64,000 nucleotides of DNA, from contig JBIJDH010000004.1 of NCBI GenBank assembly GCA_044344255.1, forward strand, positions 160,001-224,000. The letters are read 5' to 3'. A program made the position numbers and the translations under genes. Each line of letters starts with the position of its first letter. The stretch's first letter is position 1. Shown here piece by piece: positions 1-64,000 of the stretch. Source of the DNA: Myxococcota bacterium. Its GTDB lineage: Bacteria; Myxococcota_A; UBA796; UBA2385. Below the pieces are notes generated by a model, which saw only the letters and a list, made by a program, of their open reading frames with translations, did no database searches and was not told the origin of the DNA.

Positions 1-129
1 CGAGCGCGTGGGCCGCTGGGGCCTCTGAGCCCGCGGTCGCCGGTCGACGGTCGCCGCGCAGGGACACCCGGCGTGCGCGGGCGGCGGTGGCCCGGTCGGA
101 ATAGGCAGTGGGTCCACTCGGAGGTTCCC

Positions 130-660
130 ATGACCGATCTCCCCGACCGTCTCCGACAGGTCGTCCGCGACGTCCCTGACTTCCCGAAGCCCGGCATCCT
201 GTTCAAGGACATCACGCCGATCCTCGCCGATCCGCGGCTGCTGCGCGGCACCGTCGATTATTTCGCCGAGCTCTACGCCGGCCAGCACATCGACGTCGTG
301 GTCGGCATGGAGTCCCGCGGCTTCATCTTCGGTGCGCCGCTGGCCCTGGCCCTCTCGGCGGCCTTCGCGCCGGCGCGGAAGCCGGGCAAGCTGCCGTACC
401 AGTCGATCGGCGTGGACTACGCGCTCGAGTACGGCACCGCCCGCCTCGAGATGCACATCGACGCCATCCGGCCCGGCCAGCGGGTGTTGGTCATCGACGA
501 CCTCCTCGCCACCGGTGGTACGGCGGCAGCGACGAACGAGCTCGTCCGGCGCCTCGGCGGTGACCTCGTCGCGGACCTCTTCGTGATCGAGCTCGCATTC
601 CTCTCCGGTCGGGAGCTCCTCAACCCGGCGCCTGTGCATTCGCTGCTTCGTTTCGACTGA
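130..660 (+). CDS. apt: adenine phosphoribosyltransferase
   Basis: DFPKPGILFKDITP, ESRGF, RKPGKLP, YALEYG and PRPP-binding VLVIDDLLATGGT motifs; ATG at 130 preceded by GGAGG. Confidence 0.96.
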   Translation: MTDLPDRLRQVVRDVPDFPKPGILFKDITPILADPRLLRGTVDYFAELYAGQHIDVVVGMESRGFIFGAPLALALSAAFAPARKPGKLPYQSIGVDYALEYGTARLEMHIDAIRPGQRVLVIDDLLATGGTAAATNELVRRLGGDLVADLFVIELAFLSGRELLNPAPVHSLLRFD

Positions 661-838
661 GCTCTGGCCTCGGAGACCGCGGCTGGCGGCCCTCCTGGAG
701 GTCGGCCTGCAAAAAGCAGGTCAAGCAGGACACCGCGGTGGATCACATTGATGAGGACCGGCCATAAAGTGGTCGGTCTGCCCCCGAGGTGGCCCGGTCC
801 TCCGATCGCGCCCACTTTGTCGTCCTCCCCGAGGCGAG

Positions 839-3598
839 ATGCCCCCGGCCCCTGTCTTGCGGCTCAAGAGCTGCACCGTCGACCTTCAGCGCCGGGTGGT
901 GGAGCGCGGGGTCGAGCTGGTGGCCTTGACGCCAAAAGAGGCGGAGCTACTTAGCTATCTGCTTCGAAGCGCGCCGAACGCGGTGTCGAGAGAGGAGCTG
1001 CTGACCGCGGTGTGGGAGTACGGGGCCAACGTCTCCACCCGCACGCTCGACACCACGATCTACACGCTGCGATCGAAGATCGAGGCCAAGCCGTCCGAGC
1101 CTGACCACGTGCTCACGGTGCGTGGGCTCGGCTACCAGTTCCAGGTTGCCGACCTCGCGCCCACCGCCAGCCTCACCGCGCTGCAGGTCGATGCCAGCAC
1201 CTTTATCGGCCGCTCCGCCGAGCTCGACCTCCTGCTCGACCTCGTCCACGGCGGGGCGCGCATCGTGACGATCGTGGGGATGGCCGGGACGGGCAAGACC
1301 CGGCTCGCGCGCCGGTTCGCCGCGCTCCAGGCCGCGATGTTCCCGGGCGGCTCGTGGTTCTGTGACCTCAGCGAAGCCCGCAGCCAGGCGGACGTCTGCG
1401 CGGCCCTGGCCCGGACCCTGGTCCTCACCCTCGATCACAACGATGGCGTCGCCCAGCTCGGCCGCGCCCTCTCTGCCCGGGGTCGGGCGCTCGTGATCCT
1501 CGACAATTTCGAGCAGATCGTCCGCTTCGCCGGCGCGACGGTGCAGCGCTGGGCCGAGGCCTCCCCCGAGATCCTCTTCCTCGTCACGAGCCGTGAGCAC
1601 CTCCGCCTGCCCGGCGAGCGCCTGCTGCCGCTCGGCCCGCTCGGCCTCCCGCCCGAGAGCGTGGTCGGCGCCGACGAGGCGCAGCGAGAGCGCCTGGGCT
1701 CGGTGGAGGCGGTGGCGCTCTTCGTCGATCGGGCCCGCTCGGGGCGGCCGAGCTTCGAGCTCACGAGCGAGAACGTCGTCGCGGTCTGCGACATCGTCCG
1801 CACCCTCGATGGTCTGCCGCTCGCGATCGAGCTCGCCGCCGCGCGCTGCCGCGTGCTCTCCCCCGAGGCGATCAAGACCCGCCTCGTCCGCCGCTTTGAC
1901 CTGCTGACGGGCGGCCCCCGCGACGCCTCCGTGCGCCAGGCCACGCTGCGGGGGGCCATCGACTGGTCCTGGCAGATGCTGGAGCCCTGGGAGCAGCTCG
2001 CCCTCGCCCAGAGCGCGGTCTTCCGCGGCGGCTTCTCGCTGGAGGCCGCAGAGTCCGTACTGGAGACGGGTGCCTGGCCGGAGTCGGCCTTCGTGCTCGA
2101 TCTTCTGCAGACCCTCCACGACAAGAGCCTGCTGCGCAGCAAGGAGCTGTCGGGGGGCGACCTCCGCTTCTTCCACTCGGAGTCCATCCGTGACTTCGTG
2201 TCGGAGAAGCTCGTGGCGCCCGGGGCGCTGATCAGCCCGGACGGGGTGGTCCTCACGGGACCGGCGGCCCTCGCGAGCGTCGAGCGGCGGCACTTCGCCT
2301 GGTTCGCCGGCCTCGGCGCGCGAGCCCAGATCGACGCGCTGCACGCCGAGGGCGGGGTGGAGCGGCTCCGCGTCCTGGTCCGCGAGGTGCACAACCTCGA
2401 GGCGGCCCACAGCCGCGCGGTCGGCATGGGGGAGGCCACGCTCGCCGCCGCCCTCTGCCTGGCGCTCCACGAGGTCTACCGGCTCCGGGGGCCCCTGGGC
2501 CACAGCCTCCATCGGGTCGGGCAGGTCCTCGCCCTCGGCGGGCTCTCCGCGGAGACGCGGGCCCGCCTCCTGCTCGCGCTGGCCGCCACGCGACGGGCGA
2601 CCGGGCAGCCCGAGCTGGCGAAGCGGGCCCTCGGGCAGGCCATCGAGCTCTCTCGTGCGGCGGGCGATCGCTCCCTCGAGGCTCGCGCCGTCGGGACCCT
2701 CGGGGCGATCGATCACCAGTCTGGCCGGGCAGAGCAGGGCGTCCGCGAGGTCGTGGAGGGCCTCGGCCTCGCCCGGCGCTTCGGTCCGCCGTGGATCGAG
2801 GCCCAGCTCCTCTCGATGTTAGGTGAGATCCATCGCTCGGGCGGTCACCTCGACGAGGCCCGCGGCCACTTCGAGGCGGCGCTTCGGATCTCCCGCGACA
2901 ACGGCGACCGTCCGCAGGAGGGCGATCTCCTCGGTGAGCTCGCCCACCTCTACCAGACGCAGGGCCGCTTCTCGCTGGCGCGGCGGGCTTGCGACGAGGC
3001 GCTCACCATCCACCGAGAGGTGGGCAACCGCACCCGCGAGGGCATTGTCATCGGCACGCTCGGGCTCCTGCTCGTGGACGAGGGCAACTACGCCTCCGCC
3101 CGGGCGCACCTCGATCAGGCCCTGGCGATGCACCGGGAGACGGGCGTGCGGCTGATGGAGGCGCGGGAGCTCCGGTACCTCGGTCGGCTCGAGCTCGACG
3201 TCGGGGACGTCGAGACGGCGGGGCTCCACATCGCCAGCGCCGAGCAGCTGGGCCTCGACCTCAACGACCACCGCCACATCGTCTACTGCCGGGCCCTGCG
3301 CGGGGAGCTCCTGCTCCGCCAGGGCGACCTCCAGGGCGCGCGCCGACTGCTCGGAGACGCCGTGGCGGAGCTCGATCAGATCGGCGATCGTTTCCAGGTC
3401 TCGCGGGCCATCGGCCCGCTCGGTGAGGTCCAGGCCCGCCTCGGGGAGCGAGGTGCGGCGGCGGGCACCCTCCAGCGCGCGCTCCACCTCGCCGCGGAGC
3501 TGGGCGTCGGCACGGGCTCGGCGCTGGTTCATGCCATCGATCGCCTCCGTCGGCGACTCGATCCCACCGAGGCCCCCGAGCCCGCCCGCCGGGCTTGA
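839..3598 (+). CDS. winged-helix DNA-binding / STAND (NB-ARC-like) ATPase / TPR regulator
   Basis: N-terminal OmpR-type wHTH (LTPKEAELL..SREELLTAVW..LRSKIE..TVRGLGY), Walker A GMAGTGKT, Walker B LVILDNFE, GLPLAIELAA, C-terminal TPR-like repeats. Confidence 0.88.
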   Translation: MPPAPVLRLKSCTVDLQRRVVERGVELVALTPKEAELLSYLLRSAPNAVSREELLTAVWEYGANVSTRTLDTTIYTLRSKIEAKPSEPDHVLTVRGLGYQFQVADLAPTASLTALQVDASTFIGRSAELDLLLDLVHGGARIVTIVGMAGTGKTRLARRFAALQAAMFPGGSWFCDLSEARSQADVCAALARTLVLTLDHNDGVAQLGRALSARGRALVILDNFEQIVRFAGATVQRWAEASPEILFLVTSREHLRLPGERLLPLGPLGLPPESVVGADEAQRERLGSVEAVALFVDRARSGRPSFELTSENVVAVCDIVRTLDGLPLAIELAAARCRVLSPEAIKTRLVRRFDLLTGGPRDASVRQATLRGAIDWSWQMLEPWEQLALAQSAVFRGGFSLEAAESVLETGAWPESAFVLDLLQTLHDKSLLRSKELSGGDLRFFHSESIRDFVSEKLVAPGALISPDGVVLTGPAALASVERRHFAWFAGLGARAQIDALHAEGGVERLRVLVREVHNLEAAHSRAVGMGEATLAAALCLALHEVYRLRGPLGHSLHRVGQVLALGGLSAETRARLLLALAATRRATGQPELAKRALGQAIELSRAAGDRSLEARAVGTLGAIDHQSGRAEQGVREVVEGLGLARRFGPPWIEAQLLSMLGEIHRSGGHLDEARGHFEAALRISRDNGDRPQEGDLLGELAHLYQTQGRFSLARRACDEALTIHREVGNRTREGIVIGTLGLLLVDEGNYASARAHLDQALAMHRETGVRLMEARELRYLGRLELDVGDVETAGLHIASAEQLGLDLNDHRHIVYCRALRGELLLRQGDLQGARRLLGDAVAELDQIGDRFQVSRAIGPLGEVQARLGERGAAAGTLQRALHLAAELGVGTGSALVHAIDRLRRRLDPTEAPEPARRA

Positions 3599-3604
3599 GC
3601 GCGC

Positions 3605-4213
3605 TCAGGCGGGGGGCGTGGCCTGGAGGATGCGGGCCCAGGCGAGGTCGAGGGCCCGGGCGAGCGCGGCCTCGTCGCCGCTGTTCTCGACGACCGCCGT
3701 CGCCAGCGCCGCCTTGTCGGCGGCCGGGAGCTGGGCGGCGATCCAGCGGCGGGCCGCCTCGGCGTCGAGGTGGTTGCGCCGCATGAGCCGGTCCTGCTGC
3801 ACCTCGACGGGGGCGATGACGACCAGCAGCGCGTCGTAGAGGCGCCAGCTGCCGGTCTCCACCATCAGCGCCGCCTCGACCACCGCCACCTGCGCCCCGG
3901 CCTCTGCCTGCTCGGTGAGCCAGCGGTGGATCGCCGCGCGGATGAGGGGGTGGGTGATCTGCTCGAGGGCCGCGCGCTCGGCGGGGTCGGCGAGCACGAT
4001 GACCCGCAGCCGCTCGCGATCGAGCACCCCGTCGGCCTGGAGCACCGACGGGCCGAAGCGGCGGGCCACCTGGGCCAGCCCCTCGCTGCCGGGGGCCACG
4101 ACCGCCCGCGCGACCTGATCGGCGTCGAGCACGGGTAGGCCGCGCGCCCGGAGCAGGGCGGCGACCGTGGACTTGCCGCTGGCGATGCCTCCAGTGAGGC
4201 CGACGGTCTTCAT
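3605..4213 (-). CDS. coaE: dephospho-CoA kinase
   Basis: VGLTGGIASGKSTV, DADQVAR, LEQITHPLI motifs. Confidence 0.95.
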   Translation of the reverse strand: MKTVGLTGGIASGKSTVAALLRARGLPVLDADQVARAVVAPGSEGLAQVARRFGPSVLQADGVLDRERLRVIVLADPAERAALEQITHPLIRAAIHRWLTEQAEAGAQVAVVEAALMVETGSWRLYDALLVVIAPVEVQQDRLMRRNHLDAEAARRWIAAQLPAADKAALATAVVENSGDEAALARALDLAWARILQATPPA

Positions 4214-4236
4214 GCGGTCTTCATACGGCCTTCATA
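4204..4236. repeat. 11-bp tandem repeat x3 covering the coaE start
   Basis: cggtcttcatg / cggtcttcata / cggccttcata. Confidence 0.7.
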
Positions 4237-4242
4237 TGGGTT

Positions 4243-4785
4243 TTATGGGGTGGCGCTCGGGGGCGGGGGTGCCGCTGCGGGTGCCGCCGCAGGTGCCGCT
4301 GCGGGTGACCCCGCGGTGATCGCGGTGACGGCGGCCTCGAGGTGCCGCTTTGGTCGGGGTCGGACCTCCGCTCGGGCGGCGGCCTGGAGGGCGGGAAGGG
4401 CCGAGGCGGTCTCGAGCCCGCCGAGGATGTCGGCGCAGTGAGCGGTGATGTTGTCCCGCTGGCCCACCACGAGCGCGCAGGCGGGCGCGAGGAGCTGGTC
4501 GAAGTCTTGGAGGGCGGAGAGGGCGTCGTCGGCCGTCTCGCTGCCCGGTCGGCGGTCGGCCCGACGCAGCGCCCGCTTCACCTGTCGGCGGAGGGTGCGG
4601 GCGGCGAAGAGGCGGACGGGGGCGTCCTCATCGGAGAGGTCACGCACCAGCTCGGGGATCGACTTCGGGCCGGTCGCCCCCACGGCCGGCTGCGCGTTCG
4701 TCGCTCGAGCGGGCGCCGACCAGAGCGCGCTCGCGAGCAGCAGGAGCGAGGCGGAGGCGCCGAGGAGGGGGCCGCGGGGGGACAT
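4243..4785 (-). CDS. secreted HEAT-repeat-like hypothetical protein
   Basis: ATG at 4785 abuts the stop of the upstream gene; signal peptide (LLLLASALWSAPARA); HEAT-like LSDEDAPVRLFAARTL and ADILGGL..ALPAL. Confidence 0.65.
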   Translation of the reverse strand: MSPRGPLLGASASLLLLASALWSAPARATNAQPAVGATGPKSIPELVRDLSDEDAPVRLFAARTLRRQVKRALRRADRRPGSETADDALSALQDFDQLLAPACALVVGQRDNITAHCADILGGLETASALPALQAAARAEVRPRPKRHLEAAVTAITAGSPAAAPAAAPAAAPPPPSATP

Positions 4786-6566
4786 CACTCTTCGAACTTC
4801 TCGATGTACCGGAAGATGGTGCGCGGGTCGACGCCCAGGTCGCGGGCGGTCTGCGCCTTGTTCCAATTGTTGAGCTCGAGGGCCTCGCGGATGTAGGTCT
4901 TCTTGAAGTCCTCGGCCGCCGCCTCGAGCGGGAGGATGACGCGCTTGTCGCTGGCCTTGATGCCGAGGTCTTCGCCGTTGAGCAGGGCCCGATCGCTCAT
5001 GATCACGGCCTTCTTCACGCGGTTCTCGAGCTGGCGGACGTTGCCCGGCCAGAAGTAGCCGAGCAGGGCGACCACACACTCGTTCGTGAAGCCGCGGGCC
5101 TTGGCTCCGTATTGCTCGGCGTACTTGTTGAGGAAGAAGCGGGCGAGCTCGTGGATGTCCTCTCCGCGGCTGCGGAGCGGGGGCAGGTTGATGCTCACCT
5201 CGTTGAGGCGGTAGAAGAGGTCTTCGCGGAAGCGCCCGGCTCGGATCTCCTCCTCGAGGTCCTTGTTGGTCGCGGAGACCACGCGGAGGTCGACCGGGCG
5301 CGGCTTGAGGTCGCCCACCCGCTCGATCACCCGCTCCTGCAGCACCCGCAGCAGCTTGACCTGCAGGTTCATCGGCATCTCGCCGATCTCGTCGAGGAAG
5401 AGGGTGCCGCTGTCGGCGGCCTCGAACTTGCCCACCTTGTCGGTCACGGCGCCGGTGAAGGCCCCCCGCTTATGGCCGAAGAGCTCGCTCTCCAGCAGGT
5501 TCTCGGGGATCGCACCGCAGTTGATGGAGACGAAGGGCTTCTTGGCCCGGGGGCTGAGCCGATGGAGCTCCGCGGCGACGAGCTCCTTGCCTGTGCCCGT
5601 CTCGCCCAGCACGAGGACGGTGAGATCGGTGGGCGAGACCTTCCGGATCATCCGGAAGACCTCCTTCATCGGCGCGCAGGAGCCGATGATGGCGCCCTGA
5701 CCCGTCTTTCGGAGCTGCTCTCGGAGGTTGCGGTTGCTGACCTTGAGCTCGTCGAGCATCAGCGCGGCGTGCAGCACCATCGAGGCCTGGCTGGCCCAGA
5801 CCTGGAGCAGGGCGAGGTCGTCCTCGGTGAAGAGCCCGGTGACGGCGTCATTGCCGAGGTACAGGACCCCGAGCAGCTCGCCCCGGAACAAGAGGGGGAC
5901 GCACATCACGCTCGACAGCCGGAGGTCGACCACGCTCTGGGCGCGCGCGAACTTTCGATCGGCCATCGCGTCGCTGATGATGAGCGGCTGCTTGTGCTGG
6001 ATCACCTGGTCGACGATCGTGTCGCTGATCCGGGAGAGGTCGAGGGTCTCGGAGCCGACGTTGTGGGAGGCGGCGAGGTGGCGCTCACCGTCCTTGAAGT
6101 AGATGACGAAGCCCTTCTCCGCGCGGGTGAGCTCGACGACCGCCTCCAGGAGGAGCTTGAAGACCCGCTCGGGCTTCTCCTCTCGCATGAGCGAGCTCGA
6201 GAACTCGACGAGGCGCGCGAGGGGCTCGACCGCGCCGCGCTCGGAGCGCCCCCCGCCCGCAGGGGTGACCTCGGGCTCGCCGTCTTGGAGGATCAGCTCG
6301 AAGCGGCCGACCAGCACACGATCGCCCGCGTTCAACACCGCCTGCCGTGCGAGGCGGCCGTTGACGTAGAGCTCGGCGCCGGGCCCGATGGCGTTGATGG
6401 TGTACTGGCCGCCCTTCCGGACGAGGTTCGCGTGGGTGGGGGCGACCGCCGTGTCGTCCAACACCACGTCATTCCCCGGCTGCCGCCCGACGCTGACCAC
6501 GGGCTTTCGCAGAGGCAGGTCTCGTGAGGTCTTCCGGACCGGGTCGTTACAGCGGAGGAACGGCAT
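4785..6566 (-). CDS. sigma54-dependent enhancer-binding protein, FHA-GAF-AAA+-Fis HTH
   Basis: FHA-like VGRQPGNDVVL, GAF (SVMCVPL..GVLYL), GETGTGKE, GAFTGA, LFLDEIGEM, FREDLFYRL, WPGNVRQLEN and C-terminal HTH. Start taken at MPFLRC. Confidence 0.93.
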   Translation of the reverse strand: MPFLRCNDPVRKTSRDLPLRKPVVSVGRQPGNDVVLDDTAVAPTHANLVRKGGQYTINAIGPGAELYVNGRLARQAVLNAGDRVLVGRFELILQDGEPEVTPAGGGRSERGAVEPLARLVEFSSSLMREEKPERVFKLLLEAVVELTRAEKGFVIYFKDGERHLAASHNVGSETLDLSRISDTIVDQVIQHKQPLIISDAMADRKFARAQSVVDLRLSSVMCVPLLFRGELLGVLYLGNDAVTGLFTEDDLALLQVWASQASMVLHAALMLDELKVSNRNLREQLRKTGQGAIIGSCAPMKEVFRMIRKVSPTDLTVLVLGETGTGKELVAAELHRLSPRAKKPFVSINCGAIPENLLESELFGHKRGAFTGAVTDKVGKFEAADSGTLFLDEIGEMPMNLQVKLLRVLQERVIERVGDLKPRPVDLRVVSATNKDLEEEIRAGRFREDLFYRLNEVSINLPPLRSRGEDIHELARFFLNKYAEQYGAKARGFTNECVVALLGYFWPGNVRQLENRVKKAVIMSDRALLNGEDLGIKASDKRVILPLEAAAEDFKKTYIREALELNNWNKAQTARDLGVDPRTIFRYIEKFEE

Positions 6567-6606
6567 CGAGCTCCCGGGGGCGCCCTCAGGCGCTGACCTG
6601 CCCGGC

Positions 6607-7431
6607 TTATCTCGTCGAGCCGCCGTCTGGCGCGGCCCTGCGAGCCGCCTCAGCCGCCCCCTGTCGGCGCCAGTGGCCATGGGCGTCGGCCACCCCGGCC
6701 GTCCAGGTCGCGTAGAAGCCGATCGTAGAGCCGAGGCTGAGGCCCTTGAGGGTGCGGAGCCGGCGCTCGGCGTCTGCGTCACCGGTGAGGTAGCGCCGAT
6801 CACTGGCCAGCATGACGAAGGACACCGTGTTCAGCCCGACCATCGTGAGCTGTCCGCCCAGCCAGAGGGCGCCCATGCCGGTCCGCCCGTGGCGAAGCTG
6901 GTAGATGCCGAGGGGCGCCCAGGCGCCGATCGGCGCGCGAGGGAGGACCGTCGGGGGCGGCGGTGACGCTTGAGCCGAGGCGGCCTGCGCCTCGTACAGC
7001 CGGACGTAGTCGAAGAAGCTCGTGATGTCGGGCGGATGACGGAAGGGGTCGATGATGTAGAGGGGATCGATCTGGAGGACCTGCTCGAAGAATCGGCGAG
7101 CCCCCTCCTCGTCGCCCTCGGTGTACAGCAGCTCTCCGAGGTAGATCCGGGCCTCCAGCAAGAGGGTGGGGTCCCCGGGGGGGGGAGCCAGCACGAGATC
7201 GACCAACAAGCGACGGGCTTCCTCACGTTGTCCGACCTGGTAGGCCCTCACGGCCTCGTCGAGGCGCTGCTTGATGTCGGGGACCGGGACGGCGTCGCCG
7301 AAGGTGACCCCAGGCGCATCGGGTGCGCTCTGTTCCTCAGCAACCTGTGCTTCGGCGACCCCGGTGCCCAGGAGCATCAACAGGGGCAAGGTGGGGGTGA
7401 GGAGCACCCATCGCGGCAGCGGAACGCGCAT
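6607..7431 (-). CDS. TPR-containing exported/membrane hypothetical protein
   Basis: Signal-like N-terminus, TPR (ARIYLGELLY..ARRFFEQVLQIDP), two C-terminal hydrophobic segments. Confidence 0.7.
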   Translation of the reverse strand: MRVPLPRWVLLTPTLPLLMLLGTGVAEAQVAEEQSAPDAPGVTFGDAVPVPDIKQRLDEAVRAYQVGQREEARRLLVDLVLAPPPGDPTLLLEARIYLGELLYTEGDEEGARRFFEQVLQIDPLYIIDPFRHPPDITSFFDYVRLYEAQAASAQASPPPPTVLPRAPIGAWAPLGIYQLRHGRTGMGALWLGGQLTMVGLNTVSFVMLASDRRYLTGDADAERRLRTLKGLSLGSTIGFYATWTAGVADAHGHWRRQGAAEAARRAAPDGGSTR

Positions 7432-8014
7432 CAGGGGCGAAGTTAGCCGGACGGTTGGAGGCGGTCAACCGGCCGGCCACGCCCGCTCGGTCCGCGGCGA
7501 CCGGAGCGCCTGCCTTCGCCGCTCCGCTTTCGCCACCGCCCGTGACGTTCGATGACATGAAAACACAATCTTCTGGTCGCGGGGGCGACACAGACAAGAT
7601 ACAACTGAGGACGGCTGAAGAACAGGTGGCACCTGATTCCGTGGCCCCCCGCCCACATCTTCAGCGGTGGTGGTTCTCCAAAGAGCAGGTCCTGTGGGCC
7701 TCTTGGCGGGGTCCATCCTTCAGAAGTATGGCGGATGTCACCCCCTTTCAGGGGTGTGGTGTTCGTCGAACGTGGCGGGTCCCCCGGGCGCCCGGTGTGA
7801 CCGTGTAGGATCCAGACGGTGTCCAGATGACGGCTTGAGAGGCGGCGCGGCGTGCCCATTTGGGCGAACCGAGCCGGACGTTCCCCGCTGACATTTGGAC
7901 CTCGGATGTTGTCAGTGTCCAGTTCGGGCGCTCATTCACGCTGGCGCCTTGTTCACGTGTCTGGTGTCTCCGTCGTCCGTGCCTTCCATTCACCCCCCCA
8001 GTCAGGAGTCGATC

Positions 8015-8530
8015 ATGAGGAAGCTTGAGGAACGTTCGTGGTGGGCTGAGCTCGTTCAGCTCAAAGATGTGCTCTCTCTCCGCGAGCTCGCCGAGCGCTA
8101 CGGCGTGGCGCCTGCCGCGATCTCCAACGCGCTCAAGCGAAACAACTTGAGCCGAACGGCGGCTCCTCCGGGGCCCCGCGCCAAGCGTGACGAGGACCTC
8201 CTCGCGCGGGCCCAGGAGGCGATCACCCGCCTCGGAACCGCCACCCCCGCGCGCCGCGGCCGTCCGCCCCGGGCCGCTGCCGTGTCCGCGGAGGCCGCCC
8301 CCGCCGTGTCCGCCGCCGTGTCCGCGCCTGTGTCTGCCCCCGTGGCCGCTCCTCGCGCCGTGGTGATCGATGACGGCACCTTCGCCCACAAGGCTTGGCG
8401 GGTCAGCATCGACTCGGTGGACTACATCATCGTCGCCGATGACGTCGTCGGCGCCGCCCGCGTGGCCACCACGGCCAACAAGGGCTCGGTCACGCGCATC
8501 GAGCTCATCGGTCGCGCCATCTCGGCCTGA
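8015..8530 (+). CDS. HTH protein with AT-hook-like motif
   Basis: AGGAG 5 nt before ATG 8015; SLRELAERYGVAPAAISNALKR HTH; RRGRPPR; Ala/Pro/Ser linker; small C-terminal beta domain. Confidence 0.75.
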   Translation: MRKLEERSWWAELVQLKDVLSLRELAERYGVAPAAISNALKRNNLSRTAAPPGPRAKRDEDLLARAQEAITRLGTATPARRGRPPRAAAVSAEAAPAVSAAVSAPVSAPVAAPRAVVIDDGTFAHKAWRVSIDSVDYIIVADDVVGAARVATTANKGSVTRIELIGRAISA

Positions 8531-8647
8531 GCCGCTGTACGCTCAGTCGACGCGGCGGGCCCTGTCCGCTTCGTCGGCCGACGCTCCCCCGCCCCGTGGA
8601 CCTCGTGTCCCGGGGCGTCTCTCGTCTCTGGGGCCGTCGCGCTAGCC

Positions 8648-10165
8648 TCAGTCGCCCTGGTCGATGCGGAAGCGGAAGCCCCCGTCGCCGTCGGTGAGCG
8701 TCGATGCGAGGGTCTGTCCGCTCGCGGTGCGGAGCTCCACCAGCGAGAAGGACAGCGCCTCGCCCTCTGAGCGCGCGACCCCCTCGATGATCTCGCCGGG
8801 GCTGAGCTGTCGGGCGCCGCCCCCGTCGGCGGGCTCACTCACGGAGAGGCGGGTGATCGCGGCGCTGGAGCCGGCGGGCGGCGAGAAGGTGTAGACCAAG
8901 GGGGCGTCCGGCACATCGAGCTGGAATTGGCCGTCTCTGTCGGTGATGGTCGACCAGGCGGCCTGATCGAAGCCCGCCTCGGTGGCGGTGACGACGGCGT
9001 CCTGGATGGGGTCGCCCGACGGATCGAGCAGCGTGCCCTCGACGGTGAGCTTGTCGGGCAGCACGATCTCGCCGAGGTTCTGGCTCGTGCCTTCGACCCG
9101 AAGCTCGAAGGAGGAGGGGGAGACCACTGCGTCCTTGTCGTAGGGCGGGATGACCTCGACCCGCCACTCGCCGGGGAGGAGCTGGGGGCTCACCACGCCG
9201 CTGCGGTCGGTGTCGGTCTCGACGAAGGCGTCCCCGAGGGCGTCGGTGAGGGAGACCGAGGTGAAGCGCACCTTGGCGTCGACCACCGCGGTGCCGTCGA
9301 TGTCGACCACCTTGCCGCGGACCTCGGTGGGCCGCAGGGTGCCGACGAGGACGTCTACCCGCAGCGCGTCGCCCTCGCCGTCGACCACGACCACCTCGGG
9401 GACATCGACGCGGGGGATGGTGGAGGCGTCTGCTCCCTCCACCCGCAGCGTGTACTCGCCCGGGAAGGCGCGGAGCTGGTACCAGCCGCTCGCCGTCGTC
9501 TCCACCGCGGCGCCCTCGACCCCGGTGGCGCTGTCGATGAGCGAGACCCGCGGCCGACCGGAGCCCACCGAGGCCACGTCGGAGCCGTCGGACTGCGTGA
9601 CGTGGCCGTAGACCCCGATCCCGAAGTCGAGGTGTACGTCCAGGCTGTGCCCCGAGAGCATCGACTGCTGGTCGAGGACGAGGAAGGGCAGCAGCTCCGG
9701 GCTGTGGGGGATGATCGAGAGGAGGTAGCCGTCGAGGGCGGGGAGGGACAGGCTGTAGGTGCCGGTCACCCCGGTCTCGGCCGTGCCGCCGGACACGGTG
9801 CCCAGCACGACGCCGACTACGTCGGCCTGGACGGGGACATCATCCTCGCCGGGGACCACGACATCCGCCGCGGGGTTGGCCCGGAAGCCGACCACCGAGC
9901 CCGAGAGCGTCACCGTGCGGGCGAGCTCGAGGCGGAGGTCGGACAGGTCGTCGGAGGTGTCGGCGTAGAAAGACTGAGCGTGGACGTTGAGGTCACCCGA
10001 GGGGTGGACGTCGATGCGCACTGAGCGCTCGACGGTGGCGGTGTCTCCCGCCTCGTCGGAGGTGCCGCTGGCTCCGTCTTTGCCCAGAGAGGTGCTGTAG
10101 TCGCTGCAGGCCGCCAGCAGCAAGGCGGCGAAGGAGAGGTGCCGGGGGCGGTGCTCAGGCTTCAT
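8648..10165 (-). CDS. lipoprotein with repeated carboxypeptidase-regulatory-like beta domains
   Basis: Lipobox LLAAC; repeated GxVxDxxGxP..A.V and TxTDxDGxF units. Confidence 0.75.
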   Translation of the reverse strand: MKPEHRPRHLSFAALLLAACSDYSTSLGKDGASGTSDEAGDTATVERSVRIDVHPSGDLNVHAQSFYADTSDDLSDLRLELARTVTLSGSVVGFRANPAADVVVPGEDDVPVQADVVGVVLGTVSGGTAETGVTGTYSLSLPALDGYLLSIIPHSPELLPFLVLDQQSMLSGHSLDVHLDFGIGVYGHVTQSDGSDVASVGSGRPRVSLIDSATGVEGAAVETTASGWYQLRAFPGEYTLRVEGADASTIPRVDVPEVVVVDGEGDALRVDVLVGTLRPTEVRGKVVDIDGTAVVDAKVRFTSVSLTDALGDAFVETDTDRSGVVSPQLLPGEWRVEVIPPYDKDAVVSPSSFELRVEGTSQNLGEIVLPDKLTVEGTLLDPSGDPIQDAVVTATEAGFDQAAWSTITDRDGQFQLDVPDAPLVYTFSPPAGSSAAITRLSVSEPADGGGARQLSPGEIIEGVARSEGEALSFSLVELRTASGQTLASTLTDGDGGFRFRIDQGD

Positions 10166-10629
10166 GGCGCCTCCTCAGGGACGACGATGAGCCAGCTGCG
10201 CTGATCGGAGTCTCCGAAGGAGTCGACCACCGTGACCTGGAGCTCCCGGCCGTCATAGAGCGTGTCTCGGGGCAAGGTGAGGCGGCTGCCATAGATGTTG
10301 GAGCCTGCGGCCAGGGGCTCGGTGCGCCCCTCTTCGCCGAGGCCGTTGACCTCCCATTGGTAGCTGAGCTCTTCGGGATCGTTCTTGTCGACCACTCGAA
10401 CGTAGACGATGACCTCGGGGAGGTCGAGGTCGAGGCGGTCCCCCTCGGCCGGATACGACTCACGGATCTCGGGGGGCTCATTGGGTTGCTCCTCGACGAG
10501 GGGCAGCCAGAAGTAGCAGCCGCTCGACAGGAGAGCTGGTATGCAAAATGCGTGCCATGCGCGGGAGCGCAGAGCGCGGCACGCTGAAGGTCGCCTGTCG
10601 GCGGAGGCCGAGGGGGTGGTCCACGACAT
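10162..10629 (-). CDS. probable lipoprotein with Ig-like domain
   Basis: LLSSGC lipobox-like; NEPPEI..D.D.EELSYQW.VNG..VTVVD pattern; 4-nt overlap with the downstream gene. Confidence 0.65.
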   Translation of the reverse strand: MSWTTPSASADRRPSACRALRSRAWHAFCIPALLSSGCYFWLPLVEEQPNEPPEIRESYPAEGDRLDLDLPEVIVYVRVVDKNDPEELSYQWEVNGLGEEGRTEPLAAGSNIYGSRLTLPRDTLYDGRELQVTVVDSFGDSDQRSWLIVVPEEAP

Positions 10630-10634
10630 CGGTG

Positions 10635-12662
10635 TCAGGGGAGGGGGACCGTGAAGGTGGAGCCGGGGCGCTGTCGGTTGGCGGGGACCTCCTGGCCGAA
10701 GTCCGGGCCCTCGGGGCAGGAGACGCGGAGCGAGTGCGGGCCGCGGGGGTCGGTGATGGTGAGCGCGTGCCCGAGGGCGCCCAGGGTGCCGCGGGGCTGC
10801 CCGTCGAGGGTCACGTGGCAGGCGTCGGGGAGCCGGGGGTCGAAGCGCCCGAGGATGGGCAACGGGGTCAGCTCGTCCACCCCGATCTCGATGTGCTCGC
10901 CGGGCGCCACCTCAAAGGGGCGCGTGTAGGGGACGGCCATCGGGTTGCGGAGCTCGATCGTGTGCTTGCCGGGGGTGACCTTCATCACCCCCACCTCGCC
11001 GGTGCGGCCCTTCTGCACCCCGTCCACGTAGACGAAGGCCCACGCGCCCTCGCGCACGAAGACCGAGACCGTGCCCGGCTCGTCGGGGACGGATGCGACG
11101 GCCGCGGCGGACCCGGCGCGGTCGCCCTCGGGTGGCGCGCTGCGGCCAGTCCGAGCGGGCGCCGCGCTGCGCGCCGCCACGGTCGCAGGGTCGCGGCTGG
11201 GAGGGGTGCCGTCTCGGTGGCTGAGGTCTGAGGCGAGGACGCTCATCGACTCCGTGCGGGCGCCGGTCGCAGGGTCGGGGAGGGGCGTGTTCTCGTCGCT
11301 GCCCTCGTTCGGGTTCTCGACGTCGATCGAGCCCTCCCCGAGCGCCACCATCGCCACCCCGTCCGGCTCTCCGGGGGTCGGTAAGCTCGGCCAGAGGGCC
11401 CAGGTGGCCACGGCGGCGGTGAGGGCCGCTCCGACCCCCACAGACCACCAGCGCTTGGAGCTCGGCGGCGGCGCGAGGTCGGTGGGGGTGTGCATGCCCT
11501 GGACGATCTGCAGCACCTCCTCGTTCTCTTCGTCGAGGGAGAGCAGGCGGTTGAAGAGCCGGAGGGCGCCGAGGTGGTCCTTGCTGGCGAGGCGGGCCTT
11601 GCCCTCGACGAGCAGCACCTCGCGGAGCCGCGCCTTCAACCTCTCTTCGTAGCCGGCGGGGTCGAGCAGCCAGGCGCGGAGGTTCCAGTTTGGGTCGGAG
11701 GGCTCGATGGAGACGTCGCGGAGGGTCTGGCGGAGGGCGACCTCGACGGCGGCGGCGTTCTGGGGGCGGTCCTCCTGGTTGTTCTGGAGCAGGCGCTCGA
11801 TGAGGTCGGCGAGGCCGGCGGAGATGTCGCTCGCGAGCTCGATGACCTCGGGCCGGTTGCCCTCGATGATGTTGCGGAGGATGATGCTCGGGTTCGAGCC
11901 GGCGAAGGGGAGCTGCCCCGACACGAGGTGGAAGAGCAGCGTGCCCATGCTGAAGAGGTCGGAGCGGGGGTCGAGCACTCGCTCCATCGCCTGCTCCGGG
12001 CTCATGTAGGCGGGGGAGCCCACGAGCGCGCCGGTGACGGTGAGGTTGACCTCGTCGAGGAAGCGAGCGATGCCGAAGTCCATCAGCTTCACAGAGCCGT
12101 CACGCCGGAGCATGACGTTCTCGGGCTTCAGGTCGCGGTGGATGATGCCGAGGCCGTGGGCATAGGCGAGGGCGGCGGCGAGCTCGATGCAGATGAGAGA
12201 GGCGACCTCGGAGGGCAGGCGGCCGTGCTCGGCGGTGAGCTGCTGGAGCGTGACGCCGTCGACCAGCTCGGTGACGATGTAGCTGTCTTCCGTCTCGCTC
12301 CCGGAGTAGTCGAAGATCTTGAGGATGTTGTCGTGATCGAGATGCTCGATGGCCCGGGCCTCGCGGGCGAAGCGGGCGCGGTTGCGCTCGGAGCGCGAGA
12401 GGTGGGGGTGGAGGATCTTGATGGCGACGTCGCGGCCGAGCGTCGTGTGACGCCCCCGGTAGACCGTGGCCATCCCGCCCTCGCCGATCTTCTGCAGCAC
12501 CTCGTACTTGTCGAGGACAGCCCCGATGAGCGTGCCGCCTCGCCGGGAGCCCTGCTCGCCTCGCTCGGCGCCGTCGGAGCGGTCGGGGGCCGCGCGGGGG
12601 TCGATCCGTCGATCCACGAGCGCGCCTCCGGGCGAGGGGTCAGGCTCGTCCAGGATCGGCAT
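10635..12662 (-). CDS. membrane-anchored Hanks-type Ser/Thr protein kinase with PEGA-like C-terminal domains
   Basis: [45 protein letters not shown] helix [21 protein letters not shown]-terminal [17 protein letters not shown]. Confidence 0.93.
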
Positions 12663-12685
12663 CGTGGGGTACGGCGAGTGTGCGC

Positions 12686-13552
12686 TCAGAGCTGGCCGGC
12701 CTCCCCTTCCATGACGCTGATCCCCCGCTCGGCCATGATGCGGAGGATGACAGACGCGGTCTCTTCGACGGCCTTCCGGGTCACGTCGATCACGGGCCAG
12801 GTCGGGTGCTGGCGGAAGAGGTCCTCCGCCCACTCGAGCTCGGCGAGGATGTGGTCCATGTCACCATAGGCTGAGCGGCTGGACACGCGCATGGTCTCAA
12901 GGCGCTCTTTGCGGATCTCGCGCAGGGACTCAGGATCGATGGTCAAGCCGAAGATGCAGCTCTGATCGAGGTCGTGGACCTCCTTGGGCAGCGGCCGGTC
13001 GAGCACGATCGGCACGTTGCTCACCCGGTAGCCCTTGTGGGCGAGGAAGACGGACAGCGGCGTCTTGGAGGTGCGGCTGACCCCGACCAGCACGATGTCG
13101 GCCTCTCGCAGCAGGCGGGGCTCCTTGCCGTCGTCGGCCTTGACGGTGAACTCAACCGCCTCCACGCGGCGGAAGTAATCGTCGTCGGCCACCGCCATGC
13201 GGTTGGGCACGCCGTCGGGGAGGGCGTGGAGGAAGATGGCCATCTGCGCGAGCAGGTTGCCGAGCAGGTCGACCGTGCGGACCCGGTGCTCTTGGGCGAG
13301 CTCGCGGAGGACCCGGCGGAGATCGGTGCGCACCAGCGTGGTGACGAGCAGGGCGTTCTCTTGCGCGGCCCGCCGCATCAGGCGCTCGATCTGCTCGGCG
13401 TCGGTGACGCTCGGGTAGACCTGGATGTGCACCGGCGCCCCGGTGAACTGTACGAGCGCGGCGCGGACGACCTTCTCGGCCGTCCCGCCGGTGCCGTCGG
13501 AGACGATGTAGATGGGCCGTTGTCGCAGCCGGCCCTCGGAGCCCGGGGGCAT
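12686..13552 (-). CDS. ppsR: PEP synthase / pyruvate phosphate dikinase regulatory kinase-pyrophosphorylase (DUF299)
   Basis: IVSDGTGGTAE, DDGK, ADIVLVGVSRTSKTPLS, IDVTRKAVEETA. Confidence 0.92.
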   Translation of the reverse strand: MPPGSEGRLRQRPIYIVSDGTGGTAEKVVRAALVQFTGAPVHIQVYPSVTDAEQIERLMRRAAQENALLVTTLVRTDLRRVLRELAQEHRVRTVDLLGNLLAQMAIFLHALPDGVPNRMAVADDDYFRRVEAVEFTVKADDGKEPRLLREADIVLVGVSRTSKTPLSVFLAHKGYRVSNVPIVLDRPLPKEVHDLDQSCIFGLTIDPESLREIRKERLETMRVSSRSAYGDMDHILAELEWAEDLFRQHPTWPVIDVTRKAVEETASVILRIMAERGISVMEGEAGQL

Positions 13553-13640
13553 CGGTTCGCCCTCCTTCCACCCTCTCTAGCCGATCTGTCGTCAACGCGC
13601 GTCCTCCACCGCCCGCCTCTGGACCGTGGTAGACCGGGAC

Positions 13641-14768
13641 ATGGCTCCGCTCCGCGGCATCCGGGTCCTCGACCTCTCGCGCCTCCTCCCCGGTCCGTTC
13701 TGTTCCTGGTACCTCCGGGGGATGGGCGCCGAGGTCGTCAAGGTCGAAGATCCGCAGGGCGGCGACTATCTCCGGCACCTGCCCCCCTTCGACGCCGCCG
13801 GGGTGGGCGCCTGGTTCGGGGCGCTCAACGCGGGCGCGCGCTCGGTCTGCCTCGACCCCCGGCTCCCGGGTGACCGCGAGGCCCTGCTCGGCCTCATCGC
13901 CGGGGCCGACGTCCTCATCGAGGGCTTCCGCCCCGGGGTGATGGCTCGCCTCGGCCTCGCCCCCGCCTCGCTGCTCGAGCGCTGGCCGCGCCTCGTCGTC
14001 GCCAGCATCAGCGGCTTTGGTCAGGACGGGCCGCTCCGCGAGCACCCGGGACATGATCTCGGCTACGTCGGCCTCACCGGGGCCTTCGCCCTGCCCGTGC
14101 GCCACGAGGGCGTGCCTGACGTGCCGGCGGTCCAGGTGGCGGACCTCGCCGGCGGCGCGCTCACCGCCGCCCTCCGCATCACCGCTGCCCTCTACGAGCG
14201 GGAGCGCAGCGGGCGCGGGGCCTGGCTCGACGTCTCGATGACCGACGGCGCGCTGGCGCTGCTGGCCCCGGTGCTCGCCGCCGCGGCCGTGGGCGAGCCC
14301 CCGCGCCCCGGAGAGGGCCCGCTGGCCGGCGGCCTCGCGGTCTACCGCCTCTATCGCTGCGCCGATGACCGCCTGCTCGCGGTCGCGGCCATCGAGGGCA
14401 AGTTCCAGGCCGAGCTCTCCCGACTGCTCGGCCCCGACGTGCCGCTCGACGAGGCCGGCCTCCGCGTGGCCTTCGCCACCGCCCCGCGGGACCACTGGGC
14501 AGAGCGGCTCGCCTCGGCCTGCTGCACGCCGGTGCTCGATCTCGAAGAGGCCCTCGCGCACCCGCTCTTCCGCGCCCGCGGCCTCGTCCACGGGGAGGGG
14601 GCCGCGCGTCGGGTGAGCCCGCCCTGGCCGGGCGCTCACCAATTCACCGGCGGCGCCGTGCCGGCCCTCGGCGAGCACACCGCCGCCGAGCTGGGCGCGC
14701 TGCGCTCCCCCCCGCCCGGCCCCCCGCCGATCCTCCTCTCCCCTGCTGGAACCGTGGAGCCCCGATGA
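13641..14768 (+). CDS. CaiB/BaiF family III CoA-transferase
   Basis: PLRGIRVLDLSRLLPGP, GAEVVKVE, ADVLIEGFRPGVMARLG, GHDLGY, DLAGG. Confidence 0.92.
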   Translation: MAPLRGIRVLDLSRLLPGPFCSWYLRGMGAEVVKVEDPQGGDYLRHLPPFDAAGVGAWFGALNAGARSVCLDPRLPGDREALLGLIAGADVLIEGFRPGVMARLGLAPASLLERWPRLVVASISGFGQDGPLREHPGHDLGYVGLTGAFALPVRHEGVPDVPAVQVADLAGGALTAALRITAALYERERSGRGAWLDVSMTDGALALLAPVLAAAAVGEPPRPGEGPLAGGLAVYRLYRCADDRLLAVAAIEGKFQAELSRLLGPDVPLDEAGLRVAFATAPRDHWAERLASACCTPVLDLEEALAHPLFRARGLVHGEGAARRVSPPWPGAHQFTGGAVPALGEHTAAELGALRSPPPGPPPILLSPAGTVEPR

Positions 14769-14905
14769 CGCTCAGTGAGCTTGCCACCCGCCCCCTGACC
14801 CCGATCGACTGGGTCTTCGTCGCCCTCGCCTCGGCGATCATCTTTGTTATCCACATCAAGAAGCTCAGCCGCGACATCCAGGGCTGGATGAAGAAGGACA
14901 GCTGA
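14765..14905 (+). CDS. 46-aa single-pass membrane peptide (absent from ORF track)
   Basis: ATGA overlap with the CoA-transferase stop; MTLSELATRPLTPIDWVFVALASAIIFVIHIKKLSRDIQGWMKKDS; GC-rich third codon positions. Confidence 0.7.
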   Translation: MTLSELATRPLTPIDWVFVALASAIIFVIHIKKLSRDIQGWMKKDS

Positions 14906-14935
14906 GCCCCAGCGGACGGCGCTGGTCGCGGCCCT

Positions 14936-15412
14936 TCAGGCGCTGAGGCGCGCGAGGATCACGATCGCGACGATCAGGGCGGAGTGGACGATCATGTGCC
15001 GGGAGAGCGGGCCGAGCGCGGCTCGGAAGGCCGCTTCGTCGGCGATCTGCCCGTTCTTGTCGAGCTTACGGGTGGGCTCGAGCGTCCAGATCTCCAGCTT
15101 GATGTTGGAGATCCACATCGCGAGGAAGGTGAGCCAGCCGATCGAGCTCAGCCGGTGCGCGTCATCAAAGGGCCAAGAGAAGGCCCCGTCGGTGAGCCAC
15201 TTCGCGACCAGGGCGCCGAAGACGCAGGCGCCCAGCGACAGGCCGAGGCCCGGGCCCCACGAGCGGTAGACCCGCACGACGTCCCAGGGGGCGAGGTGTG
15301 GGATGCGCGACGACATCCGGACCAGGACGGTGAAGGCCACCATTGGGCCCGCATAGAGCAGGAAGCCGAGGTCGCGGAGGATCAGCGCGACATCGAGGGC
15401 GGACTCAAACAT
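14936..15412 (-). CDS. hypothetical membrane protein (about 4 TM)
   Basis: Four hydrophobic segments; GGGAG upstream of ATG 15412. Confidence 0.75.
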   Translation of the reverse strand: MFESALDVALILRDLGFLLYAGPMVAFTVLVRMSSRIPHLAPWDVVRVYRSWGPGLGLSLGACVFGALVAKWLTDGAFSWPFDDAHRLSSIGWLTFLAMWISNIKLEIWTLEPTRKLDKNGQIADEAAFRAALGPLSRHMIVHSALIVAIVILARLSA

Positions 15413-15534
15413 CAAGGGACTCCCAGCGCCTCGCAGGCCAGCGGCGGGATACCGCTCCCGGGTGGGCGGTGTCAAGGTTGGATCGGCGTCCGGGCGCCGC
15501 GGAGCGCGGCGCGGGGACCGACGGGAGCGGCGGG

Positions 15535-17481
15535 ATGGCGGAGCGGAGCCCAGGGGCGGTGGAGGGTGGGGAGCCCGGAGGGAGGCGCATCGGGGGGGGC
15601 CTCGCGGTGGGGATCGTCGAGGTCACCTCCTACGCCCTCGTGGCCCTGGTGGCGGTGGCGGGGGCGCTCGGCGCGGCGGGCCACGTCGTGGGTGACGGCG
15701 TCGATCTCTACGGCACCTTCTGGTTCTTCTGGTGGATCAAGGACTGCCTCGAGCAGGCGCGGGATCCCTCCTTCACCGACATGATGTTCCACCCGCTCGG
15801 GAAGAACATCTTCGCCCACACGGGCAACAACTTCGTCGATGCCTTGGCCTCTGTGCCCTTCCAGGCGGCCTTTGGCTTCCCTCGCTACCAACCCTGGTTC
15901 ATCGGCCTCGTCCTCTTCGTCAACGGCCTGAGCTTCCGGCCGCTGGCCCGGGAGATCCTCGGCCCGGGGCGCCCCTGGTCTGTCTGGACCTCGACCGTCT
16001 TGTGGATGATCTGCCCCTTCACGCTCTTCGAGCTGATGTGTGGGCGGCTCACCCAGGCCTTCTTGTGGTTCCTGCCACCGGCGATCCTCTGGTTCCTCCG
16101 GATCGGTCACGCGCGCCGCGGGCGGCTCGGCTGGCTGGTGGCCCCGACGCTGGCCGGGCTCTTCACGGGCCTCCAGGGGTGGACCTATTGGTTCATGGGC
16201 TGGTTCATGGCCTTCGCCTTCGCCTGGCTGGCGGTGGGGGAGCTCCGGCGGGGCATCGTGTCCCCTCGTCGCCTCGCGCTCGGCTGGCTCACGGCCGCGC
16301 TGGTCTGCGGGCTGGTCATCGCGCCCGGGGCCCTGGCGATGGCCTCCGCGGCGGACCAAGAGCTGGTCCCCGGCCTCGTCGCCGACTCCGCCGACACCGT
16401 CTTCGCCAAGCCGAAGGCGCTCGCGAACAACGTGGCCCCGATGCTCCACGGCGTCGTGCTGATGGAGCGTTTCGGGCAGCCGATGTTCACCACCTGGACC
16501 TGGGGCGCCGCCGGGCTGCTCGTGCTGCTCTTCGCCGGCAAGGAGCGTCGCCGCTGGTTCGGCCTCCTGCTGTTCTTCCTCCTCTTCGGCGTGGGGCCGA
16601 TCCTGCCCGACCGAGACGGAAATCAGTGGCTCCCGATGCCGCATTATCAGCTCGCCTACCGCTTCCTCCCTTACTTCGACCGGCTCTGGTTCCCCTACCG
16701 CATGGAGGTGATGAGCCAGCTCGCGGCGGCCGTGGGCCTCGGGGTCGTGCTCTCGCGCCTCGAGGGGGCGCTGGTCTGGCGGCTCAAGCGGGCCACCGGC
16801 CTCGTCTTCGGCGCGGTGGTGCTCCTGTTCATGGCCGAACAGAACGAGCACCTCGCCTATCCCTTGCTGCACCGCGACTTCACGCCGCCCTCCGTCTACC
16901 GTTGGTTGCACGATCAGCCGGGCAGCCTCATCGAGCTGCCGATCGGCATGTCCCGGATCTCGATCAGCTGGCAGGCCGTCCACGAGCGGCCCACCTTCGG
17001 GGGAATGGCGGAGAACGCACAGATCTTCTGGCCGGAGGGCATGAAGCGCCGGATGAGCCTGAACCTCATCCGCTTCTTGAAGGACGTGACCTACAACCCG
17101 AGCACGAAGCTCACGGTCTCCAACCGCGACAAGCAGCGCCTCCTCGACGAGGGCTTCCGCTGGGTGGTGATGGACCGCCACCTCGTCGACTGTGACCTCT
17201 TCCGCCCAAGGGGCACAGCGCTCCCGAGCGACGCCGATCAGATCGTCTTTCGCGCACAGGATCGAGTGAGCGCCGAGCTCGGCCCGCCCGTGGCGGTGGA
17301 TGGGGAGCTCGTGGTGTGGGACCTCGCAGGAGAGGCCGTGGCGCCCGCTGCGCTCCAGCCCACCGCGCAGACGTTGAGCCACCGCACCTGGACCACAGAA
17401 GACATGCCCGAGTATGAGCGCCACCTGCGGGAAGTGGGGCGCTTTCCGGCCGATGGCGGCCCCGGCGGCGGAGGGAAGTGA
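15535..17481 (+). CDS. multi-pass membrane protein, GT-C glycosyltransferase-like
   Basis: About 11 hydrophobic segments; GDGVDLYGTFWFFWW and MFHPLG loop; soluble C-terminal domain with LIELP..WQAVHERPTFGG. Start uncertain. Confidence 0.7.
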   Translation: MAERSPGAVEGGEPGGRRIGGGLAVGIVEVTSYALVALVAVAGALGAAGHVVGDGVDLYGTFWFFWWIKDCLEQARDPSFTDMMFHPLGKNIFAHTGNNFVDALASVPFQAAFGFPRYQPWFIGLVLFVNGLSFRPLAREILGPGRPWSVWTSTVLWMICPFTLFELMCGRLTQAFLWFLPPAILWFLRIGHARRGRLGWLVAPTLAGLFTGLQGWTYWFMGWFMAFAFAWLAVGELRRGIVSPRRLALGWLTAALVCGLVIAPGALAMASAADQELVPGLVADSADTVFAKPKALANNVAPMLHGVVLMERFGQPMFTTWTWGAAGLLVLLFAGKERRRWFGLLLFFLLFGVGPILPDRDGNQWLPMPHYQLAYRFLPYFDRLWFPYRMEVMSQLAAAVGLGVVLSRLEGALVWRLKRATGLVFGAVVLLFMAEQNEHLAYPLLHRDFTPPSVYRWLHDQPGSLIELPIGMSRISISWQAVHERPTFGGMAENAQIFWPEGMKRRMSLNLIRFLKDVTYNPSTKLTVSNRDKQRLLDEGFRWVVMDRHLVDCDLFRPRGTALPSDADQIVFRAQDRVSAELGPPVAVDGELVVWDLAGEAVAPAALQPTAQTLSHRTWTTEDMPEYERHLREVGRFPADGGPGGGGK

Positions 17482-17520
17482 GCGCCCCGGTGCGCGGGCG
17501 TGTCGGCCGCGCTTGCCCTT

Positions 17521-17543
17521 GGGGAATCGGGGAATAGGGAATC
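17521..17543. repeat. GGGAAT(C/A) short tandem repeat x3 upstream of lon
   Basis: GGGGAATC GGGGAATA GGGAATC. Confidence 0.5.
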
Positions 17544-17679
17544 GAGGTGCAGTCGAGGGTGGGAGCCCCGTGCGGGTCGCGCCCTCCCCTTCGATCGGGC
17601 CCCGTGCTCCGTTCGCGCATACCGCCGAATTCTCTCCCTTCATTGATTCGAACCATTGAATTGAACCCCTGAGGTCTCG

Positions 17680-20148
<2,469 letters not shown>

Positions 20149-20164
20149 GCCCTTCGGGGTCGCG

Positions 20165-20203
20165 GACGCCGGATCCTCGATCGAGGATCCGGCGTCTCTT
20201 GTT
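20165..20203 (+). terminator. intrinsic terminator after lon
   Basis: Perfect 32-bp palindrome GACGCCGGATCCTCGA|TCGAGGATCCGGCGTC followed by TCTTGTT. Confidence 0.7.
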
Positions 20204-20230
20204 GGGGAGCGGGTCTCTCAGGAGGCGCAG

Positions 20231-20689
20231 ATGTCTGTTCGATTCCTACTGAGCCTCTTGTTCACCGCCGCCGCGTTCGCGCTCGGCGGCCGTGCGGAGG
20301 CCCGAGCGCCCGCGGTGGAGGTCGAGGTGCTGGGCGTGGAGGACCTCACGATGCGCAAGGGGGCCCTGCGCTTCAACCTCTCCGCCGACGTTCACCGCAC
20401 GCGGGGGCTGCCGTTGCACCTCCGGGCGCTGAAGTACAGCCTCGTGGTGAACAAGACGCCGATCACCCGTCAGGATGTAGATCTCGGCGGGCTGCGAATC
20501 CGGCGCGGAGAGACCGAGCGGGTCTTGATCCCTTGCTCGCTCGAGCTGGCCGATGCCGCCGGACTGACCCTCCAGAGCCTCACCTCGGGCTCGCTCAAGG
20601 TGAAGCTCAAGGGTGAGGCGTCTGTGCGGGTGCTGATCTTCCCGTACTCCATCCCCTTTCAGACGAAGGTGGTCGACCTCTCCCTCTGA
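20231..20689 (+). CDS. LEA type 2 / WHy-like exported protein
   Basis: GGAGG RBS, signal peptide, beta-rich body with LHLRALKYSLVVN. Confidence 0.65.
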   Translation: MSVRFLLSLLFTAAAFALGGRAEARAPAVEVEVLGVEDLTMRKGALRFNLSADVHRTRGLPLHLRALKYSLVVNKTPITRQDVDLGGLRIRRGETERVLIPCSLELADAAGLTLQSLTSGSLKVKLKGEASVRVLIFPYSIPFQTKVVDLSL

Positions 20690-20730
20690 GCGCGCCGGAG
20701 CGGGCAGGGGCGGCCTGCGCCAGGCCCCGC

Positions 20731-21420
20731 TCAGCCCGCGGTGGGCTTCGGGAGGAAGGGGAGCAGGGACTGCGCGAAGGCCTGGATGTTCCGGGTCTGG
20801 ATGTAGACCTCGCCGGGGCCGGTGTATCGGCACACGAGGCCCTCGCCCGAGGTCGCCGACGCCATGAAGCCCTTGGCCGCCTTGTCGATCTTGAAGCTCA
20901 CCGTCGACTCGAAGGCGACGATGTGGCCCGTGTCGATGATGTAGGTCTCGCCGGCGTCGAGGACGATCTTGTGGATGGCCCCGTAGGAGGCGAGGAGGGT
21001 GAGGCCCGTGCCCGTGACCTTGATGAGCAGCGCGCCGCCGCCGCCGAGCATCGCGCCGCCGTTAAACTTGGTCTCGATCTTGATGTCTGGGCTGCTCGCC
21101 AGCCAGGCGCCGCTCTGGATGAGAAACGACTGGTTGTTGAGCTCGATGCCCATGATGTCGCCGGGGGTGGACGGAGCGAGCAGCACCTCGCCCTGGCCGC
21201 CTTTGGCGGTGAAGGTGCTCTGGAACAGCGACTCTCCCGCCGCGGCCCGCGCCAGGGACTTGAGGAAGCCGCCCTCCATCTTGGCGTCGAGGCTGATGTT
21301 GGCCGACATGCCCACCATCGCGCCGGACTCCGTGCGGATCTTCTCGCCGTCTTCGAGCTCGACGCGCGCGACGGCGAAGGAGGGGCGGTAGAGGATGTTG
21401 TGCTTCACGAGAGTCTCCAA
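20731..21420 (-). CDS. AIM24 / TIGR00266 family protein
   Basis: ESGAMVGMS, GESLF, APSTPGDI, IDTGHIVAF, SGEGLVCRYTGPGEVYIQTRN. Confidence 0.9.
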   Translation of the reverse strand: METLVKHNILYRPSFAVARVELEDGEKIRTESGAMVGMSANISLDAKMEGGFLKSLARAAAGESLFQSTFTAKGGQGEVLLAPSTPGDIMGIELNNQSFLIQSGAWLASSPDIKIETKFNGGAMLGGGGALLIKVTGTGLTLLASYGAIHKIVLDAGETYIIDTGHIVAFESTVSFKIDKAAKGFMASATSGEGLVCRYTGPGEVYIQTRNIQAFAQSLLPFLPKPTAG

Positions 21421-21476
21421 GAGGCTGGGGGGCCCCGGGCGCGCGGCGGGGGAGGGCGCAGGCGCGAGAGGGCTGC

Positions 21477-22136
21477 TTAGAAGAAGGTCCAGTCGCCGAC
21501 CGGCTCGCCCTTCTGCTTCTTCTCGGCGATGAGGTAGGCGTCGGCTGCGGAGATGAGGTTCACGAGGCCGAAGAGGCAGCAGGTGAAGACGCCAACGCCG
21601 AGGAGCGCGCCCCCCTTCAGGGTCTGCCCGGCCCAGATCTGACCGGCGCCGGGGATGATCAGGCTGGCCAGCGCGGCGAGGACGGGGCTCGGGCCCGACG
21701 CAGGGACGACCCCTGTGACCGCCGGCGCCGCGCTGCTCCCGGTCGTCAGCGGCGCGGGGACCGACAACGGCGTGGGGGCGGAGGCCGTCGATTTCAACGG
21801 CGCGGCGGGCGTCGCGACCGGTTTTGTCGCCTCGGCCGCGACGGTCCGAGCTTCCTGGGCGAGGCGCGGATCGGGCGCCATCACGGTGCGGGCCTCCTCG
21901 AGGTCGGTGTAGGAGGGCATCAGCTCGGGCACCGGGGCCAGCGGCCGCACAGGCGCCGCCGCGGGCGGCGGTGGCGTGGCCGCGCGGCTCGGGACCTGGG
22001 TCGGCGCAGCTTCGGCGGAGGGGTCCTCCGGGGGTGGCGGGGCCTGCGGCGCCCGGCGTGCGGGTACGGCCTCAGCCATGCCCCCTGCGTACAGGCTGAG
22101 GTCTTCGTCCGGGGAGACCTGAATGTGCTTGGGCAT
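21477..22136 (-). CDS. Pro/Ala-rich protein with C-terminal TM2-like hairpin
   Basis: LASLIIPGAGQIWAGQTLKG..SAADAY C-terminal motif after a low-complexity region. Confidence 0.7.
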   Translation of the reverse strand: MPKHIQVSPDEDLSLYAGGMAEAVPARRAPQAPPPPEDPSAEAAPTQVPSRAATPPPPAAAPVRPLAPVPELMPSYTDLEEARTVMAPDPRLAQEARTVAAEATKPVATPAAPLKSTASAPTPLSVPAPLTTGSSAAPAVTGVVPASGPSPVLAALASLIIPGAGQIWAGQTLKGGALLGVGVFTCCLFGLVNLISAADAYLIAEKKQKGEPVGDWTFF

Positions 22137-22217
22137 CTCAGCACCGGGGCGGGAGGACGAGGGGCCTATCCGCCCGGACCCAGGCCCGGCAACTCGACCA
22201 GAGCGGCGCGCTCCGGC

Positions 22218-23699
22218 TCAAGCCCGGCCGAAGAGCCCGCGTTGGCGGAGCTTCACGACCTCCTTGCGCAGGTTCTCCACGTCGTGCTCGAGGCGCGCGC
22301 GGAGCTCGTCCATGGAGAGGAGCTCCGCGCTCTTCTTCTCAAGGTCCGCGCGGAGGAGGCCGACCTCGCGCTCGGCCTCTCGGAGGGTGCGGTGGGCGCG
22401 CTCCGACTGCCCCCCCAGGACCGCGATCGCCTCCCGCTTGAAACCAGCCACCTCGTCGATGGCCCGGCTGAGGCGCGTGTTGACCTCGATGAGGTCTTGG
22501 ACCTGCCCGTTCAGACGAGTGACCTCCTGGCGCTTGAGCTCGACCTCGGCCTCGGCGCGGGCGCTCGCTTCTACTGCGGCCTCGGCGCGGGCTCCCGCGC
22601 TTGCAGCCTCGCGGCTCTCGCGTGCGGCATCGACCAGCAGTGAGCTTCCGCGTGGGTGTCGGGTCGGCTTGGCCATCCAGGCCACGAGGGGCGCGAGGGC
22701 GACCGCCGGAGAGAGAGGGCCGCGCGCCAATTGGAGAGCCGCGGTCGCGCGCGACGCGAGGCCGGCGGGGTCACTCAGCGCGTCGCAGAGGGTCTCCTCC
22801 ACCGCCTCCTCGCTCACGGTCCATCCGGCCTCGCCGAGCAGGTCGCCGAGCGCCGAGTCCGGGCCGGTGAGGATCGGCAGGCCACAGGCCAGCCAATCGA
22901 CCTGCCGGAAGGAGAGGGCCATGCTCCGCTCGGGGTTGGGGGTCATCCAGTCGAAGGCGAGGGTCGATTCGGAGTACTCGGCGAGGAGCTGATCCCAGCC
23001 CAGCCAGCCCGGCTGACGGAGGCGAGGGTGCTCGAGCCTCTCGGGCGCGCTCGAGTCGCCCTCGCCGAGCAGCGGCGGGCCGCCGTACCACCAGAGCTCA
23101 CCGCGACCGAGGCGATCGAGGGCCCGCAGCGCGGCGCGCAGGCCGGGGGTGGGGTCTTGCCAGGGCCATCGCGCGCCGCCCGTGACGACGCGGGGCTCCA
23201 TCGGCGGCCTCGGCGGCGGGGCCACAGGGGCGACGAGGGGCAAGGTGAGCGTCGGATCTTGACGGGTGTCGATGCCGGCGAGCGCGAGCAGGCCGAGCCA
23301 GTGCCAGCGCTGGCGGACGTTGCTGACGAGGAAGACGTCCCCCAGCGAGAGGGCGTGCAGGGTCTGGGTGGCCTCCCGCGCCAAGGTGCCGCTGTAGGCG
23401 CCCTCGATCAGGCGCGGCGCGTAGAGGTCGACCGCGAGGGGCAGGCGCAGCGCCGCCAGGGCGGGTACGTCCTCGATCTGCACCGCCAACACCCGATCGG
23501 GTCGGAGCGCGCCTGCCTTGCGGACGAGGTCTGGCGGGCTCCGGAAGCCCCCCGGCGCGTCTTGATGCCGAGTCAGGTAGGCGACCTCGAAGCCGGCGGC
23601 CTGCAGCGCGCGGCCGTGGTTCCAGGCTCGGAGGGCGCCGCCGGTGACAGGCTGACCCGGGGCGGGGAGACGGCCGTGATGGACGATGAGGACGCGCAT
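22218..23699 (-). CDS. GT-B (GT4-like) glycosyltransferase with C-terminal coiled coil
   Basis: MRVLIV start, GGALRAW, VDLYAP, FRQVDWLACGLPIL; heptad-rich last ~125 aa. Confidence 0.75.
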   Translation of the reverse strand: MRVLIVHHGRLPAPGQPVTGGALRAWNHGRALQAAGFEVAYLTRHQDAPGGFRSPPDLVRKAGALRPDRVLAVQIEDVPALAALRLPLAVDLYAPRLIEGAYSGTLAREATQTLHALSLGDVFLVSNVRQRWHWLGLLALAGIDTRQDPTLTLPLVAPVAPPPRPPMEPRVVTGGARWPWQDPTPGLRAALRALDRLGRGELWWYGGPPLLGEGDSSAPERLEHPRLRQPGWLGWDQLLAEYSESTLAFDWMTPNPERSMALSFRQVDWLACGLPILTGPDSALGDLLGEAGWTVSEEAVEETLCDALSDPAGLASRATAALQLARGPLSPAVALAPLVAWMAKPTRHPRGSSLLVDAARESREAASAGARAEAAVEASARAEAEVELKRQEVTRLNGQVQDLIEVNTRLSRAIDEVAGFKREAIAVLGGQSERAHRTLREAEREVGLLRADLEKKSAELLSMDELRARLEHDVENLRKEVVKLRQRGLFGRA

Positions 23700-23816
23700 C
23701 GGGGGAGACTACCGCGCGGGCCCGCCTCCGGGCGAGTGTCCGGAGCCCCGGCTGGGCCGTGGACCGTCCTGAATCAGCCTCCGGGGCGCTCACCGGACTT
23801 CGGGTGGTCGCTCACC

Positions 23817-23845
23817 GGAGGCGACCCTCTCGCCTCCAAGTTTTT
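23817..23845 (+). terminator. terminator-like hairpin in a divergent intergenic region
   Basis: GGAGGCGA-CCCTC-TCGCCTCC followed by AAGTTTTT. Confidence 0.5.
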
Positions 23846-24262
23846 CCCGTTCCCTCTGCCCTATCCCGGACTCTCTATTGACATCGGCTTGCACGCTCAA
23901 ATGGTCCAGGCGCGAATTACTTTCGCTTGAAGTGGCCCTTCGAGACGCCCGTGGTGACGGACCTGCGTCGTCACTCGGGCGCGGACCGAGCGGAGGACAA
24001 CGACTGGATCCTCTCCTTCGAGCTGTGAAGGGCCGGGTGACCTCGAGAGATGTCCGCCTTCGTCTCCGACTTGGACACGCCGTCGCCGACGTCACTCTGA
24101 CCTCGGTTTAGATGAGATCGATGGGATGCGGATCTTGGGACAACGCCCCCTCCGGGCCGGAGCCTTTCCGCGCCGCTGTATTTTTGGTGTCGGACCCTTT
24201 CCTCCTGTGGGGAATGAGATAGGCAGGAGCCGCTGTCAGCCAATCTCACCCACGAGGTTCCC

Positions 24263-25105
24263 GTGAAGATCTCTGTTCAAGGTATTGTCGCCGAAGGCGG
24301 CCCGGATGAGCTCGCCCAGTTCTGTCGCGCCCTCGCTGGCATCTCCCTCGTCGCCGAGGCCGCGCTGGTCGCCCCCGTGGCCCCCGCGCCCCTCGCGAGC
24401 CCCGCGGCCATCGAGGCTCCGGCCCCCCTCGCCAGCCCCGAGCCCTCGGCGGCTCCCGAGGCCCTCTCGGAAGGTGAGCCTGTCGTCGTCGCGGTCGAGG
24501 CCCCTGTGGAGGAGGCCCCTGTCGCGGCGGCCCCTGTGGAAGCGGCCCCTGTCGCAGCGGCCCCTGTCGCAGCGGCCCCTGTGAAGGAGGCTCCTGTCGC
24601 GGCGTCCCCTGTCGCGGAGGCTCCGGCCGCTCCCGTGAAGCGAGGCCGCGGTCGCCCCCGGAAGAATCCCCTCCCGGTCGCCGCCGCGCCGGCCCCTGTC
24701 GCCGCGCCGGCCCCCGCCGCCGCGCCGGCCCCTGTCGCCGCGCCGGCCCCTGTCGCCGCGCCGGCCCCCGTCGTCGCGCCGGCCCCCGTCGTCGCGCCCG
24801 TGGCGGCGGCGCCGGTCGCCCCCTCGGGCCCGATGCTCTCTGGCTCCGCTCTCCTCAGCGTCGCGGACGCCCTCGAGGAGCGCCTCAGCGGCGCCCGGGC
24901 CGCCTACCTCGCCATCGCCGCCTCCGGCGCGGCGGGCATCCTGGCCGCCGAGGCCATGCGCAAGGCGGAGCTCCCCTCTCGCCATGTCGGCGCCTTCCTC
25001 TCCGCGATCCGGGCCTACTCGCAGACCAAGGCGATCGCCGAGAGCTCGCTCATCCGTCGCCAGCCCACCAAGGAAGGCGTTCGTTTCTTCCTGACCCACG
25101 GCTGA
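24263..25105 (+). CDS. Ala/Pro-rich protein with AT-hook
   Basis: GAGG before GTG; KRGRGRPRK AT-hook flanked by (APVAA)n/(APAPVA)n; C-terminal possible winged helix. Confidence 0.75.
   Translation: MKISVQGIVAEGGPDELAQFCRALAGISLVAEAALVAPVAPAPLASPAAIEAPAPLASPEPSAAPEALSEGEPVVVAVEAPVEEAPVAAAPVEAAPVAAAPVAAAPVKEAPVAASPVAEAPAAPVKRGRGRPRKNPLPVAAAPAPVAAPAPAAAPAPVAAPAPVAAPAPVVAPAPVVAPVAAAPVAPSGPMLSGSALLSVADALEERLSGARAAYLAIAASGAAGILAAEAMRKAELPSRHVGAFLSAIRAYSQTKAIAESSLIRRQPTKEGVRFFLTHG
24495..24820 (+). repeat. intragenic 15-bp and 18-bp tandem repeats
   Basis: gcccctgtcgcagcg-type units (APVAA) and gccgcgccggcccctgtc-type units (AAPAPV); boundaries approximate. Confidence 0.75.
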
Positions 25106-25144
25106 GGCTCGGGGGCGCGTCTCCGAACCTGGAGAGGCCGAGTG

Positions 25145-25180
25145 GAGGGCGTCCCTTTGCGGGGGCGCCCTCTTCTTCTT
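25145..25180 (+). terminator. intrinsic terminator between convergent genes
   Basis: GAGGGCGTCCC / GGGGGCGCCCTC stem followed by TTCTTCTT. Confidence 0.75.
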
Positions 25181-25881
25181 TAGGCGTACCCACCTCTACG
25201 ATCGTGGCGGCGGATGCGCGCGAGGTCGATCAACATCGGGATCGGGTCGCGGAGGAGGTCGACCCGCGTGTCGATCGAATTGACCCAGCTCACCGGCAGG
25301 CCCCGCACGGACAGGCCGAGCCTCCGGAGGATGACCAGCACCTCGACGTCAAAGGCGAAGCCATCGATGATGGAGCGGGAGAACACGGCCTCGGCGGCCT
25401 CGGCGCGGAAGAGCTTGAAGCCGCACTGGGTGTCGGTGAGCTCGGTGAGGCCGGCCCGGTGGACGGCGTGCGCGAAGGCGCCGCCCACCGCCGCCCGCGC
25501 TCGGTTGCGCAGCGTGGCCGGCATCAGCGAGCGTCGAAGGCCGATGGCGGCGGCGTGGCCCTCTCCGAGGGCGGCCTCGAGCGCGCCGAGCTCCTCGAGG
25601 GGGGTGGGCAGGTCGGCGTCGGTCATCAAGCGGAGCGCCCCCTCCGCCTCCAGCATCCCTGCGCGCACCGCCGCGCCCTTGCCGCGGTTGCGGGGCAGCA
25701 CCACGGTCCGGCAGCCGTGGGCCTGGGCGATGGCCGCGGTGCCGTCTGTGCTGCCATCGTCGACGACGACGACCTCGACGAGCCGCGCCTCGGCGTCCGC
25801 CCAGGCCCGCACCCGGGAGAGGGTGCCGGGGAGGCGACGCGACTCGTTCCAGGCCGGGATGATGATCGAGAGCGCTGGAAT
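25180..25881 (-). CDS. GT2 dolichyl/polyprenyl-phosphate glycosyltransferase (DPG-synthase-like)
   Basis: LSIIIPAWNE, VVDDGSTDGT, NRGKGAAVRAG, DAD, DTQCGFKLF, GFAFDVE. The conserved N-terminus lies upstream of the GTG at 25812; start tentatively set at ATT 25881. Confidence 0.88.
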   Translation of the reverse strand: MPALSIIIPAWNESRRLPGTLSRVRAWADAEARLVEVVVVDDGSTDGTAAIAQAHGCRTVVLPRNRGKGAAVRAGMLEAEGALRLMTDADLPTPLEELGALEAALGEGHAAAIGLRRSLMPATLRNRARAAVGGAFAHAVHRAGLTELTDTQCGFKLFRAEAAEAVFSRSIIDGFAFDVEVLVILRRLGLSVRGLPVSWVNSIDTRVDLLRDPIPMLIDLARIRRHDRRGGYA

Positions 25882-25890
25882 GGGGAGGGC

Positions 25891-27519
25891 CTACTTCCCG
25901 CCGCCCAGGCTGGAGAAGAAGTCATTCCCCTTGTCGTCGGTGACGATGAAAGCGGGGAAGTCCTCTACTTCGATGTACCACACCGCCTCCATGCCGAGCT
26001 CGGCGTAGTCGAGCACCTCTACCTTTCGGATGTTGTTCTGGGCGAGGATCGCGGCGGGGCCGCCGATGGAGCCGAGATAGAAGCCGCCGTTCTTCTTGCA
26101 GGCGTCCACCACGGCCTTGCCGCGGTTGCCCTTGGCCAGCATGATGTGGCTGCCGCCATGGGCCTGGAGGAGCTCGACGTAGGCGTCCATGCGGCCGGCC
26201 GTGGTCGGTCCGAAGGAGCCCGAGGCGTAGCCCTCCGGGGTCTTGGCCGGTCCGGCATAATACACGGGGTGCTTCCGCAGATAGTCGGGGAGGCCCTCTC
26301 CGCGATCGAGGCGCTCCTTGAATTTCGCGTGGGCGATGTCGCGGGCGACGACCATCGGGCCGGAGAGGGAGAGGCGGGTCTGGACGGGGTAGCGGGAGAG
26401 GGTCTCCCGGATCTGGGCCATGGGCTGGTTGAGATCGATCCGTACGACATCGGCGGAGAGGTCGGCCGAGCTGGGCTCGGGGAGGAAACGCGCGGGATCC
26501 GCCTCGAGCTGCTCGAGGAAGACTCCCTCCTCGGTGATCTTCCCCAGCGCCTGGCGGTCGGCCGAGCAGGAGACGCCGATGCCGACCGGGCAAGAGGCGC
26601 CGTGGCGGGGCAAGCGGATGACCCGCACGTCGTGGCAGAAGTACTTTCCGCCGAACTGCGCGCCGATCCCCGTCTTGGCAGCCAACTCGAAGATCTGCTG
26701 CTCGAGCGCGACGTCGCGGATCGCGTGGCCGAGCCGGTTGCCCTCGGTGGGCAGGCCGTCGAGGCTGCGGCAGCTCGCGAGCTTCACCGTCTTCAGGGTC
26801 ATCTCGGCGGAGGTGCCCCCAATGACGATGGCGAGGTGGTAGGGCGGACAGGCCGAGGTGCCGAGGCTGCGCAGCTTCTCGGCGACGAAGGCGAGGAGGG
26901 AGGCCGGGTTCAGGAGGGCCTTCGTCTCCTGATACAGGAAGGTCTTGTTCGCCGAGCCGCCGCCCTTGGTGATGAAGAGGAACTTGTAGGCCTCTCCCCG
27001 CGTGGCGTAGAGCTCGATCTGCGCCGGAAGATTGGTGCCCGTGTTCACCTCGTTGAAGGTAGACAGGGGCGCCATCTGACTGTAGCGGAGGTTCGTGCGG
27101 GTGTAGGTGTCGTATACGCCTTGGCTGATCGCGGCTTCGTCATCGCCGCTCGTCCAGACCTGCTGGCCCTTCTTGCCCACCACGATCGCAGTGCCGGTGT
27201 CCTGGCAGGAGGGGAGGACCATGCCGGCGGAGATGTTGGCGTTCAGCAACATCTGGCGAGCCACGAAGCGGTCATTGGGCGAGGCCTCGGGGTCGCCGAG
27301 GATCTTGTTGAGCTGGCCGAGGTGGCCGGGGCGGAAGAGGTGCGAGATGTCCCGGATCGCCGAGGCGGTGAGCAGGCGGAGTGCGGAGACGTCGACCTCG
27401 AGGATCCGGCGGTCGCCGAAGCGCTTCACCTCGACGAAGTCTCCGCCGAGCCGACGGTAGACCGTGGGGTCGTCGTGGGTGGGGAACATCTCTTGGTATT
27501 GAAAGGCCGGCGTGCTCAT
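25891..27519 (-). CDS. fumA: class I (Fe-S) fumarate hydratase
   Basis: [50 protein letters not shown]. FumA and FumB cannot be distinguished from sequence. Confidence 0.95.
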
Positions 27520-27596
27520 CGGGGCTCCGAGAATTCGGGAGGGCTCGGGGGAGTCAGGGGGGCTGACTAACGCGAGGGGTGGGGTAGAGGGGAGCG

Positions 27597-29690
27597 ATGC
27601 GCAGCAAGGCCGAGCTCGAGCGGGACAGCCGCATGTTCCTGTCGAGGCTCCTCAACCGGAGCCTCGCGCCGCCCGACCGAGTGAGCCTCAACGTGACGCT
27701 GCGGTGCAACCTCTCCTGCACCATGTGCACCACCTGCTACGACAGCCCTGAGCTCAGCACCGACGAGATCAAGGGCATCATCGATCAGACCCGCGCCTGG
27801 GGGGTCAAGGTCTTCAACCCGCTGGGCGGCGAGCCCTTCATGCGGGCCGACATCGAGGAGCTCCTCGCGTACGCCGTGCGCGGCGGCTTTTACGTCACGG
27901 TCACCACCAACGGCACGCTCATCACCGAGCGCCGGGCCCGCTCGATCGCCGCGGTGCCGGCCGATCGGCTCCACTTCAACCTCTCCCTCGACGGAGATGA
28001 GCAGAGCCACGATCTCATCCGCTCGCGGGGCATGTGGCGGCGGGCCATCCAGGGCTTCGAGCGGATTCGAGAGGCCGACGCGGCCGCCGGCAACCCCCGC
28101 CGAAAGGTGCTCGCCAACACCATCCTCCACGCGGCGAACCTCGAACGTTTCACCGACATCCTCGACGAGCAGGCGGCGCTCGGCTTGGACGGGGTGCAGA
28201 TCCTCACCCTCTTTCGGGCCGGCTCGGACACCCCCCCTGAGTCGGCGAACCTCTGGCTCCAGCCCCGTCACATCCCGGCGGTCGAGTCGCTGGCCGCCGA
28301 GCTCGAGCGGCGGGCCCTCTCCCAGGGCCCATCGGGGTATCGCATCCAGAACACCGTGGAGGAGCTCCGCTTCATCCCGCGGTATTACCGCGACGAGCTC
28401 GGGCCGCTCGAGGCGCCCTGCTGGGCCGGCTGGAAGGAGCTCTACATCAACGCCGATGGCAGCGCCATCATGTGCGACGGGGAGCTCGACTTCCTGGCTG
28501 GGCGGTTCGGGAGCGCGCGTGAACAGACCCTGCGCCAGCTCTGGCAGAGCCCAGCGCTCCGCGAGCGGCGCTCGGTGGTCAAGGCGTGCAAGACCCCCTG
28601 TATCCAGACGTGCTACCTCCGCGGAAGCAGCGACTCCGGGGCTGCCCTCGCCGCGGACGGGGTGAAGATGGGCATCGGCGCTCTCTCATCGGCGGTGCGG
28701 CGGCGGGTGAGCGCGCGGCTGCCCGGCGTCGAGCGCCACCCCGACACCGTGCTGCGGCTGGAGCTCTCCGACGTCTGCCCCTGTGACTGGGAGGGCTGCG
28801 CCACCCCGCGGGTCCGTTGGGCGGCGCTCACGGGTGGCCTGCCCGAGCGGCCCGATGTCCAGAACTGGGCGAGCTTTCGCGATCGACGATACCTCGACTT
28901 CGGCCGCGGCTTCATGGGCTTCGAGGTGGTGCGCTCTGTCGTCCAGGATCTGCTGGACTCCCGGATTCAATTCGGCACCCTGTCCGTCTCCTGGCGGGGG
29001 GAGCCCTTGCTCCACCCCGAGGCGGAGCCCATCCTCCGATACCTGCTCGATCAAATCCACTCGGGGGGCCTCGCGGACCGCCTGCGGATCGAGACGGACG
29101 GCCGCTTCCTCACCCCAGGGCTGGCCGCCCTGTCGGCCCACCCGGCGGCCCAGGACTGGATCTTTGACCTCGATCGCGGGGATGGAGCCGGCCTCTCACG
29201 CCTCTGCGCGGCACGGGGTGGGGCCGCCCGCGTGCTCCTCGCCGTGTCGGCCTCGGGTGGCCTCGATCCCCGCGCCCTCACCCGCCGGTTCCCCGGCTTC
29301 GCGCCGGCGGCGGGGCGGATGCCGACGATCGGGGACCACCTGTGGTTCCGGCGCACAGACCATGAGCATTACGTCTCGAACGCCGAAGCCCGTCGGGAGC
29401 TCGCGCGGGTGGCCGCCCTGCTCGGGGTCGTGGCCGAGCTGGGAGAGGAGGATCGGCCCCGGCGCTGCCGCGCCCTCGAGCGCAGCCCGACGCTGAGCTG
29501 GGACGGCAAGCTCACGCTCTGTCCGCGCGACGTCCAGCTCCAGAACCGTGTCGGGGACGTCACGAGCGGCCGCCTCTCCGCGCTCTGGCGGGGTCTGGAG
29601 GCGGAGCGTACGGCCGCCCGGGCCCGCGGGGTGCCCGATCGGGCCCTCTGCCGCGACTGTCCTGCCCCCTGGAGCCCAAACCACGGCTGA
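27597..29690 (+). CDS. radical SAM/SPASM protein with a second degenerate radical SAM/SPASM module
   Basis: [39 protein letters not shown]; then [43 protein letters not shown]. Confidence 0.85.
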
Positions 29691-29730
29691 TCGGCCTTCG
29701 TCGGGTCGGGGCGCCGCCGCTCCGAGAGGG

Positions 29731-31212
29731 TCAGTCGGGCCAGACCACCGTCGTCATCGCGGCCTCGAGCGCCGCGCGAAAGGCCCGGCGTCGAGGGAAA
29801 CGGCGGGCGAGGGCGACGGGGAAGGCCCGGGCCTCGTCGGGCTCCCCGGCGGCGGCCGCGGCCTCGGACCAGGCGGCGGCGAATTGGGCGACGCGGGCGT
29901 AGTCCTGGCCGACGCTGACCGTGCCATCGGCGCCGCGGATGAGCTCGTGGTGGGCCTGGGCGCGGAACCAGGCGGCGTCGGCCCGCCATCCGGGGTGGCG
30001 GGCGGCCACCGCGGCGAGCACGGAGGCTGGCTCCGCCTCCCGCTCGGACCAGGTCGGCCGCTCCGATCGGGGAAAGCCTAGGCGGGCGGCGCGCTCGATG
30101 GCTCCGCCGGCCGGGGGCGCCTGGCCGCCGAGCGCGAGGACCATCAGCGCGGCGAGCACCGGGGCGAAGGGGTGCTCGGGATCGGCGGCGTGGCGCGGAT
30201 CGGCCCCCTGCAGGCGCGCGAGGGCCACCTCGATCTCCCCGGCCAGCACCTCGAGCTGCACGAGGGTGTGCTGGTCGTCCTCCTCCTCGTAGGCCTGCGC
30301 CAGCGCCGCGCGCAGCGCCTCGGGCTCGGCGGCCGCGGCCATGCGGAGCAGGCGGTCGGCGGTCGGCGCGGCCTCCCAGGCCCGCCTCCGCGCCTCGGCC
30401 TCTCCTTCGGCGCCGGTCGACCAGCAAAGCGCGGCGAGGCGGTCGGCGAAGAGCGCGCGGGATCCCCAAGATTCGGCGTCTCGCTCCGCGGCCGCGGCGG
30501 CCTCCCGGGCCTCCGCCGCGCGGTCGCTGGCGACGAGGCCGGCGATGAGCTCGAGGTGGAGGTCGGGGAGGGCGCGGCCGGCTCGGGCGGCGATGGAGCG
30601 GAGCTCGGCGATCTCCCCCTCCGCGCGGGGCAGGCCGCCGATGAGCCGGGCGCGCAGCTCTCCCCACTCCGGGCTGTCGACGGGCACCTGGAGGAGGGCC
30701 GAACGCAGGCCGCGGTGAACCTCGGCCCATCCTTCGGGCGGGACGGGGTGGGCGTCTCGGATCGCCTCGACGTGGAGCGGCAGCCCCAGCCGGGCCGCGG
30801 CGTGGAGGGCCGTCGCCACGGCGTAGCAGCGGTGGTGCGCGCGCCGGGTGGAGAGGAGCGCGCGGCACCAGGCGGCGAGGTGCTGCGGCAGGTCGGCCTC
30901 CAGGAGCGCGGCGGGGGACTCGATCCCGCCGAAGCGGTCCTCGAGCAGGCCCGGCAGCAGCGTGGCCCAGAGCGAGGCGGCCACCGCGAAGTCACCTGCC
31001 CGGAAGAGAGACAAGGCCGTCGCGAGGAGCTCGTCGTAGGCGTGGACCCAGCCCGTGTCGCTCGGCGCGGAGGCACCCCGACGCCCGCGGTCGCTCACGG
31101 GGCCCTCGAAGCTGTCCCCGCGCGGGAGGGCGCGCAGGAGGTCCCGGGCGGCGGCCACGGGGTCCGCCGGCGCTGCGCTCTGGCGCCCGCGGCGATGGGC
31201 GGGTCGATCCAC
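29731..31212 (-). CDS. helical-repeat hypothetical protein
   Basis: Long ORF directly after dapB in operon orientation, Ala/Leu/Glu-rich helical composition. Start uncertain. Confidence 0.6.
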   Translation of the reverse strand: MDRPAHRRGRQSAAPADPVAAARDLLRALPRGDSFEGPVSDRGRRGASAPSDTGWVHAYDELLATALSLFRAGDFAVAASLWATLLPGLLEDRFGGIESPAALLEADLPQHLAAWCRALLSTRRAHHRCYAVATALHAAARLGLPLHVEAIRDAHPVPPEGWAEVHRGLRSALLQVPVDSPEWGELRARLIGGLPRAEGEIAELRSIAARAGRALPDLHLELIAGLVASDRAAEAREAAAAAERDAESWGSRALFADRLAALCWSTGAEGEAEARRRAWEAAPTADRLLRMAAAAEPEALRAALAQAYEEEDDQHTLVQLEVLAGEIEVALARLQGADPRHAADPEHPFAPVLAALMVLALGGQAPPAGGAIERAARLGFPRSERPTWSEREAEPASVLAAVAARHPGWRADAAWFRAQAHHELIRGADGTVSVGQDYARVAQFAAAWSEAAAAAGEPDEARAFPVALARRFPRRRAFRAALEAAMTTVVWPD

Positions 31213-31217
31213 CGGGC

Positions 31218-31847
31218 TCAGGGCCGGTAGAGGCCCGGCGGCTGCTGGAGCAACCATCGGGCGTGGCGCAGGGCCCCGATCGCGAAGACCTCCCGTCGGG
31301 TGGCCACGTGCTTGAGCTCGATCCGCTCTCCGGGGCCCGCCAGCCAGACGGTGTGCTCACCCACGGTGTCGCCGACCCGGAGCGCATGGGTGGGTACGGG
31401 GGCGCCGTCCGGGCGCTCGCCGATCGCGCGGAGGATGCGGAGCGCGGTCCCCGAGGGGGCGTCCTTCTTGGCGGCGTGGTGGGCCTCCACGACCTCAATT
31501 TGCCAGCCCTCGGGGAGCCGACCGACCGCGGCGGTGATGAGGTCGAGCAGCAGCGGTACGCCGATCGAGAAGTTGGCCACGATCGCGACCGGAGCGCGCG
31601 CCGCGTAGTCGGCGAGCTCGGCCTCGGGCAGGGCGCCGGTGGTGCCGACGAGCAGGGCCTCGCCGCGGAGGCGCGGCAGCAGCGCGGCGGTGCCCGCGGG
31701 GCTGCTGAGGTCGATGACGACGTCACAGTCGGGGAGCGCTCCCTCGCGGGGGACGGGCAGCCCAGGAGCGGCGCTTTCGGCTAGCTCCGCCATCACGAGG
31801 CGGCCGAGCCGCCCCGTCGCGCCGTGCACCGCGATCCGCGCGCTCAC
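31218..31847 (-). CDS. dapB: 4-hydroxy-tetrahydrodipicolinate reductase
   Basis: GATGRLG, VGTTG, NFSIGV, EAHHAAKKDAPSGTA, GEHTV, FAIGA. Confidence 0.95.
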   Translation of the reverse strand: MSARIAVHGATGRLGRLVMAELAESAAPGLPVPREGALPDCDVVIDLSSPAGTAALLPRLRGEALLVGTTGALPEAELADYAARAPVAIVANFSIGVPLLLDLITAAVGRLPEGWQIEVVEAHHAAKKDAPSGTALRILRAIGERPDGAPVPTHALRVGDTVGEHTVWLAGPGERIELKHVATRREVFAIGALRHARWLLQQPPGLYRP

Positions 31848-32692
31848 TCGAGGCCGGCCAGGAGGGCGGCGGACGGAGGCGTCGCGGGCGACAGCGGCAG
31901 GCGGAGCTCATTACGACACAGGCCCATCGCCGACATCATCGCCTTGACCGGCACGGGGTTCACCTCGGCGAAGAGGGCGCGCACCACCGGCATCAAGCGG
32001 GCGCGGAGGGCGCGGAGCGTGGTGACGTCGCCCCGCTCCGCGGCCGCCGCCCAGGCCACGGTGAGCCGCGGGGCCACGTTGCTCAGCACCGAGATCACGC
32101 CCTGGCCGCCCATCACCATCATCGCGGCGAAGGTGAAGTCGTCCCCCGACAGGATCGCCCGGTCGGTGAGCTCCATCAGGTCTTGCTGGTACTGGATCTC
32201 GCCGGTCGCCTCCTTCACGCCCACCACGCCGGGGAGGTTGCACAGCTCCGCGAGCTGAGCCACGCTGCAGCGGAGGCCGGTGCGGCCGGGGATGTGGTAG
32301 AGCACCAGCGGCAGGCCGACCTTTCGTGCGGCGTCGATGTGGGCGCGGAGCCCCGCCGGGTTCGGCTTGTTGTAGTAGGGGAAGACCACGAGCGCGGCGT
32401 CCGCGCCGAGCCGCCGCGCGGCGGCGATGTTGGACACGGTCCGCGCGGTGCTGTTGGAGCCGCAGCCCGCGATGACGGGCACCCGGCCACGGCTGAGGCG
32501 CACGGTCCGCGCGACGAGGTCGGCCCACTCGTCGTCCTCGAGGGTGGGCGCCTCACCGGTGGTGCCGCAGGGCACGAGGCCGTGGATGCCCGCCGCGATC
32601 TGCCGCTCCAGCAGGGCGTCGAAGCTGGCGGTGTCGAGGGCGCCATCTTCGAAGGGCGTGACGAGGGCCGTGTAGACGCCGGACAGCCGCAT
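31844..32692 (-). CDS. dapA: 4-hydroxy-tetrahydrodipicolinate synthase
   Basis: ALVTPF, GTTGE, PYYNKP, YHIPGRTG, GVKEATG, SGDD, NPVPVK. Confidence 0.96.
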   Translation of the reverse strand: MRLSGVYTALVTPFEDGALDTASFDALLERQIAAGIHGLVPCGTTGEAPTLEDDEWADLVARTVRLSRGRVPVIAGCGSNSTARTVSNIAAARRLGADAALVVFPYYNKPNPAGLRAHIDAARKVGLPLVLYHIPGRTGLRCSVAQLAELCNLPGVVGVKEATGEIQYQQDLMELTDRAILSGDDFTFAAMMVMGGQGVISVLSNVAPRLTVAWAAAAERGDVTTLRALRARLMPVVRALFAEVNPVPVKAMMSAMGLCRNELRLPLSPATPPSAALLAGLE

Positions 32693-32728
32693 GGGGCCTC
32701 TCCTGTCGGGTGGTCCTAGAACTGGGTC

Positions 32729-34135
32729 CTAGAACTGGATCGTGGCCGAGACCTTGCTGCCGAAGGTGGCCTTGTCGAAGGCCCCGTCGAAGGCGTCGGT
32801 CTCGAACTGGCTGTAGAACTTCCCGGGCAGGAACAGCCCCCCGGTGCCCTTCACGGTGAAGTGGGCGTAGGGGCTGTACTGTACGCTGAGGTCGATCTCC
32901 GATCCGTAGCCGGTGTCTGTCTTCGAGCTGGCGTCAGCCTTGGACTGGCGGGCCGCGATGTAGGAGAGGTCGCCGCGGAGGTTGTCGAGGAGCTGGTATC
33001 CGGCGCTCGGGCGGAGGAAGAGCGCGTTGGACACGCTGTAGCCGGTGCGGGCGTAGGCGGTGGTGCGCCCGCCGTTGTCGGCGTTGGACACGTCGGGCTC
33101 GAGCGTGGGCATCGGCTCTTCGAACATCATCAGGGCGACGTCGAAGTCGGGGTCAAAGGTGAAGGTGTGGACGTTCTTGTCAGCGAGGTCCTTGTCGCCG
33201 CCTGCGAAGCCGACGAGCGCGTTGAGGCGCACCTTCCCGGGGTTGAAGCCGAGGCGGAGGTTGCTGCCGAAGGCGCTCACCCGGAGGTCGTTGACGCCCT
33301 CATCGAGGTCACCCCCGCCCACCTGGGCGGCGAACTCGAGGTCGGCCGTGGCGGCGCCGAGCCGGGCGCTGGCCCAGATGTCACCGGTGTAGAGGCGGAA
33401 CTTGGACTCCACCCCCGCGTCGTCGGTGAGCTTGCGCCAGCGGTAGGTGTGGTAGGTGCCGACGCCGACCTGCTCGTTCTGGTAGTAGACCGCGCCGACG
33501 AGGGCCCGATAGTCATCGGGCTCGCTGAGGAAGCCCTCGTAGCGGTTCTCGTAGCCGCCGAGGATGTAGACATCCTTGGCCTTGCCCGTGAACTGGATGC
33601 GATCGGCGGTGTCGCCGAAGTCGGAGTCGGGGGTGTTGCCGGCGTTGAAGACCATCCCGGTGCCCCACTCGACCGGCACGCGGCCGAAGCGGAGCTGGCC
33701 CACCGGGGTCTGCAGCTCACCCCACAGGCGAGTGACCTGGATGTTCTGCAGCGTGCTGCCGCCGTCTTCGGTGGTGGGGGAGGTGAGGGACTCGGCGTAG
33801 ACGACCGGCTCGACCTCCCCGGTGACGGGGTCGGTGCGCTGGGTGGGCTGCTCGCCGAACTTCACGAAGGGCAGCAGATCGACCTGGGTGAAGAGGCCGA
33901 CCTTGTCGCTCAGCAGGAAGCCGGGCTGGAGGCGGAGGTGGTGGTCCCAGTACCAGGCGGCGCCCTCGGGCTGCAGGCCGGTGGCGGGGCTGTCGTCCGA
34001 GAGGGAGAGAGAGTTGAAGCCGTAGCCAGTGGCTCGGTAGTAGCCGTCCCAGACGACCTCCGCAGCGGCGGCGGTGGGCGCGAAGCTGAGGCCGAGGAGG
34101 AGCAGGGGCCAGCGAAGATGAGTGCGGATCGACAA
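32729..34135 (-). CDS. outer-membrane beta-barrel protein (TIGR04551-like / alginate-export-like)
   Basis: TTG start after GGGAGG; signal peptide; [34 protein letters not shown]; alternating beta strands; C-terminal Phe. Confidence 0.78.
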
Positions 34136-34277
34136 GGCCCGAGCCTCCCGGGGAGTGGGGCGCTGGCCTAGCACGGGCTCCCCCGTACGGCAAAGCGCAG
34201 ACCGGGCCAAACCCCGGTCCGTCCCGGTTTCGTCCCGCCCGAGCCCAGCCCCGGGGAAGGGAGGGAGCGCGGCCGCT

Positions 34278-35693
34278 TCAGCGGGCGCCGACCCCGAAGA
34301 GCACGACGGGCACGGTGCGGAGGAGGAGCTTGACGTCGAGCAGCAGGGACCAGTTGTCGATGTACTCGAGGTCGAGCTTCATCCAGGTCTCAAAGTCGAT
34401 GTTGTTGCGGCCCGAGACCTGCCAGATGCAGGTGATGCCGGGCTTCATCGAGAGGCGACGGAGCTGCCACCGCTCGTACTTCTCGGTCTCGGCCGGCAGC
34501 GGCGGGCGCGGGCCGACGAGGCTCATCTCGCCGATGAACACGTTCCAGAACTGCGGCAGCTCGTCGATGCTGGTCTTGCGGATGAAGGCGCCGAAGCGGG
34601 TGATTCGAGGGTCTGCGGCGATCTTGAAGACCGGGCCGCTCATCTCGTTCATGTGCTCGAGCTCGCGCCGTCGGGCCTCGGCGTCGATCACCATGCTCCG
34701 GAATTTGAGCATCTTGAAGCGTCGCCCGTAGAGCCCCGAGCGCTCCTGGGCGAAGAGCACCGGGCCGCGGTCCTGGTACTTGACGACGGCGGCCACCCCG
34801 ATGAAGACCGGGGTGAGCGCGAGCAAGGCGAGGCCGGAGAGCACCACGTCCATCATGCGCTTGACGGCGAGGGCGGTGGTGTCGGTGGGGGTGGCGGAGA
34901 AGGTGAGCACGCCCGAGCCGTCGAAGTCGTCGAGCTGCACGCGGGCGGTCTTCAGGCCGAGGAAGTTCGCGTCCATCGAGAAACGAACGCCAAGCTCCTC
35001 GCAAGAGTCTGCGATGAAGCGGAGAGACTCGACGTCCCAGGTGCGCCCGGTGAGGAAGACCTGATCGACCGTCTCTCGTTCGAGGACGCGGGGGAGATCG
35101 GGCAGCGCGCCGAGGATCGGCAGGGGCGAAGTGATGCGCCCCTGATCGACCCAGATGAAGCCGATCACCCGGATGCCCCAGTGCTGATGCCGCTCGAGGG
35201 CCGAGATCAGCGGCCGGGCCTCGCTCGCGTTGCCGACGATGAGCAGGTTCCAGCTCCCGGACTTGGCCAACCACCGGCGCATCGCGTGGTTGAGGGCGAG
35301 CCGAGCCAGGAAGACGGTGGGCGCGTTGACCGCCGTGAAGGCCGCGACCAGCGATCGACTCGCGAAGTCGATGCGCAGCGTGAACAAGACCCCCATGAAC
35401 AAGAGGGTCGCGAGGACAGTCGCCTTGCTGATCTGCCAGAAGAGCTCGCGCTGGGGGGTGCGGCGAGGGTCCTCGTAGGTGCGCATGCGCCGCAGGGCGA
35501 GCAGCATGGCGCCCACGATGAAGACGACCAGCGTGGCGTGGCGGCCGACGGACAGGCCCTGGAAGATGGAGGGGCCGGGGAAGAGATCGAAGGTCCAGAT
35601 GTCACGAAACCAAGCTCGAAGCCAGGAGAGCCCGATCCAGGTGGTCGCGACTACCGCCGCGTCCGTGGCCGCGGCGGCGATGCGGTAGTTCAT
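34278..35693 (-). CDS. polyprenyl-phosphate hexose-1-phosphate (priming) transferase, WcaJ/WbaP-like
   Basis: Four N-terminal TMs; [68 protein letters not shown]. Confidence 0.93.
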
Positions 35694-35889
35694 GAGTCGG
35701 TCGCGAAACAAGGCCCCCCCGTGAGACCTGAAGGTAGCCCCGCAGTGTAGACGGTGCACCGGGTCTCGCTTGACGTGGCGGTAAAAATGCGTCACCCAGG
35801 ACCGCGAGCCGGGCACCGCCGCCGACCTGGGGGCTGGGTGTCTCGGCGCCGCCGAGCGGCCCCACGGTCGGGCAGCCAGGAGGGGAGTG

Positions 35890-36750
35890 ATGACGCAGCA
35901 GAGGGACAGCGGGGGCGCCTTCTCCGTGGGAAGCCGGGGGCTCCACGCGGTGCCGGTCGGGGGAGGCGCCCCGTTGGTGCTGATCGCCGGCCCCTGTGTG
36001 ATCGAGAGCGAGGAGGGGGTCAACCGGGTCGCCGAAGCCCTCGTGGCGCTCTGCGGGCGGCTCGGCCTGCCGCTCATCTTCAAGGCCAGCTTCGACAAGG
36101 CCAACCGGAGCTCGCTCGACGCCTTCCGAGGCCCCGGTCTCATCGAAGGGATGCGGATCCTGGGAGACCTGCGCGCGCGGCTGCGGCTCCCGGTCACGAC
36201 GGACATCCACGCGCCCGATCAGGCCGCACCGGTCGCTGAGGTGGTCGACCTGCTGCAGATCCCCGCCTTCCTCTGCCGGCAGACTGACCTGCTGGTCGCC
36301 GCGGCAGCCACCGGCGCGCCGGTCAACCTCAAGAAGGGGCAGTTCGTCGCCCCGGTCGACATGGGGCCGGCCCTCCATAAGCTCCGGGCCTCCGGCGCGG
36401 GGGGGGTGATGCTCACCGAGCGCGGCGCCACCTTCGGTTACCGCGATCTTGTGGTCGACATGCGCGCGCTCCCCACCCTGCGCGGCCTCGGCGCGCCGGT
36501 CTGCTTCGACGCGACCCACTCTGTCCAGCAGCCCGGGGCCCTCGGGGACCGGACGGGCGGGCGACGCGACCTCGTCCCCACCCTCGCCCGCGCCGCCGCC
36601 GCCGTCGGCATCGACGCCCTCTTCATGGAGGTGCACGAAGATCCCGACCGCGCCTTGTCCGACGGGCCCAATATGGTGCCGCTGGCCGAGCTCGAAGCCC
36701 TGCTCCGCGCCGTGATGGCCGTCGATCAGGCCGTCCGCGCCAACCCGTGA
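35890..36750 (+). CDS. kdsA: KDO-8-phosphate synthase
   Basis: [60 protein letters not shown]. Confidence 0.97.
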
Positions 36751-36762
36751 GCCCGGGTTCGC

Positions 36763-37347
36763 TCAGGCCTGGACGGGGCGGCCCTTCGCGTCGTTGATCG
36801 CCGGGTACTTCGACGGATCGTCGGTCCAATGGATGCAGGTGACCGGACAGGCGTCGATCGCGTCTTGGATGAGGTCCATCGCCCCCTCCTGCCGGTAGGC
36901 GACGGCCTTGGCGTCATCGGGGAGGACGAAGACGGCGTCGGTGTTCTCGACGCATGTGCCACAATTGATACACTCCCACTGGTCTACGATGAGCGTGAGG
37001 CCGGCTGCCTTGGCGCGGGCCGACTCGTTGTCGATCGGGCCCCAGTAGAGGCCGCCGTCTTCGGCCTGCCGGAGCCCGCCCACGGCGGGGGCGCCCTTGG
37101 CCCCGGAGGTGAAGGAGGCGGCCCGTGGGGCCGGCGGCGCGGCGACCACCGGCGCGACGACGACGGGCGCGACGATGACGGGCGCGACGACGACGGGTGC
37201 GACGACCACCGGCGCGACGACCACGGGCGCGACGGGGCGCACCGTGGGGACGGGCGCTGGCGGCGGGGCCGGCGCCGCTGGGCGAGGCGCGGGTGCGGCG
37301 CGGCCGAGCGCGCTGTTCAGCCTGTCTTTGACGAGCTTGCGGAGCAT
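36763..37347 (-). CDS. ferredoxin with N-terminal Pro/Val-rich extension
   Basis: CINCGTC..CPVTCIHW Fe-S motif; (APVVV)n linker. Confidence 0.85.
   Translation of the reverse strand: MLRKLVKDRLNSALGRAAPAPRPAAPAPPPAPVPTVRPVAPVVVAPVVVAPVVVAPVIVAPVVVAPVVAAPPAPRAASFTSGAKGAPAVGGLRQAEDGGLYWGPIDNESARAKAAGLTLIVDQWECINCGTCVENTDAVFVLPDDAKAVAYRQEGAMDLIQDAIDACPVTCIHWTDDPSKYPAINDAKGRPVQA
37140..37240 (-). repeat. 15-bp intragenic tandem repeat (APVVV, about 6 units)
   Basis: ggcgcgacgacgacg-type units; boundaries approximate. Confidence 0.75.
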
Positions 37348-37447
37348 GGGTCACCCGGGGCGGCGTTAACCCGATGGGTCGGCAGGACCAGCCCGCCCGT
37401 GGTCCGGCGCTCAGGCGCAGGTGCTCGACCCACCGTTCCGAGGGACC

Positions 37448-37861
37448 TCAGCGCGGCGGCGCCACCCGCCGCCAGTCGTCGGTGTGGAGCCGCACGAGGC
37501 GCCGGCGGGCCACGTCGGCGGCGGACTGGGTGTAGATCCAGGCGGGTACTCGATCCTCACCCACCCACACCGTCACCCGCTCGCGGATGTAGAGCCCGTC
37601 CGCGACGCCCTCGAAGTGGTCGAGCACGCTCAGCAGGCCCGCCTGCGGCAGGCGCACGAGCTCCCCCTGGATGGCGGTGGCGCTGGGATCGGGCACCAGG
37701 ACGGGGTATCCGGCGGGCAGGCGGAAGAGCCGGCCAGGGAGGCGGGCGGGTCGCACGGGCATCCCGGCGAGGTAGCCCTCGTTTGGCTGGCCCCGCATGA
37801 GGCTCCCGTAGACGAAGAGATCGAGCAGCTGCGATGATCGGGCGGGGGCGGCCGGGCGCAT
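37448..37861 (-). CDS. gamma-glutamylcyclotransferase (AIG2-like) family protein
   Basis: LFVYGSLMRG, GYPVL, IQGELV, LDHFEG..Y.R, AWIY. Confidence 0.88.
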   Translation of the reverse strand: MRPAAPARSSQLLDLFVYGSLMRGQPNEGYLAGMPVRPARLPGRLFRLPAGYPVLVPDPSATAIQGELVRLPQAGLLSVLDHFEGVADGLYIRERVTVWVGEDRVPAWIYTQSAADVARRRLVRLHTDDWRRVAPPR

Positions 37862-37923
37862 CGATGGACTCCGAGCCGGGGATCCCCGGGAAGAGATGCT
37901 CAGGTAATGCATCAAGGGCTGGG

Positions 37924-37952
37924 TTGACAGGTCCCCCTGAACAGCCTAGAAT
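37924..37952 (+). promoter_or_regulatory. sigma70-type promoter
   Basis: TTGACA-17 nt-TAGAAT upstream of the 38008 gene, ligA and acyP. Confidence 0.8.
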
Positions 37953-38007
37953 CGGCGTTGCTGCTCGCCCGGCCGATTCGGAGGTCGTGGCCGCTGAGGG
38001 AGGGTCC

Positions 38008-39015
38008 ATGTCGCGCTTAGCCCGTCGCATCCGGATCGGTGTCCGCCGCGAAGAGCCAAGGGTAGACGCTGAACAGCGCGCGATTGACGCCGCGCTGCGC
38101 GGCCGCACGGCGCGGAAGGTGCGCGCGCACCTCCGCCGGATGGAGTCCCTCGTGGTGCTCGCCCCCCGCTGGAGCGCCACCAGCCAGTTCCTCGAAGATC
38201 TCGCCCTTGACCTCGCGGTCGGCGAGCCGGCGGTCGGCTGCCGCACCGTCAGCTTTCGGCCCCTCAAGGGCCGGAGCGTGGCCGAGGCCTGGCAGTTCAC
38301 GCTCCAGATCTTCGGTCAGCTCGGTCACCGCGGCTGGCGGCCGAGCAGCCTGCCCACGGTGGCCGATCGCCGCGGCTTCCGCTGGGCGATGGAGCAGCTC
38401 CTCGAGGAGGCCCACCGGGGCAGCCGCCACCGTGTCGCCCTGCTCGCCCACGGCGCCGAGCACCTGCCGATGGAGATCACCGAAGATCTCACCGCCGTCT
38501 GGGGCGACTACGTGGGCCGCCACCCGGAGGGCCGGCGCTGCGCGGTCCTGCTCAGCGGCGCCTCCTCGGCGCGCTGGCTCAGCATCGGGGACGCCCCCCG
38601 CATCGAGCTCACCGACTTTGGGGAGGGGGAGGCCGCGGCGGCGATCGTCGGCCGGGCCGGCCCCCTGCCGATGCGCCAGCTCGAGCTCGCCGTGCGCTTC
38701 TCCGGTGGGGTCCCCGGCCTCGTCGAGGCCCTCGGTCGCGAGGCCCGCAGCTCCGGGCGCCTGCCCATGCGGCGGGAGGAGCTCCTCGGCTGCCTCGGCC
38801 CGCTGGGCGTCGAGATGCGGAGCGCCGTCGACATCGTCGCCGCGCACGATGAGCTCTCCGATCGGCTCCAAGAGCTGCTCCCGGGCGAGCCGATCCCCGA
38901 AGTGGAAGAGGTGGACACCCCGCTCGTGCTCGCCGGCCTCGTCCGTCGCGTCCGCGGGGGGCTCGAGCCCCACGTCACGCTGCGCGCCCCGGCCATCGCC
39001 GCCCTCGTCGGCTGA
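38008..39015 (+). CDS. hypothetical protein, degenerate P-loop/AAA-like
   Basis: GGGAGG RBS; LVVLAPRWSATSQF at a Walker-A-like position; FSGGVPGLV GxP-like motif. Confidence 0.65.
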   Translation: MSRLARRIRIGVRREEPRVDAEQRAIDAALRGRTARKVRAHLRRMESLVVLAPRWSATSQFLEDLALDLAVGEPAVGCRTVSFRPLKGRSVAEAWQFTLQIFGQLGHRGWRPSSLPTVADRRGFRWAMEQLLEEAHRGSRHRVALLAHGAEHLPMEITEDLTAVWGDYVGRHPEGRRCAVLLSGASSARWLSIGDAPRIELTDFGEGEAAAAIVGRAGPLPMRQLELAVRFSGGVPGLVEALGREARSSGRLPMRREELLGCLGPLGVEMRSAVDIVAAHDELSDRLQELLPGEPIPEVEEVDTPLVLAGLVRRVRGGLEPHVTLRAPAIAALVG

Positions 39016-41484
<2,469 letters not shown>

Positions 41485-41504
<20 letters not shown>

Positions 41505-42348
41505 CCCCCCGTCATCCTTCCGCGGTCGCCTCGCCCGGCGAGGCCTCGGTCTGCTGGGGCTGGCGGCGCTAGCCGGCGGCTGCGCCGAGCCCCAGAGCGT
41601 CCTCCTGCCGCGGCTGCTCGAGGCCTGGAGCCAGGAGGCCGCCGACATCGCCTCGCCCTCGGTCACCGCCGCCCTCGTCATGGGCGGCCTCGCGACCGAT
41701 CTCTGCGTGCGGGCCACCACGGGCACCGCCGAGGCCTTCGTCGTCGGTCAGCCGCCCCCCCTCGATCCGCTGCTGGTCGCTGCGATGGGCGATCCCGTGG
41801 TGGCCTCTCTCGAGACCTTCGGCAACGGCTCGATCGAGGTGCTGCTCATCGGCGTCTCGATCATGGATCGGGAGAGCGCGACGGTGCGGTATGTCACCAC
41901 GCCCGGCGCGGGGAGCTTCTCGGTCGAGGCCGTCACCATGGACGGCAAGCTCTCCGACGAAGACGTGATCTCCGGCACTCCCTTCGGCCGCATCGCGGTG
42001 ACGGTCGACAACGACTGCCAGCCGGGCTCGAACCGGGTGCAGGGCAGCGCCAAGTGGACCGACCTCGCGGGGCGCGCCCAGGCGGTGGAGATGCCCGCCG
42101 AGGAGTCCCTGTCGCAGGGCGTCGGCTTCGGCACCGACCCGCCTTGGATCCCGGCGGTCGGCACCCTCTCTTGGACCGGCCGCCTCGAGGATCAGGACCG
42201 CACCGTCACCACCATCGACGCCGCCGACATCGTCGTCGAGGAGACCACCGAGGTGGTGCCGGAGGCCATCTGGCCCGCCACCACCCTCGGGGAGGCCGAC
42301 CAGGGGGAGGAGTGGGAGCAGGCCTCGACCCTGTGGATCTCGCCCTGA
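41485..42348 (+). CDS. hypothetical lipoprotein
   Basis: RRGLGLLGLAALAGGC lipobox; beta-rich acidic body. Confidence 0.7.
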
Positions 42349-42376
42349 TCGGCCACGCCGGCCGCCCAACGACCGC

Positions 42377-43135
42377 TCAGTCGCGCTTGCGGCCCACGTG
42401 GAGCCCGAGGGGGTAGCGCACGCTCTTCAACATGCCGAGCAAGGCCATGATCTCCTCGGACTCGAGATCGGCGCGGCCGAGCAGCCGGAACATCGTGCTC
42501 TGAACCTGCTCGGCGCTCCGCCCCTTGAGGTAGCCGGTGTGCTCCAGCACCTCCATTGCCTCTCGGGTGACCCGGTCGCGGTGCTCCGCCGGGGCGCGCG
42601 GGGCGCGGGGCGGCGCCGTCGCCGAGCGCGCGACGGAGGCCGCGGCGGCGAGCGAGGCCGCGCAGACGGTCACCGCCTGGCCGAGGTTCAGAGAGGCGTG
42701 GCCGGCGGTGGGCAGCACGAGCATCGCGTCCACCCGCAGCAAGTCCTCATTCGAGAGGCCGCTGTCCTCCGGGCCGAAGAGGATCGCGGTGGGGACCGGC
42801 GCCGCCAGCAGCGTGCCTTGCAGCTCGGACGGCCCCCAACGTGGCCAGGTCCAGCGCCGCCAGCGCCCGGAGGTGGCGACGACGCGCTCGCGATCCGCGA
42901 CCGCCTCGGCGACGGTGCGGACAAAGCGGGCCTGATCGATCACCTCGTGGGCACCTGGGGCCATCCAGCGGGCCCGCTCGGGGTCGAAGCCCGGGGGATC
43001 GACCAGCACGAGGCGGCCGAGGCCGTGGTTGGCGATCGCGCGTGCCGCGGTGCCCACATTGGAGGGCTGCTGGGGGCGGACGAGCACGATGGAGACGTGA
43101 TCGAGGGGCCCCCCTTCGGGGCCGAGCGCCGTCAC
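42377..43135 (-). CDS. trmJ: SPOUT RNA methyltransferase, TrmJ/LasT family
   Basis: IVLVRP..NVGTAARA, AILFGPEDSGLSNE, SLNLGQAV. Confidence 0.85.
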   Translation of the reverse strand: MTALGPEGGPLDHVSIVLVRPQQPSNVGTAARAIANHGLGRLVLVDPPGFDPERARWMAPGAHEVIDQARFVRTVAEAVADRERVVATSGRWRRWTWPRWGPSELQGTLLAAPVPTAILFGPEDSGLSNEDLLRVDAMLVLPTAGHASLNLGQAVTVCAASLAAAASVARSATAPPRAPRAPAEHRDRVTREAMEVLEHTGYLKGRSAEQVQSTMFRLLGRADLESEEIMALLGMLKSVRYPLGLHVGRKRD

Positions 43136-43136
43136 C

Positions 43137-45029
<1,893 letters not shown>

Positions 45030-45105
45030 GAACCAAACCCACCAGCTTTTAGGCCGGCTGCGAGGGGATGCCCCTGCAAGCCGACAGGGTCTACGAAAGT
45101 ATGGC

Positions 45106-46293
45106 CTAAGTCGTGCTCCCGCCTTTCGCCACCAGCAGGATCTTCGCATCCTGACGGTCTCTGCTCCGCTCCACCGCGCTCGCCGCTCGAGAGAGGGGGA
45201 GGCGACAGCTCACCATCTCACGGATGGGGAGGCGGTCGTGGGCGAGGAGCCGGAGGATGTGGGGGAAGACCCCACCCCCCGCGTGCCCTCGCGCGCCTAC
45301 GATACAGGAGGCGAGCGAGACAAGCACGTCCAGCATCACCGGCGCCCGCTCGCCGGTGCGGCCGAGGTAGACGACCTTCCCGGCCGGCGCGAGGCCGCGC
45401 TCGATCCAGGGGAGCGTTTGTGTGGCGGCTCCTGCGGCCTCCACCACCATGTCGGCCCCCCAGCCGGCGCTGATCCGGCGGAGCTCCTCGGCGGGATCGC
45501 CCCCGCCCGCGAGCAGGGCGCCGAGATCGATCGCCTCGTCAGCGCCGAGCTGGCGGGCGACCGCGAGGCGGGGGTTGGAGTAGTCCCAGGCTTGGATCGT
45601 CGCTGCCCCTGCGGCCCGGGCGAGGGCGATCGCGCCGAGGCCGATCGGGCCGCAGCCGAAGACCACGACGTGGCTCCCCGGGAGCATGCCGCCCGCGGCG
45701 ATGAACATGCCGTTGAAGGCGCAGCCGACCGGCTCGACGAGGCTCGCCAACTCGCAGGCGACCTCGGCGCTGCCCACCCGTTCGGCCAGCGGGTTGATCG
45801 TCCAGCAGTGCTTCTCGTGCACGGTGATCAGATCCGCATAGGCGCCTGGGCTGGAGAAGCCCACCATGTCGAGGCGGATGCACTGGTTGAACAGACCCTT
45901 TCGGCAGGCTTCGCAGACCCCGCAGTAGAGCATGCCTTCGGCGGTGACGAGGTCGCCGCGGGAGAGAGCTCGGACACCAGGGCCGACCGCCACCACCTCT
46001 CCGGCGTACTCGTGGCCGAGGACGCAGGGGAAGCGGGCGGGGCCCGAGAAGCGGACGTAGCCCTCGGCGTCGGTCTCGAGGCAGTGGGTGTCGGAGCCGC
46101 AGACCCCGCAGACCCTCACCGCCACCACCACCTCGCCGGGCCCGGGGGTCGGATCCGGCAGCGTGATCGACTCGAGGCGGGGCCGGCGCCAGACCTGGCT
46201 GGCCATGCGGGCCTTCTGGCTCCGCAGTTCGTCTTCGGTGACCCGATAGCCCTCTCGGGGCGCCCAGTCGGCCAGGAGCTGCACGGCGTTCAT
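45106..46293 (-). CDS. Zn-dependent dehydrogenase, scyllo-inosose 3-dehydrogenase (IolM)-like
   Basis: CGVCGSD, GHE, CGVCEAC..C structural Zn site, GCGPIG; N-terminal extension (W.PR..SQVWR.P) recalls Thermotoga IolM. Confidence 0.75.
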   Translation of the reverse strand: MNAVQLLADWAPREGYRVTEDELRSQKARMASQVWRRPRLESITLPDPTPGPGEVVVAVRVCGVCGSDTHCLETDAEGYVRFSGPARFPCVLGHEYAGEVVAVGPGVRALSRGDLVTAEGMLYCGVCEACRKGLFNQCIRLDMVGFSSPGAYADLITVHEKHCWTINPLAERVGSAEVACELASLVEPVGCAFNGMFIAAGGMLPGSHVVVFGCGPIGLGAIALARAAGAATIQAWDYSNPRLAVARQLGADEAIDLGALLAGGGDPAEELRRISAGWGADMVVEAAGAATQTLPWIERGLAPAGKVVYLGRTGERAPVMLDVLVSLASCIVGARGHAGGGVFPHILRLLAHDRLPIREMVSCRLPLSRAASAVERSRDRQDAKILLVAKGGSTT

Positions 46294-46333
46294 GGCGGGT
46301 AGCCTAGGCGCGGCGGAGCCCGATGTCGAGGGG

Positions 46334-47566
46334 TCAGCGCGCGCGCAGGATCTTCACCTCGAGGATGGCCCGCTCGTTCGCCTTGCTCACCGTGATCTTG
46401 TAGGCGCCCTGGGTGACGCCCTCGCCCACGGGCACCACCTTGCCGAGGCGGGAGAGCAGGAAGCCGGCGATGGTCTCGTACTGGCCCTCGGGGAGGATGA
46501 GGCCGGTGGCCTGCTCGAGGTGCTCGGTCTCGGCGCGCCCCGACGCCGTCCACTCGCGCTCGCCCGACTTGCGGACCAGGGCGCCGGAGGGGTCGTCGCC
46601 CTCATCGTCAATTTCGCCCACGATCTCCTCGAGCAGGTCCTCTGCGGTGATCAGCCCGACGGCGCCACCATACTCATCTACGGCCACCGCCATGCGCTGG
46701 CGGTTTCGCCGCATCTCCAGCATGAGCTCGTCTACGCGCTTGGTCTCGGGCACGAAGAAGGCCGGGCGAGCGACCTGGTGGCAAGGGGCGGTCCAATCTT
46801 CAGCGGCGAGGAGGTCCTGGTGCAGGATGATGCCGGTGATGCGGTCTATTCGCTCTTTGTACACGGGGAGGCGGGAGTGGCCGGACTCTGTCATCCGCCG
46901 GGCGGCCTCGGCCACTGAGGCGTTGTGGGGCACGGCCACGACCTCGATGAGGGGTACCATGGCGTCCTCGACCACCGCCTCCGTGAAGGCGAAGACCCGC
47001 TTGATGAGGGCGCGATCGTCGGGCGTGAGCTCCGAGGAATTGGCGGCGTCGGCGCTGTCGAGGAGCAGCTTCAGCTCCTGGCGGGTGATGGCGCGGTCCT
47101 CCTCGACGAAGGAGCCACCGAAGAGGCGGACGACGCGGTCGATCACGAAGAAGAGCGGCGCCAGCAGGAAGGAGATCGCCCGCAGGGGCACGATGATGAA
47201 GGGGACGAGGCGGTCGGCGTGGTGCTGGTAGAGCGCCTTGGGGAGCATCTCGCCGAAGGTGAGGGTGAAGGGGATGAGGAAGAGGGTCGCCACGACGGTG
47301 GGCAGCCCCAGCGACTCGGCGACGAGGTGCGCGGCGAGGGTGGCGCCGCCGAAGAGGCAGAGGTTGGTGCCGAGGAGGCAGGTGCCGAGGGTCCAGGCGG
47401 GGCGCTCGAGCATCGTGAGGGCGAGGCGGGCCCTTCGGCTGCCGGCGTCGGCGTCGGCGCGGAGCTTGAGGCGGTCGGCGGAGACGAGCGCGATCTCCGA
47501 GCCGGAGAAGAAGCCCTGCCCGAGCACACAGGCGGCGATGCCCAGCACGAGGAGCTCGGCGCTCAT
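46334..47566 (-). CDS. CNNM/DUF21-CBS-CorC 'hemolysin family' protein
   Basis: FFSGSEIAL, FGEMLPK, GHSRLPVY, FVPETK, VDEYGG..GLITAEDLLEEIVGEI. Confidence 0.93.
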   Translation of the reverse strand: MSAELLVLGIAACVLGQGFFSGSEIALVSADRLKLRADADAGSRRARLALTMLERPAWTLGTCLLGTNLCLFGGATLAAHLVAESLGLPTVVATLFLIPFTLTFGEMLPKALYQHHADRLVPFIIVPLRAISFLLAPLFFVIDRVVRLFGGSFVEEDRAITRQELKLLLDSADAANSSELTPDDRALIKRVFAFTEAVVEDAMVPLIEVVAVPHNASVAEAARRMTESGHSRLPVYKERIDRITGIILHQDLLAAEDWTAPCHQVARPAFFVPETKRVDELMLEMRRNRQRMAVAVDEYGGAVGLITAEDLLEEIVGEIDDEGDDPSGALVRKSGEREWTASGRAETEHLEQATGLILPEGQYETIAGFLLSRLGKVVPVGEGVTQGAYKITVSKANERAILEVKILRAR

Positions 47567-48930
47567 GGCTCAGCCTCCGGGGTGCCGGCCCGGGTCTCGT
47601 CCGACTGGACCGCAGGCAGGTGCACGACCACCTCGGTCACCCGCCGGCTCTCGACCCCCATCACGGCGAAGCGGACGCCGTTCCAGAGCAGCTCTTCGCC
47701 CTTCTCGGGGAGCTTGCCCCACTCGGCGAGGATGAAGCCGCCGAGGGTGTTGTACTCGCCAGCGGGGAGCTCGACGTCGAAGCGGGTGGAGAAGTCGTCG
47801 ACGTCCATGCTGCCCCGCACCTGGAAGACACGGGCGGAGAGCTCCTTGACCTCGGGGTTCTCCTGATCGGTCTCGTCGAGCAGCTCGCCGACGAGCTCGG
47901 CGAGGAGGTCGTCGAGGCTGACGACACCCGCTACGCTGCCGTGCTCGTCGACCACGATGGCCATGTGGAAGCGCTCCTTGCGGAACTCGGCCAGCATGTC
48001 CTCGCTGCGCTTGGTGGTGGGCACGAAGCGGGGCGGGTGGAGGAGGCGCTGGATCTGGCGCAGCCCGGGGGAGAAAGTCTCGTCGCGCCGCTCCTGGAGC
48101 AGGGGGAGGAGGTCCTTGACGAGCAGCACGCCGACGATGTTGTCGGGGCTTCCCTGCCAGACGGGCACGCGGCTGTAGCCGGCGGTGCGGAGCTGGTGGA
48201 GGAGCTCGGGCCAGGGCGTGTTCAGGCGCACGCTGAAGACGTCGGGCCGCGGGGTCATCAGGCGGCTCACGGTCAGGTCTCCGAACTCGAAGACCTTGTG
48301 GATCATCTCCTGCTCCATCGGCATGATGTGGCCGTGCCGGTGGCCCTGATCGATGAGGGCGCGGAGCTGCTCTTCGCGGAGCTCGGCCTCGCGGGGGGCG
48401 GTGCTGCCGCCGGTGAAGCGCAGGGCGGCCTCGGCCACGAGGGTCAGCAGCACCCGGATCGGCGCCACGACGACGCTGAAGGCTCGCAGCGGGACGGCGA
48501 CGATGGGGGCGAGGCTGCGGTTGTTCCGCAGCGCGAAGACCTTGGGGAACATCTCGCCCACGATGAGCAGGATCGGCGGGACGATCACCACGTTCAACCA
48601 GGGCTGGTCAGGGGCGATGTGGAGGAAGAGCCCGGCGGTCACCGTCGACAGGCTGAGGTTGACCACCTCATTGCCGATCAGCAAGGTGGCGAGCGTGCGG
48701 CGCGGGTTGCGGAGCAGGGTGTCTACCCGCGCGCGGGCCTTCTCCGCCATGGATTGGCGGTCCATGGGCTGGAGGCTGAACAGCGCCGTCTCCGAGGCGG
48801 AGAAGAAGGCCGCGCCCAGGAGCAGGAGGACCGCGAGCGCGATGGCGGTGGGCGGATCCGACGGGCCCTCGAAGAGCTCCGAGCTGGACACAACGCCGAG
48901 CAAGGCGGACAAAGAGAGGGCGCTGTTCAC
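47563..48930 (-). CDS. CNNM/DUF21-CBS-CorC 'hemolysin family' protein
   Basis: FFSASETALFS, GEMFPK, MTPR, GYSRVPV, VDEHG..DDLLAELVGE, YNTLGGF. Confidence 0.93.
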   Translation of the reverse strand: MNSALSLSALLGVVSSSELFEGPSDPPTAIALAVLLLLGAAFFSASETALFSLQPMDRQSMAEKARARVDTLLRNPRRTLATLLIGNEVVNLSLSTVTAGLFLHIAPDQPWLNVVIVPPILLIVGEMFPKVFALRNNRSLAPIVAVPLRAFSVVVAPIRVLLTLVAEAALRFTGGSTAPREAELREEQLRALIDQGHRHGHIMPMEQEMIHKVFEFGDLTVSRLMTPRPDVFSVRLNTPWPELLHQLRTAGYSRVPVWQGSPDNIVGVLLVKDLLPLLQERRDETFSPGLRQIQRLLHPPRFVPTTKRSEDMLAEFRKERFHMAIVVDEHGSVAGVVSLDDLLAELVGELLDETDQENPEVKELSARVFQVRGSMDVDDFSTRFDVELPAGEYNTLGGFILAEWGKLPEKGEELLWNGVRFAVMGVESRRVTEVVVHLPAVQSDETRAGTPEAEP

Positions 48931-49892
48931 GCGTCCGCCGAGAAGTGGCTGAACAGCGGGGAGGGCCAGGCGGCGTCGACCAGGTTCACGCGACCATCAT
49001 CGGTGATGTCCCCGATTCGGGTCAAGGGGGTGCCGAGGCGGTGGGCGAGCGCGAGGAGCGCGCCCGCCTGGGACTCTGGGGCGGTGAGCAGCAGCTCGTA
49101 GTCGTCTCCGAAGGCCACTTGGAGGGCGAGGGGCGCTGGACGTGCCGTGTCAGGGCAGGCCTGCAGCGCGGGCCCCCGGGGCAGCGCCGCGGCGGAGACC
49201 CGGGCCCCCACGCCGCTCGCCGCGCAGAGGCGGGGGAGGTCTGCGGCGAGGCCGTCGGAGAGGTCCATCATGGCGGTCGCCAGGCCCGCCTCGGCGAGGG
49301 CGGCGCCGAAGGCCACGGGGGGGCGCGGCCGGCGGAGGGCCGCGAGGCCGGGACCCCCGAAGTAGAAGCCTGCGGCGGCCTCGCCGAGGGAGCCGGTCAC
49401 CCAGAGGCCGTCGCCGGGCCTCGCGCCGCCGCGGGTGACGGGGTGTCGCACGCGCCCGCCCATCGACAGGCCGGCGATGATCGGGCCGGGGCTGCGGGTG
49501 GTGTCTCCGCCGATCAGGGCCACGCCGTAGTGGCGGAGGCCCTCGTGGAGCCCCTCTCGAAAGCCCATGAGCCACGCGGCGGGCGCAGGGCGGGGGAGGC
49601 AGAGGCTTAGCAGGGCCCACAGGGGCTGCCCGCCCATCGCCCCCACGTCGGAGGCGTTGACGGCCACAAGCTTCCAGCCGACATCGGCGGGGTGGAGATG
49701 GTCGTCCCAGTGGACACCCTCCACCATCGTGTCGTGCGTCAGCACCGTGCCATCGCCGAGCACAGCGCCGTCATCCCCCGCGTCTACCCGGATCAGCCCC
49801 TCCAAGGCGGGGAGGCGATCGGTGAGCAGAGCCTGGATGATGTCGCGCTCGTCGAGCGACGGGGGCCAGGCAGGTGGGGGAGGTTCGGACAT
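48927..49892 (-). CDS. thiL: thiamine-monophosphate kinase
   Basis: GDDGA, DTMVEGVH, AVNASDVGAMG, GGDT, DLSDGL, GDDYELL. Confidence 0.93.
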   Translation of the reverse strand: MSEPPPPAWPPSLDERDIIQALLTDRLPALEGLIRVDAGDDGAVLGDGTVLTHDTMVEGVHWDDHLHPADVGWKLVAVNASDVGAMGGQPLWALLSLCLPRPAPAAWLMGFREGLHEGLRHYGVALIGGDTTRSPGPIIAGLSMGGRVRHPVTRGGARPGDGLWVTGSLGEAAAGFYFGGPGLAALRRPRPPVAFGAALAEAGLATAMMDLSDGLAADLPRLCAASGVGARVSAAALPRGPALQACPDTARPAPLALQVAFGDDYELLLTAPESQAGALLALAHRLGTPLTRIGDITDDGRVNLVDAAWPSPLFSHFSADA

Positions 49893-49925
49893 GGGGCCGG
49901 GAACGAGGAGCGGCCTCGTATCCTG

Positions 49926-51968
49926 TCAAGGGTCGGCCGGCTGCTCCGGGGCGCTGTCACCGCCATCGGCCGTCCAGGGGCGGAGCTCATCACCGCGGAT
50001 GGTCAGCACCATCAGCTTGCGCTCGACGTCGCGGAGCTCGCCGAAGCCGGCGCCGCCGCCGACGGGGTGGTCGATGCGGGTCTTCAGGAGCTCTTCTCGG
50101 ATCTTCGCCCGGTTCGTACCCCCGGCGCTGACCGCGGCGCTGGCGATGCGGGTGACGTCCCAGGTGATGGCGTCGAGCACGTCCGGGCGGCGGTTGAAGT
50201 GGCTCTTGTAGGTCTCGACAAAGGCGCGGATGTCGGCCTTGTTGCTGCCCGACCAGAAGGCGTCGACGAGCACGCCCCCTTGCATGTAGTCGCCGCCGGC
50301 GCGGGCGGTGTCGGGGCTGTTCCAGCCGTTGAGCCCCATCAGCAGCACGGGGTCCATCCCCCACTGGGGCCGAAATTTTCCAACCGGGAACTCCTGGAAG
50401 GCGAGGGCGCTGGCGATGAGGGCCGCGCGCTGCCCGGAGTCGGGGATGAAGATCGCGTCGAAGGCGATGCTCGGGGGCAGCACGACCTTGCTGGGGTCCT
50501 GGCCCTTGGCCTTGGCGGCGGCGCGCAGGCGGGCGAGCTCGGCGGAGCCCGCCTTTTGGTCGCGGGCCGAGAGCTCTCGCGCGGCGGGGAGGAAGGAGCG
50601 GGAGGCGGGATCGTAGCCGACGGTGCGCGGCACCTCTCCGCCCCGCTTGGTGACCTCGGCGACGAAGGCGTCGCGGCTGGCGAGGCCGTAGGCGTTGTTC
50701 GGGTGCATGACGGCGAAGCGCCGCATGCTCCGCTGCCCCATCACGTGATCGAGGAGGGCCCCGACCTGCTGCTCCACCGGGAGGAAGCCGCGGAAGGCGA
50801 AGTCGCCCACCGAGGCCGGATCCTGTCCCTGGTTGAGCGTGATGATCGGCACCCCGAGGGAGTCGGCGGCCTCGGCCACTGGGCGGAGGTGCTCCTTCAA
50901 CAGGGGGCCGATGAGGGCGACGCAGCCCTTCTGGAGCACGAGCTGCTCGACGGCGGGTACGGGGTCGCCGCCCACGTCGCCCGTGTTGAGGAAGACGAGC
51001 TCGAGCTTGGCTCCGCTCCGCTGGTTGGCCAGCTCCATGTCGGCCTTGAGGCGCGCGGCGATCGAGGCGTAGTCGCCCGCCTCGGGCAGGAGCACGCCCA
51101 CCCGGCCGGCCACGGCGGGGTCCTTGGCGGCGGCGCGCTTCTGGAGCCCCTCGGCCATCCGCTTCACCCGTCCCTCGGGGCCGTTGGCGAGCAGCTCCTT
51201 GGCGCTGGCGGCGGCCTCGTCGAAGCGGTCGGCCTCGAGCAGGTCACGGATGCGCTCGACGGCCTGCTCCTCTTCGGTGCCACCCCGGCTGGCGCTGGCG
51301 GGGGGAGGGGCCCCGCTGGCGCCGTTGGCCACGATGTCGCCGACCTCTCCCTGGACGCGGGCGAGGACCTCGGGATCGGCGGCGGCGTATTGGACGGACT
51401 TCTCGGCGAGGGCCCGGACCTCGGCGGCGCTGGCCTTGTCTGCGGCGGCGACCCGGGCGAGGATGCGGTAGCGATCGGCGTTCAGGGTGTCGGGGACGTG
51501 CTTTGCGCTCGTGGCCTGCAGGCGAACGAGCCCCTTGCCGCTGGGGTCCTTCTTGTCGGCGTCGACCACCGCCATGCCGAGCAGAGCGGCCTCCTTGAGC
51601 GGGCCCGAGGGGTAGGCGGCGGCGAGCTGCTCGAACCAGGATCGGGCGACCGATCGGTCACCGGCGAGTCGGCGCTGCTCGCCCGCGTAGAGCATGGCCC
51701 AGGGGCGCACCTTCTCGTCGGCCTCGCCGGTCAGGTACTCCTCGAGGAGCCCGACGGCCGCTCGCCGATCGCTGCCCGCCTTCTCGAGCGCGTCTTCGAT
51801 GAGGGGCGGCGGCTTGGCCTGGGTCTTGGCCGACCACGCCGGCCCGGCGGACAGGGCCGAGACGAGCGCGAGGAGGAGCAGCGCGGCACGACCCGCGCTC
51901 CAGAGGCGGCGCCCGGGGGGCTGGGCGGGCGCGGAGGGCCAGGGAGTCAGGGGAGCGGTGAGCTTCAC
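49926..51968 (-). CDS. LpoA/LppC-like penicillin-binding protein activator (TPR + type-1 periplasmic-binding fold)
   Basis: TPR N-half; VGVLLP..G.YA, IGPLL, FAVMHPNNAYG, FDAIFIPD, LMGLNGWN. Confidence 0.8.
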   Translation of the reverse strand: MKLTAPLTPWPSAPAQPPGRRLWSAGRAALLLLALVSALSAGPAWSAKTQAKPPPLIEDALEKAGSDRRAAVGLLEEYLTGEADEKVRPWAMLYAGEQRRLAGDRSVARSWFEQLAAAYPSGPLKEAALLGMAVVDADKKDPSGKGLVRLQATSAKHVPDTLNADRYRILARVAAADKASAAEVRALAEKSVQYAAADPEVLARVQGEVGDIVANGASGAPPPASASRGGTEEEQAVERIRDLLEADRFDEAAASAKELLANGPEGRVKRMAEGLQKRAAAKDPAVAGRVGVLLPEAGDYASIAARLKADMELANQRSGAKLELVFLNTGDVGGDPVPAVEQLVLQKGCVALIGPLLKEHLRPVAEAADSLGVPIITLNQGQDPASVGDFAFRGFLPVEQQVGALLDHVMGQRSMRRFAVMHPNNAYGLASRDAFVAEVTKRGGEVPRTVGYDPASRSFLPAARELSARDQKAGSAELARLRAAAKAKGQDPSKVVLPPSIAFDAIFIPDSGQRAALIASALAFQEFPVGKFRPQWGMDPVLLMGLNGWNSPDTARAGGDYMQGGVLVDAFWSGSNKADIRAFVETYKSHFNRRPDVLDAITWDVTRIASAAVSAGGTNRAKIREELLKTRIDHPVGGGAGFGELRDVERKLMVLTIRGDELRPWTADGGDSAPEQPADP

Positions 51969-51983
51969 GGAGCGTCCGATGCT

Positions 51984-53057
51984 TCAGGTGCGCGCGCGGA
52001 GGGCGTCGTCGTACTGTCTTCGTCGCGGGTGGGCGTCGGCGCCGAGCTGCGACGACAAGGCCGACAGGGCGCGCCGCTGCTCGGCGTTGAGCTCGGCGGG
52101 CACCTCGACGTTGACCTTGATGTGCAGATCGCCCGTCCGTCGACCGTCCAAGTCGGGGAGGCCTCGCCCGCTCAGGCGGAACACCTTGCCCGACGGCGTG
52201 CCGGCCGGGATGCGGATCGTGGTGCGGCCCTCGAGCGTGGGGACCACGAGATCTGTGCCCATCGCGGCCTCGGCGAAGAGCAGGGGCACGTCACAGAAGA
52301 GGTCAGCGCCGCGGCGGCGAAACAGTTCGTGATCGGTCACATTGACGAGCACGTAGAGGTCACCCGGGGGGCCGCCGCCGCGGGGCACGTTGCCCTTCCC
52401 GCGGAGCTTTAGCTTCTGACCGGTGGCCACCCCCGGGGGGACACGGATCTTCAGCCGCTCCAGGTTCTCTCGGGTGCCGGAGCCGCTGCAGGTGCCGCAC
52501 TTCTTGATCATCCGCCAGCCTCGGCCGTCGCAGCGCGGGCAGTCCGCGCGGAAGATGCGGCGGGTGGCTGACTTCCCGGTGCCGGTGCAGGCCTCACAGG
52601 CGGCGCGCCCCTCGTCGGGATCGGCGCCGGTGCCCTCACACTTCCGACAGGCGGACTGCCGGCGGAGGTCGATGGTCCGCTCGGCCCCCTGCACCACGTC
52701 TTCGAGGCTCACCGAGAGGGTGTACTTGAGGTCGTCGCCGCGGTCGTCGGGGCGCTTCTTACGAAACAAGCCGGAGAGGGCGTCGGAGACGAAGTCGTTG
52801 AGGTCGTCCGGCGAGGGCGGCCGGCCGTCGGGGCGGAAGAAGGGGCCCAGGCGGTCGTATCGCGTGCGCTGCTCGGGATCGGAGAGGACCTTGTAGGCTT
52901 CGGCCACCTCTCGGAAACGGTCATCCGCCTCGGGATCATCCGGCCGACGGTCCGGATGGAATTCCATCGCCAGGCCTCGAAAGGCCTTCTTGATCTCGTC
53001 CGGAGCGGCCGAGCGGGGGACACCGAGGACGGCGTAGTAGTCACGTCGGGAGGGCAA
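51984..53057 (-). CDS. dnaJ: DnaJ chaperone
   Basis: DYYAVLGV, HPD, four CxxCxGxG motifs, GDLY C-terminal domains; short G/F region. Confidence 0.92.
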   Translation of the reverse strand: MPSRRDYYAVLGVPRSAAPDEIKKAFRGLAMEFHPDRRPDDPEADDRFREVAEAYKVLSDPEQRTRYDRLGPFFRPDGRPPSPDDLNDFVSDALSGLFRKKRPDDRGDDLKYTLSVSLEDVVQGAERTIDLRRQSACRKCEGTGADPDEGRAACEACTGTGKSATRRIFRADCPRCDGRGWRMIKKCGTCSGSGTRENLERLKIRVPPGVATGQKLKLRGKGNVPRGGGPPGDLYVLVNVTDHELFRRRGADLFCDVPLLFAEAAMGTDLVVPTLEGRTTIRIPAGTPSGKVFRLSGRGLPDLDGRRTGDLHIKVNVEVPAELNAEQRRALSALSSQLGADAHPRRRQYDDALRART

Positions 53058-53088
53058 TCGGGGCCTCCGTTATGCCGGGCGGCAGCGG

Positions 53089-54978
<1,890 letters not shown>

Positions 54979-55012
54979 GTCTCCGTTTGAGAGGGACCCG
55001 TTTGTACCACGG

Positions 55013-56074
55013 TCAGGGCAGCGCCGATCCAGCAGGGTCCGCGTCGATGTTGTCAGGCACCTGTGAAGAGGGCGCGGGCGGGGCCGTCGCCGAGGGGGCA
55101 GGCGCCAGCGCGGGGGCGGCCACGCTCACTCGGGCCGCGCGCAGCAGGCGCCCGTGCAGGGTGTAGCCGGCGGAGAGCTCGGCCTGGATGGTGCCTTCGG
55201 GGTGATCGGCGGACGGCACCCGCTGCATCGCCTCATGGAACTCCGGCTGGAACGGGGTGCCGGGGGTGGCGAGGATGCGCTGGGCCCCCGTGCGCTCGAT
55301 GGTGCGGCGGAGCTGCTCGGCGATCATCTGCACACCCTGGAGCACGCGGGCGGCGTCGGAGGATGCGTGCTGCAGCGCCATCTGGAGGTTGTCCTGGACG
55401 GGGAAGAGCTCGAGCAAGAGCGGGCTGGCGGCGAAGCGGCGGGCCTCCTCGACCTCGGACTTCCGGCGGTCGTTGAGGCGCTTGACGTCGGCCATCGAGC
55501 GTTCGAGGGCCTCCCGGGCGTTCTTGGCGGCGTCTTCGGCGGCGGCGCGAGCGTCCTGGGCGAGGCGGGCGGCGTGCTCCGCGCGCTGGATGCGATCGTT
55601 GGCGCGCAGCAGGATGGCGCCGGCTCGTTTCCGCTCGCCGATCTCGGCCTGCAGGGAGGCCTCGAGGGCCTCGATCCGACCCCGGGCTTGTGCGAGCTCG
55701 GCGCGTCCCTCGGCCAGCTCGGCGAGGAGGCCCTGGATGGCCTCCGGCCCGTCGCCTCCGTCCCGCTCGAGCCCGACGACGATGTCGCCGTCGGTCAGGC
55801 CGTCACCCTCGGGGTCGACGACCAGGTCGTCGAGGTCGAATTCGATCGGCGATGTGGCGCGGCTGGGCTCTGCGGCGCGGGGATCGGGGCTGACCGGCTC
55901 TGGGCTGCGGTTCGACCGGCGGGCGTCCACGGCGGCGAGGGCGGCGGCGAGCAGATCGTCACCGCCGGCGATCGACAACATGGGCCCGTCTTCTGAGGGG
56001 GGACGGGTCGAGCCGGTCGGCCGAAACGCGGGGTGGACCTTGACTGCCTTGGCGAGCTCGTTGGACATGGTCAT
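55013..56074 (-). CDS. grpE: GrpE nucleotide exchange factor with long N-terminal extension
   Basis: [38 protein letters not shown]; first gene of grpE-dnaK-dnaJ. Confidence 0.9.
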
Positions 56075-56248
56075 GCTCGATAGCGTTGGGACCCGAACGA
56101 TCCCGCGAGTGAGCCCCGTGGAATGTCACGGCGACGGTCCCTTTTCCCATTCCGAGCCCGGCATGTCAAGGCCATTGTCAAGAGTGGCCCATCGACAGCA
56201 CATCAACTGGCGCCGAACCTGCCCGGCGGAGGCCGCCGTCGGGGCCGC

Positions 56249-57679
56249 TCAGCGCCCGGACGCCGCGCCGCCCCCGCCTTCGTCACCCTCGTCCCCGTCT
56301 TCGTCCTCGAGGTATCCGAGGGCGCGGAGCTGCTCCAGATCGGCCTCTGAAGCCTGGGACTCCCAAGTGAGCTGACGCGCCTCGTAGCCCTCCCGCAGCT
56401 CGTTCATCTTCCGTTGGAAGTGTTCGGCCCGAACCGGCTCATCGTGGAAGAGGTCCTCGGACTGGGCGAGGTCTGAGCTGCGGTAGAGCTCCTCCCTCCC
56501 TTCCGGCTCGGTGACGTCACCCGGGAAGGACTGGATGTAGATCCAGCCCTCCGTGGTGATCCGGGACTTGTTGGCGCCGCCGTAGCGGGTGACCGAGAGG
56601 GAATCGCGCACGCGGGTGATGCGGCGCTTGCCCTGGACCTCCTCTTTCAGCGAGACCCCGTCGAGGCTGGCGTCGCGCTCGATGCCCACGAGGTCGAGGA
56701 CGGTGGGAGCCACGTCGATGCTGCGGGCGAGGCCCTCCACCACGTTGTCGGGGCCGACGCGGCTGCCGTGGAGGATCCACGGCACCTTGAGGTTCCCGTT
56801 GTAGAGGCGACGGGCGTGGTTGGAGCCGGCCCGCTTGGGGATCCGCAGCCCCTCGCCGTGGTCGCCCACGAACACGAGGAGGCGGTCTTCGCGCCCCATG
56901 TCCGTCAGGGCGCGGTCGAGGTCGCGGACGTGCTCGTCGACGAGGGTGACGGCGGCGTCGTACTGATCGACGAGGTTGTAACGGAAGGGGCTGAGGCCCA
57001 GGCTGGCCCGCCGCCAACCCAGCCAGTCCAGCGGGCGGTGGGTGTCGACCAGCACCACCATGCCGTAGAGCTTGCCCTCCACCTCGCGGGCCTTCTCGAC
57101 GAAGGTGTCAATCACGTCGTCCCCGTCGATCTTGTCGATGCGACCCTGCCAGACGGTGCCCGTGTCGTCGTAGCTGTCGAAGCCTTGACCGAAGCCGAAG
57201 CGGGCGTTGGCGTTCGGGTTCGAGGTGACCCCGATCGTGTGCCAGCCGTCGGCCTGGAAGCGCTCGGCGGTGGTCTGGATCTCGGGGGAGATGCCGCGGT
57301 TGAAGCCCACCTCCTGGTCTTTGATGTCTACACCGAGCCGGAGCGGGTGGGCGCCGGTGACGAGCGCGCCGATGCCGGGGCGGGTCCACGGAGCGTTGGA
57401 GAGCATCTCGTCGAAGCGTGTGCCCGACCGGGCCAGGGCGTCGATGTAGGGCGAGGTGTCCCGCGTGTTGCCGTAGGCTCCGAGGCGCTCGGCGCGCATG
57501 GTGCAAGCGACCACCATGATCACGGTCTTCGGACGCCCGGCCCCGACGTCGGAGGGCTCGATCTGGGGCGGATCGCCGCACGCGAGGAGGGCCGCGCCAG
57601 CGAGGATCGGGCCGAGCCCTCGAGTGAGCAGGGCGGATCGGCTGGGCTTCAACGGAGGGGCGGGGGGAGGGGTCGGCAT
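56249..57679 (-). CDS. sulfatase-like (alkaline phosphatase superfamily) lipoprotein
   Basis: LLAC lipobox; APWTRP, GF.QGFDSY, YDAAV..VD, GDHGE, VPWI, IDVAPTVL, EQLRALGY. Confidence 0.85.
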   Translation of the reverse strand: MPTPPPAPPLKPSRSALLTRGLGPILAGAALLACGDPPQIEPSDVGAGRPKTVIMVVACTMRAERLGAYGNTRDTSPYIDALARSGTRFDEMLSNAPWTRPGIGALVTGAHPLRLGVDIKDQEVGFNRGISPEIQTTAERFQADGWHTIGVTSNPNANARFGFGQGFDSYDDTGTVWQGRIDKIDGDDVIDTFVEKAREVEGKLYGMVVLVDTHRPLDWLGWRRASLGLSPFRYNLVDQYDAAVTLVDEHVRDLDRALTDMGREDRLLVFVGDHGEGLRIPKRAGSNHARRLYNGNLKVPWILHGSRVGPDNVVEGLARSIDVAPTVLDLVGIERDASLDGVSLKEEVQGKRRITRVRDSLSVTRYGGANKSRITTEGWIYIQSFPGDVTEPEGREELYRSSDLAQSEDLFHDEPVRAEHFQRKMNELREGYEARQLTWESQASEADLEQLRALGYLEDEDGDEGDEGGGGAASGR

Positions 57680-57689
57680 GGCGGCTCGC

Positions 57690-58976
57690 TTAACCGCGCG
57701 AGGCGGGCCGGAGCCCGTCGGCGAGCCGCCGAACGACGCCGTCGATGAGGGGCCAGGCCGCTGGGGTCGGCCGCAGGTGAGCGCCCGCTCGGTGGAGGAG
57801 GCCCTCCCGCTCCAGGCGCGCGATCACCTGGGGATCGATGGTGTGGCCACATCGCTCCGCCAGCCGGTCGGTGGGCAGACCGTCGATGTGTCGGAAGGTG
57901 GAGAGGAGCAGGTCGGTGGCCGCCTGCTCCAGGCTCGGCGCCTCGACCTCCCCCTCGGGCGCGGCGATCCAGTCCTCGAAGCGCGCGTGCCCGAGGCGGC
58001 GCAGGCCGCTCGGGGTGAAGCCATGCGCCCCGGGGCCGAGGCCCGCGTAGGGACCGCCACGCCAGACCGCTTCGTTGTGGCGGGAGCGGTGGCCCGGCCG
58101 CGCGAAATTGCTCACCTCGTAGCGCTCCCACCCCGCGGCCCCGAGGCGGTCTCCGATCTCATCGAAGGCGCTCCGCCAGCGATCCTCGTCGACGGGCACG
58201 AGGCGCCCCTCGTCGCGGGCCCGGGTGAAGGGCGTGCCCTCCTCGAAGCTGAGCCCGTAGATGGAGACGTGAGGCGGGGCGAGCTCGATCACCGCGTCGA
58301 GGTCGGCGGTCACCTCGGCCTCTGTCTGACCCGGCACCGAGAAGATCAGGTCGAAGGACCAGCTCTCGAAGCCGGCCTCGGCGACGAGCTGGAGCAGCTC
58401 CCGTGACTGTTCGACGGTGTGTCCGCGGTTGAGCAGCCGGGCCATGCGGGGCTGAAAGGTCTGGATGCCCACGGAGAGGCGGTTCACCCCGGCAGCCTTG
58501 AAGTCCTGCAGCCGCGAGCGGGTGATCGTGCCCGGGTTGGTCTCCAGCGTCACCTCCGCCCCGCGCGCGAGGGGGAGGCGGTCGATCAGGGTTCGGACGG
58601 CCTCGGGCGGGGCGAGGCTGGGCGTGCCTCCGCCGAAGTAGAGGCTGTGCGCCTCGCCGTCGAAGCTCGCGCGCTCCAGCCGCCACTGAGCGAGGATGCC
58701 CTCGACCCAGCGCCCGTAGGGGGGCGCCGCCTCGACGTAGGTGTTGAAGGCGCAGTAGGGGCAGCGGGTCGAGCACCACGGGACATGGACGTAGATCCCG
58801 AACGCTGCGGGCTTTGCCTCCGGGAGGTCCCCGGCGGTCGCCCGCGCGGTGGCGCTGGAGGTGGAGTCGGAGGTCGAGTCGAAGGTCGAGTCGGAATTCG
58901 ACGGGGGAGCGGGGGGCATCGGGGCGGCTCCGGGGCGCAAGGCGAAGGCGGGAGCGACGGGCCGGGCAGGCTCCAC
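57690..58976 (-). CDS. hemW: radical SAM heme chaperone HemW (HemN-like)
   Basis: YVHVPWCSTRCPYCAFN, YFGGGTPS, ETNP, RLSVGIQ, YEVSNFA, HN..W, GLGPGAHG. True start may be later (e.g. 58919). Confidence 0.9.
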   Translation of the reverse strand: MEPARPVAPAFALRPGAAPMPPAPPSNSDSTFDSTSDSTSSATARATAGDLPEAKPAAFGIYVHVPWCSTRCPYCAFNTYVEAAPPYGRWVEGILAQWRLERASFDGEAHSLYFGGGTPSLAPPEAVRTLIDRLPLARGAEVTLETNPGTITRSRLQDFKAAGVNRLSVGIQTFQPRMARLLNRGHTVEQSRELLQLVAEAGFESWSFDLIFSVPGQTEAEVTADLDAVIELAPPHVSIYGLSFEEGTPFTRARDEGRLVPVDEDRWRSAFDEIGDRLGAAGWERYEVSNFARPGHRSRHNEAVWRGGPYAGLGPGAHGFTPSGLRRLGHARFEDWIAAPEGEVEAPSLEQAATDLLLSTFRHIDGLPTDRLAERCGHTIDPQVIARLEREGLLHRAGAHLRPTPAAWPLIDGVVRRLADGLRPASRG

Positions 58977-59035
58977 CCTGTCTCCACCCGGTCTGCACCC
59001 TGTCCGCGGACAGGTTCCGGGCTAACCCCTCGGCC

Positions 59036-61630
59036 ATGCTGTACGTCGAGACCCTCCCTGGGGGGGCCACCCTCCTCATCGATCCCACGGGCCCCGTGCC
59101 CGTGGCTGCCTGTTACCTCTGGTTCAACGTGGGCTCTGCCTGGGAGGGGCCCGGTCTAGAGGGCGCGGCCCACCTCCTCGAGCACATGCTGTTCAAGGGG
59201 ACAGGGGAGCTCGGTCCTGGCGAGATCACCGCCCGCTTGGAGGCGGTGGGAGGAGATTTGAACGCCTGGACCTCGGTGGAGGAGACCGTCTTCCACTGCA
59301 CGATCCCGTCGGCTCAGGTGCTGCTCGCCCTCGACACCCTGGTGGGCATGGGCCTCAACCCCCGCCTCGACGGTCGCGAGCTCCGCCGGGAGAAGGGCGT
59401 GGTGGTCGAGGAGATTCGAGGCGCGAAGGACGATCCGGGCGGCCAGCTCACCGACGCCCTCCGCGCGCGAGCCTGGGGGCAGCACCCCTATGGGCGGCCC
59501 ATCCTCGGCACCGAGGCGAGCGTCAAGGGCATCCGGCGAGAGGCCCTCGTCGCCTTCCACCAGGCCCACTACATCGCGTCCAACGCGGTGCTCGTGGTCA
59601 CCGGACCGGTCGATCAGGCCGCCGTCATCGCCTTCGCGCGCGAGCGGCTCTCTGGGGGCCCGGTCGCGCCGCCGCGCCCGGTGCGCCCGGCGCGCCCAGA
59701 GGTGGTCGAGGACCCCATCCTCCACCTCGACCCTGGCTTCGACGAGCGCATCGTCGAGGTGCTCTTCCCCATCCCCGACCTCGGCCACGACGAGATCGCC
59801 GCCCTCGACCTCCTCGCCTCGGGGCTCTCCGACGGCGCCGCGGCGATCCTCCCAGCGGTGCTTCGGCACGAGCGCGACCTCGTGCACTCCACCTGGGCGG
59901 AGCTCGAGGTCGAGGTCGACGGCGGCCTCCTGGCCGTCGGGGCTACGGCCCGGGACGGTAAGCTCGAAGAGACGGTCGAGGTGCTGTTCGCCAGCCTCGC
60001 GCGTGTGGCCCGCGAGGGGCTGCCCGCCGCCGCCCTCCGGCGAGCTCGGACCAGCATCCTCGGCGACCGGGTCCGCGAGACCGAGACGGTGGACGGCCGG
60101 GCCCACCGGCTCGCCTGGTATCAGGTCTGGTTCAAGGACCCGCGCGCCGACGCGCGGTACGACGCCGCCATCCAGCGCACCACCGCCGAGGCCGTCCGCG
60201 CGGCGGCCGCTCGTTACCTGGATCGGAGCCGGGCGGTGCTGGGCGCGCTGTCCCCCAAGGCCGAGCTCGATCAGGAGCGCCTCGCCCGCGCCGCCGATCG
60301 CGGCTGGAGCACCCCCTCGGCGCCGCTGGTCGCCCGCGCTGGCCTGTTCCGGCGGCGCCTCTCCTGTGGGGCGACGGTCGTATGTGAGCCAGACGAGCGC
60401 GGCGATCTCGCCAGCGTCTCGGTGGTGGGCATCGGCGGAGGCCTGGTCGAGGGGAGCGGCAACGCCGGCCTGTCCGGGGCCTGGTCCGCCCTGCTCTCCC
60501 GCGGGGCCGGCGATCTGGACGCCATGAGCTTCGCCGCCGCGGTGGAGGACCGTTCGGGCTCCCTGCGCCCCTGGGCAGGGCGGAACAGCGCAGGGATCCA
60601 GATCGTGTTCCCGTCCGGTGACGTTCAGCTCGGCGTCGAGCTGCTCGCGGAGGCCCTCCTCTCGCCTCGCTTCGACCCGCTCGAGGTGGAGCGCACCCGG
60701 GCCGACCTGGTCGCCGGGCAGCGAGCCACGCGCGACGATCCCTCCGCCCTCGCTTGGGATCTGGCCTTCTCCGCGCTGTATCCGGGCCACCCCTGGGGCC
60801 ACCCCGGTTCGGGCACCGCCGCCAGCGCAGCGCGCCTCAGCCCGGCGAGGCTCCGAGCCTTTCACCGTCGGGTGGTGCAGGGAGAGAACCTCGTCTTTGG
60901 GCTCGCCGGTGGGGTTGATCCCGAGGAGCTATGTCGCCGCCTCGAGCATCTCCTCCGAGGCTTGGCACCGGGCGCCGCCCAGGTGGCGCGTCCGCCAACG
61001 CCCCCCGCCCGCTTCCAGCGTCGCCGCAGCGCCACCGTGCCCCGCGCCGAGGCGGTCGCCCAAGTGCTGGTGGCCTTCCCGTCGGTGGGGGTCGAGCACC
61101 CCGATGAGCCCGTGCTCTCTGTGCTGAGCGCGCTCCTCGGGGGCGCTGTGGGCGGCGGTGGGCGGCTCTTTGATCGCATCCGCGAGAAGCACGGGCTGGC
61201 CTACGACGTCTCCGCCCACCCCGAGCGCGGCCTCGGGGGCGGCGCCCTCGTCTTCTCGGTGATCACCGACCCGGACCGCGTCGAGGAGGCGAAGCGGGCC
61301 CTGTGGGTCGAGCTCGATCGGGTCGTGGCCGAGCCGGTCGCGCCAGCCGAGCTCGAGCGGGTGAAGGCCGGCCTCGTCGAGGGGGCCGTGCTCGGCCTCC
61401 AGCGTGCCGCCTCCCGCGCCGACCACGTCGCCACCGCCGAACGGTACGGGGGCGGCGCCGACCGTTGGCGGGAGCGGCTGCTCGCCCCTCGTGCCGTCAC
61501 CGCGTCGCAGCTGCAGGCCTTCGCCGCCGAGACGCTGCGGCGCGATCGGTGTGTCCGGGTCGAGACGGGGCCCGATCGCAGCGCGAAGGTCCGGCCAAAG
61601 GGCAAGCGGCGCAGCCCAGCGCCCCGCTGA
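59036..61630 (+). CDS. M16 (pitrilysin-like) zinc peptidase, fused form
   Basis: GAAHLLEHMLFKGT (HxxEH), NAWTS, EKGVVVEE, HPYGRP; second half lacks HxxEH but has RLFDRIREKHGLAY. Confidence 0.92.
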   Translation: MLYVETLPGGATLLIDPTGPVPVAACYLWFNVGSAWEGPGLEGAAHLLEHMLFKGTGELGPGEITARLEAVGGDLNAWTSVEETVFHCTIPSAQVLLALDTLVGMGLNPRLDGRELRREKGVVVEEIRGAKDDPGGQLTDALRARAWGQHPYGRPILGTEASVKGIRREALVAFHQAHYIASNAVLVVTGPVDQAAVIAFARERLSGGPVAPPRPVRPARPEVVEDPILHLDPGFDERIVEVLFPIPDLGHDEIAALDLLASGLSDGAAAILPAVLRHERDLVHSTWAELEVEVDGGLLAVGATARDGKLEETVEVLFASLARVAREGLPAAALRRARTSILGDRVRETETVDGRAHRLAWYQVWFKDPRADARYDAAIQRTTAEAVRAAAARYLDRSRAVLGALSPKAELDQERLARAADRGWSTPSAPLVARAGLFRRRLSCGATVVCEPDERGDLASVSVVGIGGGLVEGSGNAGLSGAWSALLSRGAGDLDAMSFAAAVEDRSGSLRPWAGRNSAGIQIVFPSGDVQLGVELLAEALLSPRFDPLEVERTRADLVAGQRATRDDPSALAWDLAFSALYPGHPWGHPGSGTAASAARLSPARLRAFHRRVVQGENLVFGLAGGVDPEELCRRLEHLLRGLAPGAAQVARPPTPPARFQRRRSATVPRAEAVAQVLVAFPSVGVEHPDEPVLSVLSALLGGAVGGGGRLFDRIREKHGLAYDVSAHPERGLGGGALVFSVITDPDRVEEAKRALWVELDRVVAEPVAPAELERVKAGLVEGAVLGLQRAASRADHVATAERYGGGADRWRERLLAPRAVTASQLQAFAAETLRRDRCVRVETGPDRSAKVRPKGKRRSPAPR

Positions 61631-61691
61631 GCGACGGGCGGCCCTCGGCAGGGCCGTGGCGGAGCGCCCGAAAAGGTGAGAAGCTCAAACG

Positions 61692-62786
61692 ATGTCCGAC
61701 GAACCGACCGCCCTCGAGCTCTTGAAGAAGAAGAAGGTCCCGACCCGCCGGTCGCTCGGGGACGGGCTGGTGGGCAAGGTCGGAGCGCGGGGCTGGCAGC
61801 GGCCGAACGTGGCGGTCAGTGACCGCCTGTTCAAGCATTATCATGTGGTCGATCCCTGGGATCCCGAAGGGAAGCAGGAGAAGGACCCCATCGGCCTCGG
61901 CGACAGCGCGCTCCGGATGGGCGAGCCCAAGCGGGAGGTCGCCCCGCACCTCAAGCCCCCGGAGGTCGGCGGAGGGGCGCTCGGCCCCGGCAAGGCGGCG
62001 GCCAGCCCGGGCGGCAAGCCGTCCGAGGTCGATCCGCTGGCCAAGTGGCGCCGTCCTGCGGTCAAGCCGACCGGCGAGGAGGCGGCGCCCACCCACAAGC
62101 CCGCCGCGGCGCCAGCCGGGGAGGCCGGGGCCCGCCCGCCCTTGCCCACTCCGATCCCGGGTGCGCCGAAGGAGCGGAAGCTCACACCGGGGCTCTTCGA
62201 CGGCTCGAAGAAGCCGGGAGCCAGTGGAGAGTTCGGCGGCAGCAAGGACCGCCCCGCCCTCAAGGGGCCGCTGCCGATGCGCCCCGACGCTCCGCCGGGG
62301 AAGGCCCCGCCGCAGGCCCCGGGGGGCGCTGCGGGGGGAGGCTCGGCCCGGCCCGCGTCGGCGGCCCCCGCCAAGGCGCCGCCGGCCCCCGCCCGCGCGG
62401 TCGGCGCCCCGAACCCGGCCGCTGCCCTGCCCCGCCCGCCGATCGCCCGCCCGGCGGGCGTTGGGGGAGGCGCCAGCGGGGGGCGCGCCGCCGGGCCTGC
62501 GTCGGGGGCCAACACCGGCAGCGGTCGCTTCGGGGCCCGCAATCAAGTGCGGAGCCTGAGCGTCGAGGACGTAGAGCCAGAGATCCGCGAGGTCACGCTC
62601 GCGCCCGTCGGGACCTCGCCCCCTCCGATGAGCGAGTCCGCGTCGGAGGCGCCGGCGCCTGCCAAGGTCGAGCCCGCCAAGGTCATCGATCGGCGGATCC
62701 CCACCGGCCCCATCGGCCTCGACGACATCTTTGGCGGGAGCTCCGAGGGCCGTATCCGGCGCCCCAAGAAGGGGGAGGGGAAGTGA
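61692..62786 (+). CDS. Pro/Ala/Gly-rich largely disordered hypothetical protein
   Basis: Coding-like codon bias; non-repetitive termini (WQRPNVAVSDRLFKHYHVVDPWDP; GLDDIFGG). Confidence 0.65.
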   Translation: MSDEPTALELLKKKKVPTRRSLGDGLVGKVGARGWQRPNVAVSDRLFKHYHVVDPWDPEGKQEKDPIGLGDSALRMGEPKREVAPHLKPPEVGGGALGPGKAAASPGGKPSEVDPLAKWRRPAVKPTGEEAAPTHKPAAAPAGEAGARPPLPTPIPGAPKERKLTPGLFDGSKKPGASGEFGGSKDRPALKGPLPMRPDAPPGKAPPQAPGGAAGGGSARPASAAPAKAPPAPARAVGAPNPAAALPRPPIARPAGVGGGASGGRAAGPASGANTGSGRFGARNQVRSLSVEDVEPEIREVTLAPVGTSPPPMSESASEAPAPAKVEPAKVIDRRIPTGPIGLDDIFGGSSEGRIRRPKKGEGK

Positions 62787-62861
62787 AGCCGTGGTGAAAT
62801 TCGCCCGCGGAGAGCGGAGGTCGAAGGAGTCGGCTACAATGTGCAGATGGAAGGAGTCCTC

Positions 62862-63620
62862 ATGAAGATCCTGACTGCGGTGCGGTCCCCCTCCTCGGCC
62901 TCACGCTTCGCCGCGGTCGGCCTGCTGCTGGTGGCGTGCGGCACCGCGAAGGTGGACATCCAGCTCGGTGACGAGATGGACAGTGATGAAGATGGGCTGT
63001 CCGACGCGGGTGAGATCGACGAGGGCACCGACCCGACCTCCGATGACTCGGACGGCGACACCTGGAGCGACGGCGAAGAGTTCGAGCAGGGCACCGACCC
63101 CCTGAGCGAGCTCGATCACCCGTACACGGGCGGCTGGAAGATCGACAAGGAGTGTCGAAACATGGCGCCCGACACCACGGGGGCCAATGAGGGCGACATC
63201 GCGGCCAACTTCACGTTGGTCGACCAGTACGGTGACAATGTTCGCCTCTATGATTTCTGCAACCACGCGGTGTTGTTGATATCGGCCGCCTTCTGGTGAG
63301 GCAGCTGCGTCTCTGAGGCTCAGGGACTCGAAGAAGAATACCAGGCTCGTAAAGATCGCGGCTTCATCATCCTCAGCATGATCGGGGAAGATCTGACTGG
63401 GGCCGCGCCCACAGCCGAGCAGCTCAAGGTGGACTGGGCTGACAAATACGGCATCACGGCGCCGGTCTTGTCGGACGGTGGCTTCGGCGTCGGGTGGACT
63501 TACATGAGCGGTGGCCTCCCCAGCCAGACGCTCCTCGCTCCTGGCATGGAGATCATCATCAAAGATGGGTACCCCATCTCCGGCGAAGCCATCGACGAAG
63601 TGCTGCCCGTCCCGGAGTGA
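62862..63620 (+). CDS. predicted selenoprotein: lipoprotein with TSP3-like Asp-rich repeats and a TlpA/redoxin domain (UxxC)
   Basis: AAGGAG RBS; LVAC lipobox; DSDEDGLSD..GTDP repeats; NFTLVDQYG..VLLISAAFW-TGA-GSC; the frame stays open after TGA (63297-63299) until 63620. Confidence 0.85.
63309..63327 (+). promoter_or_regulatory. bacterial SECIS-like hairpin
   Basis: GTCTCTGA-GGC-TCAGGGAC: 8-bp stem (one G-U), G-initiated loop, beginning after a 9-nt spacer from the in-frame TGA. Confidence 0.7.
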
Positions 63621-63638
63621 CCCCTCAGGAGAGTTCCC

Positions 63639-64000
63639 TTGCGCAGCGTGCTCTTGTGGCTGGCGATGGCGGGCTTCGGCCCGGTCGCCTCTGCCTCGGA
63701 TGGTCTCTTGTTGTTGCCGCCGGGCCCGATCCTCGCCGATGGCGAGACGGTGACCCGCATTCAGGTCTGGGGCCCCATGATCGGCCCCGACTCGAAGGTG
63801 AAGGCGAAGGGCAGCGGACTGAAGGTCGTCGAGATCAGCGCGGCCCCGGGTCTGCTCACGCTCTCGTTGACCGCCTCCGAACAGACGGCCCCGGCGAACG
63901 CGTCCTTGCACGTGTCCGTGAAGGGGGCGGGAGGTGAGGCGGAGGCTGATCTTGGCCTCTCCCTGGTCCCGCCTCCCGATCAGCCGCTCCCCCTCAGCTT
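63639..64000 (+). CDS. exported protein, possibly Ig-like, truncated by the window edge
   Basis: AGGAG then TTG; MRSVLLWLAMAGFGPVASA signal peptide; ILADGETVTRIQV; open to the end of the window. Confidence 0.6.
   Translation, partial: MRSVLLWLAMAGFGPVASASDGLLLLPPGPILADGETVTRIQVWGPMIGPDSKVKAKGSGLKVVEISAAPGLLTLSLTASEQTAPANASLHVSVKGAGGEAEADLGLSLVPPPDQPLPLS

Follow-up and report, generated by a model that had tools for sequence, protein, structure and literature searches.

The stretch of DNA analysed here (64,000 nucleotides; hereafter the window) raises the question of whether a TGA triplet inside an otherwise continuous reading frame is a stop codon or a site of selenocysteine (Sec) insertion and, if Sec is inserted, what the resulting protein does. 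A first-pass annotation of the sequence had proposed a single hidden selenoprotein of about 252 residues at this position.

A single gene interrupted by TGA

ORFs 62841-63299 and 63378-63620 share one frame and are divided solely by TGA 63297-63299. As that annotation had it, the frame is identical on both sides of the triplet, and translation from ATG 62862 gives 252 residues. The features of the gene and its surroundings are as follows.

62848..62854, + strand: Shine-Dalgarno-like sequence GAAGGAG, 7 nt 5' of ATG 62862; functional role putative
62862..63620, + strand: complete selenoprotein gene, 252 residues; stop codon TGA 63618-63620
62862..62939, + strand: lipoprotein signal peptide ending in the lipobox LVAC (residues 23-26; Cys26 at 62937-62939); lipidation predicted from the sequence
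62979..63101, + strand: two Asp-rich bacterial TSP3 repeats (residues 40-58 and 62-80); Pfam PF18884, 27.3 bits in two stretches
63153..63260, + strand: extra Cys pair, C98 (63153-63155) and C133 (63258-63260, in the motif DFC), identified by conservation
63177..63617, + strand: ResA/TlpA-type thioredoxin-fold (redoxin) domain, from Pfam and fold matches; LP cis-Pro loop at 63513-63524
63297..63299, + strand: in-frame TGA, Sec146, the attacking residue of UGSC, from homologue alignment
63306..63308, + strand: resolving Cys149; Cys at +3 in 86 of 86 Sec forms
63309..63327, + strand: SECIS hairpin, 8-bp stem, GGC triloop starting 17 nt after the UGA; -9.8 kcal/mol
63639..64000, + strand: start of an 863-residue Ig-like (Big_1/invasin D3-like) protein with a probable C-terminal beta-barrel

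The active-site motif of the read-through protein is AFW-U-GSC, U being residue 146. Its Pfam matches to AhpC-TSA (39.4 bits), Redoxin (29.1 bits) and TSP3_bac (27.3 bits) all lie above the cut-off, and the first two run across the TGA; GSHPx is a weak match. Judged by pattern, the protein has the charged n-region, hydrophobic h-region and conserved lipobox Cys of a lipoprotein, this Cys being kept in at least 90% of 59 aligned rows. Neither C98 nor C133 varies in any of 23 rows, both are kept in at least 90% of the 59, and a structural disulfide between them is probable. Binding of Ca2+ is a known property of the TSP3 repeat family, and the two Asp-rich repeats of the window protein probably bind it as well. 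The lipobox and the paired repeats had both been recognised in the first-pass annotation, which had also expected gene callers to split such a gene; two representative proteins, P0047 (136 residues) and P0109 (156 residues), do terminate exactly at the TGA column.

A scan for promoters and terminators returned nothing usable. A second read-through, of the terminal TGA 63618-63620 into the in-frame gene downstream, was considered and rejected: no qualifying hairpin was found, the downstream gene has its own ribosome-binding site and signal peptide, and relatives vary in their stops and gaps. That the downstream TTG start lies six codons beyond the terminal TGA and in its frame (window 63618-63639) was judged a coincidence.

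Homologues carry TGA or Cys at the same column

The first homologue set comprised the 30 best loci from 41 genomes, 29 of which cover the TGA column; the resulting 32 rows hold 19 TGA (window gene included) and 13 Cys codons. An earlier scan for relatives, with a single protein as query, had yielded none among 38 pattern matches, and a closer alignment as query gave the relatives that the single protein missed. In this second scan, of genome contigs, at least 283 relatives were confirmed among at least 598 pattern matches, and the best 80 were kept, giving 88 rows (61 TGA, 27 Cys). An open frame of 95-120 codons lies 3' of the TGA/Cys column in all 88. Leaving out 10 duplicates of the first set, one truncated row and one internal duplicate gave a held-out set of 76 rows, 53 Sec and 23 Cys. 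Twenty further regions, a biased sample chosen mostly for a flagged TGA, contributed 19 TGA, 3 Cys and 1 Asp. After de-duplication the column (125 rows) contains 86 TGA, 38 Cys and 1 Asp, with neither TAA nor TAG, and the second Cys, at +3, is kept in every one of the TGA forms. With TGA or Cys here in the homologues, and the frame open beyond it, the TGA is not a chance occurrence. Sequence identity after the U is 0.38 in Sec rows versus 0.39 in Cys rows. Libraries of representative proteins contain the Cys forms, the Sec forms being visible only as truncations ending at the codon; long TSP3-repeat proteins crowded out part of this search.

Nor is the TGA a sequencing error, since three contigs span the codon unchanged. 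Contigs X10 and X12, from two runs in two studies that were not flagged as a possible source, do so without differences, and the RNA-library contig X15 (spanning 62914-63800) has no change at the TGA and two synonymous differences 3' of it. Contigs X15 and X16 show that the sequence is present in RNA libraries and say nothing of its expression level. Of 21 runs, 15 contain at least half of the words, and these come from lake, river or freshwater metagenomes.

That the TGA is instead a real stop (through nonsense mutation, assembly error or the presence of two genes), or Trp under another genetic code, is very improbable and effectively refuted already: the codon score and GC3 are lower in the first 40 codons after the UGA than before it, but TGA occupies the identical column in 86 homologues, with xxC and about 100 conserved codons after it in every case, independent assemblies agree on it, both X15 differences beyond it are synonymous, and TGA serves as the ordinary stop of the window gene and of many homologues.

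A SECIS hairpin follows the codon

The bacterial SECIS consensus has a loop of 3-9 nt, a stem of 4-16 bp, a spacing of 16-37 nt and an energy of -7.5 kcal/mol or below, with G in the first two loop positions (PMC13188914). The window hairpin falls within it, with a 3-nt loop beginning GG, an 8-bp stem, 17-nt spacing and -9.8 kcal/mol. None of 2000 synonymous resamples matched this hairpin; genome-wide, such a hairpin follows only 2223 of 162,072 TGA triplets. A strict GG-triloop rule was derived from the first homologue set, in which the stem occurs in 15 of 19 Sec and none of 13 Cys rows, and was then applied to the held-out rows, where it was found in 21 of 53 Sec and none of 23 Cys rows. 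A relaxed energy rule, set after the held-out rows had been seen, recovers 41 of 53 Sec and 3 of 23 Cys rows. Across the family the loop sits in several registers, at about 14-17, 20-21, 23-24 and 29 nt. The window hairpin is absent from the minimum-energy fold of the first 60 nt, where only the centroid shows it, and the region after the UGA folds no better than dinucleotide shuffles (z 0.31).

The host genome encodes the Sec machinery and further selenoproteins

The host genome (G000; 8.18 Mb, 71% G+C, 95% complete) contains selA, selB, selD and a tRNA-Sec with anticodon TCA, all above cut-off, which makes the sel set complete; SelD is the Cys form. SelA was found in 39 of 40 relatives, the sole miss being a genome that is 78% complete. 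Six further genes of selenoprotein type with an in-frame TGA were found, a lower bound, since the window gene was overlooked by the first codon-score scan of this genome.

G000:C54:30892, - strand: formate dehydrogenase alpha, in-frame TGA
G000:C51:89297, + strand: SelL-related redox protein, in-frame TGA
G000:C83:183005, - strand: SelW-like protein; TIGR02174 above cut-off
G000:C26:175277, - strand: TUGYCR redoxin lipoprotein; NF053656 above cut-off
G000:C18:120803, + strand: BCP/PrxQ-like selenoprotein (L154) with ATGG-U motif, lipobox and Gly/Asp/Ser linker
G000:C18:62252, - strand: TlpA-like lipoprotein (L155), 631 residues, C-terminal TlpA domain with W-U-P-A-C

A similar hairpin is present at 18 nt in the formate dehydrogenase gene; in the SelL-like gene a GGC triloop lies at 17 nt. 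L154 is a candidate exported Sec-peroxiredoxin. L155 combines beta-propeller-like repeats with an Ig-like/OS_HP2-like segment, and its SECIS, with a GGTC loop, lies at 17 nt; the GOS Prx-like 3 set (PMC2398784) contains fragments that nearly match it. With the window gene the selenoproteins found here number seven, of which four, the window gene among them, have a lipobox at the start when read by eye.

On this computational evidence the gene is almost certainly decoded through the UGA as Sec, and the same evidence shows the insertion to be directed by the GGC-loop hairpin 17 nt downstream, via the host SelB and tRNA-Sec. The proposal of a hidden selenoprotein with its UGA exactly at the attacking Cys of a UxxC motif (W-U-G-S-C) thus stands: the sel genes, the homologue column and the hairpin all favour it, the spanning contigs are free of conflict, and the 3' half shows no decay.

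Fold and proposed function

An AlphaFold2 model (59-row alignment, Cys in place of U) had pLDDT 95 and pTM 0.89, with the repeats and the domain both confident. The matches from Foldseek and profile searches, 20-30% identical, were TlpA-like reductases, among them ResA and the pneumococcal Etrx lipoproteins; the best fold matches were ResA and Etrx2. The thioredoxin fold with N-terminal hairpin, the C/UxxC motif and the cis-Pro loop are all present, in keeping with the TlpA/redoxin fold and later LP of the first-pass annotation. The window protein shares with ResA/TlpA/CcmG and pneumococcal Etrx1/2 (PDB 1st9, 4nmu, 4hqz, 2yp6) its fold (TM 0.80-0.86 over the target), motif position, cis-Pro loop and predicted membrane anchoring; those proteins differ in having Cys rather than Sec and neither TSP3 repeats nor the extra Cys pair. 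No model in NCBIfam 20.0 reaches its cut-off for the window protein; the best, ResA (NF002854), scores 41.3 of 170 bits, and TlpA (NF047696) 12.6 of 230 bits.

The host genome has a single DsbD/ScsB-type transporter, with two DsbD_N domains, an MsrA, on C17, with a lipobox, and three heme-copper oxidase subunit I genes, the last of which point to an oxygen-using cell. Neither the transporter, MsrA nor the Sec-PrxQ is encoded beside the window gene. A precedent for a relay is the Caulobacter ScsB-TlpA-PprX envelope peroxide pathway (PMC3322552). The host has the same cast (DsbD/ScsB-type transporter, exported TlpA-like proteins, exported BCP/PrxQ), but its TlpA-like and PrxQ-like components both carry Sec, and their wiring is putative.

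We favour, with some reservation and largely by analogy, a role as an exported, lipid-anchored selenol/thiol reductase that is fed by DsbD/ScsB through a putative wiring and serves antioxidant and repair enzymes of the cell envelope. The protein would be exported and lipid-anchored at Cys26, facing the periplasm, with the two Asp-rich repeats binding Ca2+ and forming a stalk, and C98 and C133 joined in a structural disulfide. The U146 selenolate would attack a disulfide, or an oxidised Cys/Met-repair enzyme; C149 would resolve the adduct to give a selenenyl-sulfide, which the single DsbD/ScsB-type electron transporter of the host would re-reduce. The most likely clients would be envelope antioxidant enzymes such as the lipoprotein MsrA and the lipoprotein Sec BCP/PrxQ, a proposal drawn from the Caulobacter relay.

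Not every family member would share this chemistry. One or both active-site residues are gone in about 18 of 67 representatives, and a paralogue in the host genome (G000:C31:26251-26820, with DGAT), like several representatives, keeps the fold and the extra Cys pair with the active site lost (e.g. W-D-G-A-T). Since several members have lost these residues, part of the family may work without redox chemistry, which suggests a non-catalytic role for such members.

The downstream gene and a possible folding role

The 863-residue protein encoded downstream has a weak Big_1 match, falls in an Atlas cluster with Invasin_D3/Big_1 and probably ends in a barrel. Its gene begins after a gap of 18 nt and has its own ribosome-binding site. 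Among 27 informative loci, a family redoxin lies directly 5' of the best copy of this gene in 13 (12 Sec, 1 Cys; six family codes). The neighbour accompanies 15 of 48 Sec loci and 3 of 18 Cys loci, and most family members are without it. The window copy contains no Cys, none is conserved across 18 homologues, and the protein is therefore unlikely to be a disulfide client.

These observations bear on the strongest alternative, itself improbable, that the selenoprotein, instead of being a general antioxidant, is a dedicated folding or assembly factor (reductase/isomerase) for the downstream Ig outer-membrane protein, a surface protein, or for the gliding/adhesion machinery next to it. The recurrent placement upstream of the neighbour, the short gap, an RNA-library contig that crosses both genes (which does not by itself show a single transcript), the GltC-like and OMP_myx_plus genes 3-7 kb further on and the occurrence of TSP3 repeats in myxobacterial CglD and MtsD (weak NCBIfam matches) would fit such a role; but the neighbour is without conserved Cys, 14 of its 27 copies have no redoxin upstream, and most redoxins have no such neighbour.

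The Cys-free protein (window 63639-64000; L051:1640-4231) was found in 39 of 41 genomes, with 1-5 copies each, and matches no family above cut-off; it is an uncharacterised surface-protein family of the window gene's lineage. At L051:4279-9401 the Ig protein is followed by a divergent paralogue (three TSP3 repeats, W-C-Y-W-C), with GltC-like, OMP_myx_plus barrel and MIDAS/CglB-like genes of a gliding cluster on the opposite strand. The neighbour gene 3' of the Cys orthologue L021 (G019:C124:21509-22399) appears broken, with four TGA and two pieces, coinciding with the Cys form. Elsewhere in the window, positions 61692-62786 hold a 364-residue Pro/Ala-rich ORF without a Pfam match, of which only the N-terminal 58 residues are conserved, at the syntenic L021, and on the - strand at 51984-56074 lie, in a row, genes which we take from their sequence motifs to encode GrpE-like, DnaK and DnaJ proteins.

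Peroxidase and cytochrome c readings

Somewhat less probable again is that the protein is a Prx/GPx-like peroxidase that reduces peroxides directly with its selenol. AhpC-TSA is its best Pfam match, GSHPx matches weakly, and the GOS paper classes the subfamily as 'Prx-like 3' (PMC2398784); yet the U lies in a UxxC motif at the thioredoxin position, with a cis-Pro loop, and not in TxxU/PxxxTxxC as in the host's own Sec-peroxiredoxin. No Thr occurs three residues before the U (AFW-U-GSC, versus ATGG-U in the C18 protein), and the structural neighbours are ResA/Etrx reductases. A ResA/CcmG-like reductase of apocytochrome c is more doubtful still: ResA is the best match in both sequence and fold, but its model is far under the cut-off (41 versus 170 bits), and the host has a separate, membrane-anchored CcmG-like WCQPC protein beside the cytochrome c assembly genes on C21.

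Distribution and Sec/Cys history

A survey with the domain profile at E<=1e-25, scoring 14 candidates per genome, found matches nearly throughout the same order (34 of 35 genomes), in every other genome of the class (12 of 12) and in 1 of 203 from the rest of the phylum. By record title, the best 80 of at least 283 relatives include 22 myxobacterial and 7 'Deltaproteobacteria' records, the others being assorted and probably mislabelled. Many titles within L052-L131 (Enterobacterales, Rickettsiales, two 'Klebsiella pneumoniae') clash with a high G+C and a myxobacterial gene context, and these records look like mislabelled MAGs. ESM Atlas clusters with the AhpC/TSA, Redoxin and TSP3 architecture are mostly Myxococcota, and the GltC-like and OMP_myx_plus genes downstream are among the signs of a Myxococcota-type lineage. 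Sec paralogues reach their highest count, six, in genome G040; the host genome has one Sec copy besides Cys and inactive paralogues.

Sec/Cys history was read from quick, unrooted trees, which do not give the direction of change. They need 14 Sec/Cys changes, at least five of them forced by strong branches in 125 rows and three in 69 thinned rows, and one common clade for all Sec forms is rejected by an AU test (p 2e-84; LG+G4, no mixture). L021 is syntenic with the window gene on both sides and is the Cys form, in a genome that has selA and another Sec paralogue; the syntenic orthologues L021, L024 and L104 are all Cys, in genomes still making Sec. The synteny of L021, its Cys with selA kept, and the Sec form of 12 of the 13 redoxins upstream of the neighbour together favour Sec-to-Cys reversion within the family. 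Aerobes rarely keep selenoproteins, and such reversion is rare in bacteria (PMC13188914, section 10).

Relation to known selenoprotein families

UxxC selenoproteins of Redoxin, Prx-like and TlpA-like families were catalogued in 2026 (PMC13188914). The GOS 'Prx-like 3' group (pfam08534, UxxC) corresponds to the 'Redoxin family protein' PF08534 UxxC (PMC2398784; PMC13188914, Table 1), whose catalogue representative is HEU0032618.1. The window protein resembles this group in its PF08534/PF00578 redoxin domain with UxxC. One '#Prx-like 3' read in GOS Dataset S1, JCVI_READ_1091139219293, has in common with it the pattern LYDFC...SAAxW-U-GxC...KDRGFII, with 34 of 60 residues identical in a manual count by eye; this read is a single N-terminally truncated fragment in a mixed group dominated by other subfamilies. 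It is the one match to 'YDFC' in the dataset, which has none to 'HDFC' or 'AFWU'.

In the passages covered of the GOS Prx-like 3 and Redoxin-family descriptions we found no lipobox, TSP3 repeats, host lineage, paralogue expansion or Sec/Cys switching, and the text of PMC13188914 does not mention lipoprotein, thrombospondin or Myxococc-. Deep-Sep (PMC12013277) and BSepDB (PMC13326102) were covered by term search only; the BSepDB genome list includes Myxococcota, so these genes may already be entered there under a broader family name. Other selenium lipoproteins, SaoX and SaoC, are described in the Haft preprint. Three NCBIfam families, NF041054 (WAxxUGC_long), NF041046 (UGSC-containing) and NF053656 (redoxin_TUGYCR), are also thioredoxin-fold selenoproteins, and the letters UGSC coincide; none matches the window protein at E<=0.1, and NF053656 matches another gene of the host genome. 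ESM Atlas clusters named 'AhpC/TSA + Redoxin + Bacterial TSP3 repeat' (50-68 members, commonest phylum Myxococcota; query the Cys form P0013, score 0.96-0.97) have the same architecture, but their names are automatic and leave Sec unmentioned.

Literature outside subscription journals yielded no description of an architecture with lipobox, TSP3 repeats and extra Cys pair, and NCBIfam 20.0 no model of it. Nor did we find accounts of the family's confinement to one Myxococcota-type class, of as many as six Sec paralogues in a genome, or of repeated Sec/Cys switching with a shifting SECIS position. The novelty implied by the first-pass annotation therefore holds in part: UxxC redoxin selenoproteins were already catalogued and a fragment of the subfamily was predicted in 2008 (GOS), while the architecture was not found described. 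The UxxC redoxin selenoprotein is a known kind; its exported, repeat-bearing version seems undescribed as a family.

Implications

The UxxC thioredoxin-fold chemistry is not itself new. For annotation, a class-wide family is split at its catalytic residue, so that redox inventories are under-counted. For selenium biology, an oxidase-bearing freshwater bacterium keeps a selenoenzyme that is predicted to be exported. Tentatively, this aerobic class of uncultured water bacteria may have moved much of its selenoproteome to the envelope, with DsbD/ScsB-fed Sec-TlpA lipoproteins (up to six Sec copies per genome) passing electrons to Sec-peroxiredoxin and MsrA lipoproteins, with repeated Sec-to-Cys loss and with SECIS elements re-invented at several registers in the coding helix. 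Orthologues that occur at one locus as Sec and as Cys make the question of why Sec is used rather than Cys testable on matched pairs and, if this wider picture is true, the family would offer a natural paired Sec/Cys set with which to test why selenium is kept.
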